A stretch of DNA of 64,000 nucleotides. Source: Zootoca vivipara. Taxonomy: Eukaryota. Below, piece after piece: positions 1 through 64,000 of the stretch. The notes under the pieces are model-generated. The model was given only the letters and a program-made list of their open reading frames with translations, was not told the origin of the DNA and did not search any database. Location: positions 26,164,001-26,228,000 of the forward strand of contig NC_083290.1 in the NCBI RefSeq assembly GCF_963506605.1. Direction: 5' to 3'. The position numbers and the translations under genes are program-made. Positions within the stretch are counted from its first letter, which is position 1. Each line of letters starts with the position of its first letter.

Positions 1-229
1 GTTTTAATCAGTTGGCTGGTTTTTAACCTGCTCTTCCTCCAACGAGCTGAGGGCAGCACAAAAGAGTCTGTTCTCCTTTCTCTGTCTGCACAACTACCCT
101 GTGACTAGCACACATTCACAGCCAAGTAGGGATGTGGGGCTAGGTCTTCCTGGTTCTAGTTGGTCACTCTAACCACCACACAATAATGACAGTTTGTAAT
201 TAGGTTTGTAATTTGAATGATCCATGTTT

Positions 230-365
230 TAGGCATGTCAAACCTGCGGCCCTCCAGATGTTTTGGCCTACAACTCCCATGATCCCTAGCTAGCAGGACC
301 AGTGGTTGGGGAAGATGGGAATTGTAGTCCAAAGCATCTGGAGGGCCGCAGGTTTGACATGCCTG
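230..365. mobile_element. 136-bp non-autonomous hAT-type MITE
   Basis: Terminal inverted repeats (t/c)AGGCATGTCAAACCTGCGGCCCTCCAGATG...CATCTGGAGGGCCGCAGGTTTGACATGCCTG; same internal sequence as copies at 6581, 33141 and 37847; no clean TSD here. Confidence 0.8.
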
Positions 366-705
366 CCAGACCATGCATTTTGATTTTTAAAATGTATGTC
401 ACCTGCTTTCTGTACAAAAACAACATTCCAAAGGAATGCACTCCGGGTTTCAAAGCATCCCAACATCCCTTTAGAAACAGCCTAAGTCTCAGCTGGCACA
501 CACAGATAAAAACAGTGCAGTTTCCCTCCCTGATTATGGGATCCCCAGAACAAGGATGGGAATGAAAAACTGCAGCAAGAGCTCCATAGTTCATTCAAGA
601 TGATAGGATTTTAGGGCAAAGTCCTGTTTGAGCTTAATTTTCAAACCTATGATGTGACTGGGACACATTTGTAGTGCTCTTGGGGGGACTCGCTTAAAGC
701 TATGA

Positions 706-1710
706 GTAAGTAAGTAAAACCTTTATTGGCATCAAACAAACTCACAGACAAAATAATAAGAGATTAAAACTGTCACTGTGGCAAACGCTGTGTTAAGAGA
801 GAGAAGGGAATAATCCGCTATCCGCTCTCACGACAATGGGGCTTCTAATAATTCAGACGACTGCAGAGTACAGCGACGAGAAAATAGTAAATTAAGATAT
901 TGAGCCACCATCTTGGTGAGGGCCTGGTCCTTCCCCAGCAAAAGGAATTGTAAGATTTCCCGCTCTGGTCTTCTTCTGGGGATGCCGAGCCGGTCCAGGA
1001 ATTGTTGATGGAGGTCGGCGTAAAGATTACAATGAAAAACCATATGTAGAAGGCTTTCCACCTGAGGGTCATGACACAGACAGAACCTCTCGTCCTTCGC
1101 CCTGCCCGAGAATCTTCCCCACAGGAGGTTCGATGGATTTGCGTTGAACCTGGCCAACGAAAATGCCCTTCTTTCTTGTGGGTTCAGTAGGAAGTCAAGA
1201 TAATTAGGTTTTGTTTCATGAGCCCACGAAAGGTGGAAAAGAAGGGGGGAACATGTTGTGCCTGCTGCTGCTATAAGATCCTGTCTCTCAATGTCCCACA
1301 ACCTAGTTAAGACTGTGGCTTTGGCAGATTGTAAGGACATTGAGCGGAGGAGTTCTACTGAAAGCCCCAGTTGCTGTACCTTCCTGTTGAAGTGTTGTAT
1401 CCCTGGGGGGAGGAAGGTGTCCGAAAGCATTTCCTGGAGGAAGGGATCTCTGTCAAGGTCGAGGCAGATTTTTAGCCAGAATATAAGGAATCTTGCCCAG
1501 GCGACAGATTCCACCTTGTGTTGAGCTCCCTCTAAACATAAAACTGCATATGGGACGCATATGGGACGCATCTTGGAACAGAGAAAATCTTGTAGAGGAA
1601 GGCTGATTGCACTTGCTCTACTGTCTGGGTGAACCCCGGGATCCAGATTGGAATGCCGTAGAGCAGTTGTGATATGGTCTTGGCATTGAAGATCTTGAGC
1701 GCAGAAGGGA
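706..1710 (-). mobile_element. 5'-truncated non-LTR retrotransposon (RTE-X-like ORF2 C-terminus)
   Basis: ORFs 1532-1768 (LLYGIPIW...EQVQSAFLYKIF) and 828-1571 (C-terminal knuckle CLC...H...C); 3' AATAAA plus (TTAC)n tail at ~706-726; 11-bp TSD TAAAGCTATGA at 695-705 and 1711-1721; frame broken by an 11-bp duplication at 1546-1567. Clade assignment is from motif resemblance only. Confidence 0.8.
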
Positions 1711-2960
1711 TAAAGCTATGAAACGGGGGGGGGGGGGGAGTCCCAGAGAAGTCCCTTTTATCATTCACAGTACAGGGAAGGATGCTTTGTCCTTAACTCA
1801 AGGAAAGCAGTGGGTGGGTGGGATCCTCAAAACAAAAGCCTGAAATCCCCCATCTGACTAAGTCTGAATTCATAATAGCAGAAGCTGGAACAGAGCCTGG
1901 GAAAATGAGGGTTGGTACTTCCCCTCGGTCATTTGGAGTGACTCTTTAAAAAGTATTGGGTAGTACTTGCTTTTTAAATAATAACAAATACAACATGTAA
2001 AATTTTTATAATGTTTTAGTGAGTGTTCAAAGCATTTCACAACTTTATCTCTGCCACCCTTTACAATAGCTCAGTTAGTGAGCATTTTTCAGTTGGGGGT
2101 GGGTGGGTTGAGGCTGAGACATACTGGTAGTATTTTTGCCAGAGACCCATCTAATGAGTTCATAGCTGTATTGAGATTTGAACCAGGCAACTTCTGAGAG
2201 GACAGTTGCCACTCCTAAAATGCAGTCTTGTGCATGCTCATTTGGAAATAAAGCCCACTGAATTCAGCGGCCCTAATTTCCAAGTCACTATGCATAGGAT
2301 CCTAGCAGGGCAAAGCAATAGAAAAGTCCACTGTGCTGAAGGAGGGTTGGTTAAAACTAAGGTGTCTCTTTGCCCAACCCTGTCCAGATCTGTCAGCCTC
2401 TGCTAGTGGGGGGAGCTCTGCCTATCTCTAGTCTAAATAAATGTGGAAGGAAGGGATTAGGTCCCTTGCCCAGGGTGTTTATAGTCTGCATTAGATGGGT
2501 AGAAAGACAGACAGACTGGGAAAAAGATGGCAGGTAGGATGCTGTACAAATGTGGGAACCAACCTGGCATTACAGATTTTGAGACAGGAGTGACTTGAAA
2601 GCTGTCCTCCTGAAAAACAGTAGCATTGCTGTTGGGCCTTGTGAAATTGGCGCACTGCTTGGCAGTGGGGGCAGAGAGACTGTTAGTGTGAATGTGGCCT
2701 GTGTGCTTGCCCTACAGTTTCCCAAATGCAGCAACTAGAGCAAGATGTTAGTTCAGATTAGCACAGTGTGTCCTCTTGAGAGGATTCTGCCAAGATGAAT
2801 TTTCACCTAAGGACATAGCATCCTGTAGTTAATGGCAGGAAGTCGTGGAAGTGTACAAATTACCCAGAGGCGTGTGCTATACTGTTGCCCCCCTTCTGAA
2901 GTGCAGAGGAAACTGGTTTTGGCCACCCGGAGTTCAACCAGCACATTGTTTTGCTTGCAG

Positions 2961-5900
2961 AAGAGACGTGCTCTCCCTTTCCCATAGAGTTGCAGCAGGC
3001 CAGGTGTCCTGCGACGGGCTTGGAGACTGCATGGGAGGAGCAGCTCCTGGAGCAGCAAGATCACTTGGAAAAGGAGATGGAAGAAGCAAAGAAGATGATT
3101 TCAGGACTGCAGGTATCTGGTCTGCTTCCTCTGTCTGCATTTAGCCCATTTGCTTCTAGCGGCCACTTGTAAGTTGTGGGGCATAGGAATTCATTCATCC
3201 CCCCTTCAAAATATAGTCCGCCCCCCTCCCCCCATAAGATCTGAGGGACAGTGGACCGGACCCCTGCTGAAAAAGTTTTCTGACCCCTGTAATGTAATTT
3301 AAGGCATGGCTGTGGGAGTCAGAGGCTTTTGGTTCAGCTCCTTGCGCCATATTTGCCCACTCAACCACTTGGATCTGTAGAAGTGGCACTGTTACATGTG
3401 CCATGTAATACTTGCCCCCTCCTCTTGTAATAAAGCAACCTTTTAGTGTTGTAGTACCCACACTTTGGAACTCCCTGCCTATTGACATCAGGCAGACACT
3501 TTTTCAGCAACTGCTTAAAACATTGTTGTTTAGGTAAGCCATAGAAACCGAGATATTTTTAGCTTTCTGACGAATTAAATTGTTCTTTGAATATTTGCTT
3601 TTAACTGGGATTTTTTTTACTGAGAATTTTAATGTCTTATTTCTTTTGTAAACCACTTTGAGGTTTTCTTACAATCAAGTGGTATACAAATGTCGTTAAA
3701 TAAATAGTTTCCAAAAAGGGACCTGCAGCCATTCCTGAGGTAGGTAGGTAGTTCTAGACATTCTGAGATAGCCCAGGGAAGACAAGAGAGGTATGCTGCT
3801 CTTTAAACTTCCAATACTAACTAATGAAATGTGTTGAACGAATGCTTCAGTGCTGAGGAAGCGCACTTAGGAAGCACATCATCACCAAGGGTATGGCAAA
3901 GTAAAAAATTCACCAAGTGGCACTGGCATAGGGCTGGGGAGGGATTGATGACCATAATAGTTGCACAACTACATTCTACACAGCAATAGCAAATCATGAT
4001 TGGATGTGTTATCTGGGGGACAAACTGTGTTCTACCAGATGCAAAGTGCTGGGAAAATACATTCCCACACCAGAAGTGTGGTCTGAGATGAACAGGTCTG
4101 GGCTATGTGTAACAAATGCTTACCAAATACGCTATTCTGGTTTTTTTTTCTTTAAAGAAAGGGAATAATACACAGTAAAAACTATAGAGAAAAGGGGACA
4201 ATCCCTTCATCAGATCAACAGTTGATAAAAAATGCTAGAATTCCATAGCTGCCAAGTTTTCCCTTTTCTCGCGAGGAAGCCTATTCAGCATAAGGGAATT
4301 TCCCTTTAAAAAAGGGAGAACTTGGCAGCTATGGAATTCAGGTTTCCACCCAAGGCGGCTAAAGGACTGAGTTTATTTGCCTTGTGAGAAGCCCTGCTTC
4401 AATGATGAGATATAGTGTTTCTTCCTGACCGGTTTGCTCCTCCACCTCTGACCCCTCCCTGGTTACGTGACCCACCCTCCTCCTCGTTGCTCTGCTTGGA
4501 GGTCAAGTGCTCTGTTCCTTCTGCTAAAGGCTCTGTACTTTCTCAAGCACCAGCATTTTCTGCTCTGGGAACTGCGCTGGTTTTGAATGGTAAATGTTTA
4601 TGTATGAGTGCACAAAGGCAGCATTGTGTTGGCAGCATCAAACAGGGCAGGCAGGAGGGTGCATTTGCAGCCGGCAGTGAACAGGAGACACAAAAGGCTC
4701 AAAAAGCAGGCAGGGCTGCTTGGTGCCCTGCTGAAAATTGATTGCCCACTGTACCCTCTGAGATCGTGCACTCCCTTCTCTAGTTCTTCATGCTCCGGGA
4801 GCCAACGGGAGGCAGCTGGTTCTCAGGGCGGCAGCTGCCTGGCATCATGTCTCCCAGGAGAAGCGAGGAGGCAGCTGATCCCACTGTCCAGGAAATTGGA
4901 TCTGAATAGTCAATTTTCCCCTTTAAAGCCTCTAGTTCACGAGGGTTTGATTGAAGGCCCAGGGCTTAGCATGTTTCTTTGGGAGGCAGGACAGTAGCAG
5001 CTCCCTGGTTGGTCTCGACTGGATATCATGCTGGGCAAACCTTGGGAGCTCTTGGCATAGGAAATGCAAATGTGTATGAGGTTGGCATTTTGCCAGGGTT
5101 GCCTCTCCCTTGGTTATCTTATCACACACATTCTGCCAACTTCAGAGTTTAGCCTTGCTGAATCTCAGTTCGACTGTCCCTGTTGCTTTCCAGTGCTCTT
5201 TCTGGGATCTAAGTAAAACATAAATTCAGCCTGCAAAGTAAAGACTACTTGCCTTACATCTTCCATATCTTAACTCCCGTCAGCTTCTGTCTCCTATAGT
5301 TGTTTTCATGCTCAGGTCTACAGAATGGGAATAATTACAGTCTTAATTCACAGGGCTAGAATTGCGTCTGTCTCTCTTTCTGCCTCCGTCTATTTCCAGA
5401 GTTCAGAGATGAGTGTCTATCCTTAGGTAGCCAAAACAGCATTATCCATACACAAGTTCAAGTAAAAATAGATATCTCTTGGGAAACTAAGCTCGCTGTT
5501 TATACTGTTACGGCTTTGAAGACTTGACTCCAAAAGGGCCTTAGCGGTCTGCCAAAAGCAGCACTCTTTGTTTCTTTCCCTTGTGTCCAAATACCGCTTT
5601 TTAACGTCATCTGAGGACAGAATCCAGCTTTTGTGCTGTTGGGCACCAGTTGCTGAAACAGACAAGGTTGCACATCCCAGACGGGGCCTTTCCAGACGGG
5701 ATTGAATTTCTCTCTGGCGCGTTTCCATGGAGGTCTCTGATTGGGATTTTCCCTTTGCCTTTGTTGCTTTGCCAGGCCTTGCTGCTCAATGGGTCGTTAC
5801 CTGAGGATGAGCAAGAAAGACTGTTTGTCCTTTGCGAACAAGATGCCTGCCCCGAAGAGCAGCTGGTGAGTCGGAAAGGCTTTTTCTCCGGAGACTCTTT

Positions 5901-8900
5901 TCTGTGTGTAGTATCTCTATGTAGGCACTGGTAAATAATTGCAATACTTTGCCTTCAGGTCATAGTCCGAAGCCGTCTGGATCAGAGCATGGAGGAGAAT
6001 CAAGAGCTGAAGGTAAGAAGAGGCAGACACGATGCAAGAAAGAGGTTCCTGGGGCACCAGCTACTGAGCCATGTTCAGGGTCTTGTAGCTAACTTATAAA
6101 GCCAGAAAGGTTAGCAGAAAGACCGCCTGCTCCTCTATAAACCTGTAAGATTACTTAGATGGTTTGGGGAATTTTTACTTGTAGTAACAGACCCAACAGA
6201 ACATCGCAGAGTGGTTACCTGGAAACGGGCATTTTTGCCTCTGCCATATAGGAAGCATCATCCACAAATTGCTTCAGACAGGGGGAGGACCAAGAGGTTT
6301 GAATTTACTTATTTACTTTTGCATTTTGCAAGCCGCTTAGTGGACCTGATGGTCAAGCACAGGATATATACCTAACTGTTGGGGATGTCTGTGAGACAGG
6401 AAGATTTCGTCCGATTGCGTTTTAAAAGTTCTCACTGGGTCATTTGTGTTTACACGGGAGGAGTTGAATGCTACATGCAGGGAAACGGTGGTGTGGTTTT
6501 TTTTGTCTAACATGCAAATCCAAACCATTTCAAATTTTCATTGTGGGGCTATACCATGTGTGGGATCAATGGCTATAAAGCAGGCATCCCCAAACTGCGG
6601 CCCTCCAGATGTTTTGGCCTACAACTCCCATGATCCCTAGCTAACAGGACCAGTGGTCAGGGATGATGGGAACTGTAGTCCAAAACATCTGGAGGGCCGA
6701 AGTTTGGGGGTGCCTGCTATAAAGCATAACAAGGAACAAGGGACATGTCCTGGGGAAACACAGATTCCCCCCCCCCCCCGCAAGGATGCACTTGCATGCA
6801 CTGAGGGAAGCAAACCATGCAAACTGCACAGACCATGCTCATCCTGAACCACTTCTGTTCTGGTCATCGGCAACCGCATCCCTTGGCAACAACCAGGCCT
6901 AGACTGTGGGAACCAGCTGCAGTGAAAGAGCATGCCTAGCACTAGAAATTATATCCCATCAGGGTTCTTTACAAATTCCTTAACATAAAGCTTAAATTCC
7001 CCATGTGTTTTCAGGTTTTCCTATGGAGAGCCGTGCGGGCTATACTTCTGCATTGGCTTTTACTGCAGTCATGGCCTTCTGTAGTTGATTCTCCCCTTTT
7101 ATCGTGTGATTCTGGTTGCACAAATTTCTGGACCCTCTCTTCTTCTCCCCTGTTACAACATCCCTTCTTCAGCTACTAAGAGAAGCCTAACTCTGCAAGG
7201 TGTTCTCGAAGCCTACTTAACACTGAAAAGTTATGCTATATTTGGAGAACTAATGGGGGCATTAGTTAAGATTTCTGGCCATGTCTAAGTGTATTCACAC
7301 TTTCATTGGCAAGATGAAAGCAGCTCAGGAAAAGGCAATTCTGTCATGTCTGTCTCATCTGGGGCCTATGCAGAAGTTGGCAGCGAGCCCAGGACTCTCG
7401 CTGGAAGCTACATTCTCAGCACTGGGCCGAAAGAGAGATTTTGAGGGCTTGTCGGTTTTCCCTGTTTGCCGTTTAATGTCGAGTCCTTAAGAGATCAGGC
7501 AGTGCCCAGGGGGGTATTCATGCAGGCATTGATTTTTTTCTTGGTTCCTTCAGGCTCATTAAAACAGGTCCTGTACAAAATTCCATTTGATTTTCAAGCA
7601 TGAAAGAGGGTTTCTTTAAAACATTTTAGGTGGGGGAGGATGAACAGGGAAGGGAGGTGGGAGAGGCAGCATTGATTTTGAGACAGTGACATCAGGATGT
7701 CATTGCAACCTCACTTTGTTCAACTTTCAGAAAGAGTTGCAGAGGCACAAGCAAGAAGCTCGAAGTCTGCAAGGGGTAAAGGTGAGACATTCAAGTTTAA
7801 AATTTTGGCTATAGCCTATTGTTGCAGTTGGGCGTGATTGGCGAAGAGGTGCAGAAATGCTCGCCCAGCCTTAATGTAGGGTCATACTTGCTTTTCAAAG
7901 AATTTTCTTTTGCACATCTGAGAACCTAAACCGCTAGCTATGTCTGGAACAGACTCGCAACTTTCATTCTCTCTGTGAGCAGTGGAGAGTTTTAAAAGCA
8001 GCCAACTGGAGGTGTTGAACCTTGAATTCTGCTTGTGAGTTTTTCACCCCGACAGGACCACTTCTGAACATTTTGTAATACACATATAATCCCCACCTGC
8101 CTATCCAAATGTACACAGATGTTTGTAGCTGAAGATCTCTCACACTGGGATATATTGGGGGGGGGTGAGGGGGGGAGATACTCCAACCAGGAAGATAAGT
8201 GTTACCCGTCTAAATGCCTTTCTCCATCAGGACTCCCCCAAGGAATGTGTCTTTTTGGTAGCACTCTATACACCCCCGCCCATAGCTGCAGCCAAGGATA
8301 CTCATGGCACAGGCTTGGGCCGTGGGGAGGTCACTTTGCTGCTGCTAACACAGCAGTTTGACTTCATACTCCATTGTCTCTCAAGGCAGATGGATGCCAA
8401 CAGGAAATACCTATATTCTGCTTTTTCTATTTAAAATATCCAAGATTTAATTGAAACTGACTTATAGGGCCTTTTAAAAAAATGGTTACCAGGTGACAGT
8501 ACCACAATTCTTTTGTTTTCATTATGAGAAACAGTCGTCCTGATCGTGTGGGGCATCAACGTATATTCTCTCAATACAAATAAAAATCCCAGAGTTAGGT
8601 GTGGTGGGGAAAACTTGACTTGCTGCTTCAACCCCCACGTCCAGAATGTTTGGGCAAGGGATTGCAGAGCATATGCAGAAGGCGCTACATTCAGTTCCTT
8701 GCTTCGCCAGGTTCGGCTGAGAAACAGCCCTGCCCATAGCTGCCAAGTTATCCCTTTTTAAAAGGGATTTTCCCTCATGCTGAATAGGCTTCCTCGCGAG
8801 AAAAGGGAAAACTTGGCAGCTATGCCCCCGCCCCCGCTGCCTAGCGCGCTTGCCATTTCCCAGTTGGTGGATTGTCCAGAGGGAAATTAAAATGTGAAGA

Positions 8901-11900
8901 ATAGCTGGAGAAAATGTGAAGGCGATTTGAGGAGCATTTGCATTTGTGCTGAATGTGCAAAAACTGATTTATGTGTCTGATTACAAGTACTCTTGACGTT
9001 AATGTGGGTTTCTGCAAGCAGTTTGTAGGGTTAGAGGCAGCTTCTTCTCTGTTATTCAGTTTCCAAAGGACAAGCTGAATAGGCAAGGCTGGGAAAATCC
9101 CAGGGGCCTGGTCACATCGACCTCTGAAAATTTTAAATTGTGATTCCCTACCCTCCACAAAAAAATAAAAATAAAATGCTGGCAAAAACAGGATGTAGAA
9201 CAATATGTGACAGTACAGTATGTGAAACAGTATGTGAAACGGATACTTAAAAATTAGATTATTGACTGTAAGGAGCTAAAATATTTAACCAGACCTGAAG
9301 ACAGATCATTCTGGGTGGACTGAAAGAACAACCAGTGATTCCCTAATAAATGCTGCCTTTGCCATTTGAAAAGTGTTGAGGATCAGGTGGAAGTAGGCAA
9401 TTTGAAAGGCTCCACCAAGCAATGAGCTCTGCAGTCAACACTCATTGGTCAGAAACAGTCACATCTCCAGTGCATGACAGTTAAAAAAGTCAGTGCTTGC
9501 TTTGAGGATGTGGTTGTGTGAATCTGTCTTCTCCTGAAGGTGAAGGTTGTTGCTTCATGGATCAGTGTACTGATTACTAGGCGTACAACACACATATGAG
9601 GGATCTGCAACAAATCTATGTGCCGTGCTTGGCTGCCTTCAGCTTGTTTATATCCCAGCCATGTGATAATCAGCTCTAGAGCAAGAGATATTTTTAGTTC
9701 TGCCTCCTCACCTGATGTTGCTGGGGGAAAAAACCTGTGAGAAACACGAAGGGAGAGTTGTGGAAATGTACCCTGGCTTGGGCAGATACAGTAGGATTGC
9801 AGGGCAATGTGGTTCTCAGAGCTTACTTAGCTCAAATTCCATGGTATTCCCTAGGCCATTAGGCTTTAAATTGCATTCATGCTTCACATTCATTTTACTG
9901 CAGATGAATTACATGTGTCTTGCTGTGGTTTATGTATTTTGAGATCTTTATTTGGTCCACTAGCAGCCCTCAAAACAAGTGTCTCAAACAATATCTATGC
10001 CTGAATTAAAGGCAATTTTAGTAAAACAGTTCAGATCCTCCCAGGCTACATGCTGCATCGATAATATCGGCCCCTACCTGCAGTCTGAAGTGATGTACTC
10101 CATACAGGTTTGCCACTTCACAACATCGGGAGGCCCACAGCTTCCATCATATAGTGATACTCTGAATGTTACGTTCTCAACTTTTCAACCCTGGTAGATG
10201 TTTACATCTTTCTTGAGTGGGCACTAGGGTACTACTAGGTGAGTGTTGTATAGTTCTACTCACTTGAAGATGCAATGGTAGCTTCTCATTCATGGATTGT
10301 GTAGGTGGTCACTGAGTGGTGGCAGTAGGAATTGACTCTGGGCCACACAAAAGAACCTCCAAAGGCACATCTTTTTGCCCATATTTTTTTTCACTTTAGC
10401 TGCCTGAGCAGCCCTGGGGACAGATACACTTTTTGAGATGCTGACTGCTGGCTGGAGTGTAGCTCTGTGGTGAGATCCTAGAGTTTGGTCTAAACAGTTC
10501 ACCTGGGTTGGCCTGTGTAGTTCTCTTCCTCTAGCCACTGTGCTCTTACCTTCTGCACCTCCCTTCCTTTCCCCTTCACATTTTAGTCTGTAGGTTCTTT
10601 ACAGTGCAGTTTCAAGCACATTTCCTCAGAAGTTAGTCTGAGTGCAATTATACTTGCTTTCTTGCAAATGTTCCAGGGTGGCAGCCTAAAGTGGGTGCAT
10701 TTTATTTTTGCAGGATGCCTTGCAGCAGCGGTTGGTCCAACAGGATGCTCTGATTCTTCAGATAAAGCAAGAGCTGCTTAGAGCAAACATGGACAAGGAG
10801 GAACTGCATAGCCAAAATGTGAGTGGCCTTTTTGTGTTGCAGCGTCCCGTGTGAGGTTTCCTCTCTGGAGACTGACGCTCATGGGACTTGTGAGAGGGGT
10901 TGTAGCGGGAGAGCATGCACTTTGCCTGCAGATGGTCCTAGATTGAATCCTTAGCCTCTCCAGGTGTAGGGGTATGTGTGTGTGTGTAAACCATGTGATG
11001 TGAATGGCCTTCCTCTGCCTCAAAACCTGGAGAGCCACAGCTAGTCCGAGTAAACAATACTGGGATAAATGCACAAGTAATTGTGTGCAGGCATAAGGCA
11101 ACTTCCTGTGTTCCTGTAGGAGAGTTCCATGCCTTACATTTAAAGCATGTGGCCTCCTCCTAAGAATCCTGGGAACTGGAGTTTGTCAGCGTGCTAGGAA
11201 TTGAAGCTCCGTGGGGAATGAACTACAGCTCCCAGGATTCTTAGGGGGAAGCTGTGACTGTTAAAAATGCTGTAAATTAATATGGTGAGAGGGCAGGCCC
11301 GTGGGGAGTCGGGGGACCAGCCGTAACAAGACTGCTTAGGGGGAAATTATGTTGCTACAGCTCAGTGGCCTAATTAATGCCTTCTGTAGCCCATTCTCTT
11401 CCTGAGGGATCTATGTATGTAGCTATTTGCATTTTCCAAAATCACTTTGTCTAGTGAGAAGGGAGAATGGCTTCCCTAGTGTACTTGGCAGTAAAGGATG
11501 GTGCAGACCTGTAAATCCTTTACTTCACAGCCAGGGTTGCTTTAGCCTCAGAGCTGAGCTAGAGCCATCCTGTAAATTCAAAATGGAGGAAGCCTCAGTG
11601 CCCAAGGAAGGGCCAAGGAACAACAGGGGCCTCTGTGTGTGTCATGGCGCATTTTGTAGAGTGTTGCACTGGGTCTCCAGAGCCAGGGGGTACAAACAGC
11701 ACACCCAGCTCACTATTCAGTTGTTTCTTATGCAGGCTGAACTACAGAGGAAAGTGGAGGAGCGGAATCGACTTCTGGCTGAATATAAAGTAAGAAAATA
11801 TTCCTTCCCCTCAGGTTGGGAGGGGGCATGTTGCCCAGGTCACCCCTGCAGTGTAACTGGGAAATCCTCCTCATGTGCCCTTATAATTTTGCCTCTCTCC

Positions 11901-14900
11901 CATTCCCTTACCTGTAGCTTGGTTGTGCTACTGAGTCTCTCCATTATCCAGGCAGCCCGGTGTGCTGCATGCCCAGCTGATCTTTCCTCTCTGAAGAAAG
12001 CCGTGTAGCAACAGCTACGTGGCCTGTGCTGACCTTTGCCCCCAACTTTGCTCCCATCCAGTGCAAGCCTCCTTCCCCTGCTGATGACCCCAATTCCCAC
12101 TGTGTTGCAGAAGGAGCTGAGTCAGAAGGATCGGCACCTGCACCAGCACCAGGCCAAGATGGAGGAGATGCTGCGGCAGCTCTCCGAGGCCAGTTATCAC
12201 CAGGTACCGCCCCCCCCCCCGCCTTGCTGCCGCCATCAGTCCCTGTTCATCATGTCCCAGGCCTCTTGGTTGTGTTGCTTGCTGATCCATTTATTCTGTA
12301 TGCAGGCGGAGCTGGAGCGAGAGCTGGAGCACAAAGAAGCCCTGTTGGCTCAGTGTATGAAGAAGGATGCAGAAGAGGTGTGTGAAACAGCAGCGGAACT
12401 TCATTGTTTGCCTTTTGCAAGTGCGGCTTTTTGCTGCTCCAGTACAATAATAATAATAACAACCTCTGATTACGCTGCAATAGAGGAAGCAGCAGCGTTG
12501 TATGGAAACAGATGTAATAGAAAAGAGAGAAAAAGAGTTGAGGATTGAGCTTGGCTACCACCTAGCTCTGAAACTGAAATGACTGATGTGCATATCAGCA
12601 AATTGAACACTGGCTCTGTTGAGACCACCCTAAAAATGAAAGTGAGTTCTCTGGCTTAAAAAAAGAAAAGAAAATCACATGTACTCATTTAAAGCCTTAT
12701 TAATTATTTTTTAAAAATCATCTAAAGTGCAAAACTGCTCTGGGAATTTGGGAGGTGATGACAGCATGGACACCAGCCAATCAACACAATGTACAGTTGG
12801 TTTCTGCTACAAACTTGCAGACCACTTCACGAAAGTGCTTCCAAAAATGGACTTCGCTCCTCTATAAATCTTCTGTCTTCACTGTGGAAGACCTTCAGAG
12901 TATGGTGGCAAATGAGGCTGGGTCTGTAATCCATTCATAGCTCTATCTCCTTGCCTGTGGCCACAAAAGTTTTTCTTTCTTTCATGCCAACCAGGTGATA
13001 GTCTACAGCAGTCATGGCTCTCAGAGCAACGGCTTCCTGCAGACATCAGGAAAAGGAGCTGCTTCCACAGCACACAGAGGGGTAAGTTACTTCTTTCTCC
13101 TTCTCTTGGGGCTCCATGGAGCATCCTTGGCTTTGCAAGCCGCTTGCTGGGAGGGCTCAGGCGTATTGCAGGGGAGAGCGTCTCAGAGGAGCCAGGCTTG
13201 CTTCCTCCTGATCTCTCCTGATCTCCTGGACAGACCAACGACCTGCAGCTGGTGCGCGAGGCCCTGCGCAGCTTGCGGAACAGCTTCAGTGGCCACGACC
13301 CCCAGCACCATACCATCGACAGCCTGGAGCAGGGCATCTCCAGCCTGATGGAGAGGCTGCACCGCATGGAGATGCAGAAGAGGCAAGAGAGGAGGGTAAG
13401 AGGCACTCCCGGGTCATGCTGACTAGGGAGCCTGGGGCGATGTTGCCTCTTTCTGCACCATTTGTGGCTTGTGGGCCTGGAGGAGTCATTGCTCTGTAAG
13501 CACCTTTGCCCTGCATGGGCAGACCATGTGCCCATGACACTTTACAGTTAGGAGGGGCTAATAAAGTACATTATCACCATCATCTCTGCTATGACCCCTC
13601 CTCCTGTCATGCATGCAGGTGAGGGGCAGGTGTAGGCTTACTTCAGGGCATGTGCGCTTGCTGGGGTCCTAGAAAAAGCACTGTGTGAGAGTGTTATGGG
13701 TTGAGACTTGCATTGTGACAAAGGGGGAGTTTGCAGCCACCTTATTTACCCTGGAGGGATTTTTGAGGTAGGGGACGTAGTGATGCATGTTGTCCTAAAG
13801 CACCAGCTCCACCAAAAACTAATGCTTTTCCAGGCACTGTTTGGGATGTGTCTGGGATTTAGGAGTCCTGGCTTTGATCTTGGTTTTGCGGTGTGTGAAT
13901 TTCAGGCTTCATGGCTTAGTTGCAGCTGGACTATATTACGCCAGGCAAATACGTCCAAGGAGATGGGAGTGTAGTGTTCCTGCTCCTGACTCCCACAAGC
14001 TTGCTGCACCCTCCCTCCTTTAACAGGCCTTTTGCCGCTTTCCCATTGGAGCCCTCTTCTAGGAAGCCTTGAGGGCGACTTCATCACAATCTGTGAAACG
14101 GCTAAAGGGCCGCCGGGTGTTGCCATTGCTGTAGGGCTTTTCAGTCGCTCAAGTCACTGGATGCTGTCCTTGGTGGGGGTAATTTTGAGCAGGCTCTTGC
14201 TGACATTACAGCGGCACATGCTCCCTTTGTCCCAGTTGGTGTGCACGCTTGCGTATGGTCCTTTAATCAGTTTAACCCATCTGTTGTTTTCCTCTCTGCT
14301 GACCTTTAAGATGGAGCCCCTCGTGTTTGTAGCTGCTACTCAGCAGGCAAACCTGGTTTGCCTCTCAAGCCCTCAAGTCTCCTGAGCCTCTGTGATGTTT
14401 GCTCAGCTCAGCGATGCAAGGACCGGTAAATGGTTGCCCTGCATTAGAATAGTAAAAGTAGGCCCTTCTGTCAGAGCTTTAAAGTAGATTCTCCAAGACT
14501 CTCCAGGAGCAACAAGAGGGTACAGTTTGCAAGTCATTCCTGTCCTTTGATTCTCAACCCCAGAACCTGTTTGTGATGCCAGGGCTCAATCCTGAAATTT
14601 TAATTATAATAATAATAATAATGTGCCTATGAGCATGTACAGAGTGTCTTTCTGGTTTCCCCCTCTAGATCCAAGGAAAATCACCTGCCGGCCACATCAC
14701 GAACGAGTACCGAGAATCCTGGCCCTCCAACTCCAGTGAGTGTAGTTCCAAGACCGCTCTCTCATACCAGACGGAAGTGTCCTGCTTCAAGTCTAGACTG
14801 TCAGTATTTTGTGGGATGGATTCGGTTACATTCCGGAAAAGCAGGTTTGCACCGTTCAAGTGCATTCAAGTGCTCTTCCAAAAGTCCCACTTCCAAAAAA

Positions 14901-15369
14901 GAATGGACCTTTTGTGGTTAGGAAAGCGACGGGGAAATATCTCTGGAACGTGTAGGATGGACAAATGGTTAACAGGAAAATGTGTAAACACCTTGCAAGC
15001 AAATTCTGATGAATGTTCATTAACATACCAGCATAACCTTCTCGGTGGCGGCTCCCAGACTGTGGAACTCCCTCCCTTAAAAAGCTAGACTGGCTCCCTC
15101 CTTGTTGTTCTTCCACTGGCAGGTGAAGAGCATCTTGTTCCAACAAGCTTTTGGGAACTGGCTGCTTTAATGAAAGGGCTGGTGCTGTGCTGTTTTTATT
15201 GTAATTATTTGTATGCTTTGAACAGGTTTTATATGTGCATATAGTTATAATTCTATTAATTTTTAATTTATTTTTAATTGTTGCTCTTTCTATGTTTTTA
15301 GCAATTCTGGTTTTTCCTGTAAGTTGCATTGAGTCCCATTAGGGCAAAATGGCAGGGTATAAATAAACA

Positions 15370-15415
<46 letters not shown>

Positions 15416-18400
15416 TAACTGCCCCATAGACAAATCAGAACAAATGCTCATTTGTCTAACCTCAGTGTATGTTTTGTGCAAGCAAATTGGGACAAATGCA
15501 GAATAAATCTGGAGGGGCTGTCAGATGCTCTGGAACAGAGACTGTTTAGCAGGGATGCTTTTGGAAATCTGGGCAGGCCTTGCTCCTCCTCACTCTCCCT
15601 CCTGATCTGCTCACCCTCCTAATTGCTCCTTTGGACTGTTCCTTTCACCAACATCACTTTGAACTAAGAGCTTGCCAAGGTGCAGTTGTTGGCACAAAGC
15701 AGACTGCTTCGGTCTCTGGACATTACTGCACCATAAATAATGAACAACTCCAATTAATATTTACTCTTAACATCAAGCAGAAAACACCACCTTATTCTCT
15801 GAGGCCTTCCAGTGTCTTACTGCAAACAGGTTCTGCCATCTAGTGGTCACAGTTGGCAGTGGTGCCTCTTTTTGCCTTGCTCCCCAGTCATTGCAGCTGG
15901 GTTTTAAAAATTGGGCATCTCTGATCCATCTATATCATTCTGGGTGGACCATTTCCTTCCCCACCATCATTGCATTATTGTAACTGTATGCTCTAAAAAA
16001 CAGAAGAGTTTTTGCATTATAAGACTTCTCAGGCTGATAACAAGCCAAGCCTTTAGACCGGAGCATTTTCCAGGCCTAGCTGGCATCAGGCATAGCTGGC
16101 TTCTGTACCTGCCTGATCCATGCTCACCCCTACCTACACTGGAGATTGTGAGCTGTGTGCAGTGGCAGACAGGAATGAAGCTGCTTCATGTTCCTGGACA
16201 AATTGCCTTGTTGAATCCCAAACCCTCCTCCCACATCCAGCTTGTTGGAAACAGCATAGATGTAGCATGAAGGACGTACAGCTGCATTACTATTCCAAAA
16301 GTAGGGAGAGACGTATGTGCTGTGTAACCCTTGATAGGCAGGCAGGCGTGCCTGCAGCTTCTCCCCATGCCAATTCTCTGCTTATCCACATCAGAAGTGG
16401 TATTGGTTTTGGGGCCAGTGGAGGCATAGCAGTTGTGCTTTGAGACTGCAAAACAACAACAGGATTCTTGATTTTATCATTGGCTGGATTATTGCCAGTG
16501 ACTACAAAGGCTGCAAGCAGGATGATGCTGTTGTGGGAGAGGTGTTGTGTGGCCTGGGGTCTTTGTATTCCACTGGTGTTGTCCCTAAATCCTATTGGTG
16601 ACAAACTCTATAGAGGTGCGGAAAGCGTGTGTGCGTGTGTGTGTGTACACAAACAGAGAGAGATTTCTGTCAGGGTGGGGTCTCTAGCCTTTGATGTTAG
16701 GTGAGCTCTCATGTTTTCCTTCTCTAGCTTCTCTTTTAGAGTTGGAGGGCTATAATTTAACTGAGTCCGTCTGTCTTTGCAGAACTGCCTCATTCTCACA
16801 GCACCCCTGCAATGAGCAGCAGTGCCTGCACCAAAGTGCTCTACTTCACGGATCGCTCCCTCACACCTTTCATGGTGAACATACCAAAGAGGTGAGGCTG
16901 GCAGCCCTCCATCATGTCTCTGTCATGGGGGGACTTAAGTCAGAATTTGTGTTCTTTCTCTCAGCATGCACTGCAACAGCCGCTGCACCCAATGAGCCCT
17001 GTGTCATTCATGCCACACGCTGGCAGTGAGGCTGGCTCTACCTCTTTCCTACTCTTGTGTCTGTGCAGGTTAGGTGAGGTGACTCTAAGGGACTTCAAAG
17101 CAGCTATTGATCGGGAAGGGACACATCGCTACCACTTCAAAGCCCTAGATCCAGAATTTGGCACAGTAAAAGAGGAGGTATGTAATAGCCTCTCATTAGG
17201 ACTTACGCTCACAGTTATTGTGTGACAACGTGACATGCCCACTTGCAGAGAGTGACAAAATGGCAGCTGGTTGTGCCTGGGGATGGGGAAGAAGTTCGAT
17301 TTTGTTTGCATCTTAGTGAGAGACTTATTAATTAACACTTCTCGAACTACAGTAATACACAAACTGAAACACAGGTATCCTTTGAAATCTGCACTTCTTT
17401 GAATTTTGCGATGGAGGCTTTCCAGCCAAACAGTGTGTGCAAAAATGCATGCATTAAGGGAAAGTCACTACAAATTAGTGAAAATTACAAAAATGCATTG
17501 CATTAGTTGTATTTGCTTGCAAAATATATTGGGGGAAAGTACATACAAAAATGTGTTTTATTAGGAGAAACCTGCCCTAAACCATTGACCGATATGCGTG
17601 AGGATTAAAAAATAATTTCAAATTGCTGCAGAAATGAGGAGAACTGAATTTAAGGTTGGAAAAATGGGAAATTGAATGAAACCGAATTTGACATATTTCT
17701 CCATCCCTAATCATGTGGTGACTCTTTTTCATCTCTGTGTGCTCATGCTTGGCCTGTATCCTGTGGCGTGGAAGCCCAGGGGCAGAAAGGCCAGGGTTGG
17801 CCCAGGTGTGGGGGTCATGTGGGTGCAACTTATAGTACAACTGAAGAATGTTGCATAAAAGCAACCTGACTTTTCAGCAGCAGCCCTCTAAGAGCTACAG
17901 GCAGAAAGTGAAGTCTCCAGATAAATCAGCTGATGAATGTCACTCAACCAATAAGTGTGCCAAAGATCTGGGAACTTGTCCTGTTTGATTTGGCTGGTAA
18001 GGACAGGTTTCTGCAGCGCTTGGCTTGAGTGATGTAACTGTAATAGCTAAAGGAGGTTAGGCCGTCATGTAGGGCAAGGACCTGCAATTTCTCTGAGCTT
18101 ACAAGGCCCTGATCATCCTGCAACTTGCAGAATAAGCCTTCTGGTGCAAAACTTGTGAGATGCCCCAGAATGTGCAAAATAATCCGTAAAAAGGAGAGAC
18201 TTTCTGGCTTTCAGTTTTTACAAGTGAATCTGAGTGTGCCTGGAGGAGCTGGGCTCAGGCCCACCTACCCCCTTGCTACCATGGGCTTCATCGTGTGAGG
18301 GCATGGGCATGTCACCATGTCTCAGGATCAGCCTGTGAAAAGGAAAGACGTTAATAATGTTGGGGCTCACTGGGATAACCATTTGACTATCAACATGAGG

Positions 18401-19135
18401 ATGGGCCTTTTGATCCCTCATAGTATACAGGGTTGAAAAGAGCGGCTTGCCCTACAGCAGTGATAGGGTGCCTTTTCCATGCTGAGGGCCACATTCCCTC
18501 CTGGACAGCCTTCCAAGGGCCGCCTTGTCTGTGGTGGGCATGGGCAGAGCAACAAATGAAAATTCTATCTTTGTACAGCAGGCTAGTTTGCGCATGCACA
18601 CACGTTCTCTCTTCTCCACCCATGCAAGCAAGAGGCATTATCAGAGTTCAGGCATGTCCTGCACTAGCCCCACAGGCACTTAAGGGTGGTGCAAAGCAGA
18701 GATACTGAGGGGTGGGGACTGAGGAGAGTTCTGGGGGTCAGGTATAGATGCCAGAGGAGCTGCATTTGGTCCCCGGGTCTGAGGTTCCCCATCCTTACCC
18801 TGAAGTCACCTGGTAGGGTTATGGCTGAGATAACATTTGCATTGAGGACTCCTGACGTGCAGCTGGCTCTCTTAGCCACTGTGCCATGCCAGCACCTGGC
18901 TGCTCAAAACACCTCCTGAGACGTGCTTAGGGAGAAGAAGCTTCAACCCACTCAAACTTGCAAGAAGCGCTAGCCTTGGCGACTCTTGGCACAGGAGCAT
19001 CTGCATGTACTCTCATTTTGTTAACAAGTTTCTTTTGCTTTGCTTTTCTCACAGGTTTTCCATGATGACGACATCATCCCTGGGTGGGAGGGAAAGATCG
19101 TGGCATGGGTGGAAGAGGACCATGGGGAGAACTAA
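2961..19135 (+). CDS. DIXDC1: Dixin / DIX domain-containing 1 (Ccd1), 3' part: coiled coil + DIX domain; 5' exons lie upstream of the window
   Basis: GT-AG exons 2961-3112, 5776-5865, 5959-6012, 7731-7781, 10714-10818, 11736-11789, 12111-12203, 12306-12377, 12995-13081, 13234-13395, 14669-14735, 16783-16891, 17069-17177, 19055-19135 join in frame: [42 protein letters not shown]...[84 protein letters not shown]. Confidence 0.96.
3260..3705 (+). mobile_element. Degenerate LINE2-like 3' fragment
   Basis: Typical squamate L2 3' stretch (CCTTTTAGTGTTGTAGTACCCACACTTTGGAACTCCCTGCC...GTAAACCACTTTGAGG...TAAATAAATA); boundaries approximate. Confidence 0.45.
4244..4333. mobile_element. 90-bp MITE-like element with 15-bp TIR CATAGCTGCCAAGTT
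   Basis: CATAGCTGCCAAGTT...AACTTGGCAGCTATG, flanked by GAATTC on both sides; near-identical inverted copy at 8735-8824 and partial copy at 44409. Confidence 0.8.
6581..6716. mobile_element. 136-bp non-autonomous hAT-type MITE
   Basis: TIRs CAGGCATCCCCAAACT / AGTTTGGGGGTGCCTG; 8-bp TSD CTATAAAG (6573-6580, 6717-6724), typical of hAT. Confidence 0.9.
8735..8824. mobile_element. 90-bp MITE-like element (inverted copy of 4244-4333)
   Basis: Same TIR CATAGCTGCCAAGTT; internal sequence is the near reverse complement of 4244-4333. Confidence 0.8.
10885..11115 (+). mobile_element. Old tRNA-derived SINE
   Basis: tRNA-like head (GAGAGCATGCACTTTGCCTGCAGATGGTCCTAGATTGAATCC) and tail GGCAACTTCCTGTGTTCC shared with copies at ~26315, ~26570, ~49440 and ~56740; boundaries approximate. 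Confidence 0.5.
15020..15414 (+). mobile_element. LINE2-like 3' fragment ending in a (TAA)n microsatellite (15369-15414)
   Basis: CCTTCTCGGTGGCGGCTCCCAGACTGTGGAACTCC...GGCAGGGTATAAATAAACAAA followed by ~15 TAA units. Confidence 0.55.
15833..15849 (-). promoter_or_regulatory. Candidate CTCF site in a DIXDC1 intron
   Basis: Minus strand TGACCACTAGATGGCAG matches the CTCF core CCASYAGRKGGCR; motif match only. Confidence 0.5.
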
Positions 19136-22100
19136 TGAGAGACACCCGAACTCTCTTTCCTGGCGACCCACCACTGGTCTGCTGCACTTCCCAGATACTG
19201 ACCAAAAAAGTTTGTGAACTGAGATGCATCTGTCTCGAAACTGCCAAAAGAAAGGAACGGACTTCTCTGCAAAATGACGGGTATAACGTTTTGCCACAAG
19301 CGAGGAGGATGTATGGCACTTGAGTTCCATGGCCAAATGTTGCATTGTTTGAAAGTCCCATGGTGTGGGGAGTGGCCCGCCTCTCTTTTTCAGTCCTTGT
19401 CAGCCTTAATGGTGTGTTTGTCCCTGCTTCCCCTTCCCGCTGCTGTCAGAGAATCCAGAGCATTTTCATTGGGAGACGTACAGTATTACAAGGAACCTTG
19501 CACTTCATGGCGGAAGCTTAGAAACTGTGCACTGGAGGCAGGCAGTGCTGTTGCAGCTACATTCTCGATATTGAAAGCTCTCGCCAGCCAATCATTCCAA
19601 ACGACTCTGTGCCAGACAGATAGCACCGGGAGCCAACGAGACTTTCTTGAGAGAAAGAAGTGGGCTGGATTGTGGTCCAGATCACGAGTTGGCAGCATCA
19701 GAGTGGGGTTGGGGGTGTCTGCTTCTGCTTTTCTGGTTTTGCTCTCCTATCCTGGAACTCTTGAGGGACATGAAACCATAGTTGGATTGCTTTGGGGGGT
19801 ATGGGTGAGGAGGCCACAGAAAGGTCCATGTCTTTGTTTCTCCAGGGATCAAGTGGCAGAAGAGATTCCAGTCCATGCATTTCTTCTCTTAAACTCCAGT
19901 CCAAACAGTAGGAGAATGTAATGTTGGGTCCCTTGGAAATGTGGGTCCTCTGTCTTCTTCCACAAGTCAGTAAGTCGTGACTCTGCTTTTCTCCCATCAC
20001 CATCTGAGTTCTTTTCCAGTCAGCCTGTGCTGAGACTCATGTGGGACTGGGATCCCGATTTGCTATTTGAATGCTATTTATTTTCAATGGTTGGACAGTG
20101 GAATGCATGTTGAACTGTTTCATGTGGGTCTCATTGCAAGTTTTCTAGTGAGAGTGTGTGACTGTGTGAAACCACCTTCGGGAAAGCTGAAAGGGAGCAA
20201 GGCATCAGGCACATAACCTCTCTGGTCCCCTGGTTTACGGTAAAACTGTTGCATAAAATCGCCCCACCCCACTTTGTGGTGGCTGTCTTTTTTTCTCTAC
20301 TGCCCATGGTGGTTCCTTTCCCTTTGATTAAGGGGGGGGGGCGACTGGCTTGTTCGCCACAAGCAGAATCTGCAGTCTTGCCCAGCGCCGCTCAGACCAC
20401 TCTTCAAGTGTGGTGTGTGCTTGTGGAGAACGAATTAACCAGTTCTCTGAGCCACAGCAGGCACCATGAGCAGAGCAGCTGCATGAACTGGCTCTCAGGC
20501 ATAACACACACACACACACACTTTTCATAGCATAATAAAGCTTGGACAGAAATTGTAGCCGTTAAGGTCACTGGGGTTTAAATAAGTAGGTTTAAGTAAG
20601 AGTCTTTGGGGCACACTTACACATCATTTTGGGATGCATCCACTTGCTGCTTACATCTGTTCTCCACATGCCAAATTTGGTCTCCTGGTAGTCCAGCCGG
20701 CAATCAGCACTGCTTCATGTAACATGATACTTTTTAGCTTTTCTTGACTATGGACTTTCTATGTTTCTAGCAATGCTCTAAAACGCAGAACTGGGGGGTG
20801 CAGGGGGTGCCTCTTGGCAAGTGCACCCATGGCATCACTGAACTGAAAAGCAGGTGGCGAGTGGCAAAATCAGGAATGTCACTCCAGCTACCAGAGATTG
20901 CTGCCTCCACCAGCCCATCTCCATGCATCTGCATCTCGTCTTCCATCCAGCACAGTCCTGTGCGTTGAAGGTGGTTGCAGGCCTGCATGTCTCTGGTGCA
21001 TGCACCAGCACTCTGAATGACCGTTTCTGTATGTCAGCCTGTTTCGTGTCCTTTTTCATGTGAGGCTGGACATTTGAAGTAAAACTTGGCTTTTATCATT
21101 TTATAGATTTTACACATGTCCTTTTTGTAAACTTGTTCCTGTTTTTTGGAATTATTTTGTATCCATTTGCATTGCTGTTGTTCAAGGATGGTGTATATTT
21201 TTATACCGGTGCAAGTATTATTCCCCTCTGTATATTTCTGCGCACATGTTGAGCTGTATTTTACCCATTTTTCTAGAGGACACTAGCAGGTTTTGTACCA
21301 GCATCCTGTTAATGCCGCCACCCCAAGTCGCTCCAATTACTAGGTTTACTTTACTATGAAGGTATTACAGATTCCTAATGGTTTTATATTTTGCCAGCTT
21401 TTTTCCTTGTACTGATTTCTGTGTTTTTCTGTGTTGTTGCTCTTCCCAATGCCCTCAGTGTACAGAAAGTGCAATAGTGCCTTTCCAAACCCTGCCCTCA
21501 TTAGAATCCGTGTCTGCTGTTAGCAATTCAGAGTGCAATCCTCGTTGTCCTTCAGAACAGCAACTACCAAGCTGGCTTTTGGAGGTGAGAGCTTATTACT
21601 AAATGGGAAGAAACAGGGCTCCTCACCCCTGATAAAGAAAAACTTCCTTCTCCTCATGGAATTACTGTTTTTTCTGTTGCATGAATTTTACTAGATTGCG
21701 AAAAGACAGCATGGAATTATATTTACTAAACAAAGAGACAGAGAAGGGAATTGTCCAGTAGTTTGTTTTCCCCCCAGGAAGAGCTTTTAAGCTCAAACCT
21801 GTACTCACTTCTCAACAACTTTAACTTCAGTTTAATTGAACCAGTTCTTCCTTTTCAGACAGGCTTCTTGGCACTTGGCAGAAATGTGGTTGTGGTGGCA
21901 AGAGGGAGCAAAGAATACCCTGGTTCAGGGGGGTCACCTCAGGAAAGACTTAAGGGCTCTGGTGGGCTGCAATCCTACATACTATTGGGCTGTTTTAATA
22001 CCGTAAACCCCAGTGGGATTTAGTTATCCAAAGCGGGTGCAGGGTTTCAGCCTCAGTCTTGTAGCATTAAGGTTGAAGTATATAGGCACCTCTTCACTAT

Positions 22101-22632
22101 CTAAACTACAGTTCCCTTGAGTCTTTGGGGGTAAGCAGCAATATATTGCTTAAATCGTATGAAAGTTTGTCATGTAGATATGCTCCACATTTACCATCCC
22201 CTCATAAGGATGAGGAGCATTGGGGAGATACAAAATGGGTCTGAAATAAAATGAATCATTCATGGAATGATGGGGGCAATTGTATTCCCTAACTGGGTGC
22301 CTCTCAGTATTTTGGACTACAGCTTTTGTGGCTAATGGGAGTTGTAGTCAAAAACATCAAGTTGGGCAAGGCTGTATTTGAGACTAAAAAGTAGGGAGAA
22401 GTTATTGGTTTTTCTCCTCAACATATCTATGCCTGATTTTTACACAAACTCTAGAGATGTTCTGCTTCCTTTTGAAATTCCTCTTTTGAGTTCATATCCT
22501 TACAGCATGTCCCATGCAAGCTATGTATAAAATGCTCTATATTTTGTATAGAAATTCTGAAGTCTGCAATCATTACTATTACAAGGAGGTTCCTTCAGTA
22601 GCACCTTAAAGACCAACTAAGTTTTTATTTTG

Positions 22633-22670
22633 GTATGAGCTTTCGTGTGCATGCACACTTCTTCAGATAC
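22633..22670 (-). ncRNA. Minimal type-I hammerhead ribozyme motif (PLE-associated)
   Basis: Minus strand GUAU-CUGAAGA-A-GUGUGCAUGCACAC-GAAAGCUC^AUAC: helix I GUAU/AUAC, core CUGANGA...GAAA...UH, palindromic helix II, palindromic AGCU minimal helix III. Confidence 0.85.
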
Positions 22671-24067
22671 AGTGAAATGGAAGTTTCCAGGCACTTATGT
22701 AGAGAAGGGGTGGGGAGGGGTGGGGATGGGGAGGGGGGATCACTCAGAAGGGTGGTGGAAATGGGTGATTGACTGACTGATAGCTGTTGATGACCGCAAA
22801 CGACTGCAAATGGTTTTGCATGAAAAAGCAAGGGTTGAGATGGCTGAAGATCGCTTATCATGTATAATGAGATAAGAACCCGATATCTCTGTTCAAACCA
22901 GGTCCCTCCATGGTTTTGAGCTTGGTGATAAGTTGCAATTCAGCAACTTCTCTTTCCAGTCTATTTCTGAAATTCTTTTGTAGTAAGACAGCTACTTTGA
23001 GATCTTGTATAGAATGTCCTGGGAGATTGAAGTGTTCTCCTACTGGTTTTTCTGTCTTCTGGTTCCTGATGTCAGATTTATGTCCATTTATCCTTTGGCG
23101 TAGGGTTTGGCCTGTTTGTCCAATATAGAGAGCTGAAGGGCACTGTTGGCATTTGATGGCATACACAATGTTAGAGGATGAGCAATTAAATAGTCCTGAG
23201 ATGGTATGTTGGATGTTGTTGGGGCCAGTAATGGTGTTGTCTGGGTGTATGTGGCAGCAAAGTTGGCATCTGGGTTTATTGCAGGCTCTGGTACCAGTGT
23301 CCATGTTAAGTCTGGTGGTTGTATTATTGTGGGTGAGGAGTTGTTTAAGATTGGGTGGCTGTCTGTAGGCAATGAAAGGTCTTCCTCCCAGAGCTTGAGA
23401 AAGGGAGCGGTCATTGTCCAGGAGAGGCTGTAGATCTCTGATGATGCGTTGTACTGTTTTAGCTTGGGAGCTGTATGTGATGACTAGTGGTGTTCTGTTA
23501 TTTTCTTTTTTGGGTCTGTCTTGCAGCAGGTTCTCTCTAGGTATCCGTCTGGCTCTGTTGATCTGTTGTTTAACTTCATCAGGTGGATATTTTAGTTCTA
23601 AAAAGGTTTGCTGTAGATCTCTTAGGTGAGATTCTCTGTCTGTAGAGTTGGAACAGATGCGGTTGTAACGTAAGGCCTGGCTGTATACGATGGATTGTTT
23701 GGTATGTTTGGGATGGTAGCTAGAAGCATGTAGATATGTTTGTCGGTCAGTTGGTTTTCTGTATAAGGTGGTGTCTATACGTCCAGAGAAGTTGCTGAAT
23801 TGCAACTTATCACCAAGCTCAAAACCATGGAGGGACCTGGTTTGAACAGAGATATCGGGTTCTTATCTCATTATACATGATAAGCGATCTTCAGCCATCT
23901 CAACCCTTGCTTTTTCATGCAAAACCATTTGCAGTCGTTTGCGGTCATCAACAGCTATCAGTCAGTCAATCACCCATTTCCACCACCCTTCTGAGTGATC
24001 CCCCCTCCCCATCCCCACCCCTCCCCACCCCTTCTCTACATAAGTGCCTGGAAACTTCCATTTCACT

Positions 24068-24105
24068 GTATCTGAAGAAGTGTGCATGCACACGAAAGCT
24101 CATAC
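24068..24105 (+). ncRNA. Minimal type-I hammerhead ribozyme motif (PLE-associated), in DIXDC1 sense orientation
   Basis: GTATCTGAAGAAGTGTGCATGCACACGAAAGCTC^ATAC; predicted cleavage after C24101. Confidence 0.85.
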
Positions 24106-24341
24106 CAAAATAAAAACTTAGTTGGTCTTTAAGGTGCTACTGAAGGAATTTTTTTATTTTACTTCGATCCAGACCAACACGGCTACCTACCTGTAACTAT
24201 TACAAGGAGGGTTACTCTCACAACCTCCTCCCTGCACATTGCTGGCCAAGAGAGAACTGAAGCTTGTTTGTGTGCTGCAACAGTTAAACATACTTTGGAT
24301 TTGTGGACCGAGACTTTAAAGAAAGAAAAAAAATAACCTCC

Positions 24342-24347
24342 AATAAA
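24342..24347 (+). terminator. Candidate distal polyadenylation signal of DIXDC1
   Basis: AATAAA ~130 nt downstream of the PLE insertion, followed by a T/G-rich tract. Other AATAAA hexamers exist at 20534, 22245 and inside the PLE at 24109. Confidence 0.45.
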
Positions 24348-25486
24348 GAGAGTTCGCAAACCCAGGTCTGATTTGCTTTTTTTGGGGGGGGGGGTATGGT
24401 GAGAAGCTTGCTAGGTGCATTGAGTGTCACATAAGACATGCTTCCTGCATGTCAACAAGTGTGTACTGTACTTGAGGAAGGACCCTTGCACTGAGGCTGC
24501 CATAGGAGGGGCTGTTGCCTGGGTCTGGTGTGAGAAGGAAGTCGGTCAACCAAGGAAACGGAGGCCATTTCCTCCACCCTGATTTGTTTGGAAAGGGAAG
24601 GAACTGCAATTTCAATCCCAAGCATCTGTGCCAGCTCAAGGTGTCAGCAAATCCAAGGAACTGGCAGCATTGTACTAGTAGTATTTGATGTGTGTTGAAG
24701 CAGCTGTCTTTGGAAGAAGAAAATGCCCCAAGGCTTGTACCTCTCACCCCCCCCCCCAGCCAGCCAGCATCAGGTATGATCTTAAATAAACCACCCGCTA
24801 AAGTCCCTCCACCCTCGTCACCAGCTTCTTTAATCTTTTGAGCAGCTAAAACCCAGCACACCCACTAATCAGTAACTTTTTAAATCGGGTATTTTTTTTA
24901 ACCTGCAACTATTCTATAGTAAATTCAGCCAGATCCTTTGAGAGATTAAGCACCTTTCCGTTTCAAAAGGGGAAACAATTGTAGTCTGCCAGCACACTGT
25001 TCAGAGGCTGTCTTTTGCCAGGACTGTCTCTTGCCAAGTAAAGGAGCACAGTTCACAGAAAGACAGAAGAGCTTTCAGCGCCAGGTGCTTGCGTGTACTG
25101 TAGATAAAAGGGTACGGGGATTCCTTGGGGCAGCAAACCTTGGTGTAAGAATTCCATTCACTCGTTCCTTCGTTCATTCGCTAGTGGCTCAGGCTGGCTG
25201 CGCGCGCAGCCTCTCGTGACGCCGAAGGGTAACCTCAGGCCACGGCTGGGAGGCAGCCCCGGCCATACTTGACGCGCTTGACGGCTCCTCCCCCGCACGG
25301 CTCCTTTTGCGACAGTGTCGCGCCCCCTCCGCTTCCTCCCGTGCCTTACGGCGCTGCCCGCTCCGGGGAGTCTGAGGGAGGTCACTCGCTCCTCTCTCGG
25401 CCGCCGCTGCCTGACGGAATCCGGGGAGGCCGGGGCCTCCTCCTTTTTTTTCCTCTTGAGGGAGGGAGAAGGGGAGGCGAGGCGGG

Positions 25487-38462
<12,976 letters not shown>

Positions 38463-40590
38463 TCCCTTGAGGCCACCAGGACTTTCTTAGGTCACATCAC
38501 TTCATTCTAAAGAAGCTATTTATATATCTAGTGTTTAGACTTTTAAACAAATGTTCCCTTCTTTATTTTTAAAAAAAATCTTATCTAAATATATATATAT
38601 GGTTGCTGGTAATTTTTATTACCAGTTGTACATATTAAAATGGTTTGCATAGGCTTTCTAGAGCCTGGTTTGGTTATACTGTATTTTATACAGGGAAATG
38701 AATTTGCAAACTTTCTCCCTCCTAAATAGCCCAAAGTGATTGAAATCATGTGGAGGAGCTCGTGCTTCTGATCAAGGGAACACAGGCCCACCCAGCAACC
38801 TGATGACTCATTCTCTGTTCCCAAAAACAGAGGAACCAAGACTGGTAAAAGCAAAGAAAAAGCAAAACACAAGTTGAACTATCTGGTTGCTGAAATCCCC
38901 TTACCAGCAAAGACAGGGAGCTTGTGCATTCTCTCCTCCTGTCCTTTTAGATTAGCAGGCTGTCCTGAAGGATGGAAGAGAACAGGGTTCCCTAATGGTC
39001 CACATGCCAGCTTTTTTCTAGAGTTCAGCAGTTACTCAGATTTTATAGCCACATGAATTATTTGAGAGCACTTTAACTCAAGAACTCCAGTCAGACTCCC
39101 CACATTGTATGGCGACATTTCTTTTTTGAAATAATGCTGACCATATATGTTCATTCTAGTGCATTTTATGAACTTTTCATCTTTGTTTGGCATTAAATCT
39201 TTCATTTTAAGAGATTGCTTCCCCTTCTAGTTTAGTGAATGCTGCTTCACTTGAAGGAGCAGTCATTGTTCAGGGAATTGATGAAATTCATTAGGGGCTG
39301 ATAAACATAAACCAATGCGGTCTGAACATCTGGATGCTGACTTTAGGGTTCCCTCCCCCCTTCCACATTGTTGACCTTAGGAAGCTCTGAGAGGTGTTGG
39401 GACTAGGTGCAATCCAAATGGGACTTGTCCTGTCATTGAAATGAATGTGAGGTCACTGTCTTCCTTCATATAAAAAAGATTGTGCAGAAAAGATAACCTG
39501 AGTGGTTTGTGACCACTGGCCATAAATCAGAGTAAATGAGTTTTGCTTAAGTTCCATTGAAATCAATGGAACAGGTTAGTCGTGACTATTGAAGTGCTAT
39601 TCATTTCAAAATACAGTAGGTGTAACTATATTTCTCTGAATTGAGGTCAGTTCTGTAACAACTTTGTCTTTTGCCAATCCCAGCCTCGGGGAAGTGGCAA
39701 AATTTCTTTGGTCATGTAAATAGTGTAAAAAATTAAATTGCTTGGAATGGTTTTCTGTTGAAATTGTGCCCATTTGCATTTAAGATTGTGTCCACAAAGG
39801 GAAGGATTCTCTAGTGGAAAACACTCCCACGTTTGCTTTCCAAAGAAAATGTTAATTTACAAAGGAGGATCATGTAATAGCCAAGTGACGTGACCTGGAG
39901 AGCCAAGTATACCATTGATAAATATACCCCAAATTATTCTGTATGATATGCATTGCATTAAGTATTGTAAAGTTGTGCTACCAAATCCACTAAAAGAATA
40001 TTCAAGGTGGTTATACTGTGGAGATTAAATATTTTTCTGAGACCCATCTAATATTTTGTTAATTTAGTTGCTGTTTTGCATAAAATCTTTACTGTTTTGG
40101 GAAGAAGCAAGTTGCACTCAAAACGTCCTAACTCCGTTCCCGTCTGGCCAGTTAAGCCAGTTGTGTTCCATTAAATGTTTAAAATTTATTAGATGGCTTT
40201 TTCTTGTCCCTGCTGCTTCATTGTTTGCTGAGGCTATTATGGTATGTGTGTGGAACTGACCCTACTAGTAAGAAGGATTGCTGAGCTTGCCTCACTATTT
40301 GAATCAGTGAAACATGAATCTTAACTTGTCCCACTCAGGGGCTGGGAGTCACAAGAGATTTGTTACTTGAACTATGGATAGCTTGTGCCTACTAACTCCG
40401 TAGCTGCTCTAAATGTTCTTCAGTTATTTTTAGAATCCAACTTAACTAAAGCCTTGAAACTTTTGTGTTTGTTTCATTGTAATAATCCAAAACATTTTAT
40501 TCTACTGACTTTTTAAAATTTTACTGACTATTTCATAAGTAGGGAATGGCTAGTTTCCATTTTTCTTCTTCTTTGATGCTACGGTATGAA

Positions 40591-40730
40591 GTTGGCTAGC
40601 TCAGTCTGTAGAGCATGAGACTTTTAATTCCAGGGCTGTGGGTTCGAGCCCCATGTTGGGTGAAAGATTCCTGCATTGCGGGGAATTGGAATAGATGACC
40701 CTTGTGGCCCCTTCTAATTCTACAATTCTA
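40591..40730 (+). mobile_element. tRNA-Lys-derived SINE with CR1-type 3' tail (Squam2-like)
   Basis: GGCTAGCTCAGTCTGTAGAGCATGAGACTTTTAAT...GGTTCGAGCCCC, then TAGATGACCCTTG...ATTCTACAATTCTA. Confidence 0.8.
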
Positions 40731-41414
40731 GTATATTTGTTGCTGCTGTAGCTGAGAAACAGTATGGACAGCCTTTGAGCCAGGAACTCCTGCTTCAGTT
40801 ACAAAGAGTAATCTAACCTTTTAGATTCAACAAATCCACAACTGGTAAGCTGTGTTTGTCCTGTGTTAAAAATGTATCTCCCATCAATCACATGTCTTTA
40901 AACAGTGCCAGGGAAAAACTTGTATTTAAGTTTGCACCCTTGAGCTGAGTTCTTGTGAATATGTGTTGGGACACAGTTCAAACCCAGACACCACTGGAAG
41001 TGGTAGAATGTGTTATCTTTTATTGTTTGTTAATTGAGGGATCAATGAAAATGTAAACTTTACAATTGCTTTTATAAGATTTTCATGTAGTTGTTGAGCC
41101 GTTACAGTTTGCACAATACAGTAGAAACTCCATGACTGATAAGAAAAACATTTAAAGTAAACATTGGAACATTCTCCATTAGAGTTGAGTTTCAGTTCTG
41201 TACTTAGAAACATATCTTATCTCCAGTTACATTACTCAGCTCTGCATTTGTCCAAAGGGCAGCTGGGATGCCTCCTCTAATGATCAGAGGTATGAAATGC
41301 AGGCAAGCAGCCAGCAACTTTAATATTAACCTATGCAAAGTGTTTGGAAGTGCTGAGTGGGCATTACTTAAACCCTAACCCCCAAGCCCACATGCTGTGT
41401 CAAATCTGTTAACA

Positions 41415-44075
41415 TCACTTCTTTTCAGACACAGGCATTGTGATAAGCAAGACTCTTTTCCGGCTGTGAAATGCTGCCGTTGTTGCTTCTTCATTCACAG
41501 ACTGCGGAAGATCCAAGTGTAATTTATACTTTGCAGGGCATTCAATCAATACATCATCCTAAAATCGAAAAATAAGTTTCTTTGTAAATGAAGTACATGT
41601 GATTGCTACAGGTGAGGCGTGCCAGATGGACACAGGGCTGTCCGAAGGGCAGCCAGAAGGGCAGCCAGAGTTGAGTGTAATTCATGACTAACTTACCTCG
41701 GAAACGCTTAGGTCACACTCAGAGACACAGTGTACCTCTGGCAATTCAACTTTCAGTTCAATCTTCAGAGGCTTCTCATTCGTATCCTTTATGATGGTCA
41801 CTTCATAGGCTGGGGTGCACAATTCCTCTGGCTGCTCTGTAGTGGAAATCTCTTCAATGAGGCATGTTTTAGAGGGCACCATGTTTTCCATTAGCAGAGT
41901 AAAGTCACTGCTGTCTTCCTTTGTTATGATGTTTCTCAGTTGGTCAAGTGTCACTTCTTTCCAAGGTGATTTTTAGACATGGGAATTTAAAAAATACTTC
42001 AATGGATCACATAGCTACAGAAGTATCAGTTATATGTCCTACCTGCCCTCATACAGTTGTAGTGTAGCTAGTAGACAACGGGATGTTTGCTGGCATAATA
42101 AGCTTAAGAGTAGCCTCTTTCTGGGTTAGATCAAGAATCCAGTTAACCCCTGTTTGCTCTTGACCTGATTGAAGAGTTTGCCAATAAAATTTGGCAAGCA
42201 CAATAGTTCTGAAGCAAGAACCACATTTTTCTTTTAGATGATGCATGCAACTGTTTGCAGACATCTTAGAACAGCAATTTCCTCCTATATTAAAGAAAAA
42301 GGAATTGCCTCTCAGCTGCAGTTTGTATAAATACTTACATAAAAACTCATTTAAGGGGGAAGGTTCCATTTAGTGTACTCATAAGTTTTTTAATTTCATT
42401 TTAAAATTGATAAAATATTTCAGGTCCTACTGTTCATCTTAAATTCATAAAACAAGAATATACTGAGGCATGCTGAAACCAAACACGCTTCTGCAAGGGC
42501 TTCTTAATGTGAGTTATAACTTGCATCCTAAAGAGTAGTGTGAGAAGTTTCATCATACCCCATCATGTTTCACTCCTGGTAATGACTTGGGAGGGTACTT
42601 ACCTTTCTGTAAGGTCTTCTGGGACAAAGCCACTGGTGCTTGCTCTCTCCTTAAGCTCTGTCTCATCCTTGCCAGGCTTCCCTTCAGTTTAAATTTTGTA
42701 ATAGTATAGGAGTTTGACAGAATGATGTTGTAATGCTCCTCAATATACTTAAGTGATAGATGGATCAATTGGTCCTTCATTGTTGGGTCATCCTTTCCCT
42801 TCTCAATAACAGATTGGTTGTATGCAATATCAAGGACAGTATAAAACTCTAGAAGAAAAAAAATAGTCTAATTACAGTGGTACCTCTACTTACAAATGTT
42901 TCTACTTAGGAATGGAGCTCCGTCCGCCATCTTGGATGCGGTTTAGATAGGATTTTTTCTACTTACGAATTTTTAGGGTTGCTTCGACTTACGATTTTTT
43001 CTCCCAATGCATTCCTATGGGATTCGACTTACAATTTTTTTGACTTACAAATGTGCATTCGGAACGCATTAAATTCGTAAGTAGAGGTACCACTGTATTG
43101 GTTTTTCATATACATTATATTGTAGAAGACAATGGCGGTATAGCTAAATATGAAGGTTATAAATGTTTGTTGTTGTTTTTAAAAATCATTGTCAAATTGT
43201 GATATTTCAATTGATTTTGCTCTTTTGGCTGTTCCTTTCCTACTCTTTCAGCTAAGGCTCATTGGTTTATATTGTACATTCCTGTCATTTTCACCCCACC
43301 CATTTGGAGAGAGAAAATGGGCTGGGATATAAGGGGCTAAAATAGACCTCTAGAAATGAGTACTGTGCTACAAAGCAAGCTAAACCTTCTGCAAGTAGAA
43401 AAGCTGACCTGATTTCTCTGATACCTCCTCCATTTTGCCAGCCCTCAATGGCACTGGGTCAGATGGCAATTGGGGTGCTGGAACCTGATTCCACCTGCAG
43501 AGGTTAACGAACAATGATTTTTCAGTAGGATCCTGGAAAAAGAATCCAAAACCAGTCAATTAATAAAGGAGGATAATTTATTACTACATCATACAGGCAT
43601 GAACTGGAATAGGAACACAGTCAAACTCTGGTTTGCATTCTCTGGTATTTCTGGTCCAGTGTTTTTGGATTAACTGAAAAGATAATTGCACCTGTTACCT
43701 TACATCCATCTTGTTTTCTATTCTATATAAATAAATAGTTAGGAAGAAGCAATAGAACAAATATAGAATGCAAATCAAGTGCAGAGATGCCTTTTGTATC
43801 TGCCTGGCTAGTTAAGTAAAGGTTTGGTGAAAATGGAGGCATATTTTGATGTCTGAGCTTCCTTCTTGCAGTGCAGGTGTCTTGCAACATACCAAGATGC
43901 AGGTCTTCAGGCACATGTATGGTTCTGCAGGAGCAAAATGTTGCTTTGCGTCTTTGAGTTGCTGCTGCATGAACTGGTGGTAACTTTCAGGATTGCTCTC
44001 AGCCATGTCATCGAGCATCGTCCAGAGTTGGTTTGCTTTTGCCAGCATATCCTCAGAGTTGCAAAGAGCCTCCAT
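41415..44075 (-). CDS. PIH1D2: PIH1 domain-containing protein 2 (318 aa)
   Basis: Exons 44075-43893, 43532-43409, 42848-42603, 41956-41697, 41558-41415 join in frame (957 nt): QLWTMLDDMAESNPESYHQFMQQQL...LFVNLCRWNQVPAP...LDIAYN...LKVELP...YKLHLDLP...LLITMPV; syntenic position between DLAT and NKAPD1. Confidence 0.93.
42875..43095. mobile_element. Tc1/mariner (Tigger/pogo-type) MITE
   Basis: TA|CAGTGGTACCTCTACTTAC...GTAAGTAGAGGTACCACTG|TA; inserted 26 nt upstream of a PIH1D2 acceptor. Confidence 0.88.
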
Positions 44076-44408
44076 GATTGTCTCTTCAACAGTGGGCGGC
44101 TGCAGCAACACAAGAAGAGAGTATGAGAAGACTGTGGGAACAGAACTGTGAAGCTCAGCAGGTGCTTCCAGGGCCTTATTGTGCTCTTTTCTCTGACAGT
44201 GGTAAAATCTATACAGGGGGGGGGATGATTGACTGTGGCTGTCCTTCTCTAAAGAATTGGGAAAACCAATGAGCTAGTCCTACAGCATGTGCCTTGCTGC
44301 CTTGTGCGATGGCAGGATATCTCTCTTGCCCCAACACAGGGCTCTCCAGAGATTTGGGGCTACAGGAAGGCTGGGGCAGATGGGATTTGCAATCCAAGGC
44401 ATCGGGAG

Positions 44409-44470
44409 CATAGCTGCCAAGTTCTCCCTTTTTTTAAGGGAAATTCCCTTATGCTGAATAGGCTTCCTAT
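44409..44470. mobile_element. Partial copy of the 90-bp CATAGCTGCCAAGTT element
   Basis: CATAGCTGCCAAGTTCTCCC...ATGCTGAATAGGCTTCCT; the second TIR is missing. Confidence 0.65.
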
Positions 44471-45007
44471 GATCGGGAGGACATTAGCTTTGGAAAAGCT
44501 ACTTTAAAACAGTTGCTTGGCAGGCATGAATGCAACAGGTACAGCTTTTCCAAACCAATGTGATGAACAAAGCTGCGTCTGTTAAAAAGATGTGACAAAG
44601 TAGCTAAAAAGGGAAGTCCCAAGTTTAGATACTCTATGCTACGTGCTTCCTAAGACTGCAATCCTATCCAAACATCCCTTGGAATCTAAGCACATCAAAG
44701 AAACAATATTTGAGTAAACAACATTCATGGATTGTTCTGTAAATGCCTTTAAGCAAAACTGTTCTTTCTCTGCACCCCGTCATAAGGGGTAATTATACTG
44801 GCCTACTCTGTAGGGCTGTTTGTTTTATTTTAAATATTTATACCACATACCTTTGCAGGGCAAGTTCCAAAATGCAAAGCAATAAAAACTCAGTAGTAAA
44901 ATCTGCAGCTAAAAACTGCACACAAAACCATTTCATTAAATATAAGGGTGGCTTGATCCATGAGGCCTTGATCCAGTATACATCTCCCAAACTCAATCTG
45001 ACTTGCT

Positions 45008-45042
45008 TCTGATGAAGTGTGCATGCACACGAAAGCTAATAC
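45008..45042 (+). ncRNA. Hammerhead ribozyme core (5' strand of helix I largely lost)
   Basis: CUGAUGA-A-GUGUGCAUGCACAC-GAAAGCUA^AUAC; the upstream GUAU is replaced by flanking sequence, so probably impaired. Confidence 0.6.
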
Positions 45043-45098
45043 CTATGACAAACTTAGTTGGTCTCTAAGATGCTACTGGAAGGAATTTTCTTTTTTTT
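45008..45098 (+). mobile_element. ~90-nt PLE-derived mini-insertion (hammerhead core + short 3' segment), diverged subfamily
   Basis: TCTGATGAAGTGTGCATGCACACGAAAGCTAATACC...AACTTAGTTGGTCTCTAAGATGCTACTGGAAGGAATTTT; direct repeat TTGCTTCTGA at 45003-45012 and 45097-45106. Confidence 0.8.
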
Positions 45099-45589
45099 GC
45101 TTCTGAATAGACATGCCCAGGATTGAAACTTTGAAAAGCAGTATAAAAAGGCTAAGACTTCCACTAACCCTGAGGAATAAATATTACACAACACAATGGA
45201 GCATTTTCCCGAGCAGACATGCAAATGATTGCTCTCATAAGGCTGCAATCCTATATCCAACGACCTGAGAATTCAATTTAAATCGGGCGCTGACTTCACA
45301 GTAGATAGAACACACAGGATTGGGCTATATTCTTGGGTGCCTGTTTCAGGTGCCAAACACGAACTTGTTTCCCTGCTACCCAGGAGAAAAATGAACGAGC
45401 GGCCCTGCTTCGTGGCCGTGATTACTCAAGAGTAAATCCCGCTGACTTCAACAGGGCTTACTTGCAAGCCGAAAACTGGGAGGGGAAGGCATTTTACACG
45501 TGTAAAAAAAGAGGGATGCCAGAGAAATATCAACAACTACAAGAGAGCTAATAGTGTATAAATAATTTTTGGTGTTGCGGTTTTTTGTG

Positions 45590-46210
45590 CTGAGACTCCT
45601 TTGTGGAGGCCACGACCAACCTACCCAGCGGGTCCTCGCGCTCAAGCCGTCTCCCTAGCAACCGCCGGAAGGAGAAAGTGGCCTCCGCCGGAAGCGGAAG
45701 CGAGGCGCTCTCTTTCTTCCCCCGGCTCTTCTTGCCCCACGCCTTCCGAGTTCCGAGGCCTGACAAATCATCAGCTCGGGAGTCTGCCGCTTGCGTGGTC
45801 GAGGTCCCCGGAAGGAAGCGGGGAAAAAAAAATAAGCGGAGGGAAAGCTCGGGACTCGGGTGGTGAAGGAACGTGTGAATGGGTGCTCGGCTGTGACTCG
45901 TGGGCTGGCAAGGCTCGCTAACTTTCGGTGAGGGGGATGCTCGCTCTATTATATTCCTATCTTGGTCTCTCGGGGCGGGGGGGGGGCATTCGTGGCTCCC
46001 TCCCTCTTTCCCTCCGCTCATCCTATTTTGTCTTCGCAACAACCGCGGTAGGTCAGAACCTGAGCGGGAATTTGAACCCGGGCCTATTGAATGACGCCTG
46101 GGCTAGGCAGCGCACCGTCCCCGCCTTGCAAGCGCTCATTAGCACAGCTGGGGAAGCAGCGTCGACTTGGAAGAAAATCGCAGCAGCTGCGCCCTGCACG
46201 ACCTCAGAAT
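45590..46210. promoter_or_regulatory. Bidirectional CpG-island promoter PIH1D2 / NKAPD1
   Basis: CpG-rich segment between divergent genes with repeated ETS/GABP-type CCGGAAG sites (~45665, ~45687, ~45807). Confidence 0.8.
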
Positions 46211-47530
46211 CAGATCCTTCTTTCGGCTACTGTAGTTAATTTCATTAATCTGAAATAATGATGCCCCATTTTTTTGTAGTTGCAAATCATGGGTGAAAAA
46301 TCTCTGCATCTGTTAGGAAACTTGGGTGCTGTTTTTGGCATGGGTTGGGGAACTGGTGGAGCCTCCAAAACTTCTTAATACTCATAAGAACATATGGGGA
46401 TCCTGTTCTCATATTGACCAACCTTGGGAAGCCCGAAAGCAGTACATAGCCATAAAAACACTCGTCTCACTTGTGAATCCTAGCAGCTGCTATTCAGATA
46501 CACTCTATATTCATCATGACTAGTAGGCATTATTTGTATTTTGATCCTTCATAAATTTGTGTAATTCCTCTATAGCCATCCAAGTTGATGACCATTGTGT
46601 CTCTTGAGGCAGTGAATTTCCTGGTTTAATTATGTGCTGTGTATAAGAATATTTATTCTGTCCTGAATAATCTAATATTCAGCTTGGGCAGTGGTCAAGG
46701 ATAATGCAAGCTGTTCTGCATTTCTGATTTATGGGTATGACTCTAGAATTGGATAAATGATTTGCATCAAGTGGCCTGGAATACCCAGGAGCATTTCAGA
46801 GGACAGAAGTGTTCCCAAAGCATGTGAGGATAATGGTTAACCTCAGTGGTCCCTTGCTTAAAAAAATGCCATGTAATGGATGCAAAGAACCAGATTCATA
46901 ACCCTTGCTCTTTTTTGCATTTTGTTATCAAATGCACAATTTATTATTCTAAATATTTAGCCACCCTTCTCTCCACCCCCTACCTCCAAACTGCTAGCTA
47001 TTGCATTTGACACAAGTAGGTTCCTGGGAGCTTGAGAATTTACATTGGTATATGTACATTGGTAGGGAAGAGAAATATGTCTTTATTCAAAGTGTGGGGA
47101 CCTTGGGACCAGATGTAGCCCTCCAGCCTCTCCTTAGGCCAGGCACTGCTCCACCCAGTCCTTGAGTGCTCTTGCCTGGCTGAAATGTATCCTGAAGGAA
47201 GAAGGGCGTGCATATAAATGCATGGATTTTATGTGGGTGAAATGTAGCCAGTTGTACAAAGTTGACAGTCACATCCATTGCTTTGCTCATCTTTGCCTCT
47301 GACCTGGTCCATGACTGGGATGAGGCCCCCGGAAGGTTCTGCATAAGGGAAAAAAGCCTCCCTGCAATCACTCTTAACGGCATCAGCAGTTACCATATGT
47401 GTGATGAGGTTCTGTTATAAACAGCCATTGAGCAGGTTTTTAGAGTTTTGAGAAGGTATATTATATACCTGTCGTTTATTGCTTATACTGTGTTTTGCTT
47501 ATTGTCTTCTTTTATGCTTAAGGATAAAGG

Positions 47531-50500
47531 ATGTCCCGTGTCCCTTTGGGGAAAGTCCTCCTGCGAAATGTCATCCGTCACACTGATGCACATAACAAGG
47601 TATTGAGAAGTATGTTTTGTAGCCCAAAACATCTCTGGGGATGTTGGATCAAGACTAGCTCCATCTTTGAGGGTGGAGGGAGTGCTAGTGTCAGATTCCC
47701 CCTCCATTTCACTGCAGCAGCTTCTGTGGCCCTGGTCCAACTGATGTCAGAGCTCCAACTCTCGGTAGGATCCATGGCCTTCAAAAAGGGTATGTAGGCT
47801 TCACAGTCCCTGAAGTGCCACTAAAAACAGCAATTAAACTATGCTAGCCCTAGAAACTATGCTAGTTCTGTGAGACTTGCAGGTCCAGGGCAGTATACAA
47901 ATTTAAATAACAACAACAGACACAGCTCTTTCTCATTTTCATGTTTCTGGGGGGAGAGGGGACAGAAAAAGCTGGCAATGGGTGACTGCTCCTCTGACCT
48001 GACAATAAGAGCCTAGTGGGGTGTTGTGGGGGATGGTGGCTGCACTACCGTTCCTCCTTTCTACCAATGGGGTCATTCCTGTAGAAATGCAGCCACTTTG
48101 GTGGGTACTTTGTTAAATTGATATATTTCTTTATGTACCTCAGATTCAAGAAGAGTCGGAAATGTGGAAAATTCGGGAAATGGAAAAGCAGAACAAAGAC
48201 ATTCAGTGGGGCAAGGAAAAGAGACTGCTTCCTGATAGTTCCAGGTGGGACTTGGATGTGTCAACAAGTGACATTTCTGCTTTGCAGTGTTGCCAGTGCT
48301 GCATCTGTTGCAGCAATCCTCTACCACCAACAACTACTTTATGGCTCCTTACCCTGATCAGAAGTCTATGCTTGTTTCAGTCAAGGTTTGGGAGTCAGCT
48401 TATCTGCACCATCCCCTTCCTGTCCCCCACCAGCTGAAGATATGGCAGGAAGGGAAAGGTCTGGCAGCCTGACCCCAGCAGAACCACAGAGAAGGGAGGG
48501 ACGGGGCTTCTCTTAAAGCCAGAGTTTATAAAGCAGGAATGGGGTGCTTATTGTTGTTGGATTACCGTTTCTATTGTCCCTGTCCATTGGCCTGGCTGCC
48601 TGGGACTGGTGGGAGATGGACTCTTAACAACATCTGGAGGGCCACAGGTTCCCCATCTGTGATTGAAGGAGTTAGTGCCAAGGAAGGACAGCAGGGAAGT
48701 TCTATCTTAGCAAAGATTGGACAGTTTTAGAATCATAGTATTGTAGAGTTGGAAGGGACTCTGAGGATCATCTAATTCAACCCCCTGGAATGAAGAGCAG
48801 CCGTCTCATACGGGGATCAAACCTGCAACCTTGGCGTTATCAGCACCAAACATGTTGCAGGATCCCCCCCCCCAAACAGACCAGAAGCAATTAATATTTC
48901 ATCCAGCAGAGCTTTACTGCTACTGAAGGCAAATGAGCATAATTTTCTAAAATCCAATACATTCAGGATTGGCACTGTCCATAAGAAATCCAGTTACAAT
49001 AACATAATAAGACGAAAACCTTAACACTAAGCATACTATATACAGAACACCACACCAGAAGGAAAGAGAGATAGAAAGTGAAGCTCAGGGGCCTTCTGGC
49101 CTTATTATTATAGTAAGCATGACCTTGACAGAAAGAGATAACAGTACCAATTTAAAGCCAGCTATACTCAGCTTTTCTGAAGGAATAACCCAAACATTAT
49201 GAACCTTCTGCTTGTTTGTAGGCAGAATAGAAACTTACTTGCCACCTAGAACTTCTAGCTTGCACCAGTTTGTATCACACAGAGAAGCTTCCAGAACCCT
49301 CTTGAATTAATTAGAATAGGAAATATCTCTACACATCAGATCAATACTTTCTGTACCAAGAAATGCAAACTGACACTTTCCCAAACTAACCCAAACCCAG
49401 CTAAGTGTTTATAGGGCAACCTGGCTAAGAAACTGAGGGGCGTACCATAGAATACATGATTTGCATGCAGGTTGTCTCTGGTTTAATCCCTGGCTTCACC
49501 AGGTACTGCTGGAAAAAAGTCCCCTGCCTGAAACCCTGGAGAACTGCTCCCAGTCAAAGTAGACATTACTGAATGAGATGGACCAATGGGGTGAATTCAG
49601 TATCAGGCAGCTTCCCATATTGTTTGGGGCGCTCCTTCTGAACTTCTGAAGGACCTTCTTTTTAGCCTCTTTTCATGACTTGCCTTTTTACCTTTCGAAA
49701 TGTACAAAGCCTGCTGTCTTTCATCTGCAGCAGCCGGATGCGTAGCGATGGGTTTGATGAAGAGACCCAGCAGGCCAATTGGAAGGCGAGGAACTTGGCT
49801 CCTGTGTCAGTAGAGATGGAAGACGACCTCCGGCATGCCCGCTACTGGAACAAGAAGCTCTACGAATGTGAAGCAAACATGCCAGACAGGTCTGAAAGTT
49901 TACTGATGTCGTTGATAAGAGGTCCATTCGTGCATGTGGTGCTTTCCCAAGAAAAAATGAGTTGAGGTGACAGGTCTCTGTCCCCAAGGCATTTTGCTTT
50001 CTAGGTTTTGTTTGGCGGGGTGAGGCAAGGTTATGAGGGAGGACATATTTTAGGCCTCCTGCCAATTGGAATCCTAAAGTTGGAGGAGTATCTTACAGTG
50101 ACAATTTCTCTTCTCTTTTGAATCTGCAAAGCACATTGTAGATTGAGGCACTGCAGGACTAAAGGTTACAATTCCCTCCATCCCCATGGCCTGCAGCCGG
50201 AAGTGGTGCAGTCCAACAAAGGTTGCATCATGTGATTTTTGCTGCCTGTGTCGCTTTGCTCTGTGGTTTCATAGCTTGTATGTTTGTGAACCTCTTAAGA
50301 CAGTGTGGTGTTCTCTTGCAGGTGGGGCCACAGTGGCTACAAAGAGCTGTATCCTGAAGAATTTGATACAGACAGGTAAAGCCAATAAAGTTACTTATAA
50401 AAAGGTGGGGAGGGGAGTATGTTTGACCTTTTTAGACCTTCACACTAATCTCTGGCTTAATGTTCCCTGTACAAACCTCAAATGCACATCTTCCTTCCTT

Positions 50501-51713
50501 CCCTCTAGCACAGATGTGAGGATTTCAGAAATCTCTGCTTCTAAACTAAGCTGAACTCCCATTACATCCAAACTTCAGAAACCTCTGGTTAAACTCTGGT
50601 TTGTTCACACAAGCCAGGATGAAACCGTAGTATATGTTTGGGTATAACAAGGAACTGGTTAGTTTAAATCGGTGGTGGTGGGGAACCTGTGTTGTTTGAC
50701 TCCAATTTCCATAATCCCTGACAAATCAGCTCTGCAGGCTGGGGTTGATGGGAGCTGGAGTCTTCTTCCTACTTTAAAAGCAGATGCTGATTGACTTCTG
50801 GCTGTTCCAGAGGAGACATGGTGTGTACATGAGCCTTGTGGACATGTTTTATTTTTTGTATAACTTTTCATTTTAAATAAAATGCAAAAACTAAACTGTG
50901 TCCAAACTGATTTGGTTCCTTATTTCCATTACAAAACAAGTAAGGTGTGTATTTTCAGTGTTATACCTCTTATTCCAGGTGAAATTTAGTTCCTGCAGAA
51001 ATCTGTCTTAAACCCAGACTGTGTTCTATGCATGGGTAACCACATCCCAGTTAGCACACAGCGCTTGTAGAGGGTTGACCAAGGATGAAAATGCATCCTT
51101 AAGAGCGAAAAAGATTAAGCCACCTCCACTTTAGAACATTGTTGATTATTCTTCAATATCATGCCTTAAGCTTTTGTCCTCTTGGCTGTGTTGCAGTGAC
51201 CGAGAGCAAGATGAACAAAACTCTGTGAACGGAAAAAGGAAGTCTCAGCCCGGCACGCGGTCTTCCCTTGAGTTGCCCAAAAGGAAAAAAGCCAAAAAGT
51301 CACACAAGAAGAAGCGGAAAAAGAAATCTCATAAGAAGCAGAAGAAGAAGAAACAGGAACAGCCAAGTGCCATGGCAGATTCTTCCCAGGAGTCTGACTT
51401 GTCGGAGAGAGGCGCTGGCAAGAGAAAGCGGAAGCGTCACAAAAAGGCCAAGAAGAGCTCTGCAAAGGCAGCTCCCTCTTCTTCCTCAGGGCAAGACAGT
51501 GACTCCAGCAAGGCCAGCAGCTGCCCCTCCAGCAGTTCTGAGGACAGTGAGCCAGACAAAAAGCAGGAGAAGCAGCCAAAGAAAAAGAGGCGGAAACGCC
51601 ATGTCTCTCTCTCAGAACGGTGTGCTGAAAGGGTGCAGGAGAAGCGCAGTAAGAGGAAGAACTGGAAAGTGGCTGCTGATGAGAATTCAGAGGACAGTTC
51701 TGATGAGGACTAG
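47531..51713 (+). CDS. NKAPD1: NKAP domain-containing protein 1 (C11orf57), ~299 aa
   Basis: Exons 47531-47599, 48144-48244, 49731-49889, 50322-50375, 51197-51713 (900 nt): [35 protein letters not shown]...[10 protein letters not shown]...[32 protein letters not shown], then a Lys/Ser-rich C-terminus. Confidence 0.95.
48728..48848 (-). mobile_element. tRNA-derived SINE with CR1-type tail, 5' end interrupted
   Basis: Minus strand TGGTGCTGATAACGCCAAGGTTGCAGGTTTGATCCCC...TAGATGATCC...CTATGATTCTA. Confidence 0.7.
48853..49375 (-). mobile_element. Possible solo LTR
   Basis: TG...CA ends (minus strand TGTCAG...GCAACA), TATA-like and AGTAAA signals in LTR order, and it interrupts a SINE; no TSD recognised. 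Confidence 0.35.
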
Positions 51714-54566
51714 GGGAAACGGACCAACAGAGTCGGTGCTTTTCGCGGGGCGGGACAAGGGCACTGACATTCTGGGAGATTGGTCTCCAAGTGCTGCCCC
51801 CTTGGAACAAAAGTAGTCTGGGCAACAGCTCTATGATCCAGACACTGCAGACCTCAGTTACTTTCAGGGGGCTTCTTTCAGTTTCATGTAGGTCAGAAAC
51901 TGGTCAGGAATTGAGAAGCTCCCAGCCCAAGGCTCATTTGTCTAGCCCAGGTTCAAACTTGAGTTTGTTTGTGACAATACGGAACCTTAACTCACAAAAG
52001 AGCTACTATTGGAGCCTGCATAGAATGGAACTGACCTTGGGTCTCCTTTGCCTTTTTTAAAAAAACTAAAATTTATTTTTGATGGCCAATACCTAACATT
52101 TAATTGCAATAAACATCCTACTTGCAAGGTTGATCAGATGGTGGCATACAAGATGTGTCATCAGGTCCAAAGGCCAAGTGGAGAACAGCAAAGGGCATGT
52201 GGCTGCCCTAGGTTCAAATAGGATCTACTGGGGTTCAGAGACAACTATCCAAACACAAGCCATGGTGAGATTTAAAGTAAGCCGCCTCTGCTAGCTGTTT
52301 TGTGGTGAAATGAATATAAGCATCCCACCCCCTACGAGAGTATGCTTAATGCCATATCCTATTCATTCTGGTAAACTGGTTGTCAGCTTTGCTGGTGTGT
52401 GTCCAAGCTGCCTGCCCTTTTGTTTTGCCAGCTCTTGCTGGGGAAAAATATATCTTGCTACCAGTCAGGGAATGACAGAGCAGATGGAAAGAGAGTTCCT
52501 GTTCTTAACAAGAGAAGTGGTTTCTCAGCATAATGGAAAGAGGCTGCTGGGATCTTGGTTCACCCAGCTTCTCTCCTGGTGTTATTGCTAGAGCACTTTA
52601 ACTTGCATCTCCAAAAGGAACTGTTGTGCAACCTGGAGGGGGGGCATGCCCCACCCCCAGATGTTGTAAATCATGGTGACTGCTGGCTGGGGTTGATGAG
52701 AGACTAGCAGCATCTGAAGGGGCAGAGATGTCTCCCATCTGTGATGTAACTAGTCAGATGTTGCTCCCTCCTCCGGATCCACATGCCTTCTATGATTGAT
52801 AGGAGGCAGCAGAAGGGTTTCAGTGGTTTGCTGGAGGGCTGGCTTAGCTCATTCTACAGCTTAGGGGCTGCAAAGATGCACACTGAAGAAAGAACTTTGT
52901 AGTAGTTGCCTCTGCCCCATATCTTATGCTGTCAAGAGGTAGAGTCTACATACACCATAAATCAAACTGATTCCTTCTTACCCAGACCCTGTAAGGAGGA
53001 CTGGGGCTATACATTAGTGGCTTCTTTGCATCCTCACCAGTTTCCCACTGAAATTCCCACCATACCTCTGGGGAAACCACGACTATTAAAGTACCTATAA
53101 AACTACTATGTTTGTAGTGTAGGTAATTCATCATTCCCTCCTTTTTCTTAAAGTAGGCCATTGTAAACTCAAGGCACACAGGATTAACAGGCTGGTTAGA
53201 GGAAAGGGTTTTGGACCTTTCCCCTCTTATCCTTAATGGTCACATGTTACCTTCCTTCTCACAGTAACATCCTGCTGGAGCTGTTTTATCAGCCTCTTGA
53301 CCTTCTCCCCTCCACCTGGCCTCCCTGCACAAATACAATTGCCTGCCATCACCCCATATCTGGGGAATAGTGAACAGAATGCCACATTGCCACATTGTTC
53401 TGTCCTACGGTGTGGTACCAGTGCCCAAAGCTTATTTTTTAAAGTAGTTCTAATGTGTTGCTATAAAAAAGCAAAGCAACGCAAGTTATTTTGACAAAAA
53501 ACAACTATTTTTTAATATGTGCAAGGTATCGGCACAAATAAATTCAGAGGGTCTGCAGTAACAAACGAAGTTGCTTTCACCCATCGGCAGTCAAAATGAA
53601 CAGTCTTTATAATAGCATTTAAGATTTTATACACCATTGTAAACATGCACTGATGATTTTGGAGGTGGGGGGGATATGAGACACTCTTAGATCAAAAAGG
53701 CATTGTGAAAGGGGTGGGCTTCAAAAATAAATCTGAAGAACAGCAGGAGCACACTCACTATAAATGGAATTCCAACTTCTGGAGGGAGGATGGCAGAGTG
53801 AAGGATCTATACCTGTTACAGGCCTTTAAGTGCAAGCCAGAAAACCCTACGTTACATTTGTAGAACTTGCAATCAGCACACTGGCACAGATCTAGAAAGC
53901 TTTGTAAGCAGCTCTTTCTTCAAATGGCAGAACATGTGTTTTGCAGGGATAAAATATGCTGACCAGGATCACAGGTGTTCATTAGAATTTTTTTTTGATA
54001 CAAATTGGCATGCTCGTAGAATGGAACTGAAGCAGTATGAACTCCAAAATAGAGAATGGGATGGCTGAATGGATTTTGACTGCAGTCATTATCAGCAGCA
54101 GTAACTACTGTACAAATTAGTTTTGAGTTGTAAAGCAACTTTCTGTTCTCTTATCAAATGGAGGAGGAAAGAGTACACAAGAGAGCCTTAGGCAATGAGT
54201 TTGCAAATGCTCCCCCCCCCCCGCAATTTCCCCCTAAGATTTCCTGAAAACACTTCTACATTTGAGAGAGAATTTTAAGAGCATGCTATTTAGTGTGAGG
54301 GTACACGTCCCTATTATCCTGCATTGGGAAGAAAGCAAAGCAGTTAGGTTTTTGCTACAGAGTCAATTTGTTTAGACAAGTCTTGATTTATTAGCTTGAA
54401 AGGAGCCAATATTTTGTTCTACATGACCCAGTCTAATGCCACTTAGGCATGAACAATCATGTACAAATGGCTCTTCAAGCATTGCTGCACTGAGGTAGAA
54501 CAACTGACAGAGTAGGGGCCCAGTGAAAGATCTGGATCTTGTTAAGTCCATTGACCGAAGGGGACC

Positions 54567-55302
54567 TCAATGGCCTCCTTTCTGTATTATCTGTGCAAAG
54601 CGATTGGTGATGGACAGTGTTGTGTCTATGAAGCGGTTGACGCAGTTGGCGAGGCAAGTTTCTGTTCTGGAGTCCAGCTTGGAACCTGGCTTGTCAACAC
54701 ATTTTTCCCAGCAGACCTCCATGAAGTTGTGAACCTGGAGTAGGGAGTGGCAGCGAGAGATGAGAACGGATACAAGCATTAACAGCACTCCCCATTAGGA
54801 CCAGCCTCTTTCAATTCCACTCACAACCTTCAACATGGCAAGTTTCCATTGCCCTCTGCGAAGGGTAACAAGAGGCCCCATTTCCCTCTTCAAGCTTGGT
54901 GTGCATATAGCAGATATCCCTGCAGTTATGTTGAGCTTTTGATGGCACAACATAGCTACAGAGGAAACTCACACACTCAGAAAATGAATCTGGCTGTTTG
55001 GGTGATAGGTGGCATAGACCTTTGTCTTGCCAATAAAAAAAAAAAACACCCATCCAAAATTATGGGTTTAGTGGGTAAAGTAAGTGAGGCTTTAACACAC
55101 ATTCAAAAAACCAGGACATCTCAAACACCCCCCAAATTTGAGAAATACATTTCAGGAGGCGTGATCTGTGTACGAAAACTGCCTTTCCCACAGAGACATC
55201 CATACAGCATGTACACATGTAGCTAGTAACATTGAGGAGGACGACACTCATACCCCAAAGCTACAGAAATCACAACAACCAAAGATCAATGAGTCCCATT
55301 CC

Positions 55303-55354
<52 letters not shown>

Positions 55355-56319
55355 TACAGTGATCCGTGGCTTGGCTCCCAAACAAATCAGCTCCCGAACA
55401 CTGCAAATCCGGAAGTGAGGGAAGTGAGTGTTCCAGTTTGGAAACATTTTTCTGAAGCCGAACGTCTGACGCAGCTTCCACGGTTTCCGATTGAGTGCAG
55501 GAAGCTCCTGCAGGTATAGTAAATAAGTGACATTTGGAGAACAGGCATGGTGAACCTCAAGTCTGAGGGTTCTCCAGGCCCTCTATCTGGCCCTTTGGAC
55601 GCTACAAGTCCCTGCTTAAGTGCTTTCCTGGGCCAGAAGGTGTCCTTGAACTGGGGCAATGTCTTTCACTTGCCTGGATAGAAAGGGGTGTGTGCAGAAA
55701 CCTCTGGTTTTTGTATGGCTGCAAGGCCAATGCTACCGTGCAAAAGATCCCGGAAGCTTTCCCAGAGGGAACATGGCCCTGGGGCTCAAGAAGGTCCCTA
55801 GTCCCTGGTTTCCCCAAAAAAGAGGAAGGGGAGAAGAGCTCAGAAAGGGCCTTACAAAGCAGCGGGGTGGGGTAAAGGGGCGTGCTACTAGGGATCTGTC
55901 AGACCCGCAGGAATGAGGGGGGAGAGGAGAGTGAATTACAATTAGGTCTGAGTCGTGGACACGCATGTGGGTTAAGACAAGACAAAAAAGTTCGTAACAC
56001 GGTTGCTCTGGGCGGGCTGTTCCATGGAGAAGAGACAAGGCTCAAGCCCCCGCCCCACTCAGCCAGCCACTCCTCCTATTCCAACCTAGCCGACCTCGCA
56101 GGGTTGTTGTGAGGGTAAAGGGGGCGGCTCTGACCATAGAATGCGCTATAAGTAATAACGAGCAGAAAACAACCCAAAATAGACCTCCATGCACAGTCAC
56201 ACGCATACGAACACGTATATCACGGCATGTACCTGAGCGGCGAGGCGGGCACGCTGCTCCTCGACGGCCACCAGACGCTGCAGCTCCGAGACGTCGGCCT
56301 CCCTCTCCGGGTCCTCCAT
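54567..56319 (-). CDS. TIMM8B: Mitochondrial import inner membrane translocase subunit Tim8 B (84 aa)
   Basis: Exon 1 56319-56233 ([29 protein letters not shown]) and exon 2 54734-54567 ([39 protein letters not shown]...); twin CX3C motif; head-to-head with SDHD. Confidence 0.96.
55303..55353. repeat. (AAT)n microsatellite
   Basis: About 17 AAT units in the TIMM8B intron. Confidence 0.95.
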
Positions 56320-56575
56320 GGCGGAGCCTCTGCCTCGCGGCCTCCCCGAACCGAGGTGCTACGAAAAGCCCCCCTCGTAACAAGGACAAAGGCAAAGGCG
56401 AGGACCAGCCACCCCACACCAGCGCACTCAAGGGCCGACCGGAAGCGGCGCGTCGTCGATCGGAAACGTGACGTCACGCTTCCGGTTCCGGGCCAGCGAG
56501 TGCCCTTGGGCCCTATCCCCCCCCTCAGAGCGGGAGGGCACGAATAGGCAGAAGGGGCACGGCGAGCGGTGCAAG
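56320..56575. promoter_or_regulatory. Bidirectional promoter TIMM8B / SDHD
   Basis: 256 bp between the two ATGs, CpG-rich; perfect CRE TGACGTCA at 56469-56476 flanked by ETS cores; YY1-type AAGATGGCGGC overlapping the SDHD ATG. Confidence 0.88.
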
Positions 56576-59500
56576 ATGGCGGCGGGGATGCTGCTGCTGC
56601 GGGCGGGGCTGGGCAGACCCCACGGCGGGGGAGTCGGTGAGTGAGGGGGGCGGCGGACCTGACTTGCCTTCTGCCCCTTTGAAGCTGCCTCGCCAGGGAC
56701 TCGCCCTTGTCTCTCCTCCCTGTCTAAACTGACATTTGAAAACGGAGGAAGCTGCCTTATACGGAGTCCAGACCTTTGGTCGACGTAGCTCGGTATTGTC
56801 TGCACTGACTGGCAGCGGTGGCTTTCCAGGGTATCAGACCAGGGAGTCCTTTCCCTGCCTTGCCTTGCTATGGAAGGGGTGAACTTGGGACTTTCTTCCT
56901 GCAAGGCAGTTTGCCCTTCCCCATAAGGCAGAGGGACATAGGAAACTGCCTCGTACTGAGTCAGGCCTGTAGCCTAGCGCACTGTTGTCTGCACTGACTG
57001 GCAGCAAGGGCTCTCCAGGGTTTCAGGCAAAGGAGTCTTTTCTCAGTCCTGCTCCGAGACGCTGTAGAGAATTTTATTGTCACTACACCACCTGTGTGCA
57101 GTGAAATTAAACGACCCCCCCAAAAAAATACACTCAGTCTTGTTCGCTCTCTGTGTGCTAGCGAACTCCGGGGACAGCCCATGGATATCATGTGCTGTAT
57201 TCACCACCCTCTGTAGGGACTTTATGTCCGTGGCTGTCAAAGCAGCGTACTACACTGTAATACAGTACCGTATGAATTTTATCATTGTGGTCCTTAGGCA
57301 TTTGCTAACATCAGGCTAATTTGCTTTGGTGGCTGCATTTTCCTTTGCTTTCTCTTCACTCTATCCCTGCTAACCTTCCAGCTGTAGCTCACAAGCAACT
57401 TACTCTACATATCTTTCAGCTTCAAGAATTGCGTTGGGGTGGGGAAAGGAGCATGTCTTAATAATTAGAATAGAGACTTGAGATATTTCTCCTATGTTAC
57501 TAAAACACATTTGGTTCATGTGTGAAAGGCAGAGACAACTTTGGGCAGATCAGAACAATGCAGCTTGTTCTTTCAGATGTGGAAGAGCAACATTTAATTA
57601 CCAATTGTAAATCTCCAAACCCCCCCCCAAAAAAACCCAGTTCTAATTACACATGCAAGTCATCAACTTGCAATGTATGAGTGCCCCAAGGCACAGAAAT
57701 TATTAACCAGGCTAGATATCGCTGCTGCCATGGCAAATCCTTTGTCACATACGCTTTGGGATTATGCACTGCCCTGTAACATGTGACCTAAGAGCTAGCA
57801 TGTGAGTGGAGAAGAGGGTAGCTTACTTTTCTTTGCAAAGAAATAAGAGCATTGAAAGGGGACATGCATTGACCGTCCTAACGGTTCTCTCTTTTGCTCA
57901 CACTGCTACCTACCCATACTTCTTGGTTTGTGCAATATATGGAAATACAGTTTTGCACACTATGATTTTCGAATGCCTCCAAAATTCCAGTGCAGTAGAT
58001 CTGGATGACATCTTGTCCATCTGTTATCCAGCATCCCATTTACACTAATTTATGGACTGCTTCACACATGTTCATAACTTGAACCTGGGAGGCCTGGTTG
58101 CTATGTGAGGTCGTATTTGGAGGGCACTTCTATACCGGTATCACATTGACTTCTTGTATCACACATTTGTAGATTCTCATAGTGGATTTTCTTGTCATTC
58201 ACTGGCTGGGAGAGCTGCCCTCTCTTTGCTGTATCTCTTTTCAGTTTCCTTTATTCCTAAGAGCTTCCCTTCCAAAGTCTTACTTTTAAAAATATTAGCA
58301 TGTCATTAGTACTTATTATTGCATGCATAAACACTTTAGTCGAGTCTGAGGATTAAAGTCCTCTTCCACCTTGGGTGAAATTTGCCTGTTCTACCCACAG
58401 TTCTCCTGAACAAGATTGTCTGGACCAGACCAGCTGTTTGTGTTGCAACTGACAAGCGCCATCCTCTGGCATGTAAAATCCACACATCCCCCAGGAGTTT
58501 AGGTAGGTCTTTCTTGGATTCCTTTACCGTGCTTTTGTTTCATGTGGCCATGCAAAATAGTTTATGTGTTTTTTCTTTCTGTAGTTATGACAGTCACCCT
58601 CAACTTGGCAAGCTAATGCTGGAGTCATGTTACAAAGAATTTGCTCTCTGTAGTGTAGCAAGTGTTAAATGAAATCATTTTAATGACAAATTATTGTCGT
58701 TGACAGTGCTTTCAGTAACAAATTATTGTTTTTGAATTTATTTCACTCTTCCCTGAAGGCTTGGGGCATATCCTAGGATTATCAAAATAAGTTTTAGATT
58801 AATAATTATGAAAACCCCTTTCCTTTAAGTTATGGAGCTAAAGCTTCTAGTCTTGATGGTTGCAGAGGAGTAACTGGGAGTGTCTGAAAAGTCAGAAAGT
58901 TGGGAAGAGAGGGTCAACTTGGTGGAATTTCATTTCTCACCATTCCTCTGTCTCCTGCCTGGTTCCATGCTGGTTCCATCATACACACTTCAAACATGCA
59001 TCCCAGGCAATGCCTGTTGTTTTCCTGTCTCCTACTTTCCCAATTTATTTTTTCTCAAATGTATATGTTGCAAAGCTGTGTGTTTACATCCCAGTACAAA
59101 AGATGTGCACTCATTTTATGCAGTTTGCTTTATTTGCATCCTTTTATTCTGAACTTGAATGATGTGGTGAACAATCTCGGGACACTGAATTGCATCCCTG
59201 AATGTAGTGGAGTCTCAGGCTGTTCATATAATGGACAGCCGTGATCATCTGCAAAAGGGGAATCTTTCTCTTGGGTTGAGAAAGAAACACTATTTTGCTC
59301 TCCTGCTTGCCATGCAACCTCCATAACGGTCCATAGACAATTATGTACTTTGCTGCCTCTTGCCTTTTTAAAATAGGACAACTAATTGGATGTTTGGTTT
59401 CCAAGTCTGTTGGAATTCATGGGAACTACACAACAGCCTTGCAGTAGATGAGCCTACAATTAAGAATGCATTTGGGTGGAGTTTTTTAGAGGCTGGCTGA

Positions 59501-61239
59501 GGCCCCATGTGGTATAGAGCGCGTGGTAACTAGACCTAAGCTGTTTCACTCAAAGGTGTTCTCTTCTAGAGGTTTTTTTTAGCACTGATTAGTGCTCCTG
59601 TCTCAAATGCATTGCATGAAAGTAAGCCATTTTGGAGTCTCTGTTGTTGTGTAACTACTTTCATGTATATATCTTGAAATAGGTGCCTTAAAAGTAATCT
59701 AGCAAGGATGGATGAAAGCAGATCAGTTGTTCACTTACAGCTCTCCTTGCAAACTTAGCACCTTAGTGCAACCTGCAGATGTTTGTTAATATTCTCAGAG
59801 TCAACACTTGTGCTTTAAAGATGTAGGTGGTGATGGAAAAATACACTTGTGCCATATCTTCGACCATCTGCCTTTGTAATTAAACACTCAAGCTTTTGAG
59901 ATGTGCCAGTTCAACTTTTCACCGTGGATGATCATCTCCACAGCTAGTCTTGAATGAAGTTGGTGTTTTCCCTAGTGCGTAATAGCTCTTTTCTAGTCCA
60001 TATAGACTCGTTGTGGCACTAGTTGTGTTGTCTGTTGCATCTGCTAAGTTCCTGCAGTTTGTATGCAGAATTCTAAAAAGAATCTAGTGTTCTTGCTCGC
60101 AACTTGGATTTTTGGAAATTTCGTCTCTTACCGTACCAGGTTTTTTTAAAGCAAGTTTCTAGTCCCTGTGGCTGTGGAGATACGCTTGGGTGCACCCAGG
60201 TTGTGTGTGGAAAAGCTTCAATATTCAGGGGGGTCAGGCTCTCTCCCAAGGCTACCTGCCCCTCCTTTCTCAGCTCCAGTCATATTCTTCTTCCAAGTCA
60301 CACTCAACCATGCCTCTGTCACCTGTAGATTTACTTCTGCCACCAACTTGCTACATCTCCACAAAAAAGAAGGTATGCAAATATCCACTGTTCAGTTCAG
60401 AATAATGCATGCAAATGATTGATAAGCAAATCTGCATAAATTGTGTTTGGGCTCCTGATTTGGTTGTGGGGGACTGGGAGGAGGTGTTCTTTGGTGTGTG
60501 CCACCAAATTGTTGTTTATATTCTACCTTGTGAGCCACTTTGGGCACAATTGCGTCTAAAAGTGACATACAAATAATCAGATAATATATTTAAATAAACT
60601 ATTTCTACACATCTTGAAGGGCCAGAAGAGAAGACAAAAAAGTCTTTACCCTTCCACCCAAATCAGTGTAACATTGGTAGCAAACTCCCTCCATGTGTGA
60701 TTGATGCTGGGAATCAATGAAAGAATTCCATATTTTTTGTAAGAGTCCTGCCAGAGGCAAGGCTTTTGTGCTTTTTTCTGGGGTTATGCAGCCTGGTTAC
60801 CTCCTTTTGCTTGCCATCTGTTTGACCTCAGATCTGGGGCAATACTTCAGTTCTGCCAACATTAATCAGTTACCATTTCCTCCTTGGAGGCTCAACTGAT
60901 ATGATCGTTGGCATGAAGAAGCCAACTGTTGTCGAATTTCAGGAACCCTTTGGGGAGTGGAGGGAGACCTATAAGCCCAACTAGCTTGCACTGATTTGTT
61001 GACAAATGTTGAATCATTAAAGGTACCCTTTATTCATTCCCAGCTCTCGAGCAGCCGTTCCTGGAGTTTAACAGCGTTTCTTCTCTCCCTGTAGCTGGTT
61101 CCAAGGCTGCCTCTCTGCACTGGACAGGTGAGCGAGCAGTCAGTGTCCTCCTGCTTGGGCTCCTGCCTGCAGCTTACCTGTATCCTGGACCAGCCATGGA
61201 CTACTCGCTGGCTGCCACTCTCACACTCCACGGTCACTG
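56576..61239 (+). CDS. SDHD: Succinate dehydrogenase cytochrome b small subunit, exons 1-3 (last exon not found in window)
   Basis: Exons 56576-56636, 58401-58502, 61095-61239: [11 protein letters not shown]...[57 protein letters not shown]. Confidence 0.94.
57160..57275 (-). mobile_element. Rex1/Babar-like LINE fragment
   Basis: Minus-strand translation [29 protein letters not shown] resembles the post-RT motif of Rex1/Babar ORFs. Confidence 0.55.
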
Positions 61240-61559
61240 GTGAGTAAGGAGGGAAGCAACCCAACCGGGATTAATTCCTGCTGCCTCTCCTGCTCAGTTC
61301 AGAACCTTGGAATGCAGTGGGGTCCAGAGGCTGGTTTCTCTGTGCTGCTTTGACTCTGTAGCCCTGGAACTTGCTTCATTCCATCATTCCTTCTGAGATC
61401 TGGACATCTTTCAAGCGTGGTAGCAAGTTCATGAGAGGCCCAGGTGGCCTCAGTGGCGTGGAGTGCCACCTTCAATCAGCTTCAGCTGGTGGCCCAGCCG
61501 CGCCCCTATCAGGTCAGGGATAACCTAACTTCTGTCGTCTTTGTTCTAGGTAACCTCTA

Positions 61560-62175
61560 GGTTAGATTACTGCAAGACGTTCTCCACAGGGCTGCCTCTG
61601 AAGGCGGTTCAGAAACTCTGCTGGTGCAGAATTCCGCAACCAGGCAGCTCACTGGACAAGATGGTTTGAATGTATAACACCAAACCTGGCCTGACTGCAC
61701 TGGCTGCCAGTTAGTTTCCAAGCCCAATTCACAGTGCTGGTTTTGACCTATAAAGGCTTAAACGGCTCAGGACTGCAGTACCTCAAGGACTGCCTCTCCC
61801 CATATGAACTGATCTGGACTCTGAGATCATCCTCTGAGGCCCTTCTTCACTTGCCTCCTTCACGAGAGGTTCTGAGGGTGGCAACATGAGAATGGGCCTT
61901 TTCTGTGGTGGCTCCCCATTTGTGGAATGCTCTCACCTGGGAGCCTTTGTCACATCTCTTTTGACTCCAGGCAAAAATGATTATCGATAGTCAGGCCTTT
62001 GGCTGATAACATTCTATGGCCCTTTTAAATATGTTTGTAGGAGAGGGATTCTTGCTTTGTTCTTGTTTTGTTGTGTATTTTGCATCCTCTTTTTGTATTT
62101 TTATCTTGCGAACCACCCTGTGATCTTCAGGTGAAGGGTGGTATACAAATTTAATAAATTATCAATAAATAAATA
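61560..62175 (+). mobile_element. LINE2-like 3' fragment
   Basis: Degenerate RLDYC...LHWLPV...LVLTYK.LNG.G..YLKD motifs, GGGCCTTTTCTGTGGTGGCTCCCCATTTGTGGAATGCTCT, and an (AAAT)n-like tail. Confidence 0.7.
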
Positions 62176-62574
62176 GACTATGAAAGGTTTGGGGGAGATT
62201 CTTGGCTTGCCACGTTGCTCATCTAAAGATGAGTCTGTAAACAATAGCAAGGTTGCTGTAACCGAGGGAGTTGCCACTTCCATAGATATGCGCAGGGACC
62301 TCTGTGCTTTATTTCTGGCATGGGGAGTCTGCCACTCTGCAGATCTTTTTGGGCTCCCATCAGTCCCAGTCAGCATGGCCATTGGTCAGGGATAATGGGA
62401 GCTGTAGTCCCAAGAGCATCTGGATGGTTATCAATTAGAATAATAATAATAATATATTATTTATACCCCGCCCATCTGGCTGGGTTTCCCCAGCCACTCT
62501 GGGTGGCTTCCAACCGAATATTAAAAACAATACAGCATCAAACATTAAAAACTTCCCTAAACAGGGAATTTGTC

Positions 62575-62716
62575 GCATTGGGATTGGTCCTGCCTCTGAA
62601 TGCCAGATGCTGGACAAGCAAACAAGAAGTGTTCAAGCCCCACATTGGACAAAAGATTCCTGCATTTGCAGGGGGTTGGACTAGATGACCCTCATGGTCC
62701 CTTCCATTTCTATGAT
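62575..62716 (+). mobile_element. Degenerate tRNA-derived SINE with CR1-type tail
   Basis: GTTCAAGCCCCACATTGGACAAAAGATTCCTGCATTTGCAGGGGGTTGGACTAGATGACC...TCTATGAT, homologous to 40591-40730. Confidence 0.65.
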
Positions 62717-64000
62717 CTTTCCCCATGCTCTCCTTGTAGGCTTCCCAGGAGCACCTGGCTGACCACTGCTGGAGGCAGAAGCTTTTAGTGTGCCCCACAG
62801 TCAATTCTTACAGCTTCTCACTTTTGCTCTCTGCCTTTTCCAAATGCTGTCCTAGAAATTTACTCTCCCTTCCTGGGCTTTTACAAGCCTTTAGAAGCAT
62901 TTTACAATTACAGTTTACAAGCATTACCAGGAATATGCCATACTGTATAGAGGTTTATCCATGTCTGTTGTTTGACTTAACGCTAGAGGGCAGTATGGAA
63001 CTTCAGAGATCCAGTTTGGTCCTGAAAATATGTAACTTGCCAGTGAAACAATGTAAGAATAACAGTTTGTAGATGGCCATCCCTAGCCAGCAGTACAGAA
63101 GCAGCTATTCTCTCCCAAAGCCCCCCCCCCCCCAAAAAATTATTTGCCATCAGCGGGAGAGAAGAGCAGAGACTACACACACTTTCCAGGTGAGGGCATT
63201 TTACAGGTGGGGAGCCAGCAGTGGAAAAGCCTTGCTTTAGTAGTAAACCTTAATTTCAGAAGGCCAAAGAACCTGGAAATGGTCCTTTGATTTCTGCATC
63301 CAGGCAGATTCTTTTTGAGACAGGAGGTCCTTCAGGTACCATTTTATGTCTTTGTAGGTCAATACCAGCATTTTGAACTGCACCCAGAAGCCAACTAGTT
63401 AATCGGCAAACGGACTGTGGTTTTTAAAAAAACGTTTATTAGAAATTTGCAACAACAACAAAAGCTCTTAAGAGTTTACAAGATTACAAACATTATAAAG
63501 TGATTATAGAACATTTATGTAATATAAAGAGGAGAAACAGGAAAGGGAGGGACCCATAAAATAAATTTTACTCAGAGAAGAAAACATACCATAGACACTT
63601 GTTTTGGAAGTAGGGTACATCAGAGGAAGACCTTGAGAGTGAGGGTGGCTGTTCCTCTCCTGCAAGATAAGGCACCTGAATTCTGGAACGGGTTGCTGGT
63701 AATGGAACCTGTAACTGTGGAGGAGCAGCTTGTTTTGTTTTCTTGTTAAAAGCTCTGCCAGTGTTTTTCTCAAGCTCAGCATTCTCTGCACTTTGACTGC
63801 GCTCTCCTTTGTTTTCAGATTGTACATGCGTAGATGAGTCGAAAAAGCCTGGTACACAATTTTTCATGGCTCTCGTGGCTGTGGTGGCTCATTTACCAGA
63901 AGTAATGTAATTAGCATTAACTCTGGAAGTGTAAACTCGATTCTGACCAAACGAAGCCTCCCAGAGCAAAATATACACCAGAAGGCTTTGTTTTGTGTCC

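Follow-up and report, generated by a model that had tools for sequence, protein, structure and literature searches.

Hammerhead motifs at the pseudo-LTR ends of a young Neptune-type Penelope-like family, probably copied from uncut linear RNA

Minimal type-I hammerhead ribozymes (min-HHRs) of Penelope-like elements (PLEs) were treated by Cervera and de la Pena in 2014 (PMC4209133); the available sections of that paper cover the motif type, its location in the pseudo-LTR (pLTR), its dependence on dimers, its weak activity and the proposal of a circular RNA, and findings of that kind are summarised in the available part of PMC6765202. For Poseidon_Ac from Anolis carolinensis, Frangieh et al. (2024, PMC11167929) reported that hammerhead mutants insert normally, that reverse transcription starts at two internal sites bounding the tail with extension of both strands, and that the cut coincides with neither the start nor the end of any RNA-seq read. 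Palindromes at the inverted junctions of rotifer Penelopes were described by Arkhipova et al. (2013, PMC3846280), who, in the sections available, argued for antisense self-priming. Drosophila Penelope, according to the available text of PMC2377424, has its start site in the upstream pLTR and a TATA-less promoter. Both the purpose of the Penelope hammerhead and the origin of inverted insertions with one tail are raised as open questions in the published work, as far as its available text goes.

Here we describe five hammerhead motifs in a 64-kb window of the Zootoca vivipara genome, the window being the whole stretch of DNA that was analysed. They lie at the pLTR ends of four insertions, and we put at roughly three in four the probability that these were copied from capped, uncut, linear RNA. 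The family to which they belong is young and comprises about 19,000 copies, which lets the positions of copy ends be counted.

Motifs, insertions and element identity

Numbering takes the first base of the motif as +1, which places the hammerhead at +1 to +38, the predicted cut at +34/+35, the end of the tail at +130 and the ATG at +138. The positions and strands of all five motifs given in the initial annotation were reproduced (Table 1), and chance is excluded by the genome-wide control, as the exact motif matched 18,620 times and its reversed sequence 0 times. The 14-nt helix II palindrome occurs at these five sites and nowhere else in the 64-kb window. The annotation missed both their grouping into four insertions (A to D) and the family of about 19,000 copies; five independent events are rejected, motifs 1 and 2 being the two arms of a single head-to-head insertion. 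Motif 5 is not a whole hammerhead: it begins at +4, with most of the 5' strand of helix I missing, and has an A at the cut position. The other four motifs are whole.

Table 1. Features of the four insertions in the window
Feature	Position	Strand	Remarks
Insertion A, head-to-head	22590..24197		364-nt 100% inverted repeat; 13-nt target duplication
Left target-site duplication, insertion A	22577..22589	+	13 nt, identical to 24198-24210
Inverted tailless arm, insertion A	22590..23785	-	ends at +81; 98.9% identity with insertion C over 1196 nt; GIY-YIG match; contains 3' part of Penelope ORF (thumb, linker Zn finger, GIY-YIG), 3' UTR, TATA-like box and hammerhead
Motif 1, minimal type-I hammerhead (+1..+38)	22633..22670	-	predicted cut 22637/22636
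Direct tailed arm, insertion A (-283..+130)	23785..24197	+	from sequence comparison
TATA-like box, predicted pLTR core promoter	24037..24044	+	31 nt upstream of hammerhead first base
Motif 2, minimal type-I hammerhead	24068..24105	+	helix II palindrome 24080-24093; palindromic helix III 24097-24100; predicted cut 24101/24102
Penelope tail (+94..+130)	24161..24197	+	flanked by the two preferred 3' ends; full-length copies have the ATG further on, at +138
Right target-site duplication, insertion A	24198..24210	+	from identity with left copy
Insertion B, short copy	31689..31786	-	starts exactly at +1, ends near +94; motif 3 at 31749-31786; 8-nt target duplication
Insertion C, 5'-truncated tailed copy, 1.8 kb	35478..37262	-	motif 4 at 35570-35607, helix I containing a G.U pair; target duplication of 15 nt
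Insertion D, older short copy of another subfamily	45008..45096	+	starts at +4; motif 5 at 45008-45042; 10-nt target duplication overlapping 5' end by 5 nt

Insertion B lies inside an intron of an E2 acyltransferase (DLAT-like) gene, antisense to it. Insertion C, also intronic and antisense to its host gene, carries an RT core with a 44-nt frameshifting deletion, the GIY-YIG domain, the 3' UTR and the hammerhead. Motif density in the window is above the genome mean, from which 0.83 motifs per 64 kb are expected; since the family is spread unevenly (contig C1 has 100 motifs in its first 3.7 Mb), no special cause has to be invoked for the grouping in the window, and a special local cluster was rejected. 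The five window motifs themselves are ordinary dead copies in and beside a housekeeping gene.

The motifs belong to a very abundant and young Penelope-like family, as the annotation had correctly proposed in assigning them to minimal type-I hammerheads of a PLE with a palindromic helix III; motifs 1 and 4 are preceded by fragments of RT and GIY-YIG. One unit measures 3,030 nt, and an intact copy elsewhere in the genome (L032) has a 901-amino-acid ORF with matches to RVT_1 (E=4.5e-12) and GIY-YIG (E=5.9e-5), both above the Pfam curated cut-offs. Its single ORF thus has the RT and C-terminal GIY-YIG endonuclease of EN+ PLEs, of which insertions A and C retain fragments, and direct and inverted pLTRs, 5' truncation and a tail at one end, here of 37 nt, were likewise found. 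Ahead of the GIY-YIG region, the translation, read by eye, contains a Cys/His motif (C-x4-C-x2-C-C-H) corresponding to a linker Zn finger. Such a finger between RT and endonuclease defines Neptune and Nematis in the published descriptions available, and the accessible text of bioRxiv 2026.07.22.740005 reports only Neptune and Poseidon in the vertebrates sampled there; for these two reasons we call the element Neptune-type, a probable placement that follows from the linker motif and the host group. The named protein relatives, which carry no clade names, are from turtles (about 70%) and a lacertid (82 to 84%, with 43% of the query covered), in keeping with a lizard host. Comparison of the ORF with solved structures gave no match.

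The shared core, the extra A, the palindromic helix II and the self-complementary helix III described in the annotation were all borne out. The family motif has the minimal type-I features: it combines the CUGANGA...GAAA...UH core with helices I and II, has the additional base 9/10.1, and its helix III is palindromic. Helix II folds into a 5-bp stem with a 4-nt loop. The predicted fold of the monomer, at -6.8 kcal/mol, is no better than that of shuffled sequences (z -0.44), and a covariance-type check of the kind the annotation had suggested, run as an Rfam scan of the window, returned no hammerhead at E<=1. Matches to mir-5408 in that scan were dismissed as a hairpin transposon-like repeat and not a hammerhead. 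For two RNA copies, pairing through helix II is predicted at -25 kcal/mol versus -2.5 for the helix III duplex. A helix II RNA dimer is therefore predicted to be strong, and by these model energies would compete with the helix III dimer that is thought to be the active one.

Conservation of the core across family copies, named in the annotation as a test, was seen in 79 copies chosen independently of the motif: apart from CpG decay, the core is nearly invariant save at N7 (A in 67, C in 9 and T in 3 copies). Variation reaches 15% at N7, 6% at G12, which is a CpG site, and 1% or less at the other core positions, figures whose power is limited by the young age of the family. By comparison, subfamilies diverge in the promoter region and in the sequence that follows helix I. 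In contigs from two of three other organisms, the match lies mainly over the hammerhead and tail. Together, the conserved core and the cross-organism matches fit a ribozyme that is maintained in the master elements, where the ability to cut looks conserved. No compensatory pair was found among the 79 copies of this young family, whose helices are nearly invariant, and none of the top-listed differences in the three other organisms' contigs falls in helix II (42 further rows stand outside these). The annotation had read a G.U pair in helix I of motif 4 as a tolerated variant. It is indeed present, as a rare C-to-T change found in 2 of 79 copies at that position; it is private rather than family-wide, and selected covariation was rejected as its explanation.

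Where the copies begin and end

The annotation had remarked that every copy runs across the scissile bond. Searching with the whole motif could itself produce such continuity, and it was therefore counted from anchors downstream of the cut. By this count, 19,022 arms cross the cut and reach +32, compared with 77 that start exactly at +35 with three non-matching upstream letters; corrected for capture, the latter become an estimated 170 to 185, or about 1%. Continuity is thus a real property of the family genome-wide and not an artefact of the motif search, and a main 5' end at the cut site is rejected. At single positions, the numbers of 5' ends were 25 at +32, 48 at +34, 77 at +35 and 31 at +36, a local excess of 2- to 3-fold at +34/+35 that is confounded by microhomology. 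A hand count of the table showed that, of the 77 rows at +35, 22 are fold-backs with two letters in common, most of them entered twice, and 13 are slippage-like cases; joins of the microhomology type are common at every position. The excess at +34/+35 may be a faint trace of cutting in vivo, with some cut RNA being copied.

The 5' ends are instead concentrated at the outer edge of the hammerhead. They were mapped in 95 arms taken from the first 100 listed places of a downstream 36-mer, with near-duplicates collapsed and two places left out. In 55 of these arms the copy reaches upstream of -3; the other 40 have their 5' end between -3 and +44, with 20 ends at -3 to +5 and none at +33 to +37 (p=8e-6 versus uniform). 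Apparent ends at -5 to -7 and -53 to -69 are in part the points at which other subfamilies diverge and were left out of the count of edge ends. Across the genome, 7,391 matches lack the letter that the window subfamily has four places upstream of +1. The first 30 of these comprised 20 junctions, 18 of which lie no more than a few letters from +1, and 10 promoters native to other subfamilies, which indicates that several thousand copies stop at the hammerhead edge. A second sample, drawn from 90 of 100 listed places, consisted of 93 arms that lack the core where it is expected; one case at +35 (L101) was kept apart, and the ten rows left out include a +35 fold-back pair. Most of the inner 5' ends in this sample fall in helix II.

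A TATA-like box is present at -30/-31 in 69 of 73 copies and is kept across two promoter types that diverge between the box and +1. At junctions without a native T before +1, in a pool of partly selected loci, the letter there was G in 26 of 50 compared with an expected fraction of 0.33 (p=0.004), and 12 solo copies with a clear target duplication included 2 with an extra G alone, 1 with an extra TG and 8 with no extra letter. Copying of the cap leaves such an extra G in other retroelements. Taken together, the pile-up of ends at +1, the spacing of the box and the extra G point to a transcript that would start at about +1 under the control of the TATA-like box, and the hammerhead would then form the first 38 nt of the RNA. 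Small fold-backs also occur at the +1 junction, and some of the junction Gs may stem from a small fold-back or from the target duplication.

At the other end, there are two preferred stops, at about +93 and +130: 45 of the 95 arms end at +80 to +102 and 39 at +125 to +133, while the remaining 11 end further on, mostly by a few letters. Among 141 head-to-head pairs, exactly one tail was found in 131, none in 7 and two in 3, so that ten pairs break the one-tail rule. The one-tail pattern and the two 3' ends match the two internal reverse transcription starts and the two-strand extension of the Anolis Poseidon. At most inverted junctions, two arms that differ in length meet in an imperfect microhomology join. 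Perfect fold-backs, with the 14-nt helix II palindrome common to both arms, were nevertheless counted at 281 loci, about 3% of arms; five of the six inspected pair a long arm with a short one, and the sixth is truncated. Of 112 short fold-backs, the first 50 include 7 that are joined at the 4-nt palindrome of helix III. It had been proposed that helix II could offer a second intermolecular pairing surface, and this part stands for DNA, where the palindrome serves as the joint between two opposite arms. It is likely the site at which two cDNAs anneal or the point of a snap-back, a role that may be a by-product of the length and position of the palindrome rather than a selected one.

Three raw RNA-seq runs with the same species label were sampled at about 6% of each run; the libraries are fragmented and carry no strand information. 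Coverage was hundreds to thousands-fold over +1 to +130 and about 0- to 10-fold at the start of the ORF. Since 59 to 89% of aligned reads continue into unlike sequence, these reads derive mostly from host transcripts containing short copies. No pile of read starts or ends was found at the cut in the three runs, whose fragmented libraries cannot show ends.

Proposed mechanism and competing explanations

We propose that the TATA-like box starts an RNA at about +1, which is capped and begins with the hammerhead. By analogy with the Anolis Poseidon, the element protein would nick both target strands and prime reverse transcription at internal sites of the RNA near +93 and +130. Priming at these sites in the 5' end of the RNA would let the RT run off at the cap and would yield copies of 90 to 130 nt, such as B and D, while priming at a read-through copy of the same sites beyond the ORF would yield long 5'-truncated copies, such as A and C. 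Two cDNAs extended from opposite strands would then be joined by microhomology, with the helix II palindrome as a frequent joint, to give head-to-head insertions. The ribozyme, weak as a monomer, would cut rarely or at another stage, and cut RNA would account for about 1% of copies at most.

A further reading, which we offer tentatively and consider on the whole unlikely, is that the hammerhead, as the first 38 nt of the capped RNA in Neptune-type elements, is dispensable for the template, that its cutting acts as an off-switch by removing the cap, and that helix II is a staple annealing the cDNAs primed at +93 and +130. If true, it would account for the head-to-head, one-tailed insertions typical of the whole class with no need for a template that is antisense or circular, and the copies of 90 to 130 nt, present in thousands, would be the Penelope analogue of strong-stop DNA.

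The alternative proposed in PMC4209133, as far as its available text shows, is that read-through RNA is cut as dimers and the unit RNA is ligated to a circle, which serves as template, the crossing of the cut then reflecting re-joining. The core that is invariant except at the free N7, implying that cutting is conserved in the masters, and the small excess of ends at +34/+35 agree with this, and the long copies, that is, the 55 of 95 arms reaching upstream of -3, could derive from a circle. One locus, L035, consists of four internally deleted 598-nt units, with 0 to 1 differences among the three compared, inside a target duplication; this array is compatible both with rolling-circle copying and with read-through of a tandem master. 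Yet no end at +1 exists in a circle that is closed at the cut, so that it fails for copies that end there, and +1 is the dominant 5' end, accompanied by the TATA-like box 30 nt upstream and by the extra G. Besides L035, only 1 of the 95 arms exceeds unit length (L032, about 1.02 units), for which linear read-through suffices; L033 reads from the tail into the next ORF, yet it is rearranged. In vitro, moreover, hammerhead-dead Poseidon RNA inserts normally (PMC11167929). We regard the circle as improbable. The initial annotation had left the template as either uncleaved or re-ligated, and of these the uncleaved form is upheld by the 5' ends at +1 and has been published for the Anolis Poseidon (PMC11167929), while the circle does not hold for the short copies.

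Inverted insertions could also arise, as in the model set out in the available part of PMC3846280, by self-priming of an antisense transcript at a palindrome and not from two primings on sense RNA. The 281 perfect fold-backs with palindromes at their inverted junctions and the small fold-backs at +1 are of the kind it predicts; against it, the ends of both arms fall at +93 and +130 of the sense RNA, the predicted sense start is often where one arm stops, and most junctions are imperfect joins of unequal arms, which makes antisense self-priming distinctly improbable. Very improbable, finally, is that the pile-up at +1 marks RT falling off at the far edge of a folded hammerhead, or of a bound protein, on a longer RNA: the +1 end does fall on the 5' strand of helix I, and helix II (+11 to +27) holds many others, but the fold is weak (z -0.44), structure normally halts RT at the 3' foot of a helix and not after unwinding, and neither the TATA spacing nor the extra G is predicted.

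Comparison with described Penelope-like elements

The motif type and the idea of an uncut template have already been published, and the addition made here is a modest mechanistic gain, in that the counted ends fit an uncut linear template better than the circular one suggested in 2014. Compared with the min-HHRs of PMC4209133, whose available text cites 4,000 to 9,000 copies for coelacanth and Xenopus, the 18,620 exact copies are more numerous, and the motif is nearly invariant within the genome. The same portions of that paper do not place the motif at the transcript start and report no 5' ends at its edge. In open-licence PMC and bioRxiv main texts, we found neither a hammerhead at +1 with a pile-up of copy ends nor a junction palindrome identified with helix II.

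The family resembles canonical EN+ Penelope elements, as described in the available parts of PMC3846280 and bioRxiv 2021.04.23.441226, in its 5' truncation, its inverted, 5'-truncated head-to-head copies, its tail at one end, the TATA and TCACT-like initiator in the pLTR and the palindromes at inverted junctions. It goes beyond the available account in PMC3846280 in that helix II is recognised as the palindrome at the junction, with 281 loci counted, and in that the end data favour a sense template. With the non-LTR retrozymes (bioRxiv 2026.07.22.740005; PMC7229834; available text of both), it shares the type-I hammerhead, the Penelope origin and, in L035, one internally deleted 598-nt array. 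Unlike retrozymes, the window copies are solo or head-to-head and end at +93 or +130 with no tandem repetition, and the tandem non-coding hammerhead units by which retrozymes are recognised do not characterise the loci behind the 95 arms, where L035 is the one array.

The closest likeness is to Poseidon_Ac (PMC11167929), with which the family appears to share two internal starts bounding a tail of 30 to 40 nt, extension of both target strands and an uncut template, as read here from the ends of copies. By this analogy, internal priming would be extended from Poseidon to a Neptune-type element in vivo, and the exact positions +1, +34/35, +93 and +130, along with an intact ORF, are now defined for bench testing. 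The two elements differ in layout: in Poseidon_Ac, the ORF starts in stem II and reverse transcription starts inside the ORF, whereas here the ATG lies 103 nt past the cut and both putative starts are in the 5' UTR, and the element described here has the linker Zn finger of Neptune and Nematis, unlike Poseidon_Ac.

A tandem array and a full-length copy elsewhere in the genome

At locus L035, in positions 1820-4242 (~2.777-2.780 Mb on contig C1 of the same genome), an internally deleted form of the element is repeated head to tail as four units of 598 nt, each of which carries the hammerhead. The units differ from one another at 0-1 positions (three units compared), and the array is flanked by a target-site duplication. 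This retrozyme-like arrangement is the best candidate for copying from a circular template. On the same contig, at ~3.428-3.433 Mb, locus L032 holds a full-length copy (1294-6220) with an intact 901-aa ORF. Counting from the first base of the hammerhead, this copy begins at +31, which leaves four letters before the predicted cut, and a 1.8-kb arm is joined to it head to head.

Sequence at the element junctions

At several junctions where the 5' end of a copy coincides with +1, e.g., those of loci L151, L244, L259, and L260, an inverted copy of 6-9 nt of the hammerhead core lies beside an additional G. The pattern looks as though the cDNA ended in a cap-derived C that snapped back and briefly primed on its own strand. 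Two other copies, L165 and L190, are broken at +35/+36 by sequence that begins, on the opposite strand, with CTAG, and secondary insertions of another transposon may account for this.

Host genes and other features of the window

The E2 acyltransferase (DLAT-like) gene has insertions B and C in its introns, both antisense to it, and insertion D would be antisense to the PIH1-domain gene if it falls inside the 5' part of that gene. An orientation bias, with intronic sense hammerheads being disfavored, is possible on the basis of only these three insertions.

Features of the window
Feature	Position	Strand	Remarks
Insertion B	31689-31786	-	
Insertion C	35478-37262	-	
Insertion D	45008-45096	+	
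DIX-domain gene	within 11400-57000	+	Pfam
E2 acyltransferase (DLAT-like) gene	within 11400-57000	+	Pfam: lipoyl, E3-binding, catalytic exons
PIH1-domain gene	within 11400-57000	-	Pfam
Hairpin repeat, 135-150 nt, four copies	225-373, 6576-6724, 33136-33284, 37842-37990		Long terminal inverted repeats (MITE-like)
tRNA-like match	40590-40662		Rfam, 37.7 bits
Stop-free stretch, 295 codons	831-1715	-	No Pfam match

All four hairpin repeat copies match Rfam mir-5408 with scores below its gathering threshold. The tRNA-like match may be a tRNA gene or the head of a SINE, and the stop-free stretch gives the impression of coming from the C-terminal portion of a LINE-type ORF. The order of the three genes is similar to that of the vertebrate DIXDC1-DLAT-PIH1D2 cluster.

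Follow-up and report, generated by a model that had tools for sequence, protein, structure and literature searches.

A 94-base insertion in Zootoca vivipara is an ordinary end-piece of a very abundant Penelope-like retroelement

Introduction

EN+ Penelope-like elements are known for 5'-truncated insertions. As characterized in the available part of PMC8557442, elements of the Neptune/Nematis linker type encode an RT followed by a C-terminal GIY-YIG domain with a CX4CxxC linker. They carry pLTRs, occur in tandem and inverted copies with an optional 30-40-nt tail, and show heavy 5' truncation. All of these traits recur in the family described here. However, truncation is variable in the elements of PMC8557442, whereas the present family has a sharp, G-marked boundary at the edge of a hammerhead motif in thousands of copies.

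The minimal hammerhead of Penelope-like elements (min-HHR), in the portion of PMC4209133 accessible to us, has a long helix II, an extra base between positions 9 and 10.1, G10.1-C11.1, a palindromic 15.2-16.2 without loop 3 and a short helix I, and mostly occurs as single scattered motifs. The hammerhead considered here agrees on each point. That paper proposes cleavage and circles, but the boundaries of the present family show neither, and the insert studied here keeps two of four helix I pairs.

The Poseidon element PAc of Anolis carolinensis (PMC11167929, available text) resembles the present family in having two favored 3' ends, one at each edge of the tail, two usable strands, a hammerhead at the pLTR-ORF junction and no RNA ends at the cut site. 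It differs in that its ORF starts in stem II (Poseidon clade), whereas the long ORF of the present family starts well after the core; the available text of the PAc study includes no genomic map of 5' ends. In Penelope of D. virilis, the start lies in the pLTR and the internal promoter is TATA-less, according to the consulted part of PMC2377424. Full-length L1-type cDNAs carry an extra 5' G that has been attributed to the m7G cap (PMC4038843, in the part available). One excess G before the first templated base is common to both systems, although L1-type elements are a different retroelement class and the product here would be ~90-130 nt, from internal priming. We found no paper on cap-marked short copies ("minis") of Penelope-like elements, which subscription papers, Repbase or Dfam entries and supplements (e.g., the insertion-end plot in Fig. 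S2 of PMC11167929) may cover.

Results

The insert is a target-duplicated pLTR end. We analyzed a window of Z. vivipara DNA (the whole stretch, 64,000 nt) containing a 94-base insert that is species-restricted, flanked by a target duplication and derived from the pLTR end of a Neptune-type Penelope-like element. It is a real insertion, yet an ordinary end-piece of a very abundant Penelope-type retroelement. Offsets below count C3 (45009) as 0. The plus-strand copy spans 45008/45009-45096, from the core at 45009 through the 14-nt palindrome to the T tract:

45003..45012, + strand: left copy of the 10-nt target-site duplication, TTGCTTCTGA, ending in TCTGA, 5 nt that it shares with the element (5' microhomology)
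45008..45016, + strand: element 5' end, hammerhead core C3-A9 and the extra A between 9 and 10.1; N7 (45013) is T, versus A in subfamily B
45017..45030, + strand: palindromic helix II, 14 nt, the same as in the parent
45031..45038, + strand: GAAA, palindromic AGCU (minimal helix III) and H17, which is A versus C in the family; predicted cut after 45038, from comparison with the motif in the available part of PMC4209133
45039..45042, + strand: 3' strand of helix I, AUAC; two of four pairs with the host flank, which replaces the parent's GUAU
45043..45084, + strand: subfamily-B linker and conserved 3' pLTR segment
45085..45096, + strand: T-rich tract, where the insert stops at the first of two 3' ends favored in the family; it lacks the ~35-nt tail
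45097..45106, + strand: right copy of the target-site duplication, TTGCTTCTGA, which also resembles the element's TTG(T/C)TTC

A preliminary description of this DNA had reported the bounding repeats, the overlap of the repeat with the element through TCTGA, the 14-nt palindrome, the cleavage triplet CUA, and sequence that differs from that of the long copies in the window. We recovered every one of these features, with the repeats at 45003-45012 and 45097-45106, the palindrome at 45017-45030 and, by copy comparison, the differences in the linker and 3' part. The 3' junction is likewise element-like (target TTGCTTC, element TTGTTTC/TTGCTTC).

The orthologous site is empty in a related species. 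In organism B (DNA run X14), one contig of depth 8 joins 45002 to 45097. It skips 94 bases and has a single TTGCTTCTGA, with 10 ambiguous letters that fit either side. Because this contig omits exactly 94 bases and retains one TTGCTTCTGA, the 10-base repeat is a target duplication. The single repeat copy is what the preliminary description expected of an empty site; the insert is absent from this relative, and its independence as an insertion is supported. Thousands of family records in run X14 show that the family is older than the insertion at 45003. Contigs span both junctions in two more runs of the same species (X2 and X7), and the X2 pieces show no differences. No empty joint is listed in X2 or X7, which does not prove fixation since contigs drop rare alleles. 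Across the family, an exact flanking repeat of at least 7 bases occurs in 12 of 44 simple short copies, while mismatched flanks give a mean of 2.1 and a maximum of 6.

The insert lies in a predicted intron. A minus-strand PIH1-family gene, recognized from a Pfam PIH1 match and RNA reads, has its start codon at 44075 and is flanked by a 2-oxoacid acyltransferase exon on one side and, on the other, by a weak NKAP match below the Pfam cut-off. From this setting and the usual gene order, we take the genes to be PIH1D2, DLAT and NKAPD1.

44100..45624, - strand: predicted first (5'UTR) intron of the PIH1-family gene, with the insert inside in antisense; based on splice signals and exon read depth, with no junction read among the listed joints

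The insert is ~520 bases from the first exon and, as had been proposed, between the start of the PIH1-family gene and a GC-rich promoter. Since the predicted intron carries it in antisense, the host transcript would lack the ribozyme strand. No RNA record covering the insert locus is listed. The insert is thus a species-restricted presence/absence marker in an intron, and as a single copy it matters little. The same intron holds a second small repeat insertion (72 nt, window 44408-44479), which is also missing in organism B and has very high cross-mapping depth.

The parent family is Neptune-type. Judging from its sequence, the parent is an active Penelope-like element with RT plus GIY-YIG. 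The two 3' patterns of the family have ~25,000 exact matches: 10,177 of B type, to which the insert belongs, and 14,732 of A type. At locus L230, full-length tandem units of 3,030 nt contain a single 901-amino-acid ORF (RVT_1 E 4e-12; C-terminal GIY-YIG E 6e-5), with its ATG 133 nt after the core. CNKPRCQLC at residue 761 provides CX4CxxC between RT and EN, and CxxC lies between GIY and YIG. By the linker criteria given in the available part of PMC8557442 (CX2-5CxxC between RT and EN, CxxC between GIY and YIG), these residues place the element in the Neptune/Nematis type. Tandem pLTRs, inverted partners and an optional tail complete the EN+ Penelope-like organization. The ORF end is present in 9 of 13 long B-type loci tested, mostly at ~90% identity, and matches the L230 C-terminus; inverted arrangement was flagged in 50 of 100 sampled B copies. 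Long copies encode the GIY-YIG end, and all 150 candidates that were scored, from a total of 8,917, showed 100% identity over 217 residues. Subfamily A is very young, with many intact 925-codon frames.

Within the window there are four other family copies, three long copies and a first mini:

35478..36450, - strand: longer copy of the parent, of subfamily A, comprising the GIY-YIG end, a pLTR that includes a TATA-like box, the hammerhead and the tail
31694..31787, - strand: first mini, of the U7 subfamily; starts at -4, with G before the start and an 8-nt flanking repeat

Subfamily A is represented by an inverted pair at 22590-24199 and the single copy at 35478-36450, with near-identical ORF ends. 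The insert had been assigned to a different subfamily from these, and rightly so, as it is B, whereas the long copies of the window are A and the 31.7 kb mini belongs to the U7 subfamily.

Some further features of the pLTR were noted. From offset +14 onward, an ATG frame in loop II of B-type copies reads through the T tract and tail; in A it stops after 11 codons. At L230 ~1235-1270 (+65 to +100), a branch-point-like motif, the T tract and a CAG before the ORF resemble a 3' splice site, comparable to that of the Penelope 5'UTR intron. The CAG is kept in all subfamilies seen. No GT..AG joint using the T tract and CAG as acceptor appears among 15 listed of 49 joints.

The hammerhead is conserved between subfamilies but not protected in dead copies. 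No hammerhead family matched at E<=1 in an Rfam scan of the whole 64-kb window, and we therefore call the ribozyme by its likeness to the minimal motif published in PMC4209133 (available part). The parent has CUGANGA, the extra base, a long helix II, GAAA, a palindromic minimal helix III, NUH and a helix I of 4-5 bp. Its intact helix I is not found in the insert, where half is lost and 2 of 4 pairs are left, a reduction already noted in the preliminary description. The Rfam scan also reported a tRNA-like sequence at window 40590-40662. A palindromic ~84-nt repeat with four copies (window 256-339, 6607-6690, 33167-33250 and 37873-37956) fell below threshold against Rfam mir-5408.

The claim that CUGAUGA is unchanged among copies failed: the three long copies in the window read CUGAAGA, and genome-wide exact matches number 18,669 for this A form versus 946 for the U form. 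The accompanying claim, that the core is better conserved than its flank, held between subfamilies and not between copies. Four subfamily groups differ in 1 of 38 hammerhead columns (N7) versus 15 of 31 promoter columns (p=6e-6, the groups not being independent); the segment 3' of the linker is likewise well kept. At the copy level, the insert has three substitutions relative to 10 copies of its own subfamily (B2), at 45013 (N7), 45038 (H17) and 45070, in a comparison that left out loci chosen for their likeness to it. Two of the three fall in the core, both on the tolerated positions N7 and H17, as noted post hoc. Among 35 ungapped B copies, the CpG C11.1-G12 is mutated six times at each base, and CpG decay has thereby changed the catalytic G12 in 6 of 35.

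The U7 common to both minis is likely a coincidence: in one it marks a subfamily, whereas in the other it is near-private. U7 is not diagnostic of minis, because long copies of a single subfamily make up 12 of 30 U7 loci. In B-type copies, 112 matches have T before GAAG and 4,647 have A; of 15 T cases inspected, most are junction effects. Among the first 100 of the 112 listed T-preceded matches, the insert alone combines CUA with CCTATG. The sole other CUA match among these 100 is not a U7 copy, so we rejected a minor U7+CUA source lineage.

The insert is likely inert as a ribozyme, as its reduced helix I would predict. Its monomer fold is no better than shuffles (z 0.5). Free dimer folding gives a 14-bp intermolecular helix II duplex rather than the catalytic dimer, in parent and insert alike, and therefore says nothing about activity.

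The family has a 5' boundary hotspot just before the core. The boundary sample was anchored on the 3' pattern, which leaves 5' ends unselected, and comprised the first 100 of 10,177 B matches together with 30 A matches, likewise the first; every copy sampled for its boundaries lies in the first 10 Mb of a single contig (C1). Among the 100 B copies, 29 begin at -7..0 (11 at -4, and 16 at -5..-3), 52 within the core or past it and 19 upstream of -7; 13 are long. Of B copies that reach -7..0, 29/48 end there, compared with 6/54 at +1..+7 (p=2e-7) and 3/19 at -15..-8 (p=0.001). The hotspot persists in non-inverted B copies alone (15/31 vs 3/34, p=6e-4). The predicted cleavage site is the 5' end of only 3/100 B copies (+29..+31). 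The A sample is mostly long (19/30, with 4/30 ending at -7..0), so hotspot strength varies by subfamily. The nearly identical boundaries of the two minis, remarked upon earlier, thus reflect a genuine family hotspot. The insert itself starts at -1 or later, lacks the G and GTA, and falls at least 3 nt short of the 5' end most common in the family (G at -4).

The 3' ends are bimodal, with 45/100 in the T tract and 45/100 carrying the full tail. These two ends match the two internal RT starts reported in the available text of PMC11167929. At L230:1215-1275, upstream GTTGGTCT pairs with tail AGACCAAC, which would put the first 3'-end hotspot in the loop of the stem, a candidate RT-start structure.

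An excess G marks the 5' boundary. The base at -5 departs from the element in 4,980 (28%) of the 17,719 exact GTAT-core matches, being G in 3,310, A in 1,052 and C in 618. G accounts for 66% of non-T bases before GTAT versus 31-41% expected, even though T-to-G is a transversion. G precedes 6/11 copies starting at -4 but 10/87 at other breakpoints (p=0.002); among inspected G-preceded loci, 1/30 are long and 12/30 inverted. A TATA-like motif lies 31 nt upstream of the -4 edge in 69/70 long copies from five groups, despite a diverged spacer, the count taking in only long copies where the motif was found. Run-off cDNAs from a capped transcript would be expected to end at a set spacing from a promoter motif and to show excess G, as the family boundary does.

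A single unexplained G also joins an element piece to GTAT at three loci (L018, L251 and L278) and at two RNA-contig joints. In 11 G-preceded copies that have a target duplication, the G is outside the duplication in four (alone in two, with 1-2 further letters in two) and shared with the target in seven; a shared G would follow from selection of G-bearing targets by a terminal C on the cDNA. Untemplated C also occurs at junctions. An inverted arm ending in G adjoins 6/41 G cases. At L291/L292 (G000:C1:22890556-22890607), head-to-head inverted arms meet exactly at -4 in a perfect palindrome; this and similar pairs spaced by 25 nt suggest two run-off cDNAs joined blunt.

RNA reads reflect mostly passive copies. 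In three ordinary RNA-seq runs (~6% of each run, mostly passive copies), there was no read-start pile at -4 and no read-end pile at the hammerhead cut site. Depth at the ORF start was 0-13, and RNA depth was confined to the -4-to-tail interval, with 78-92% of aligned reads running on into unlike sequence. The missing start pile and the low ORF-start depth indicate that family reads come from host transcripts carrying dead copies. Thus, the transcription start of the element is one that we infer rather than see in these runs. Family reads in run X21 were antisense to sense at ~2.4 to 1, and higher in a further read set; X22 and X23 showed weaker or no bias.

Discussion

The insert was probably made by the element's own RT, starting inside its own RNA at the T tract and running off the capped 5' end just before the hammerhead core. 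Run-off of this kind is also the most probable origin of the boundary across the family, and the minis in general are likely such cDNAs. Transcription would begin at the G four bases before the core, and the RT would start internally at the tail edges, as the consulted part of PMC11167929 describes for the Poseidon clade. Because priming is internal, the product would be only ~90-130 nt. The extra G may record the cap, the hammerhead would have been copied uncut, and the cDNA end of this insert may have annealed through TCTGA, losing its last 3-4 bases.

A truncation during copying is a rather unlikely alternative, in which RT on a longer RNA, on reaching the outer edge of helix I, stalls or switches template, with the G coming from terminal addition, fold-back onto the cDNA's GGTAT or microhomology. 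The -4 edge is indeed the first base of helix I, and breaks have a slightly higher hazard within helix II (0.023 per base vs ~0.01-0.015 elsewhere). However, RT would presumably have unwound helix I before reaching its 5' strand, and the fixed -31 TATA spacing across diverged promoters is left unexplained. Fold-back over three bases fits 4/34 G cases, but even at one base the prediction is matched by only 14/34. Cleavage by the hammerhead, with the cut site as template start, is very improbable as the origin of the 5' ends, even though the minimal hammerhead of the parent is complete and is conserved from one subfamily to another. It predicts starts at +30, where the B sample has 3/100 at +29..+31 against 16 at -5..-3; the RNA runs show no read-end pile at the cut site, and hammerhead mutants had no effect on insertion in vitro in the available text of PMC11167929.

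It is quite improbable that the minis are a separate non-autonomous SINE-like or retrozyme-like element with its own transcription and multiplication, as might be read from the very many short copies of similar size and the limits of RNA depth. Minis have ragged rather than fixed ends and no upstream promoter of their own, and bear the diagnostic bases of each long subfamily; most reads in the three runs continue into unlike sequence. Exaptation of the insert, whether as a functional ribozyme or as a regulatory element serving the divergent promoter of PIH1D2/NKAPD1, is scarcely credible. Its closeness to the first exon, its presence in two other runs of the species and core changes confined to tolerated N7 and H17 would suit such a role, but it is antisense to the host transcript, missing in the relative and half without helix I, and it has no dimer partner and a monomer fold that does not surpass shuffles. 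That the insert is a deletion remnant of a longer copy has a negligible probability; we found no support for it, and the site in organism B is empty with one repeat copy.

Copying from an internal start to the capped end gives the family pattern a wider reading, which we hold with somewhat more confidence than doubt. The hammerhead would be the first structure of the capped mRNA, and internal priming in the 5' pLTR would yield strong-stop-like cDNAs of ~90-130 bases, inserting alone, head-to-head or following other pieces. The thousands of genomic minis would then record both start and cap, and the ribozyme would be selected for a role other than making the template 5' end. The pattern has implications for the debated copying mechanism of Penelope-like elements and for the function of their hammerhead. 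It ties the internal RT start known in vitro to a product in the genome whose two ends are both accounted for, and it predicts the transcription start to the base in a young family with intact copies.
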